In this document: positions 1-15,206 of the stretch, in pieces
How positions within the stretch are numbered: the stretch's first letter is position 1
Layout of the letters: each line of letters starts with the position of its first letter
Assembly (NCBI GenBank): GCA_016840035.1
Contig: JAEOTC010000173.1
Span: forward strand, 1-15,206
Reading direction: 5' to 3'
Source of the DNA: Candidatus Hodarchaeota archaeon
GTDB taxonomy: Archaea > Asgardarchaeota > Heimdallarchaeia > Hodarchaeales > Hodarchaeaceae
Length of the DNA stretch: 15,206 nt
Position numbers and translations under genes: made by a program
The notes under the pieces: model-generated
What the model was told of the DNA's origin: nothing
The model's database searches: none
The model's input: only the letters and a program-made list of their open reading frames with translations

Positions 1-1328
1 TCAGGGACTTGAGTCTCATCGCGCACAATTCTACCAATTATAAAGTCTATAGGCATGAAGAAGGCTCTTCCCACACCACTAATAGCAAGATCCTGTAATA
101 AAGGTCTCTCACCCGTGCTTTCAGAAATCACTTCTAAATTCAGGGCCATTTTCCCAAGGGTTTGCCCATAATTGTGTTCCATAAAGAGAGTATAAGCAAA
201 GAATAGGATAGCTGAAGGGCCAAGGCCAAATAGCCACTGAGATGGATCAGAAAGACCAAATGACCACCATCTCCAATTTTCTGTCATTAAGAAGAAAACT
301 CCGCTAATTGAGTTTGTAATAGCGCTTACTATGAAGTAATCAATTACAAAAGCCCAAAAACGAGGCCCCCACTCTGCTACTACAAGTTTTGTACCAGTAG
401 GTTCAAAGGAATCCAGTTTTGACGTCTTGGTGGCAGAATCAACGGTTTTTCTATCTTCAGAAAGAAGAATTTCCCCACATTGTGAACAGAACGTACTATC
501 TGCTTCACTAACAGATCCACAATTTGAACATTGAAGCTGATAATTAGGCGGTGATCTTTCTACTGGTGGTACACGAGTTGTCATAGCTCCTTGATAGTAA
601 CGGGTTCTAGGAACTCTTCGAGATTTTGATCGAAAACCGCTCCAAATAACGATCAATCCTAATAATGTCAATAATCCTCCAAAGACTAATAATACCCAGC
701 CAATCACATTGATAAATGGAAGTTGGGCACCTATACTGAACGTAAGATCTACTTCCGTCGGTAGAGCTGTAATTGAATTCATGATTATCAAAGAAAGAGC
801 ACCACTAGTAATATCCTCATAAGAGGGATCCCACCTAAATTCAGTTCCTGTTTCGGGTGCTACTAACCAAGTAATAGCATTTTGGTCTGGGAGTGCTAGC
901 GATGTGCCATTTTCAACGCGAGAAAACGTTATTGCAACTTCTTCGTTTTCTGATTCAGTCGGTAAACCAGAATAAAAGTTTAAATTTGTAACACGCAAAT
1001 AATCCATACTATTTAAGAAATCATCTGCTTCTGAATGTGTTGTTAATCCTAAGAAGACATCAGAATAACCTGCTCCAAACGCATTAATCTTAATCCTGAC
1101 GAAATCTGATGGGTCGATCCGAAAATCAACTTCAATGTCTTCAATTGGGATATCTAAACGTATTGCTGATACTCCCTCTTCTTGTTTATGAAAACTCTGG
1201 GACATGAAATAACCATCTTCATCGGTAAGAAAAGGTGGAACAATCAATACGCCTGTTCCGATTATAAAAATAGGGAATCCAATCATAACTATAAAGATTC
1301 CAGCTACAAGCTTTACTGTACTTGCCAT
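1..1328 (-). CDS. Membrane protein: N-terminal TM, extracytoplasmic domain, TM, C4 zinc ribbon and RDD-family domain (partial; 3' end runs off the window)
   Basis: Not in the ORF track because it has no stop in the window. Manual translation from ATG 1328 is open to base 1: MASTVKLVAGIFIVMIGFPIFIIGTGVLIVPP (TM); IGWVLLVFGGLLTLLGLIVIWSG (TM); CSNCGSVSEADSTFCSQCGE (zinc ribbon, ~530-471); AEWGPRFWAFVIDYFIV and YGQTLGKMALNLEVI (RDD signatures R-x-x-A-x-x-I-D and GQTLGK). Confidence 0.85.
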   Translation of the reverse strand, partial: MASTVKLVAGIFIVMIGFPIFIIGTGVLIVPPFLTDEDGYFMSQSFHKQEEGVSAIRLDIPIEDIEVDFRIDPSDFVRIKINAFGAGYSDVFLGLTTHSEADDFLNSMDYLRVTNLNFYSGLPTESENEEVAITFSRVENGTSLALPDQNAITWLVAPETGTEFRWDPSYEDITSGALSLIIMNSITALPTEVDLTFSIGAQLPFINVIGWVLLVFGGLLTLLGLIVIWSGFRSKSRRVPRTRYYQGAMTTRVPPVERSPPNYQLQCSNCGSVSEADSTFCSQCGEILLSEDRKTVDSATKTSKLDSFEPTGTKLVVAEWGPRFWAFVIDYFIVSAITNSISGVFFLMTENWRWWSFGLSDPSQWLFGLGPSAILFFAYTLFMEHNYGQTLGKMALNLEVISESTGERPLLQDLAISGVGRAFFMPIDFIIGRIVRDETQVP

Positions 1329-1405
1329 AATATCAATTCCATAGTTAAAACTACTTGTTTCAACCTCCGACAATCCCTAAATATATATTATGAGCTAACG
1401 GCAGT

Positions 1406-1717
1406 TTATGTGTCCAAATCCCGTGCCTTGTACTTTTTAAGGGTGTTTAATAACGCTTTTTCTACATCTATTTTGAAATAATTCGTCAAACAAAGCAAAG
1501 CAAACAATAGATCACCACTTTCTTCTTGAATCTCATCCTTAATGAAAGAGGAATCGGATGGTAAATTTTTTTCCCTTATTCCAGCAAATGTTTGTAATGC
1601 ACGTGATAATTCACCTAATTCTTCTGTTAGAGCCGAAAGAAGCCATTCGGGTTTCCAATAACCACCATGGTTATTAATGAAAGTATCAACTTCTGCCGCT
1701 AATTCTGCTAATTCCAT
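1406..1717 (-). CDS. MazG-like (YpjD-type) nucleotide pyrophosphohydrolase
   Basis: GGYW, LTEELGELSR and EESGDLLFALLCLTN give the ExxE...ExxD metal-binding motif of all-alpha NTP pyrophosphatases. C-terminal KYKARD and 103-aa length are typical of the YpjD group. Confidence 0.88.
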   Translation of the reverse strand: MELAELAAEVDTFINNHGGYWKPEWLLSALTEELGELSRALQTFAGIREKNLPSDSSFIKDEIQEESGDLLFALLCLTNYFKIDVEKALLNTLKKYKARDLDT

Positions 1718-1831
1718 AGTTAATTCCCGTAATAATCAAAAAATTACTTTAGCACATAATAAATTATTGAAAGAAAAACTAGTTCGAAGAGCATATAAAC
1801 GCCTTTTCTGTGACAACCATGAGGTTACAGA

Positions 1832-3208
1832 ATGTCCTATGTCGAAAAAGCGTTTTGGGATTATTTGAAGTCAACACTATTCGGAGGAGTGCGGATTCTC
1901 CTATCTAGACAGTTTATTTTATTTTCTGTCATACTCTTCGTAATATCTGTTTCTACAACTGGTTTGGTTGTTATGCAAGAACAAGCGTCTGAAATTATTA
2001 CACAGGATATAATTAAACTTGCCTTCAGTCTGGAAATCAGCCTTGCTATAGGTTTTATTCTTTCTGGTCTTGTTGCTAAAAGATTAAATTTCATCTCGCG
2101 ATTGATCTTAATGTTTATCATTGTTATCATTGTTTTTGTCTTATCTGTTCTCTCCACGGGAATTGCTTTTATTAGCGATTTTATGGAATACTTTAATGAT
2201 GTTTTTCCGCTTATTGCATTTTTCTGCTGGTCTTTCTTGATACCTGTGGCCTCGTTTGCCTTTGCGAAAGGACTTTTCTCAAATAAAGTGACTGGAAGTA
2301 TTCTGTTTTTAGGAAAACCGAAAACTGAAAGAAAATCAATATTCTCAGGACTTTTAACACTTATTGCAGTATTTTCACTTGTTGGAAATGGATTAATGAT
2401 TTATTCTGGAACAATGGATTCAAGAACAAGCTATATCATTTTAGGGATTCTAGCTATTGCTGTGTCTGTTCTCATAGTATTAATAGTTCAGGGGATTCTA
2501 TTTTCTGATGATATTTTTAATTCTGTACTGGGTTTATTCTTTGTCATGATATTACCGAATCAAATAATGATTGTGTTAACCTCCATTAGTGGGTCTGAGA
2601 ACATTGTTACAAGTTTTGATTTTCTTCTTGTAGCTTTTACTCTTCTTTATAGCGCACAGAATATATCACGTAGAATTAAAGTCAAGGGAGTTACGGTAGA
2701 TGAATCAGGACAGCTTAGTAACATCAAAAACGATGATCCGTTTAGAATAGGGCGTTTTGTAGGATTTGTGGGTGGAGAAGGGATAGTTCTCATCTACTTG
2801 GGGCTTGCACTGGGGTTTCATTTGATTCAATTACAGATTCTAAATGGAACTGCGGAAATTTATCAGGATTTATTTGCAGATCTAAGTTTTTCCGAGGCGT
2901 ATCATGATATTACTTCAATTTTCTCGTTTCTAATATTCGGTATAGTTACCTTGACATATTTCCTTCAACGAGGACGAGGATACTGGGAAGCAGACATTCT
3001 TAGACTTGATTTTTTGCCCCCCTATGATGATTTAAAGGATTATATGGAACGAATAAAAAGTGGTGAGATATCAAAGACTGACATTGCTCTAACCGTTGGT
3101 AAAAAAGTCGGAAAAGGTGCAGTTAGTGCGGGAAGTTCCGGAATATTTTCTGCTGCTAAGATGTTCAGGGATAAAATATTCAGAGATTCAGATAAGAAAG
3201 AAAAATGA
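1832..3208 (+). CDS. Uncharacterised polytopic membrane protein (~10 hydrophobic segments)
   Basis: 458-aa ORF with GAGGT RBS at 1821-1825, many long hydrophobic stretches and a charged C-terminal tail. No family motif recognised. Confidence 0.8.
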   Translation: MSYVEKAFWDYLKSTLFGGVRILLSRQFILFSVILFVISVSTTGLVVMQEQASEIITQDIIKLAFSLEISLAIGFILSGLVAKRLNFISRLILMFIIVIIVFVLSVLSTGIAFISDFMEYFNDVFPLIAFFCWSFLIPVASFAFAKGLFSNKVTGSILFLGKPKTERKSIFSGLLTLIAVFSLVGNGLMIYSGTMDSRTSYIILGILAIAVSVLIVLIVQGILFSDDIFNSVLGLFFVMILPNQIMIVLTSISGSENIVTSFDFLLVAFTLLYSAQNISRRIKVKGVTVDESGQLSNIKNDDPFRIGRFVGFVGGEGIVLIYLGLALGFHLIQLQILNGTAEIYQDLFADLSFSEAYHDITSIFSFLIFGIVTLTYFLQRGRGYWEADILRLDFLPPYDDLKDYMERIKSGEISKTDIALTVGKKVGKGAVSAGSSGIFSAAKMFRDKIFRDSDKKEK

Positions 3209-3222
3209 GGGGAGAATCCCCT
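3208..3222. terminator. Putative bidirectional terminator hairpin between convergent genes
   Basis: AGGGGA-GAA-TCCCCT spans the 12-bp gap between two convergent stops. T-rich tracts follow on both strands (AGTTTTTATTTT on +, CATTTTTCTTTCTT on -). Confidence 0.55.
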
Positions 3223-4054
3223 AGTTTTTATTTTCGAATTCAGATGTCGAATAAGTACTTGTACTACCCTTTGAAATGATATTGTGTTTATGAATGGATT
3301 CTAATGATGTAGTGATTGCCTTTATCTCTAGTTTTGACTCCTTAAACTTCTGTACTGCATTTATTAACAAATTTCTTGTGACATCTTCGACGAAAAGAGG
3401 ATTTTCATGCATACGATCCACTACCCACTGTTCATCTTCTTGTTTAAGTAAAGAAAAAGAGGGTGCTGAAAAACTCTCATCAAGAATTTTACTAATTATT
3501 TCCATATCAGGGATTTCTGAAGTCTTTCCTTTCAAAGTAAGTTCAGCGTATGCTCTCTGGATGTGGGTTCTATTTAATGGATTATTTACTTGGGCATGAG
3601 GGCATGCTGTGCTGCCAGAAGTGCCTAATGAGAGTTCGTGTATTATTGATCCGCTTTTCCATTTTGTAACAAGTCGTCCTTGATAATTCTCCATTGAATT
3701 TCGTTTTGAAACAGGAGTAAGTCTTGGAGTAAAAAATTCAAAGGTTAAAGTAATCATACCTCTCTCAAATGGATGTCGGGAATTTAATTCCTGAAGGACT
3801 TGAATAGACATCTCTTCTAAGGAGAAAAACGAGTCAGTTTTACTCGATAATATTTCTGAAATTGATTCAATAAATCTTGACATATGAGCTCCCTTTTTTG
3901 AGGGCGGTAGGTCAATTACAACCTTGATATTTGTCGTATATCGATAAATTTTAGTTCCTCTGGTGATAGATATTTGAGTTCGAAAATCTGTGATTCCTAC
4001 TTCATCCAAGGATAGTTGTACATCTGGAAACTGATCTTGTGTTTCTAAATTCAT
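3221..4054 (-). CDS. mptA: GTP cyclohydrolase, FolE2/MptA (GCHY-1, type IB/IV) family
   Basis: VGI, DLP..KKGAHMSRF, TACPHA, THIQR, LLKQEDE, NPLFVED and ESIHKHN are the family motifs in the expected order. GAGGT RBS at 4064-4068 (-). MptA versus FolE2 product specificity cannot be settled by eye. Confidence 0.9.
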   Translation of the reverse strand: MNLETQDQFPDVQLSLDEVGITDFRTQISITRGTKIYRYTTNIKVVIDLPPSKKGAHMSRFIESISEILSSKTDSFFSLEEMSIQVLQELNSRHPFERGMITLTFEFFTPRLTPVSKRNSMENYQGRLVTKWKSGSIIHELSLGTSGSTACPHAQVNNPLNRTHIQRAYAELTLKGKTSEIPDMEIISKILDESFSAPSFSLLKQEDEQWVVDRMHENPLFVEDVTRNLLINAVQKFKESKLEIKAITTSLESIHKHNIISKGSTSTYSTSEFENKN

Positions 4055-4234
4055 GAATAAACAACCTCAAATTCAAATGAGATATCAGAATAATATCTTT
4101 GGGAGTTAAAAGCTTCAATACTATTTTATTTTAACCCGTGTAATTTCAGAGAAAAAAACCCCTTAAATACTAGTTGTAGCAGAAAAAGGCTAATAAGCGA
4201 CTGCTTAAATGCGTATCGAAGGAGATACTTAACA

Positions 4235-5080
4235 ATGAAAATAATTGGAGTATTAGGCGCAGGAATAATGGGGAATGGAATAGCTCAAGCATCAGCAATA
4301 GCTGGATATGATGTAATTTTGTATGATATTGATCAGAAATTTATTGATCGTGGTTTAGGGGAAATAAAGAAGTCACTAACTCGAATGGTTAAGAAAGATA
4401 AGCTCTCCGAGAGTGATATCCCCGAGATCTTAGGAAGAATTACATCTTCACTTGACTTGAATGATTTTAAACCAAGTGACTTGATCATTGAAGCAATCCC
4501 CGAGAATATAGCACTGAAAAAAGAAACCTACAACAAACTGGATTCCATATGCTCTGCCAAATGTATTTTCGCATCCAATACTTCTGCAATTAGTATAACT
4601 GATTTAGCTTCGAAACTCCCAGAGAAACGCCAAAAAAGATTTATTGGCTTACATTTTTTTAACCCCGTTTCGATGATGAAGCTTGTAGAAGTAATTCGAG
4701 GTGAAAGGACCTCGGATAGTACGTGTGATGAATCTTTAGCTTATTGCAAGAAAATTGGGAAGGAAACTGTAATAATAAATGATTTACCAGGATTTGCGAC
4801 AACACGTCTTGTTTCAGCGGTTATTAATGAAGGTGTATATATGTTACAGGATGGGTTAGGATCACCGGAAGAAATTGATAAAGCTATCAAGCTCGGTCTT
4901 GCTCATCCAATGGGACCACTATTCTTGGCAGATTTGATTGGTTTAGATACTATTCTCCATATACTAGATTATCTGAAAGACGAATTAGGAGTAAAATTCC
5001 AAGCTGCACCTCTTTTAAGAAAAATGGTGCGAGCTGGAAAGCTCGGGCGTAAATCAGGAGAAGGATTCTATGAATATTAA
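4235..5080 (+). CDS. hbd: 3-hydroxybutyryl-CoA / 3-hydroxyacyl-CoA dehydrogenase
   Basis: Rossmann GAGIMG, EAIPE, ASNTS, catalytic GLHFFNPV...LVE, PGF, HPMGP...DLIGLD and C-terminal GKLGRKSGEGFY. AAGGAG RBS upstream. Confidence 0.95.
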   Translation: MKIIGVLGAGIMGNGIAQASAIAGYDVILYDIDQKFIDRGLGEIKKSLTRMVKKDKLSESDIPEILGRITSSLDLNDFKPSDLIIEAIPENIALKKETYNKLDSICSAKCIFASNTSAISITDLASKLPEKRQKRFIGLHFFNPVSMMKLVEVIRGERTSDSTCDESLAYCKKIGKETVIINDLPGFATTRLVSAVINEGVYMLQDGLGSPEEIDKAIKLGLAHPMGPLFLADLIGLDTILHILDYLKDELGVKFQAAPLLRKMVRAGKLGRKSGEGFYEY

Positions 5081-5211
5081 CCAGTAACTTACAGATTAGT
5101 TTCCCCCTCTCATATTTTCATAGTAAAATTTTTACTCTAGCAATTCAACAAATAGCCAAAACCATCACATTCTTTAAGGTGCTTCATTAAAGATAATGTA
5201 AGGGAATATTT

Positions 5212-6903
5212 ATGGAGTTTCCGAAAGTAATTAGTGTTTATTCACGAACTTCAAGTGTTGGAAAGCAAACCCTTGCTCTTAATATCTTCTTATCATATGC
5301 AAAGACTAATCCCGGAACAAGAATATTAATTGTTGACTTTTCTTTAACAGAAAAACTGCGATATAGTCTTTCAAAATATGGAAAGTCACATTTTAGTAGT
5401 CTCGAATTCCTGAGTGAAATTTCTGATGATATCTTAGTTAACGAATCTCTGCTCCTAGATGAGGAAGAAAATCAAGGATCTTTTGTCAGAGTACTTCCCT
5501 CTGCGGGGTGTCAACTCAATGAAAATGGGCTTCCAGCAAAAATTAAGCATCGGGTAAACTCCTTATTTTTTAAAGATTTGATAGACATATTAGTTTTTAT
5601 CATTCCTACATCCTTGGAACAGAATTCAATTACAATGGCGACCCTTCTCGAAAGCGAAATGGTTTGGTTTATATCTACAGATAAATTCCCCTCGATTAAC
5701 TTAACTAGAACTTCAATTCAAAACTTCTTCCATTTTCTCACCGTACCAACATTATTGATAGTTAATATGATTAATCCCCCTGTTATCTTAGAGAAGGTTG
5801 AAAGCTTCTTAAAAAGCTTAGAAAATAGAGTACGCGGGCCCATATTCTATGTTATACCATGGCTCCAAGATATTCATAGTTTTACAAATAAAGGAGTTTT
5901 TGGAATAGAAAACCCCTCCTCTGGAGTAAATACAATATTTTCTGATTTTGTACTGAAATTGAAAGATGCCGTCGAAATCAGAAATCTAGGATTGGTGAAA
6001 CCTCAATCTATTACTTCTCCGCAGGCCTTGTTTATGACCGATAGATATTCTGGTACAACGATGTACTATCATTTTTTCGGCAAAGCTCAAGATGAAATGA
6101 AGAACCCTGCTCTAATTACAGCCGCATTGAGTGGGATTGCCCATATGATATCCGAAACTGCAGGGAGACAAGGAGACCTTAGGGGTATAGATAATGGTAA
6201 CTCCTATATCGATTTTCAGTATGGAAAAAACATAATTGGAATTCTTTACAGCACGAAAGAAGATAATACACTTTCAAATTTATTGCTATCCTTTACAAAA
6301 CGTTTTGAAAAGGATTTTAAGGAAGAGTTGATTGATTTCTCAAATACTGGCTCTATTGGGGGTTTTGTCAAAGCTAAGTCGCTTATCGATTCAGTATTTG
6401 AGGATTGGATATTCGAGATCAATACTGTTAACTCACAGCTCCGTGAAAACATAATAAACTATCAAGAGAACACTCAACAATCGAAGGTTGATCCTGAGGA
6501 AACCTTTCAAAATTATGTGACAGAAAATATCTCAGACTCTACTATCCACGAATTACTCTACTATGAGTTTACTACATCACACAATCAAAGACACGAATTT
6601 CTGCTGAATTTGGGGATAAATCCGAGATTAAAAAAACTTAGTATTGAGGAAGAAACTGGAAGTTCTCTTTGTGCTTGTACAGAACCACCAAAATATGTAC
6701 AGATACAGGGATTTGATGCGTTAGGATTACTCGACCTTCCAGAGAAGCTTCGCCCGACTGCAAGAGCATTATTCGCATCAAAAACATTAACTCCAGAATC
6801 AGCGGCAAAAATCACCTTCCGAGACCAAAATACCGAGTTGGAAGTTCTTGAGGAGCTAACAAGACTTGGATATGTACGAAAAATAACTCCAAATATCGGT
6901 TGA
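5212..6903 (+). CDS. Multidomain protein: degenerate MinD/ParA-like domain (aa ~1-255), longin-like domain (aa ~270-397) and C-terminal winged HTH (aa ~506-558)
   Basis: KVISVYSRTSSVGKQTLALN, RILIVDFS, VLPS, LIVNMI and VIPW follow the MinD/ParA motif order. ALFMTDRYSGTTMYYHFF...PALITAALSGIAHMISE...LRGIDNG...IIGILYS...FTKRFEKDF has the bb-a-bbb-aa longin pattern. LLDLPEKLRPTARAL...LTPESAAKITFR...LEELTRLGYVRK is a wHTH. Confidence 0.75.
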   Translation: MEFPKVISVYSRTSSVGKQTLALNIFLSYAKTNPGTRILIVDFSLTEKLRYSLSKYGKSHFSSLEFLSEISDDILVNESLLLDEEENQGSFVRVLPSAGCQLNENGLPAKIKHRVNSLFFKDLIDILVFIIPTSLEQNSITMATLLESEMVWFISTDKFPSINLTRTSIQNFFHFLTVPTLLIVNMINPPVILEKVESFLKSLENRVRGPIFYVIPWLQDIHSFTNKGVFGIENPSSGVNTIFSDFVLKLKDAVEIRNLGLVKPQSITSPQALFMTDRYSGTTMYYHFFGKAQDEMKNPALITAALSGIAHMISETAGRQGDLRGIDNGNSYIDFQYGKNIIGILYSTKEDNTLSNLLLSFTKRFEKDFKEELIDFSNTGSIGGFVKAKSLIDSVFEDWIFEINTVNSQLRENIINYQENTQQSKVDPEETFQNYVTENISDSTIHELLYYEFTTSHNQRHEFLLNLGINPRLKKLSIEEETGSSLCACTEPPKYVQIQGFDALGLLDLPEKLRPTARALFASKTLTPESAAKITFRDQNTELEVLEELTRLGYVRKITPNIG

Positions 6904-7054
6904 AAGAAAAAAACACTAATCAAATGAAATTTCTCAAGTAATTTCCATATCGTCTTAGCATCAGATGATATATATGTGCTAGAAGAAAGAAGAGTCTAAA
7001 CTGATTTATAACAGTCATACTTTCTAAAACGTGTAAAACAAGGTGAAAAAAGAG

Positions 7055-7789
7055 TTGGCTAGACAACACACGGACTATGCTAGTGTCAAGGTCGAAGATA
7101 TGATTAAAAAACGTCGAGTTTCCCCTGAACAGGACTATGAGAAGATAATTAAGAATAAAAGTCTTGTTCAAGAAATTCTTGGAAGAGTTCGTGGCAGTGA
7201 AGTAAGTAAACCAGAGCTCGAATCGACAATTAAATGGCTTGAGAGAGTATCAAAGTACATCCCAATAGCAGCTGACAAGCAATTAGAAGAGATTGTAAAA
7301 ATCATGGTTTTGCTAAGTAAAGAAAGAGCGAAACTAAATGAACTCTACGATAAACCAGGTTTAGACTTAATGAAACGCGTTCGAGAAGGAATGATTCGTT
7401 ACATGGTTGTGTTAAGCGAGCTTAGAGCTGAAAGAAATGAGTATCTAGAGCATTGGTTCACTGATGAATATTGGATTAGTGAATGGAGTCGGGTACTGCT
7501 AGATTTAGCACCTGATAACAATATGATTAAGTATGGATTCGACGATATAAAAGCAAAAGACTTTTTATTTCTTTTAGAGCTAGAACTTGCCGCTGCTGAC
7601 GATGCTTCCAGAGTTGAAAAACCTATGATTCGGTTACAACCAATTGAAAATAAGGACTCATTTTTGATCATACCAACTGAAGTTGCAGCGGAAGATTATC
7701 GACTATATGTTGACCGAATATTTAAAGGGGAAACTACTTTCACACAATGGGTAGGGGATACCTGCATTACATTAAAAATACCTAAGTAG
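7055..7789 (+). CDS. Hypothetical soluble protein, mostly helical, immediately upstream of the Rab-like GTPase
   Basis: Long charged ORF with no recognised motif. Start moved from GTG 7043, which lies inside the AGGTGA RBS (7041-7046), to TTG 7055. A TATA-like TTTATAA lies near 7003-7009. Confidence 0.75.
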   Translation: MARQHTDYASVKVEDMIKKRRVSPEQDYEKIIKNKSLVQEILGRVRGSEVSKPELESTIKWLERVSKYIPIAADKQLEEIVKIMVLLSKERAKLNELYDKPGLDLMKRVREGMIRYMVVLSELRAERNEYLEHWFTDEYWISEWSRVLLDLAPDNNMIKYGFDDIKAKDFLFLLELELAAADDASRVEKPMIRLQPIENKDSFLIIPTEVAAEDYRLYVDRIFKGETTFTQWVGDTCITLKIPK

Positions 7790-7815
7790 AATTTGATCGG
7801 AAAAAGGTGAATTAT

Positions 7816-8355
7816 ATGAGTGAAGATATTCGTTTATGGAAAATTGTCTTAGTTGGCGATGGAGCTGTTGGAAAAACATCTCTACGTAAGAGATATTTGG
7901 GTTTAGGATTTGAAACGGACTATTTAAGTACAATGGGAGCTGATTTTGCCCTTTATGATACTTCTATTGATGAAACCCAGATTAGATGGCAAATCTGGGA
8001 CTTAGCAGGCCAACCCATGTTCAAAGATGTTGTACAAGCCTATTACACAAAAATTTTTGGTGGAGTTCTAGTCTACGATGTAACACGCCGTCAAACCTTT
8101 GATAATGTTGAAAAATGGCTAAAAGATATCTGGAACAATTCTGGACGCGATAGAAATGTTCCTGTTGTCCTTCTTGCAAACAAAGTAGACTTACGTGAAG
8201 AAGGTGCGGAGACTGTTTCCACAGATGAAGGTAAGAAGCTTGCTGAAAGCCTTGGAGTTCCATTCATTGAAACTAGTGCGAAATCTGGTGAAGGGGTTGA
8301 AGCCGCGTTCAAAAAACTCGGTAAAAACATCTTAGAATTCACAAAAACGTCTTAG
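7816..8355 (+). CDS. Rab-like small GTPase (Ras superfamily), 179 aa
   Basis: G1 GDGAVGKT, G2 ST(MGADF), G3 WDLAGQ, G4 NKVD and G5 ETSAK, plus RabF-like MGADF, RWQIW, YY and LVYDVT. AGGTGA RBS at 7805-7810 favours ATG 7816 over GTG 7807. Confidence 0.95.
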   Translation: MSEDIRLWKIVLVGDGAVGKTSLRKRYLGLGFETDYLSTMGADFALYDTSIDETQIRWQIWDLAGQPMFKDVVQAYYTKIFGGVLVYDVTRRQTFDNVEKWLKDIWNNSGRDRNVPVVLLANKVDLREEGAETVSTDEGKKLAESLGVPFIETSAKSGEGVEAAFKKLGKNILEFTKTS

Positions 8356-8404
8356 AATATGCTAGCTAGAAAAGCAAGGAACGTTCAAACACTCTAGACC
8401 AAAT

Positions 8405-8860
8405 TTATTCTTGGTCCTTAATTACTGGCCTGAAAACAACATTCCTAGATCGATCAGGTGTTTCTCCATAAGTTTTAAACAGTAGATTCCTTTTCTGAAG
8501 CTCGTTCAGGTATTGACTGGTCGTGCTTCTACTTCGACCGATCTTATCCGCTACTTCCTGGGTTGTTAAAGGTCGCGGAGCTTCAGCAAGGATGTCATAA
8601 GCCCTTTTTAGCATCTCATCTTTATCATCGAAATCAACCTGAGGGGTAGGTCTTGGCCCTTCTGGGTCAGAAACGGTTACGGTTGAGATATGGTCTTGGG
8701 GAGATCCCTCTAGAAGTGATAATCTTTGGTCAATATTACTTATTTGGCTACGTACTAAGCTTAGCGAAGTCATCAGTGGATCTAATTTCTCTCCCAACTT
8801 TTTCTCCAGAAGAAGACTGATCTCCTCAAGGATGTTTGACTGGTTTTCTGAAGAATTCAT
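8405..8860 (-). CDS. Coiled-coil plus winged helix-turn-helix protein (151 aa)
   Basis: Heptad-like LEEISLLLEKKL...VRSQISNIDQRLSLLE, a Pro/Thr/Asp linker, then PLTTQEVADKIGRSRSTTSQYLNELQKRNLL (HTH). AGGAG RBS at 8871-8875 (-) favours ATG 8860 over GTG 8938. Confidence 0.85.
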   Translation of the reverse strand: MNSSENQSNILEEISLLLEKKLGEKLDPLMTSLSLVRSQISNIDQRLSLLEGSPQDHISTVTVSDPEGPRPTPQVDFDDKDEMLKRAYDILAEAPRPLTTQEVADKIGRSRSTTSQYLNELQKRNLLFKTYGETPDRSRNVVFRPVIKDQE

Positions 8861-9293
8861 AAGGTTAGTTCTCCTAATGAAGCTCTGTTTCCATTCAAAT
8901 AAAAGCATTGAGCTTCCAGAACTGAGGAAATTATCCACAAATCGAACTTCTCTAGAGATTAGAACATCTTCATCGTTAAGTCACCTTCCAAGTTAAAAAA
9001 CTGTGTACACCGATATCAAATGATTATATACAGAAAAAAAATGATGATTACCGAATAATCGGCTCTTTTTAACTTCTGGTATGCATTAAAAGAGGAATTA
9101 AATGACCTGTAATCTTAACACTCCACAAAAGCAGTGTAAAGGTTACTTTCCACTAAAAATTTTACGATTCTTAGTGATTGATTGTTTGAGAATTTGAATG
9201 CACTTTTTTGACGAAAAATGCCGTAAAATTTAGGTAACAGATTGAAAGCAAAAGGTTTTAAGGAATGATTAGTAGATTCGATAGTGATTAACA

Positions 9294-9644
9294 ATGTCCC
9301 AAGGTGCAGGTTATTTATCACATCAAGCGCTTGAAAAAGTAATAGAATCGGTTGGAAAACATAAGGGAGTGTATGGAGCAGTATTGAGTGATACCGATGG
9401 ATTACCACTACAATCAAGTCTTCCTGGTGAAGATACGGAGAGAGTTTCCGCACATGTCGCCTCTCTTGTAGGAAAAGTAAAATATATTTCAAAAGAAATT
9501 TCACAAGAGATTGCACGTAGCATCCGACTTGAATTAGAAGTCGGTGACGTTGAGATAATACCTGATTACGATTCTGAAATAATTATTATAGCTCTAGTTA
9601 AGCGAGAGAGTAGTCAAATGACGCTCACCTCAAAGGATAAATAG
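9294..9644 (+). CDS. Roadblock/LC7 (MglB/LAMTOR2/DYNLRB fold) protein, paralogue 1
   Basis: LEKVIESVGKHKGVYGAVLSDTDGLPLQS...ERVSAHVASL...SIRLELEVGDVEIIP is the typical a-b-b-a-b-b-b roadblock pattern with the GV.G....DG.P motif. Confidence 0.92.
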   Translation: MSQGAGYLSHQALEKVIESVGKHKGVYGAVLSDTDGLPLQSSLPGEDTERVSAHVASLVGKVKYISKEISQEIARSIRLELEVGDVEIIPDYDSEIIIIALVKRESSQMTLTSKDK

Positions 9645-9661
9645 ATTTAGGTGAATGAAAA

Positions 9662-9979
9662 ATGTCTGGAGAAGAATATGTCATACCGTCGGTTCTACAA
9701 AATACAATAAAGAGATTAGCAGCAAGACGGGGTGTGCGTGGGATTCTAGTCTGCGATGAAGATGGATTGCCATTACAAAGTAATTTACCTCAATCAGATG
9801 CGGAACGTGTATCTGCTCACGTTGCTTCCCTTGTAAAGAAAGTACGAAGTGTCTCTGATGCGCTAAATCACGGCAAGCTCCAGTCTGTTTATGTTGAAAT
9901 GCCTCAATCTGAAATTATCATCACTCCTGATGAAGCTGCGGGATTTACTATCGTTGTTCTAAAAGATAGATCTTATTAG
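9662..9979 (+). CDS. Roadblock/LC7 protein, paralogue 2 (dynein light chain roadblock-like)
   Basis: LQNTIKRLAARRGVRGILVCDEDGLPLQS...EIIITPD..FTIVVL. AGGTGA RBS at 9649-9654; 17 bp after paralogue 1. Confidence 0.92.
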   Translation: MSGEEYVIPSVLQNTIKRLAARRGVRGILVCDEDGLPLQSNLPQSDAERVSAHVASLVKKVRSVSDALNHGKLQSVYVEMPQSEIIITPDEAAGFTIVVLKDRSY

Positions 9980-10212
9980 GTCTTGTTCTCATTAGCTACA
10001 TTTCTTCTTTATTATCAGTAGTTTTTTCGTAAATTTACTGATTTTTTCCCTTCTATAAACTCGGATGTCTGGTATAACTTTTTCTACATAAATTCTGGAT
10101 TATTCTATAAATTTCTTTAATGCAGATGCCGTTATGATTGCCATAAAACAATCTTTTTCTTAATGTGGTAAATATTATGACCACATCCTAGTAATTATGT
10201 TATTGTATGTAG

Positions 10213-11082
10213 ATGATTTTTATGGATCACAATGAGGAATCACAGGTAATAGGGTATTGTGGGGAATGTGGGAAAAAATTAATAGCAAACGCGACATTTT
10301 GTGCTTATTGTGGTGCTCCCATACCTAAAATTGGGGGTTTTATTCCTCCCCAAGCCAATATCCCTTATACAATAACCAATACGCGAGAAGTTAGTCCACC
10401 TCAACCTTTTTTATCAAATTTTCTCAACGTGATATCCACCCCTAAAGAAAAAATGCCTGGAATTGCCTCTTCTCCGAACTTATCCCAACCTCTACTAGTT
10501 AACATTATAATAGGCATCTTAGCATTCATTGCGATGTCAATATTAATATATAATTCTACTGTATCACTAGATGCTTCACTTCTTACCCTTATTCCCAGTG
10601 ACGAGTTGAGTGTGCAAGAATTTACAGATTTGTTTAAAATATCTATTCCATTTTCTGCCCCAATAGTTATTCTACTGAACTGGCTAATTTTAAGTTTGAT
10701 TCTATGGATATTACATGCATTTTTTGCATCAGATCTGAGTTCATATGATCGAGATTTTAAAACAATGGCTACAATCGTAGGTTGGGCTCAGATCCCTAAT
10801 ATATTCCATCAACTTGTTACGATTGTTGTTCATTATTTTGTTCTGTCTCCTGGAGGAGAAATCAATATAGGATCCTTTGGACAAATGGAAATCACCCCTC
10901 CTGCGGGAAGTTCAGATATTTTATCTAGAACTATCCTTTATGGATCTGGGATCCTATTCATCTTCTGGAGTCTCGTTTTAATATACTATGGGATAAAATC
11001 TTTAGGATCCGATAAAGCGAATCCAGTGACTATTTGTTCGATCTATGGCGTACTTAGAATTGTCCTATTTTTCTTTTTTTAA
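10213..11082 (+). CDS. Zinc-ribbon plus Yip1-family membrane protein
   Basis: N-terminal CGECG-x8-FCAYCG, then NVISTPKE (Yip1 N-terminal 'vl..P.e' helix), about 5 TM segments, FKTMATIVGWAQIP and WSLVLIYYGIK as in prokaryotic Yip1 proteins. The start may be ATG 10222. Confidence 0.8.
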   Translation: MIFMDHNEESQVIGYCGECGKKLIANATFCAYCGAPIPKIGGFIPPQANIPYTITNTREVSPPQPFLSNFLNVISTPKEKMPGIASSPNLSQPLLVNIIIGILAFIAMSILIYNSTVSLDASLLTLIPSDELSVQEFTDLFKISIPFSAPIVILLNWLILSLILWILHAFFASDLSSYDRDFKTMATIVGWAQIPNIFHQLVTIVVHYFVLSPGGEINIGSFGQMEITPPAGSSDILSRTILYGSGILFIFWSLVLIYYGIKSLGSDKANPVTICSIYGVLRIVLFFFF

Positions 11083-11801
11083 ATTAAAGTTCGTGGTTCA
11101 TAACGAACCCTAAGATGAAGGTATATCATGTCTCCGATTGGCTCAAAGCTTAAAATTTCTAAGAAAGGCGACTGATCAAAAGATGAAAACTCATTTGGGA
11201 AGGTAAAAAATGGCACACCATCTCCACCAAGCACAGGAGCAATTGCCACATGTATCTCATCAATCAATTTATCTGTTAGCATACTTCCATTTAGTTTACT
11301 TCCTCCTTCTAGTAAGATACTTTTTATCTCATAATCCTGGAACAGAACTGGCATTAAATGCCTTAAATTGACCAATGGTTCCTCTCCACAGATGATTACT
11401 TCACAACCTTCTTTCTCAAACTTATGGACTCTTTCTTTTGGACAATTTCTAGTAGTAGCGATGATTGTTTGAATTTCTGGACGAAATTTAATAACTCTAG
11501 AATCAAGAGGGATCTTACCACTAGAACTTACAACAATACGAATAGGATTTCGAATAGTTTGCCCAGGTTTAAAATATTCAGGTTTCACAGTTAATTTTGA
11601 ATCATCAGCTAGAATAGTACCACTTCCCACCATGATGGCGTCTTTACTAGCCCGAAGGTGATGTACTCTCTTCCAATCCTCAGTATTAGATAGCTTACTA
11701 TCTCCTGATATGGTAGTTATTTGGCCATCTAAGCTTATTGCAGCTGAGAGTATAACTTTCGGACGTTTGAGGGATTTTTTTTTAGTTATCATTGATATCA
11801 T
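11079..11801 (-). CDS. 2,5-diamino-6-(ribosylamino)-4(3H)-pyrimidinone 5'-phosphate reductase (stand-alone RibD C-terminal domain, archaeal ArfC/Rib7 type)
   Basis: RPKVILSAAISLDG, RVHHLRA..DAIMVGSGTILADDSKLTV, NPIRIVV, ILLEGGSKL and LIDEIHVAIAP; no deaminase domain. The start may be ATG 11792. Its stop overlaps the Yip1 stop (TTAA 11079-11082). Confidence 0.88.
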   Translation of the reverse strand: MISMITKKKSLKRPKVILSAAISLDGQITTISGDSKLSNTEDWKRVHHLRASKDAIMVGSGTILADDSKLTVKPEYFKPGQTIRNPIRIVVSSSGKIPLDSRVIKFRPEIQTIIATTRNCPKERVHKFEKEGCEVIICGEEPLVNLRHLMPVLFQDYEIKSILLEGGSKLNGSMLTDKLIDEIHVAIAPVLGGDGVPFFTFPNEFSSFDQSPFLEILSFEPIGDMIYLHLRVRYEPRTLI

Positions 11802-11873
11802 TCACTAATATAAGCTAAGTAGCAATAGGAATTAATTACACCTTTTTTAAAGTCTAACAGAAACACAGTTAGT

Positions 11874-11906
11874 AATATTGTAATATATTACAACAATATT
11901 TTTAAA
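11874..11906. promoter_or_regulatory. Palindromic operator candidate adjacent to a TATA box in a divergent promoter region
   Basis: Perfect 16-bp palindrome TTGTAATATATTACAA (11878-11893) with overlapping outer arms AATATTGT/ACAATATT (11874-11881, 11893-11900), then TTTAAA (11901-11906). A second TTTAAA at 11846-11851 could serve the reductase gene. Confidence 0.5.
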
Positions 11907-11926
11907 CTCGAATTTTGAAGATTAAA

Positions 11927-12065
11927 TTCCTTGAAATGACCGAATTATATTCGGATTCGATCAAGGAAAGTCTCCTGAAACGAAAGTTTCGGTGTGATAT
12001 AGCCCAGCTATATCGGAAAACAAGTCCAGTATTGGAAGTTTTCCCCTCAATCAAGAAATGGAGGT
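11927..12065 (+). ncRNA. Candidate structured cis-regulatory 5' leader RNA (five consecutive stem-loops)
   Basis: TTCCTTGA/TCAAGGAA enclosing CCGAAT/ATTCGG; CTGAAAC-GAAA-GTTTCGG; GATATAGC-CCA-GCTATATC; GGAAAAC/GTTTTCC enclosing TCCA/TGGA; CCTC/GAGG over the RBS. It begins ~21 nt downstream of a TATA box. Family unknown. Confidence 0.55.
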
Positions 12066-12071
12066 TAAAAT

Positions 12072-12284
12072 ATGACAATTGAAATTGAAGAAAATGTAGA
12101 TTTACACCATCAAGCCGAGATGGAATTAGTTTGCCCGTTCTGCGCAACTCATACTTTGTCATCTATCGTCAATCATAGTACCTTACGTCTCAAATGCAAC
12201 GAATGTGGTATGGATGCTTTTGTCACCCGTATTCCACGAGACAAGAAACTATCTGACTATATTTCAAGAAGACTGATTGCGTAA
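12072..12284 (+). CDS. Small C4 zinc-ribbon protein (70 aa)
   Basis: CPFC-x17-CNECG; GGAGGT RBS at 12060-12065; fills an otherwise empty gap. Confidence 0.8.
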   Translation: MTIEIEENVDLHHQAEMELVCPFCATHTLSSIVNHSTLRLKCNECGMDAFVTRIPRDKKLSDYISRRLIA

Positions 12285-12316
12285 ACAAAAGGAAGAAATT
12301 TTATCATTTCGGGAAG

Positions 12317-12379
12317 GAAAAATTAAGATCGCTTAGGAATTCACTCGGAGAAATTTTCTCCCCCTTTAGCGTCCTTAAT
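12317..12379 (-). terminator. Putative terminator / 3' stem-loop of tnaA
   Basis: On the minus strand ATTAAGGACGCT...AGCGATCTTAAT (with G-U pairs) encloses the inverted repeat GGAGAAA-T-TTTCTCC (12347-12361). It starts 5 nt after the stop and is followed by TTTTCCTTCC. Confidence 0.5.
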
Positions 12380-12384
12380 AACCA

Positions 12385-13773
12385 TTATTCGGTAATTGGT
12401 TCAAATCGTGCAGTAAAATGACGAAGGAAATCAGGACTGTAGGTCATCCTCAATCCCTTTATTTTCTCTCTTGACTTATATAATTCAATTATCGACTGAC
12501 AAATATAATCGAGATGCTCTCTAGAGTACACTCTTCTCGGTATAGCTAGTCTAACTAATTCTAATTCTGGATACACCCATTTTTCATCCTCGTTTTGATA
12601 AGCAAACATAACTGATCCGAGTTCAACACATCTAATTCCAAACATCTCATATAATGCGATTGTGAGAGCCCAACCTGGAAATTCAGATTGTGGAATATGG
12701 GGGAGGAATTTTCGGGCATCAAGATTGACCGAGTGACCTCCAACAGGTAATAAGATTGGAATATTGGCCTTTTCTAATTTATTTCCTAAATATTGAAGTT
12801 GTTGATAGCGATATTGTAAATAATCTTCAGAAAGTACTTCATTCAAACCTCTGGCCATGGTTTCGAGATCTCTCCCAGCCAAACCGCCATAAGTTGGAAA
12901 TCCTTCAGTAATAACCATTCTTTCTTTAATTCGATTGTAAAGATTAGCATTATTAAGAGCGATGAAGCCGCCAATATTCACCAAGCCGTCTTTTTTAGCA
13001 CTCATCATACACCCGTCAACATAAGAGAACATCTTTTGTGCTATTTGTATTGGGGTATAATCAGAGTATCCTTTCTCTCGTAATTTAATGAAATAAGCAT
13101 TTTCCGCAAAACGTGCAGCATCAAGAAAGAAAGGAATTTTGTACTTCCTCGCAATTTGAGAAACTGATTTAATGTTTTCCAATGAAACAGGTTGCCCTCC
13201 TCCAGTATTATTTGTTACCGTTAGAATTATTACAGCCACATTGGAATTTTGATTGAGGTATTCTTCTAAAGCATGTATATCCATGTTTCCCTTGAAATCA
13301 TGGTAAACAGAAGTATTAAATGCTTCTTGGACAACTAAATCATGTGCTTTCGCGCCTATAGATTCAATATTTGCACGCGTGGTATCAAAGAATTGGTTGG
13401 AGATTGCAACTTTCGTTTCATCCAAATTAAGGGCGAAGCAAACTAGATTTTCCGCACTTCTTCCTTGGTGAGTTGGAATAACATACTCGAAGCCAGTAAT
13501 TTCTTTGACAACTGATTCTAGATGAAAATAGTTTCTACATTGTGCATACGATTCGTCTCCTAGCATTAAGCCAGACCATTGATTGTCTGACATTGCTGAG
13601 GTACCTGAATCTGTAAGAAGATCGATATATACTTCTTCGGCTGGAATATTGAATATATTATACCCAGCTGCTTTCAAGTGTTTCTTTCGATCCATCAGCG
13701 TTGTTAATTTTATTGGTTCAACCATTTTTATTTTGAAAGGAGGCGGAGGAAGGGTGTCATTTGTGTTAGGCAT
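12385..13773 (-). CDS. tnaA: Tryptophanase (tryptophan indole-lyase, PLP-dependent)
   Basis: PFKIKMVEPI, IDLLTDSGT, THQGR, DAARFAENAYFIK and RLAIPRRVY. Tryptophanase-type residues FDTT, SAKKD (PLP Lys), FPTYGGL and LRHFTAR are present, rather than the tyrosine phenol-lyase forms FTTT, SGKKD, MPSYGGL and LRFFTAR. Confidence 0.92.
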   Translation of the reverse strand: MPNTNDTLPPPPFKIKMVEPIKLTTLMDRKKHLKAAGYNIFNIPAEEVYIDLLTDSGTSAMSDNQWSGLMLGDESYAQCRNYFHLESVVKEITGFEYVIPTHQGRSAENLVCFALNLDETKVAISNQFFDTTRANIESIGAKAHDLVVQEAFNTSVYHDFKGNMDIHALEEYLNQNSNVAVIILTVTNNTGGGQPVSLENIKSVSQIARKYKIPFFLDAARFAENAYFIKLREKGYSDYTPIQIAQKMFSYVDGCMMSAKKDGLVNIGGFIALNNANLYNRIKERMVITEGFPTYGGLAGRDLETMARGLNEVLSEDYLQYRYQQLQYLGNKLEKANIPILLPVGGHSVNLDARKFLPHIPQSEFPGWALTIALYEMFGIRCVELGSVMFAYQNEDEKWVYPELELVRLAIPRRVYSREHLDYICQSIIELYKSREKIKGLRMTYSPDFLRHFTARFEPITE

Positions 13774-13930
13774 GAAATAACTTTCCTATAGGATTAGTAT
13801 TAGAATTAAATGCTATAATTTTCTTTGTTTTTGGAATGACAAGCAGATTATACCGAGATATTATAAAAATAATTGTATACAAAACTAAAGGATTTATGAC
13901 TTTGTTAGGATTCAACCTCATTTGATATTT

Positions 13931-14563
13931 ATGCAAGAGTCTTTCCCCCAATTTATACTAGCGAGTAATTCTCCAGCACGAGCGCGTGTTCTAACTCAGA
14001 TAAACTTGGAGTACGAAGCAATTCCAAGTAAAATTGATGAATCAATGCAAATAGAAACTCCAGAGTCCTATGTAACTGAACTTTCAATTAAAAAAGCTCA
14101 GACTGTCGGTGAGAGGCTTAAATCGGAAAAAGAGAAGTACATAGTTTTAGGCTGTGACACAATTGTTATTGATCCTTTGAATCAAATTGTAGGGAAACCA
14201 AAGGATGAGAACCATGCGAAACAGATGCTCAAATTACTCTCAGGTAAATGCCACCGTGTACTCACAGGATGTGCTATCGTTGTTTATCCTTCGCAGGAAA
14301 GCTTTCAGACAATTATATCCACGGAAGTGGAATTTCGGTACTTAAGGACAGAAGAAATTGATTTTTATTTAGCTCAAAATGAATGGATGGGGAAAGCAGG
14401 AGCATATGCCATTCAAGGAATTGGAAGTTCGCTGATTAAAGAAATAAGAGGAGATTATTACAATGTCGTAGGTTTACCAATACACTGGGTATGGCAAACA
14501 CTACTGAATATTTACGGTGAAGTTTTTTTGGATACTGTGGGAAAAAAGTTTACTGAGAGTTAA
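13931..14563 (+). CDS. maf: Maf-family nucleoside triphosphate pyrophosphatase (YhdE-like)
   Basis: ILASNSPAR, IDE, KA, GCDTIV, GKP, LSGKCHRV, KAGAYAIQG and GDYYNVVGLP. ATG 13931 preferred to TTG 13922. Its stop overlaps the convergent gene (TTAA 14560-14563). Confidence 0.93.
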   Translation: MQESFPQFILASNSPARARVLTQINLEYEAIPSKIDESMQIETPESYVTELSIKKAQTVGERLKSEKEKYIVLGCDTIVIDPLNQIVGKPKDENHAKQMLKLLSGKCHRVLTGCAIVVYPSQESFQTIISTEVEFRYLRTEEIDFYLAQNEWMGKAGAYAIQGIGSSLIKEIRGDYYNVVGLPIHWVWQTLLNIYGEVFLDTVGKKFTES

Positions 14564-14829
14564 TTAACACTCTCGCGAACATGAAAGAGAGAGGTTCGCA
14601 TATCAGTAAAGTTGGCAACTTTTCGGACTAAACCGATATTAATTAGTTTTTTCAAAGCATTCCTAACCGTTCGGTCAGAATAAGTACATTTTTTTTCAAT
14701 ATCCCCTGAGGTAAGGGGTCCGTCGCGATTCAAAATTTCGAATATCTTTTTTGCACTTGTGGGAACCGCATAAGCATCTATGGGTAAACTTTCAGGTTTC
14801 ATTTCATCTTTTATTTCTTGAACTTGCAT
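14560..14829 (-). CDS. Small archaeal winged-HTH (MarR/ArsR-like) DNA-binding protein
   Basis: PTSAKKIFEILNRDGPLTSGDI...YSDRTVRNALKKLINIGLV...DMRTSLF matches the archaeal 'PPSAK...GPLT...RTVRYAL...DARQSLY' pattern. GTG 14844 lies in a GAGTGA RBS-like motif, so the start is probably TTG 14832 or ATG 14829. Confidence 0.85.
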   Translation of the reverse strand: MQVQEIKDEMKPESLPIDAYAVPTSAKKIFEILNRDGPLTSGDIEKKCTYSDRTVRNALKKLINIGLVRKVANFTDMRTSLFHVRESVN

Positions 14830-14889
14830 CAAGGTTTCTTTCACTCTTTTTTCAGTTTTTATTCAGATATGAGACGATTTCGATCTGTC

Positions 14890-14930
14890 GTTATTGTTGT
14901 CGTCTCTGGTGTTAATGTTGTTATTGTTGT
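14890..14930. repeat. Three direct copies of GTTAWTGTTGT upstream of the wHTH gene
   Basis: GTTATTGTTGT 14890-14900, GTTAATGTTGT 14911-14921 and GTTATTGTTGT 14920-14930. Confidence 0.55.
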
Positions 14931-15206
14931 TTATACAGTTAGCGTATGACTGGTGTAGTACATTTACGTAAAACTTTGAAAGGAAAGCCGAATGCAGAAT
15001 AAAAAAGACTGATCTTTCTTGAAAGTATAGAGAAAATGGAAGTGGAGTGGACCAAACGTCGAAACATTCACTTTTGATCGGCCGAACTCAATCGTGTTCA
15101 AGACCCCGGCCCTTCAAGCATAACTTCTCGGTCTTAGAGATGCTCTTTCCCAAGCCTATCCCGTTTTGACCTTGTTTTCTTATTCTTCTCTCCAGAAGAA
15201 TCTCCA

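Follow-up and report, generated by a model that had tools for sequence, protein, structure and literature searches.

A putative GTPase-partner couple within a genus-level neighbourhood of small-GTPase, roadblock, longin and Yip1 genes from a Hodarchaeales archaeon

The MglA-MglB system of bacteria and archaea couples a Ras-like GTPase with a GAP formed by a roadblock dimer, and the actinobacterial conservons unite a sensor-kinase-like protein (CvnA), a roadblock protein, a DUF742 protein and a GTPase in one operon. For Asgard archaea, Liu et al. described an operon with a LAMTOR1-like roadblock protein, a Rab-like GTPase and a DENN-domain protein, which was proposed to be a GEF-type module (bioRxiv 10.1101/2020.10.19.343400). 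Other Asgard GTPases are fused to regulatory domains, as in the Rag GTPase-roadblock, GTPase-RB and RB-GTPase proteins (PMC10933270), and an ESCRT-ubiquitin cluster of Hodarchaeia carries Yip1 together with a Rab-like GTPase (bioRxiv 10.1101/2023.07.25.550441).

The window analysed here is a 15,206-nucleotide stretch of a Hodarchaeales archaeon genome (JAEOTC010000173.1:1-15206), in which seven genes lie side by side (Table 1). Their open reading frames and domains are as given in a preliminary description of the locus, and Pfam and fold searches agree with its assignments. Its remark that no metabolic gene interrupts the seven is likewise correct: such genes only flank the block, with FolE2 and HCDH on its upstream side and RibD_C, a beta-eliminating lyase and Maf on its downstream side.

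Table 1. Features of the seven-gene block, numbered from the first nucleotide of the window.
Feature	Position	Strand	Content
g563	5212-6903	+	Degenerate MinD/ParA-like P-loop (~1-255), longin by modelled fold (267-400), acidic helical linker, probable wHTH (494-558)
g248	7043-7789	+	Orphan; basic helical N-terminal half, acidic winged-helix-like C-terminal half (100-238)
Rab-like small GTPase	7807-8355	+	Pfam Ras 1.8e-47; intact G1-G5
Coiled-coil + wHTH protein	8405-8938	-	Pfam HTH_IclR, HTH_24, MarR_2
Robl1, Roadblock/LC7 paralogue 1	9294-9644	+	Pfam Robl_LC7 6.9e-13
Robl2, Roadblock/LC7 paralogue 2	9662-9979	+	Pfam Robl_LC7 4.6e-17
T-rich spacer	9980-10212	+	T runs right after Robl2, TATA-like AT-rich boxes before Yip1
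Zn-ribbon-Yip1 polytopic membrane protein	10213-11082	+	Pfam Yip1 8.3e-13, Zn_Ribbon_1 1.2e-6

Like the operon of Liu et al., the locus places a Rab-like Asgard GTPase beside roadblock-superfamily genes and a putative further regulator. However, neither Pfam nor a fold search with g248 found a DENN domain here, the partner being an orphan helical and winged-helix protein, and the roadblock genes occupy a separate transcription unit. As in the MglA-MglB and Rag-Ragulator systems, the small GTPase gene lies less than 1 kb from two roadblock genes whose products probably form a dimer, and structural neighbours of the roadblock/longin superfamily include MglB and LAMTOR chains. Unlike MglA and Rag, the GTPase is Rab-like, its best solved relatives being Thor-Rab and eukaryotic Rabs, and the roadblock genes are not co-transcribed with it. 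The closeness of roadblock, HTH-containing and small-GTPase genes also recalls the conservons (CvnA-D), from which the locus differs in its several transcription units and in its HTH gene on the opposite strand; no kinase-like (CvnA-type) or DUF742 match was obtained for any ORF of the window. The longin domain of g563 superposes at Z 10-13 on longin-based Rab GEFs (Mon1-Ccz1, TRAPP, Fuzzy-Inturned/CPLANE and BLOC-3), but g563 is set apart from them by its combination of a single longin domain with a degenerate MinD/ParA domain and a wHTH. The ESCRT-ubiquitin cluster, of which this genome has its own copy on contig C184, similarly brings Yip1 near a Rab-like GTPase in the same lineage; its Yip1 is another, shorter type common to the sister family, whereas the Zn-ribbon-Yip1 of the window was found only in the genus and lies beside the roadblock pair. 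Finally, a homologous fusion protein (P0078, see below) resembles the GTPase-RB fusions in joining a g248-like partner domain to its G domain, but the joined domain is neither roadblock nor longin and belongs to a family without known relatives.

On sequence grounds, the GTPase is a Rab-like member of the Ras superfamily. It scores 161 bits against Pfam Ras (cut-off 21.6) and bears the motifs GDGAVGKT, T42, WDLAGQ, NKVD and ETSAK, of which GDGAVGKT, T42, DLAGQ, NKVD and SAK are invariant in an alignment of its orthologues. The closest solved chain is a Thorarchaeota Rab (5.8e-41), followed by Ypt6, Rab11/Rab11A, Rab1 and Rab8. Its C-terminus (...EFTKTS) contains no Cys and thus lacks the eukaryotic Rab prenylation motif, as is usual in Asgard Rab-like proteins.

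The first protein of the block, g563 (563 aa; P0001), gave no Pfam match above cut-off. Residues 267-400 are, by the fold of the model, a longin domain: they superpose on TRAPPC4 (VIA Z 13.3, rmsd 2.4, 124 aligned), all 50 fold matches listed are longin proteins (TRAPPC4, Fuzzy, VAMP7, AP sigma, Mon1/Ccz1), and the DSSP order is the beta-beta-alpha-beta-beta-beta-alpha-alpha of the longin fold, with a model pLDDT of only 40-80 in this region. No Pfam longin-type family matched any of 18 g563 orthologues at E<=1. For the N-terminal domain, modelled at low confidence, PF01656 matches seven of the 18 orthologues (best E 5.3e-6) and P0001 at E 0.025 (15 bits, below the cut-off of 25.4), a profile matches the CapB P-loop at E 0.004, and some homologues at JGI are named MinD-like, one with PF01656. 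The aligned Walker A reads SRT(P/S)xxGK(K/Q)T, so GK(K/Q)T is kept and the signature Lys and GG of KGGxGK[ST] are replaced; a Walker B Asp was not seen in the alignment, in which strand 126-132 ends ...FI(L/I)P. Residues 494-558 show a helix-turn-helix-plus-strand secondary structure in the model (pLDDT 80-89) and are a probable wHTH. Overall, g563 would be a MinD/ParA-like protein, probably a catalytically dead pseudo-ATPase, joined to a longin domain and a wHTH. The family and its architecture were found only in Hodarchaeales, and g563 is tied to the GTPase by adjacency within the genus only.

Two further genes of the block evolve fast. The wHTH protein (31-78% identity within the genus), whose Pfam matches fall at residues 107-155, is probably a local transcription regulator; its gene is convergent with the GTPase gene and divergent from Robl1 over a 355-bp spacer. 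The Zn-ribbon-Yip1 protein is 30-56% identical in the genus, is missing in G292 and G211, and has hydrophobic segments at 88-121, 137-178, 239-266 and 269-290; outside the genus, only the other Yip1 type was found. The Yip1 domain scores 49 bits (Pfam cut-off 28.6), but the family also matches in seven of 14 control bacteria and archaea, and membership is therefore uninformative on Rab binding. The spacer after Robl2, read directly from the sequence (a bacterial-type scan is uninformative for an archaeon), is probably a transcription-unit boundary, with Yip1 having its own promoter region after a T-rich terminator. The Zn-ribbon-Yip1 gene would then be a separately transcribed, dispensable neighbour.

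The gene preceding the GTPase, g248, encodes 248 residues (model pLDDT 86.7) from a GTG start that aligns with the ATG starts of its orthologues. As far as profile and structure searches reach, it is a lineage-specific protein without known relatives: no Pfam family was matched, the model gave no PDB match at E<=0.001, and the family has 12 representative matches among 1.84 billion proteins. In the profile search, none of 29 family members matched a DENN family at E<=1, and no DENN chain occurs among the fold matches listed, which does not exclude an unlisted family.

The GTPase starts 17 bp past the g248 stop, and the two genes would constitute a two-gene operon. This order is kept in nine species of the genus, and on the g563 tree g248 at the locus looks ancestral, with losses in two clades. 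Similar pairs occur in other contexts. In a genome of the sister family (G265), a GTPase gene (54% identity) begins 4 bp before the end of a g248-like gene (30% identity), and proteasome alpha, SBDS, Rrp4 and Rrp41 lie downstream of the two; for another homologue (P0077), 38% identical to g248, the next gene, 15 bp further on, encodes a GTPase with 50% identity to P0003, the pair lying between FGGY and AFOR/TPP genes on two contigs. In P0078, a single open frame of 409 aa comprises a g248-like part (~40-215) and a Ras domain (242-401; Pfam 5.6e-38), a fusion known from a single contig of a single Logan assembly. The g248-linked GTPases group in one subfamily (SH-aLRT 92), along with two other G000 paralogues. 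About half of the species in the genus have no g248 between g563 and the GTPase, and each genus genome holds one to four more g248 paralogues away from any GTPase; thus, the partner is not obligatory in cis.

A predicted complex of g248 with the GTPase scored 0.67, compared with 0.00 for the best of three controls. Of 80 solved complexes, 58 reached this mark, as did two of 110 mismatched pairs; these rates apply only roughly here, as the prediction used custom alignments and included GTP/Mg. The runs share at least 40% of contacts with a partner pLDDT of at least 76, and one of the three scored only 0.36. Because g248 has no solved relative, the prediction is unlikely to have passed by reproducing a known structure. 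On the GTPase side, the predicted interface involves residues 19-20, 39-47, 60-64 and 69-79, covering the P-loop, switch I, the interswitch strands and switch II. On the g248 side, it includes S92, R95, D103, W65, M88, L107 and D186; conservation of these residues across the aligned family is 93% or higher, and S92 and R95 do not vary. As a set, however, the interface residues are not more conserved than the remaining protein (p = 0.84). We infer that g248 probably binds the GTPase, and contact with the P-loop and switch regions would make it a dedicated nucleotide-state partner, i.e., a GEF, GAP or GDI-like regulator, or a state-specific effector. The preliminary description had named this protein as a candidate partner, and its role as a dedicated one is now well backed: the genes adjoin in three contexts, they are fused once, and the predicted interface lies on the switch regions. 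The two proteins make up a GTPase and partner that can be tested in archaea closely related to eukaryotes.

Other readings of the pair can be considered. If g248 were a winged-helix transcription factor controlling the GTPase gene, adjacency would reflect a regulator and its target rather than a complex. Residues 100-238 do resemble MarR, PadR and ORC-type winged helices in fold searches (Z 6-7.8, with winged-helix-type matches of the C-terminal half at Z 7-7.8), and the paralogues lie in unrelated contexts, as local regulators do, one of them within an oligopeptide ABC transporter cluster. However, the winged-helix half is acidic (net charge -9; pI 4.7 for residues 100-248) and thus poorly suited to DNA binding, and its best structural matches include the protein-binding winged helices of kleisins (MukF, JetA, ScpA, Scc1) and cullins. 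With the in-frame fusion and the predicted interface also against it, this explanation is very unlikely. Even less probable, and already disfavoured, is the view that nothing but chance or history brought these abundant Asgard families together, the g248-GTPase pair included. The genome contains 61 Ras-family matches, Asgard GTPase genes are generally not in operons with their own regulators (PMC10933270), and most Asgard eukaryotic-signature (ESP) genes lie outside conserved neighbourhoods (bioRxiv 10.1101/2020.10.19.343400). Nevertheless, genes like g248 stand immediately upstream of members of one GTPase subfamily in three different contexts, one homologue is fused to its GTPase, the predicted complex stands clear of its controls, and in so tiny a family repeated chance adjacency is hardly to be expected.

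The preliminary description went further and proposed a single GEF-like/GTPase/GAP-like/anchor module: an integrated switch in which the g563 longin domain is the GEF-like platform, the roadblock dimer acts as a GAP or a scaffold, Yip1 anchors the system to the membrane, and output runs through the MinD-like and wHTH domains. All of these family types are present at the locus, and the order of the block is kept in ~20 species of one genus. When roadblock and Yip1 loci were placed at random, a Ras gene had both within 3 kb in 0.13% of trials (a post hoc test), and each of the two Yip1 genes of the genome has a Ras-family gene within 3 kb (P = 0.0045). A second roadblock-GTPase-roadblock operon is found on contig C112, and longin-like genes are repeatedly seen beside roadblock genes elsewhere among Asgards. 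For example, at nine of 10 loci in another family, a roadblock gene adjoins that of a ~530-aa membrane protein whose longin-like C-terminal domain is ~40% identical to g563 290-397; in G265, the gene immediately before Robl1-Robl2 encodes a 256-aa protein that matches the longin region weakly (hhalign E 0.0033). Conversely, the block is no more collinear in the genus than its flanking FolE2, HCDH, RibD_C, lyase and Maf genes, and it consists of four or five transcription units with one gene on the opposite strand, in keeping with the earlier statement that it is not a single operon. Two species lack Yip1 and two clades lack g248 at the locus, and around Yip1 loci in the other families of the class the queries used found neither a GTPase nor a roadblock gene within 1.5 kb. 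The genome also has 10 roadblock matches besides the 61 of the Ras family, which likewise weighs against the wider model. The parts are dispersed in a more distant relative and in the sister family, where the g248-like and GTPase genes precede a proteasome/exosome operon, with the roadblock pair encoded on other contigs. One g563 homologue, at 45% identity, retains its HCDH neighbour but is followed by a helicase gene rather than by a GTPase. Because the block is confined to the genus and its parts lie apart elsewhere, the whole block lacks the synteny beyond very close relatives on which the single-module proposal depended; the g248-GTPase pair, kept in distant contexts, has it. An integrated switch is thus unlikely. 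Quite unlikely as well is the bolder idea that g248, a Hodarchaeales invention with an acidic winged helix, founds an undescribed class of switch-region-binding regulators and in this genus joins g563, Robl1/Robl2 and Zn-ribbon-Yip1 as a complete archaeal Rab-cycle machine. The reading we favour, with some reserve, is one of separable units juxtaposed over 6 kb at the level of a single genus, of which g248-GTPase is the real sub-module.

A second such unit is Robl1-Robl2, which from its gene arrangement is a bicistronic, order-wide and very conserved operon. The two proteins score 48.6 and 62.0 bits, respectively, against Pfam Robl_LC7 (cut-off 23), and Robl2 starts 17 bp past Robl1. Of 21 genomes of the genus, 20 have the tandem, as do the two genomes searched from the sister family. 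Across the genus, Robl1 is 82-100% identical and Robl2 87-100%, the latter retaining 54% identity in the sister family. By analogy with MglB and Ragulator, the pair would most likely yield a roadblock heterodimer serving as a GTPase platform, possibly acting together with g563 or another protein that has a longin domain. Such strong conservation of the pair points to a hub serving more than this one GTPase.

The Rab-like GTPase of the window belongs to a subfamily that has a dedicated, co-inherited partner, which is fused to the GTPase in one contig and contacts its switch regions in a predicted interface. The partner, g248 (248 residues), is encoded 17 bp upstream of the GTPase gene. The GTPase itself has intact G1-G5 motifs, lacks a C-terminal cysteine, and finds its closest solved relatives in a Thorarchaeota Rab and eukaryotic Rabs. 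The arrangement recurs elsewhere: in the sister-family genome G265, the genes for a g248 homologue (30% identical) and a GTPase (54% identical) share 4 bp at the start of the GTPase gene and lie upstream of proteasome alpha, SBDS, Rrp4 and Rrp41. Another homologue, P0077 (38% identical to g248), is encoded 15 bp upstream of a GTPase that shares 50% identity with that of the window, an arrangement present on two contigs in a neighborhood unrelated to the window (FGGY kinase, aldehyde:ferredoxin oxidoreductase, TPP enzyme). In P0078, a g248-like part and a Ras domain (Pfam 5.6e-38 at 242-401) share a single 409-residue open frame, although this fusion is a singleton from one Logan contig. P0079 and P0083 lie on contigs shorter than 2 kb, whose gene context is uninformative. 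The g248-linked GTPases form one subfamily (SH-aLRT 92) along with two other paralogues of the source genome, G000. Against the pairing counts the observation that half of the genus does without g248 at the locus: two clades lack it there, its presence looking ancestral on the g563 tree, and extra g248 paralogues reside away from any GTPase. The g248-GTPase operon is the part of the block that came through all the tests, a real, conserved pair.

Features of the window and of related loci
Feature	Position	Strand	Remarks
458-aa ORF adjoining FolE2	window 1832-3208		
3-hydroxyacyl-CoA dehydrogenase (HCDH) gene	window 4235-5080		full-length
g563 (P0001), 563 aa	window 5212-6903	+	
g248, 248 aa	window 7043-7789	+	
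Ras-family GTPase (P0003)	window 7807-8355	+	Pfam 1.8e-47
wHTH protein	window 8405-8938	-	Pfam
Roadblock/LC7 genes Robl1, Robl2	window 9294-9644, 9662-9979	+	Pfam
Zn-ribbon + Yip1 protein	window 10213-11082	+	Pfam
g248 orthologue of G292 (genus member)	G292:C76:5979-6713 (L006)		one in-frame TAA
Second g248 paralogue of G000, contig C227	L102:4989-5717	-	45% identical
Roadblock-GTPase-roadblock operon of G000, contig C112	L101:3419-5536	-	
ESCRT-ubiquitin cluster of G000, contig C184	L100:2732-12050		VPS28, UEV/E2-like, 404-aa protein with C-terminal Ras domain, PAP2, second Yip1, ThiF-type E1, KaiC, Arf-like GTPase

The preliminary description had put forward the GTPase and the "7055 protein", i.e., g248, for complex prediction. 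The complex was modeled from alignments of both chains, together with GTP and Mg, and a switch-region interface was indeed predicted. Its score was 0.67 (best of three controls, 0.00), a value that 58 of 80 solved complexes attained in the tool's calibration, as did 2 of 110 mismatched pairs; this calibration is rough here since our own alignments and small molecules were used. Scored singly, the runs gave 0.36, 0.70 and 0.67, with contact agreement of at least 40% and partner pLDDT of at least 76. On the GTPase side, the predicted interface comprises the P-loop (19-20), switch I (39-47), the interswitch strands (60-64) and switch II (69-79); on the g248 side, it comprises helices around 46-65 and 88-107 and the 186-188 loop. 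In the family alignment, conservation is 93% or more for each of the predicted g248 interface residues S92, R95, D103, W65, M88, L107 and D186, with no variation at S92 and R95; compared with the rest of g248, the interface set showed no enrichment in conservation. The model thus supports binding, and g248 and the GTPase probably interact physically. By covering the P-loop and both switches, g248 could act as a GEF, a GAP, a GDI-like chaperone or a state-specific effector.

The g248 partner family is new and lineage-specific. Its model is confident (pLDDT 86.7, pTM 0.85). A Foldseek search of the PDB returned no chain at E<=0.001, and the atlas matches were all below a TM of 0.6. The stretch 100-238 is winged-helix-like: at Z 7-7.8 it matches, among others, winged helices of kleisins (MukF, JetA, ScpA, Scc1) and those of MarR and ORC type, a Z that shows no more than a common fold. 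The winged-helix half is acidic (pI 4.7, charge -9). No recurring Pfam family was found across 29 family members, and a profile search of 1.84 billion representatives recovered only 12 proteins at E<=0.001. As a side observation, the in-frame stop codon of the G292 orthologue may mark a pseudogene or be an error of sequencing. In the source genome, the second g248 paralogue lies within an oligopeptide ABC transporter cluster, on the opposite strand between the ATPase and permease genes.

Asgard genomes hold dozens of small GTPases, and the Hodarchaeales are usually placed closest to eukaryotes. The g248-GTPase operon supplies two defined proteins whose binding, nucleotide exchange and hydrolysis could be assayed and whose structure could be determined. 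Should g248 prove to be a regulator, it would represent a non-eukaryotic solution to Rab control and would bear on the extent of the eukaryotic GEF/GAP repertoire before eukaryogenesis. The matching of regulators to GTPases in Asgards is mostly obscure because the genes are rarely linked; in MK-D1, GTPase genes generally do not share an operon with genes for roadblock, longin or TRAPPC3 proteins, so that pairs are difficult to assign (Tran et al., PMC10933270). Most Asgard ESP genes are not in conserved neighborhoods, and one conserved operon encodes a LAMTOR1-like roadblock protein, a Rab-like GTPase and a DENN protein (Liu et al., bioRxiv 10.1101/2020.10.19.343400). The g248-GTPase pair is built on the same principle, in that a partner gene is linked to a GTPase gene, with the difference that the g248 family is new and confined to its lineage. 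The likeness of the window locus to the actinobacterial conservon fails on defining features, and that of its roadblock and GTPase genes to MglA/MglB would be one of analogy.

The seven genes from g563 to Yip1 had been proposed to form one small-GTPase switch locus. The genes and their adjacency are confirmed, and the interpretation placed on them is supported in part: the GTPase, wHTH, two roadblock and Zn-ribbon-Yip1 calls were borne out by the ORF map and Pfam. The block is statistically unusual in its genome (4.3 Mb, 87% complete, Asgard, 61 Ras-family matches), where a Ras gene had a roadblock gene and a Yip1 gene no more than 3 kb away in 0.13% of random-placement trials, a post hoc figure. 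Within the genus (~21 species genomes), the order g563, [g248], GTPase, wHTH (-), Robl1, Robl2, [Yip1] is kept, the bracketed genes being variable. However, the surrounding genes (RDD, MazG, FolE2, HCDH, RibD_C, lyase, Maf and HTH genes) are equally kept, and the block order is a matter of general collinearity, not of selective retention. Even in the genus, the Yip1 gene is missing in G292 and G211, and in G211 a 3-kb insertion separates the wHTH gene from Robl1.

Outside the genus the block falls apart. In G265, the roadblock pair is on another contig than the g248-like and GTPase genes, behind two unknown genes; in the second sister-family genome, G286, it is followed by an unrelated-looking membrane protein (P0072) and a HAD hydrolase. 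A 45%-identical g563 homologue has kept HCDH upstream, and the gene after it is a convergent helicase of the Hel308 type. For more distant families of the class, no other window gene was found within 1.5 kb of the single roadblock genes or of the Yip1 genes. The view that the locus is not a single operon holds as well, because the spacers, read by eye, indicate several transcription units: the wHTH gene and Robl1 diverge from a spacer of 355 bp, and Robl2 is followed by a T-rich stretch resembling a terminator; a bacterial promoter/terminator scan, of a type unsuited to an archaeon, gave counts at or below shuffled expectation in the window. The seven-gene "switch locus" is thus a genus-level juxtaposition of separable units. 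This negative result matters, as the attractive seven-gene "proto-trafficking locus" lacks conservation as a unit and ought not to be referred to as one. Three further candidates were rejected. P0072, a multi-pass protein, was considered as a diverged Yip1 (BLASTP not significant; hhalign probability 2.9%, E 0.015), and P0074, a C-terminal fragment upstream of the G265 g248-like gene, as the g563 C-terminus, to which no similarity was found. G119, a genus member without the locus, was considered as a natural deletion; its flanking FolE2 and RibD_C were also not found, and the region is probably unassembled or was lost as a larger piece.

Robl1 and Robl2, which are 40% identical to each other, occur in tandem in both sister-family genomes searched. 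Their identity across the genus is 82-100% and 87-100%, respectively, versus 54-85% for g563, 31-78% for the wHTH protein and 30-56% for Yip1. This high conservation fits a hub serving several partners, and both proteins are under purifying selection unusually strong for their small size. In species whose g563 is only ~85% identical, Robl1/Robl2 are 96-100% identical to those of the window.

For the 563-residue protein g563, the proposed MinD-longin-wHTH architecture proved right. No Pfam match exceeded the cut-off, and NCBIfam gave only weak sub-threshold matches for g563 and g248. In an AlphaFold model of the full-length protein, built with an alignment of 18 orthologues, the C-terminal half came out well and the N-terminal half poorly. 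The stretch 267-400 fits onto solved longin domains with Z up to 13.3 (rmsd 2.4, 124 aligned), and each of the 50 structural matches listed is a longin protein, including TRAPPC4, Fuzzy, VAMP7, Sec22b, AP sigma, Mon1/Ccz1 and BLOC-3; Foldseek was also run. The N-terminal 255 residues are MinD/ParA-like: PF01656 was found in 7 of the 18 orthologues (best 5.3e-6; 0.025, below cut-off, in the window protein itself), a profile matched the CapB tyrosine-kinase P-loop (E 0.004), and some homologues are named MinD-like by JGI. This domain is probably a pseudo-ATPase, because the orthologue alignment shows conservation neither of the deviant Walker A signature nor of the Walker B Asp. Residues 494-558 have wHTH-like secondary structure at high model confidence. 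Full-length homologues were found in Hodarchaeales only (65 matches, each at least 45% identical).

The longin region also provides a link to the roadblock genes. Residues 290-397 are ~40% identical to the C-terminal domain of ~530-aa MFS-like membrane proteins from another Asgard family (L060-L068), and a roadblock gene adjoins the membrane protein in nine of ten loci, so that the two look like a conserved pair. An Rpb7-like gene follows in L064 and L066, the two loci with the next gene scanned. Directly upstream of Robl1-Robl2, G265 encodes a protein of 256 residues whose match to the longin region is weak (BLASTP E 0.022, hhalign E 0.0033). The source genome further carries an operon of roadblock, Arf/Ras-like GTPase and roadblock (LAMTOR3/MP1-like) genes on contig C112, beside a TPR protein. 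These three cases lend independent support, at the level of gene neighborhoods, to a longin-roadblock association. The C112 run is a second GTPase-roadblock cluster in this genome.

Two Yip1 types occur in the genus. The Zn-ribbon type was found in the genus only, always between Robl2 and RibD_C, and the shorter type, common to the sister family, lies in the ESCRT-ubiquitin cluster. Such a cluster with Yip1 has already been described for Hodarchaeia (bioRxiv 10.1101/2023.07.25.550441), and that of the source genome matches it. Yip1-domain proteins are found in all three domains of life and in 7 of 14 control genomes; the domain alone implies no Rab binding.

Homologues of window proteins carry the labels Candidatus Hodarchaeales, Hodarchaeota or Heimdallarchaeota. 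Ordinary metabolism flanks the block, with FolE2 and HCDH upstream and RibD_C, a beta-eliminating lyase and Maf downstream. The 458-aa ORF beside FolE2 matches no Pfam family at E<=0.01 and is 57-85% identical across the genus. The HCDH gene upstream of g563 has only fragmentary counterparts in three related species (L031, L032 and L034, with 40, 176 and 51 aligned residues), which suggests repeated decay.

Follow-up and report, generated by a model that had tools for sequence, protein, structure and literature searches.

A degenerate ParA/MinD-fold and longin protein with a probable zinc site and a winged helix, encoded beside a Rab-like GTPase in Hodarchaeales

The gene at positions 5212-6903 of the window (the whole 15,206-nucleotide stretch of Candidatus Hodarchaeota contig JAEOTC010000173.1 that was analysed) encodes a 563-aa protein that combines a pseudo-MinD domain, a longin domain, a helical segment with a probable zinc site, and a winged helix. 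A literature search turned up no earlier report of an Asgard protein in which MinD/ParA and longin domains are fused, and by that search this architecture is undescribed. Because its gene almost always adjoins that of a Rab-like GTPase, the protein makes a good candidate for an adaptor or regulator of this GTPase; the fuller reading of it as a non-canonical four-part adaptor tied to the GTPase, acting by the mechanism proposed below, we hold to be evenly balanced between right and wrong. The features of the locus are as follows.

5212..6903, + strand: whole gene, 563 aa, with pseudo-MinD, longin, helical/His2Cys2, and winged-helix parts (ORF, homologues, dN/dS)
5212..5997, + strand: aa 1-262, domain of the ParA/MinD fold whose catalytic motifs are degenerate (AF2, Foldseek, VIA)
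5242..5271, + strand: degenerate P-loop, aa 11-20, SRTSSVGKQT; family consensus SRTPSCGKKT (hhalign register, column counts)
5335..5343, + strand: switch I remnant D42-F43-S44, canonically D-x-D; D42 in 50/50 and S44 in 48/50 sequences, aligned with DFD of P0213
5599..5613, + strand: Walker B/switch II remnant I130-I131-P132-T133-S134, canonically D-x-x-P-G; I130 in 47/50 and P132 in 50/50, aligned with DTSPG of P0213
6019..6402, + strand: longin domain, aa 270-397 (AF2 topology, VIA, Foldseek)
6412..6711, + strand: helical linker, aa 401-500, with H457, H461, C487, and C489 (codons 6580-6678), a putative zinc site
6712..6885, + strand: wing-truncated winged helix, aa 501-558 (VIA, profile matches)
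7043..7789, + strand: 248-aa protein of no known family (no Pfam match), optional middle gene of a trio
7807..8355, + strand: Rab-like small GTPase (Pfam Ras, 1.8e-47), conserved downstream neighbour

A four-part protein under purifying selection

The reading frame is open throughout, and it is not a chance ORF because it has 65 homologues (45-85% identity) and a low pairwise dN/dS in each domain (0.04-0.13, about 0.08): this is a genuine gene, and strong purifying selection acts equally over its domains. All of the homologues come from contigs labelled Hodarchaeales or Heimdall or from unlabelled metagenome contigs. Pfam and NCBIfam searches with the protein returned no match above cut-offs, and phmmer and profile searches against PDB sequences returned none for residues 262-563 and only marginal P-loop matches for the N-terminal domain (CapA/B kinase, E 0.014; MinD, E 1.2); acetylcholine-receptor matches in these searches are spurious. 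Each domain was checked by structure prediction and fold search, and the three domains proposed in a sequence-only reading, a MinD/ParA fold with degenerate motifs, a longin-like domain, and a winged helix-turn-helix (wHTH), were all borne out.

Residues 1-262 are predicted to adopt the three-layer P-loop fold of the ParA/MinD type. The AF2 model (pLDDT 72.7, pTM 0.80; confident in one of five models only) matches ParA, MinD, Soj, and FlhG in Foldseek (E 1e-10, TM 0.64-0.73) and Soj in VIA (Z 19.6, 228/245 residues aligned, rmsd 3.1), and the Pfam family CbiA reaches only E 0.025, below its cut-off. The motifs were placed by an hhalign alignment of the family profile with P0213, a canonical MinD-type neighbour protein (SYKGGTGKTS, DFD, DTSPG), which gave a probability of 56% and E 1.2e-4, agrees with the fold match, and yields the register assumed from the sequence alone. 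In this register T13 occupies the position of the signature Lys, S14 and S15 those of the two Gly, Q19 that of the Mg-binding Thr, S44 that of the second switch I Asp, and I130 that of the Walker B Asp, so the deviations first read in S-R-T-S-S-V-G-K-Q-T (11-20), D-F-S (42-44), and I-I-P-T-S (130-134) hold. Only G17-K18 remain of the deviant Walker A pattern xKGGxGK[ST], and of the switch I D-x-D and the Walker B Asp only D42 remains. Counted over 50 family sequences, the replacement residues are themselves near-invariant: the signature Lys column is Thr in 46, the two Gly columns are P/S and S/G, the Mg-binding Thr column (position 19) is Lys in 43, Gln in six, and Arg in one, and S44 and I130 are kept as listed above. 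The degenerate motifs are thus common to homologues under purifying selection, a check that had been named for them. Elsewhere in the P-loop S11, G17, and K18 are each present in 50/50 sequences and T20 in 49/50, and the downstream landmarks IVNMI (183-187) and VIPW (214-217) are kept. Because G17, K18, T20, D42, N185, and P216 vary little or not at all, nucleotide binding by this domain may persist, and the catalytic death or nucleotide-sensor role suggested in the sequence-only reading is a supposition.

The AF2 model of residues 270-397 has the topology b-b-a-b-b-b-a-a without the N-terminal helix of roadblock (DSSP: E9-16, E22-27, H38-55, E64-66, E71-76, E80-86, H91-107, H109-118). In VIA its top 30 matches are all longin domains (Z 10.0-12.1), including VAMP7 (12.1), TRAPPC (11.7), Sec22 (11.7), SRX (11.0), and a Lokiarchaeota longin (10.0), and roadblock/MglB proteins rank lower (Z ≤ 9.8); Foldseek matches include AP sigma, TRAPP, Mon1-Ccz1, and GATOR1. 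Judged by the model, this is a true longin domain. It has the same topology as eukaryotic and Asgard longins (VAMP7, Sec22, Ykt6, TRAPPC1/4, AP sigma/mu, Mon1-Ccz1, SRX, and Lokiarchaeota 8YQG; Z 10-12 over 115-131 residues), but differs from them in sequence: none of the Pfam longin-type profiles (Longin, Sybindin, Sedlin, SRX, Clat_adaptor_s) matches the protein or 50 relatives at E ≤ 0.1, a result compatible with a longin fold, since divergence in sequence does not exclude the fold. The longin domain was also considered as one of the GAP-type class, in which a GP motif stands immediately before strand b2 (FLCN, SMCR8, NPRL2; PMC12290439). This was rejected, as the GP motif is missing and the b1-b2 loop instead holds an invariant S280-G281 followed by x-T/S-M, without Pro. 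Longins of that class also carry a catalytic arginine finger beside the GP motif; in the 563-aa protein the a1-b3 loop holds a nearly invariant R319. The domain is a member of a large archaeal family, not mentioned in the sequence-only reading, whose members are also fused to CBS, MFS, KaiC, and membrane domains.

The helical linker that follows is predicted with pLDDT 83-91. Its residues H457, H461, C487, and C489 are invariant in 50 sequences and form an HxxxH...CxC motif, and HxxxH and CxC are found also in the distant relatives P0066, P0067, P0068, and P0071; this conservation makes a His2Cys2 zinc site probable. The motif is an addition to what had been described for this gene.

At the C-terminus, residues 501-563 match the winged helix of TFE-alpha in VIA (Z 7.9 / 7.8, rmsd 2.4, 63 residues), and profile matches are to stand-alone archaeal wHTH proteins of 116-125 aa, one of them with TrmB/MarR Pfam matches. 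The domain has the helices and the first strand of the wing, and the chain stops short of the second strand, which the stand-alone P0153 and P0211 possess. The recognition helix is acidic (median net charge -2, pI 4.8) where the stand-alone relatives are basic, with E542 invariant where those carry Arg or Lys, and the net charge of the whole domain is about neutral. The link to DNA that had been suggested for this wing-truncated domain is therefore weak, and DNA binding by it seems unlikely.

Linkage to a Rab-like GTPase

Among 16 informative loci, 15 have the Rab-like GTPase gene downstream of a gene of the 563-aa subfamily, and seven of these 15 have a 248-aa family gene between the two. The best solved relatives of the GTPase are a Thorarchaeota Rab, Ypt6, Rab11, and Rab1. 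The 248-aa protein belongs to a multi-copy family with lone paralogues elsewhere; a search for GTPase neighbours of such paralogues found none at the three checked. Linkage within Hodarchaeales amounts to shared ancestry, and only locus L006, one of the 15, adds an independent lineage: its trio consists of a pseudo-MinD-longin homologue about 27% identical to the 563-aa protein, a middle protein (196 aa) 28% identical, and a GTPase 55% identical, and its flanking genes (proteasome, SBDS, exosome) are unrelated to those of the window. The orthologue P0064 (locus L003, 45% identical) is without a GTPase neighbour. The earlier suggestion of a link to Rab-like signalling gains support from this adjacency, which would make one longin protein tied to one specific Rab-like GTPase over two distant lineages a concrete, testable pair. 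Co-transcription of the gene with the downstream pair is uncertain because about 140 bp with a TATA-like element lie between them. Complex predictions for residues 262-563 with the GTPase scored 0.45, 0.39, and 0.48, and a control with chain 1 replaced scored higher (0.55), so these scores weigh neither for nor against a complex.

A wider group of pseudo-MinD-longin proteins

As one branch, the 563-aa protein belongs to a larger group of pseudo-MinD-longin proteins, which is absent from the sequence-only reading. The same genome encodes a 414-aa paralogue (L025:2316-3560) that is colinear with the family profile over both domains (hhalign probability 91%, E 1e-6, 373 columns). At five loci (P0067, P0448, P0175, P0094, and the 414-aa paralogue) the pseudo-MinD-longin gene lies directly after a canonical MinD-type gene, with a gap of 0-20 bp; these upstream MinDs carry HSYKGGTGKT, DTGPG, and CxC, and P0067 and P0448 have the full architecture at 570-580 aa. 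The proteins of about 415-430 aa (for example the 414-aa paralogue, P0175, P0094) share the two colinear domains and a degenerate P-loop with the 563-aa protein, but they lack the His2Cys2 segment and winged helix, their P-loop is more decayed, and they stand in a MinD operon, whereas the 563-aa subfamily stands beside the Rab-like GTPase, with no canonical MinD gene beside it among the loci examined. Because distant relatives lack even the Gly-Lys pair (G-R in P0067, none in P0094 and P0145, E-K in the 414-aa paralogue), other members of the group make use of the ParA/MinD fold with no P-loop. Two candidates within this material were set aside. P0071 (356 aa) resembles a stand-alone longin/zinc-site/winged-helix protein, but its 90% cluster includes the 576-aa full-length P0448 and it is probably truncated. 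The MinD-type paralogues C177 and C253 of the same genome are not clear trans partners, as each is paired with an RHH/wH-like protein of 177-180 aa and not with a pseudo-MinD.

Relation to known systems

The N-terminal domain shares its fold over nearly its whole length with MinD, ParA, Soj, and FlhG-FleN (SIMIBI class; CbiA PF01656, AAA_31 PF13614). Of their motifs it has the Gly-Lys of Walker A, the first Asp of switch I, and, at base-binding positions, the NM and IP elements; unlike those proteins it is without the key catalytic residues and continues into a longin domain, a probable zinc site, and a winged helix. Another comparison is with the SRP receptor, whose alpha subunit consists of an SRX longin and a SIMIBI NG GTPase and is bound to the Arf-like SR-beta. 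Here too a longin and a SIMIBI-class P-loop domain share one chain, with a small Ras-superfamily GTPase as a (here genomic) partner, and SRX is among the longin structural matches (VIA Z 8.8-11.0). However, the SRX-then-NG layout is not found in the 563-aa protein: the order is reversed, the P-loop domain is of the ParA/MinD rather than the SRP54/FtsY NG type and is degenerate rather than an active GTPase, and the partner is Rab-like, not Arf-like. The likeness is one of analogy and not of membership. With GATOR1 chains, too, Foldseek gives alignments of residues 262-563, spanning 320-345 columns (E 2e-4 to 8e-3), and NPRL2-like longin fusions have been reported in Asgard archaea (bioRxiv 10.1101/2020.10.19.343400). 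An overall architecture like NPRL2/NPRL3 of GATOR1/SEACIT, in which a longin precedes a C-terminal domain, was rejected as too weak a match, with TM only 0.15-0.22 and a VIA rmsd of 18 for the long alignment; the GP motif is missing, and nothing points to a catalytic Arg in the corresponding position.

Proposed mechanism and alternatives

Domain architecture, motif state, purifying selection, and linkage of the genes are shown by the analysis, while every interaction and activity of the protein is something that we infer. The ParA/MinD-fold domain would be unable to run the canonical ATP-sandwich hydrolysis cycle, with a remnant of the nucleotide pocket conserved. It could mediate dimerisation or localisation, partnering either itself or an active MinD-type paralogue, and nucleotide binding may still gate this role. 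The longin domain could be the platform for the Rab-like GTPase, in the role of GEF, GAP, or effector; it is established that dimers of longin and of roadblock domains serve small GTPases as platforms (PMC10933270). The helical segment would be stapled by the probable zinc site, and the truncated, non-basic winged helix would be more likely to bind protein than DNA.

Three alternatives bear on this scheme. The N-terminal domain could be a working nucleotide-gated switch of altered chemistry rather than a dead scaffold, binding ATP/ADP through G17-K18, T20, D42, N185, and P216, with Lys/Gln19 in place of the Mg-binding Thr and with slow or absent hydrolysis. The conservation of these residues (N185 and P216 being likely base contacts), a dN/dS as low here as in the rest of the protein, and the occurrence of ATP-binding relatives such as BcsQ among the structural matches all point this way, but neither the first P-loop Gly nor the signature Lys nor the Walker B Asp is left, and distant relatives have lost even G-K; we consider such a switch rather unlikely. 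About as improbable, in our estimate, is that the protein positions envelope or surface machinery together with MinD-type ATPases, in the manner of the cassette of its 414-aa paralogue, the Rab adjacency being mostly inherited gene order. The five related genes that follow a canonical MinD in distant lineages, two of them with the full architecture, would fit this, as would the GTPase-free P0064 locus and the dispensable middle gene with its lone paralogues, yet no MinD gene adjoins the 563-aa subfamily, and the L006 trio, so diverged and in unrelated surroundings, is hard to explain by inertia alone. Least probable of the three, and very unlikely, is a transcription regulator of nearby genes, with a winged helix that binds DNA and with MinD and longin domains that serve for sensing or oligomerisation: the TFE-alpha match and the profile relationship to stand-alone archaeal wHTH proteins with TrmB/MarR matches speak for it, and the missing second wing strand, the acidic recognition helix, and the neutral domain speak against it.

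The four-part adaptor might further act as a coupling device in which the longin domain engages the Rab-like GTPase and the hydrolysis-dead MinD partners either itself or an active MinD-type ATPase, so that GTPase signalling is placed at a defined cell site. We think this distinctly unlikely, and that it would tie nucleoid position to Rab signalling, as had been suggested, is speculation. Asgard archaea have many Rab-, Arf-, and Rag-like GTPases together with longin or roadblock proteins. If such a device exists, a prokaryotic positioning system would be wired to a eukaryote-type small-GTPase/longin module, in functional parallel to the pair of SR-alpha (SIMIBI and longin) and SR-beta (small GTPase), and would be informative on the pre-eukaryotic rise of longin-based GTPase regulators; likewise, should the link to active MinD-type partners prove right, a bacterial/archaeal positioning system would be joined to eukaryote-like GTPase signalling. 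The eroded ParA/MinD fold would itself make a clear-cut prokaryotic case of a pseudo-enzyme that strong selection maintains.

A new domain architecture in Hodarchaeales

The 563-aa study protein combines known folds in a new domain architecture, with a narrow taxonomic range and a putative function. Its gene lies in a window of about 35–40% G+C, with an Asgard/Hodarchaeales-type gene set (a Rab-like GTPase, two roadblock proteins, and a Yip1 protein):

5212-6903, + strand, study gene, ORF of 563 aa
7043-7789, + strand, 248-aa middle gene
7807-8355, + strand, Rab-like GTPase gene
8405-8938, - strand, TrmB/MarR-like wHTH gene, divergently oriented after the GTPase gene
9294-9644 and 9662-9979, + strand, tandem Roadblock/LC7 genes, the orthologues of one having weak LAMTOR5 similarity
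10213-11082, + strand, zinc-ribbon and Yip1 membrane protein, downstream of the GTPase gene

A word-indexed search returned 65 homologues (45–85% identity) that keep the start site and a length of about 560–570 aa; those that are named are all labeled Hodarchaeales or Heimdallarchaeota, or loosely 'Promethearchaeota'. A survey of 301 Asgard genomes placed the full-length protein in the window's GTDB genus (18 of its 20 other genomes) and in one further genome of the same order; elsewhere, matches were confined to the middle domain. The window's genome has a single copy. No description of a MinD/ParA-longin fusion was found in the literature searched; Asgard longin fusions in general are already known.

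A conserved but altered MinD/ParA domain

The N-terminal domain is nearly invisible to sequence methods: Pfam gives a CbiA match at E 0.025, and a profile search of the PDB retrieves only P-loop fragments. An AF2 model built on 50 aligned sequences (pLDDT 72.7, pTM 0.80; one of five models confident) nevertheless resembles ParA, MinD, Soj, FlhG, FleN, and NifH (Foldseek E 1e-10, TM 0.64–0.73), with 228 of 245 residues aligned to Soj by VIA (Z 19.6, rmsd 3.1), bearing out the MinD/ParA fold that a sequence-only reading had proposed. That reading's degenerate Walker A, switch I, and Walker B motifs were also recovered when the register was set by hhalign against P0213 (SYKGGTGKTS, DFD, DTSPG), a canonical MinD-type neighbor of a distant relative: the signature Lys of the P-loop is T13, its two Gly are S14/S15, the Mg-binding Thr is Q19, the second switch I Asp is S44, and the Walker B Asp is I130. 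Homologues share these changes under purifying selection, another point the reading had raised. The replacement residues are conserved in 46–50 of 50 sequences (R12 48, T13 46, S44 48, I130 47, P132 50), and pairwise dN/dS is 0.07–0.12, equal to that of the other domains. The fold has therefore been maintained and re-purposed; it is not decaying. G17, K18, D42, and N185 are invariant among the 50 sequences, and T20 and P216 nearly so.

Longin domain and C-terminal part

In the AF2 model of residues 262–563 (pLDDT 79), the middle domain has the topology b-b-a-b-b-b-a-a, and its first 30 VIA matches among representatives are all longins, as the sequence-only reading had supposed: VAMP7 (Z 12.1), TRAPP core subunits and Sec22 (Z 11.5–11.7), AP sigma/mu, SRX, Mon1-Ccz1, BLOC-3, and CPLANE (Z 10–11.8), and a Lokiarchaeota longin (Z 10.0). 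Roadblock/MglB proteins rank below (Z <=9.8), and Foldseek agrees. HMMER, run in full on 1.84 billion representative proteins, gave 345 matches, nearly all to the longin domain alone, which lies C-terminal to CBS, MFS, KaiC-type ATPase, or multi-pass membrane regions or stands alone at about 120 aa; the middle domain is thus a member of a large archaeal longin-type family for which Pfam has no model. GAP longins of the FLCN/SMCR8/NPRL2 type are marked by a GP motif (PMC12290439); the study protein lacks it and has an invariant S280-G281 in the loop instead.

Residues 401–500 are helical, with H457, H461, C487, and C489 invariant, and probably carry a structural zinc site, since the HxxxH...CxC pattern survives in relatives at about 27% identity. 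Residues 501–563 resemble the winged helix of TFE-alpha (Z 7.9, rmsd 2.4) and, by profile, match stand-alone archaeal wHTH proteins of 116–125 aa, one with TrmB/MarR Pfam matches. The winged-helix fold of the sequence-only reading thus stands, but its link to DNA is doubtful, because the protein stops short of the second wing strand of its stand-alone relatives, has Glu in the recognition helix where they have Arg/Lys, and has a median net charge of -2 in that helix. Binding to protein is the likelier role for this winged helix.

Linkage to a Rab-like GTPase

In the window, the study gene is followed after 139 bp (containing a TATA-like element and lacking a clear T-run) by the 248-aa gene and, after another 17 bp, by the Rab-like GTPase gene. 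By tblastn over 18 related loci, all Hodarchaeales loci that extend far enough have this GTPase downstream, and about half of them have the 248-aa gene in between. The trio recurs at the distant relative P0068 (about 27% identical) with a 28% identical middle protein, a 55% identical GTPase, and unrelated flanking genes; the P0064 orthologue has no GTPase neighbor. The downstream roadblock pair, Yip1 protein, and wHTH regulator are syntenic within Hodarchaeales only.

The 248-aa protein has no match in Pfam or NCBIfam. Its Hodarchaeales family has two or more paralogues per genome in the two genomes checked, and a 196-aa version occupies the same position at the P0068 locus. The Roadblock-Yip1-wHTH order is shared by L001 and L002, from two further Hodarchaeales genomes, and is absent at the P0068 locus. 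A 458-aa ORF (1832-3208, + strand) has no Pfam match; its syntenic 450–451 aa counterparts in L001 and L002 adjoin folE2 (GCHY-1).

Relatives paired with canonical MinD proteins

For four distant relatives, the gene immediately upstream encodes a canonical MinD-type ATPase, always from one subfamily (HSYKGGTGKT, DFDFxGPS, DTGPG, C-x-C). Two of the four, P0067 and P0448, have the full architecture; the other two, P0175 and P0094, are about 425 aa long and consist of MinD and longin domains alone. Contig C68 of the window's genome carries a gene pair of this kind: a 275-aa MinD (L025:1486-2313; NSYKGGTGKT, DTGPG, CYC) and, 2 bp on, a 414-aa pseudo-MinD-longin protein (L025:2316-3560), to both domains of which the family profile aligns colinearly (prob 91%, E 1e-6). 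The P-loop of this paralogue is cut down to E-K-T, and erosion is greater in these distant relatives than in the study protein. The pairing with an active MinD may have come first, in which case the Rab-linked subfamily bearing the zinc site and winged helix would be a derived branch.

Longin and roadblock dimers are small-GTPase platforms in TRAPP, Mon1-Ccz1, MglB, and SRX-SR-beta (PMC10933270). By analogy, the longin domain could be a platform for the neighboring Rab-like GTPase, and the pseudo-MinD domain might mediate dimerisation or localisation, perhaps with an active MinD-type protein as its partner.

The MinD partners (P0213 at L005, L023:4155-5000, L024:256-1062, L031:4192-5001, and L025:1486-2313) combine intact Walker motifs with an invariant C-terminal-proximal C-x-C; could this be a metal or cluster site? 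Two further MinD-type paralogues of 249 and 255 aa (HSYKGGTGKT, CSC) occur in the window's genome on contigs C177 (L029:1486-2784, - strand) and C253 (L030:1492-2805, - strand). Each is preceded by a 177–180 aa protein with N-terminal RHH-like and C-terminal wHTH-like segments, resembling a ParA-plus-adaptor partition pair, and both loci adjoin Thr-rich or large secreted/anchored proteins.

Follow-up and report, generated by a model that had tools for sequence, protein, structure and literature searches.

Between a divergent RibD_C reductase gene and an ORF for a 70-residue zinc-ribbon protein lies a gap of 270 nt, in which almost the entire span between the predicted transcription start and the Shine–Dalgarno (SD) sequence can be folded into adjoining helices. 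The question raised by this locus is whether these helices belong to an RNA, on which strand that RNA is read, and what it does for the gene that follows. The window, as the whole 15,206-nt stretch of DNA that was analysed is termed here, comes from a Hodarchaeales (Asgard) MAG of approximately 4.3 Mb. Positions 11927–12071 form a structured leader, the 5′ untranslated part of the zinc-ribbon mRNA; it is a new motif of one Hodarchaeales genus and very probably a functional cis-acting element. The features of the locus are collected in Table 1.

Table 1. Features of the zinc-ribbon locus and its leader; positions are those of the window.
Feature	Position	Strand	Description
RibD_C reductase gene	11079–11801	minus	divergent from the zinc-ribbon ORF
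Palindrome TTGTAATATATTACAA	11878–11893	.	perfect, 16 nt; upstream of the TATA box
TATA-like box ATATTTTTAAA	11896–11906	+	block conserved in aligned relatives
P1	11927–11968	+	long, irregular 5′-terminal hairpin; 11927–11934/11961–11968, inner 11940–11945/11949–11954
P2	11975–11992	+	hairpin CUGAAAC-GAAA-GUUUCGG; 11975–11981/11986–11992, GAAA loop
Near-invariant CGGUGUGAUA	11990–11999	+	3′ arm of P2, UGU stretch, base of P3
P3	11996–12014	+	hairpin, 8 bp, variable 3-nt loop; 11996–12003/12007–12014
P4	12015–12044	+	basal GGAAAAC/GUUUUCC, 12015–12021/12038–12044; inner UCCA/UGGA
Linker	12045–12059	+	CCUC pyrimidine-rich 5′ end, then A-rich; putative anti-SD (P5)
P5	12045–12048/12061–12064	+	predicted helix, CCUC with GAGG (RNAfold)
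Shine–Dalgarno GGAGGU	12060–12065	+	invariant, 19/19 species
Zinc-ribbon ORF, 70 aa	12072–12284	+	CPxC...CxxC microprotein

The TATA-like box, which reads AACATTTTTATA in relatives, is separated from the start codon by 180–183 nt in 17 of the 19 species aligned and by 168 nt in the other two, which have lost part of the spacer between P1 and P2. From the position of the box, transcription is predicted to start at approximately 11926–11930, about 25 nt to its 3′ side. The start codon (12072–12074) varies between ATG, GTG and TTG among species and is always found 6–8 nt from the invariant GGAGGU; this fixed spacing, together with the variation of the codon itself, supports the annotated start and initiation driven by the SD.

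Upstream of the TATA-like box, the palindrome TTGTAATATATTACAA sits among repeated (A)ATTACA(A) words (11870–11893) and overlaps an ATTACAA-type repeat. The (A)ATTACA(A) word occupies the same alignment column in 18 of 20 loci, and a AATTACAA-type word, often doubled, is kept by relatives at an equal distance from the TATA box. Judged by its sequence, the palindrome is a candidate operator at which a transcription factor might bind the DNA and serve both divergent promoters, and it looks distinct from the RNA leader. At the other end of the locus, a gene for a tryptophanase/tyrosine-phenol-lyase-like β-eliminating lyase (12385–13773, minus strand) is convergent to the zinc-ribbon gene. A convergent lyase is present in 8 of 19 species, and the remaining ones have a different convergent gene, encoding approximately 440 residues.

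The + strand of window positions 11927–12075 was folded with RNAfold, alongside 200 dinucleotide shuffles. The leader has a minimum free energy (MFE) of −46.7 kcal/mol (z = −5.2), a stability reached by none of the 200 shuffles, and the MFE of 47 other leaders of the same genome with a GGAGGT SD is −28 at the median and goes no lower than −38. As modelled, the leader fold is therefore far above the local genome background. The five helices that a preliminary description had read from the sequence, P1 to P5, were all returned by RNAfold, at the positions of Table 1. The basal stem of P4, the internal loop of which contains an invariant A, abuts P3 directly. The gap between P2 and P3 amounts to three unpaired nucleotides (UGU) here and is reduced to as little as one nucleotide in relatives with an extended P2. 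Folded in the same way, the minus strand is just as stable (z = −5.1), and energy alone consequently does not settle the strand.

Orthologous loci from 19 species, all of one Hodarchaeales genus, were aligned. All 19 share a common layout, in which the TATA block is followed by a variable P1, a conserved P2–P4 domain, an A-rich linker, GGAGGU and a start codon (ATG, GTG or TTG). RNAalifold applied to this alignment yields P2, P3 and P4. In the explicit structure of P2–P4, 90.1% of cells are paired, as opposed to 35–50% when the partners are slid; seven pairs have changed on both sides, and the covariation score is reached by 0 of 500 shuffles. These sequences all come from one genus and the events are few, related and non-independent; the covariation support that the alignment gives to P2–P4 is good but not overwhelming. 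Compensatory changes, the lack of which in homologues would have counted against the leader according to the preliminary description, are thus present in P2–P4.

Each of the three helices contributes to this signal. In P2, which in most relatives reads CACCGA...UCGGUG, 92% of cells are paired; pair 7–22 is CG in 12 loci, UA in 4 and UG in 3, and pair 8–21 is GC in 18 and AU in one. P3 has 98% of its cells paired, with pair 31–41 occurring as CG (11) or UA (8) and three pairs changed on both sides. The basal stem of P4 is 95.5% paired (pair 52–69 is CG in 12 loci, UG in 4 and UA in 2), and the apical mini-hairpin of P4 covaries, its sequence being UCCA, CCCA, UUCC or CCUC depending on the species. 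The P2–P4 domain carries the invariant sequences GGUGUGAUA and UAUCGGAAAA. Conserved nucleotides are located in the stems, whereas the loops vary and the junctions measure 0–3 nt. P1 is of a different kind: a hairpin is in place in 19 of 19 species (median z −2.7), with sequences that are unalignable, so that P1 appears from the alignment to be conserved as structure only. Two short reading frames in the region were considered and rejected. A 55-residue TTG frame at 11915–12082, a candidate uORF, is interrupted by indels in relatives, and a GUG-UGA start–stop within GGUGUGAUA is lost in two species that read GGCGUGAUA.

The alignment also bears on the strand. The structure contains 28 G·U cells and 10 A·C cells, and 90.1% of cells are paired when read on the + strand, compared with 86.3% on the minus strand. 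The excess of G·U and the better pairing, combined with a TATA box on the 5′ side and the SD and ORF on the 3′ side, indicate an RNA of the + strand, as had been proposed, and what lies between the TATA box and that SD is a conserved structured RNA in 19 species. The equal stability of the minus strand in silico would be expected if the inverted repeats acted in the DNA, as operators or cruciforms, or were chance palindromes, with no function as RNA. This is very unlikely in view of the imbalance between G·U and A·C cells and the better pairing of the + strand, of compensatory changes that preserve pairing while the sequence alters, and of the location of the region downstream of the TATA box and its linkage to the ORF in RNA libraries.

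This linkage was seen in Logan contigs from four metatranscriptome studies, which derive from relatives 80–95% identical to the window (three at 90–95%, the rest below 90%). The RNA-library contigs run unbroken from inside P1, or from just after it, into the ORF, spanning the equivalents of 11943–12212 (depth 73), 11975–12248, 11956–12133 and 11960–12133. The preliminary description had held that a transcription start near the ATG, with a region devoid of reads, would speak against a leader; contigs of all four studies join leader and ORF. They fit a single leader-plus-ORF transcript, although contigs cannot show ends and carry-over of DNA is possible. No RNA contig aligned upstream of 11943, where P1 is too variable between relatives to align. 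Owing to this variability, and to the inability of contigs to show ends, the 5′ limit of the contigs was not counted as evidence for the transcription start.

A compact multi-hairpin RNA of approximately 120 nt behind its own promoter, with a conserved U4 run in the 3′ arm of P4, might also be a separate small RNA acting in trans, either derived from the 5′ UTR or independently terminated. However, a U4 run terminates weakly in archaea and here lies inside a helix, the contigs of four studies are continuous from leader to ORF, the spacing of TATA box and start codon is fixed with no second promoter, and the motif was never found away from the ORF. A trans-acting small RNA is improbable on these grounds.

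The element is single-copy, no further copies being found in the 4.3-Mb assembly. A MITE or dispersed repeat, which the preliminary description had offered as a way in which the leader could prove spurious, is ruled out by this count. A search of the whole window against Rfam 15 (4,227 models) gave 0 matches at the gathering score. The best sub-threshold matches, with E values of 1.6–8 and scores of 15–19 bits against thresholds of 38–100 bits, are chance, and this null result rules out a known RNA family, in agreement with the earlier view that the leader fits none.

A covariance model was built from the leader core and run on the genome of the window and on genomes of its genus and class. 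In its own genome the model makes one match (E 1e-17), the next having an E value of 2.3. Across the genus it finds the element in 19 of 21 genomes, once in each and in every case ahead of the orthologous ORF; in one of the two genomes without a match the site is covered by a run of N, and the other has neither the gene nor the leader. The run of N (approximately 100 nt in G016:C1, locus L028/L098, about 1541790–1541890) begins where P1 ends and stops shortly before the SD, and is a scaffold gap or a withheld stretch in a single-contig assembly labelled chromosome. There was no credible copy in 61 genomes of the class outside the genus; weak matches in G021, G039, G055 and G064 (22–26 bits) are without the invariant sequences and were dismissed as chance.

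At the DNA level, among 41 related genomes, the ORF and approximately 85 nt upstream of it were matched in 20 of the 21 genomes of the genus. The leader is present at 19 of 19 readable orthologous loci and never occurs without the ORF. A metagenome search with the pattern GTGATA-N9-15-TATCGGAAAA found the motif in 0 of 80 loci among the matches listed, and the region upstream of the sister-family orthologue (50% identity) is unrelated, with no such leader. Because it occurs as one copy before one gene in one genus, and is absent from paralogues and from the sister-family orthologue, the leader RNA is young, narrow in range and bound to that one gene.

The preliminary description had assigned P5 the role of sequestering the SD. 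SD pairing is predicted at 59–96% in all species, but with varying partners, either a CU tract in the linker or a UCUCC-like tract between P1 and P2, and in one species (locus L023) the linker is without a CU tract. When the linker was shuffled, occlusion of the SD was as high as in the native sequence, and the median unpaired probability of the SD hexamer, 0.24 in 47 control genes compared with 0.30 in the window, gives no specific occlusion. P5 as a specific SD-sequestering helix is therefore not supported: shuffled linkers and the control genes reach the same level of occlusion. The SD is invariant, and for that reason the P5 helix is not testable by covariation; sequestration of the SD as such is possible in the model.

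A second anti-SD, GTCTCC at 11970–11975, was confirmed as present in the window, but the position reads GCUCACC, GUUUCCC and the like elsewhere, and a conserved element with this sequence was rejected. In many species the spacer between P1 and P2 contains another UCUCC-like tract, for which pairing with the SD is predicted. The 4-bp helix that the SD of the window can form with CCUC is weak, as might be expected of an RNA thermometer in which an SD hairpin melts with rising temperature. Such a role is highly improbable, given that the position of the SD helix is not conserved and is left without a linker CU tract in the L023 species, that occlusion equals that of shuffled linkers and of the 47 control genes, and that the hairpins conserved in the leader are stable and do not involve the SD.

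A scan for further conserved antiparallel runs returned only alternatives that involve invariant sequence, namely CCGA paired to UCGG, where P3 and P4 join, and GGAGG paired to UUUCC in P4. As these pairings fall in near-invariant sequence, covariation cannot test them; in the model, pairing of UUUCC with the SD costs approximately 9 kcal/mol relative to the MFE. A pseudoknot between AUCCUG, located before P2, and the P4 loop was rejected: it is perfect in one relative, is reduced to 3 bp in the window, and is also missing among the conserved antiparallel runs.

The internal loop of P1 had been likened to a K-turn and L7Ae named as a possible ligand, an idea that the alignment does not support. 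The likeness in geometry stands for the window, where the loop has AAU-GA on one strand and four extra nucleotides before GA on the other, but not for the three closest relatives (approximately 85% identity), whose P1 loops differ and are without GA/GA pairs. No tandem G·A arrangement is conserved anywhere in the leader in the alignment of 19 loci. In P2–P4, the GA that follows UGU is Watson–Crick paired with UC (G–C in 19 of 19; A–U in 16, G–U in 3). The alignment rules out a K-turn in P1, at P2/P3 or in the P4 loops.

Neither the SD-occlusion controls nor the scan for alternative pairings gives a sign of a switch. This would suit a constitutive leader, the hairpins of which shield the 5′ end from 5′–3′ exonucleases or fix the rate of translation, whether low or high, with no effector, and P1, kept only as a stable 5′-terminal hairpin, is typical of stabilising elements. 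Simple stabilisers, however, need neither invariant stem sequences of 9–10 nt nor a fixed P2–P3–P4 architecture. In addition, the leader core, with a mean column identity of 73%, is conserved to a degree comparable to the 72–76% nucleotide identity over the leader-plus-ORF match, which is mostly ORF. A purely constitutive role is rather unlikely.

The encoded protein has CPxC and CxxC knuckles, an acidic N terminus and a basic C-terminal helix; its pI is 6.0 overall and 9.2 for residues 19–70, and identity across aligned family members is 64–94%. No Pfam or NCBIfam model scored above its cut-off, and the ESM Atlas returned unnamed clusters only. The knuckles resemble the eL42/L33 type weakly, and the fold-level match to Elf1/ELOF1 zinc ribbons is also weak (E 0.013–0.15; model pLDDT 65). 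The protein is neither canonical L44e nor Elf1, both of which are encoded elsewhere in the genome. The family is small, accounting for 15 clusters (50% identity) in a set of 1.8 billion representatives and for 25 database homologues. When 400 genomes from across the phylum were scanned, it turned up in 20 of the 21 genomes of the genus and in one sister-family genome; on these searches it is restricted to Hodarchaeales. The protein is best taken as a lineage-specific zinc-ribbon microprotein, plausibly one that binds nucleic acid, and binding to RNA is hinted at by the weak likeness to eL42/L33- and Elf1-type zinc ribbons.

Each genome contains one to four copies of the gene, and the leader is found on one copy only; it is absent from the paralogues, whose upstream regions are short and unrelated. 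Two paralogues in G010:C1 (1545954–1546160 and 2376504–2376713; L244 and L246), for example, have no P2–P4 leader. They lie behind a gene for an AsnC/Lrp-type HTH regulator or between divergent genes for LeuC-like proteins of the aconitase family, contexts that are amino-acid-related. In the upstream regions of paralogues (L081 and L083), AAAUUUUCC(C/U)UCAAU occurs approximately 30–40 nt before the SD and nearly equals GUUUUCCCCUCAAUC, the 3′ arm of P4 plus linker at window positions 12038–12052. The shared stretch may be a remnant of duplication or a common anti-SD-like element.

The reading that we prefer, tentatively, is that of a gene-specific cis-regulatory leader, a translational operator bound by protein and possibly autogenous. 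Transcription would start approximately 25 nt downstream of the conserved TATA box, and the RNA would fold into the variable P1 and then the compact P2–P3–P4 domain, followed by the A-rich linker and a strong SD. The P2–P4 domain would be the binding site of a protein, for which the most economical candidate is the zinc-ribbon product of the gene itself, making the leader an autogenous operator. Bound protein would reduce the access of ribosomes to the nearby SD, perhaps by locking the SD in a helix with one of the C/U-rich tracts on either side of the domain. Regulation itself, the protein as its effector and translation as its level are what we infer. The location of the conserved nucleotides in stems, with variable loops and junctions of 0–3 nt, points to recognition of helices by a protein; predicted SD occlusion, being the same as in controls, lends no specific support to the output step. 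The zinc knuckles and the basic C-terminal part of the protein speak for such a role, whereas the sub-threshold family matches, a structure model of mediocre quality and the overall pI of 6.0 speak against it.

A riboswitch would place a small-molecule or ion aptamer in P2–P4, with ligand binding altering access to the SD. A long, conserved and covarying leader directly before the SD, without an Rfam match and with a structured domain that is 90% paired, is consistent with such an element. The AsnC/Lrp regulator and LeuC-like genes that adjoin paralogues, and the convergent tryptophanase-like lyase downstream in 8 of 19 loci, leave room for a link to a metabolite. Nevertheless, the leader serves one gene, in one copy per genome and in one genus, with no common theme of metabolism or transport, and the gene that it would control encodes a zinc-ribbon microprotein, neither enzyme nor transporter. 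The conserved positions fall in helices, and variable loops and short junctions offer no obvious pocket; the scan of antiparallel runs brought up no conserved alternative pairing that covaries, and nothing in the analysis points to a ligand. The protein operator is favoured over the riboswitch, which we regard as unlikely, because of the linkage to one gene, the invariant stems with variable loops and the non-metabolic nature of that gene.

Characterised cis-regulatory RNAs in archaea are few, and none described for Asgard archaea was found in the literature, nor did Rfam give a match. There is a small chance that P2–P4 is a new archaeal sensor RNA, either a metabolite or ion riboswitch or the RNA half of an Asgard-specific zinc-ribbon switch that reads its own leader. 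If so, it would join a very short list of known archaeal cis-regulatory RNAs and be the first from the lineage nearest to eukaryotes; its range of one genus limits the generality of the finding. The leader and a lineage-specific zinc-ribbon microprotein of unknown function make a compact RNA–protein pair that can be tested in vitro, and Hodarchaeales strains have now been cultured, with transcriptome data (bioRxiv 10.1101/2025.02.26.640444).

The leader resembles riboswitches in position, size, multi-helix fold and proximity to the SD, and differs from them in having no match in 4,227 Rfam models, a single gene and genus, a non-metabolic gene and no apparent pocket. Bacterial ribosomal protein leaders (L1, S8, L20 and S15) exert autogenous control by mimicry of rRNA, the small basic protein that they encode recognising a conserved helical sequence. 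The leader described here is likewise structured, covarying and attached to one gene or operon, and the zinc knuckles of its protein weakly resemble eL42/L33; in contrast to those systems, the protein is not among the recognised ribosomal proteins, canonical L44e being encoded elsewhere. Mimicry of rRNA was rejected for the large subunit (LSU), the one covered: the LSU (23S) rRNA of four genus members, used in place of the genome of the window and G010, from which LSU rRNA is absent, gave chance matches only.

Euryarchaeal-type SECIS elements are marked by a GAA_A bulge and three S–S pairs, and Heimdallarchaeia/Hodarchaeales appear to be without Sec usage (PMC11227280). In 6 of 19 species (L016, L017, L020, L024, L026 and L027; window equivalent 12015–12044), P4 is similarly arranged as a lower stem, GAA, CCC...GGG, a bulge of 1–2 nt and the lower stem again. 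By contrast, P4 of the window has AAG and UCCA/UGGA, the GAA bulge and CCC/GGG being absent here and in most species, and the ORF to which the leader is 5′ contains no in-frame UGA. A SECIS-like reading of P4 is ruled out by its restriction to 6 of 19 species and by the lack of UGA in the ORF.

The autoregulatory 5′-UTR element of L7Ae in archaea (Daume et al. 2017, PMC5539422; Huang et al. 2019, PMC6298567) is also a gene-specific archaeal leader, and there the structured element is bound by the small RNA-binding product of its own gene and controls translation. It consists of a single K-turn stem-loop, whereas four hairpins with no conserved tandem G·A or 3-nt bulge are found here, and the protein encoded is a zinc ribbon, not L7Ae. 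By analogy, the L7Ae leader would be the closest archaeal precedent for the mechanism proposed for the zinc-ribbon leader.
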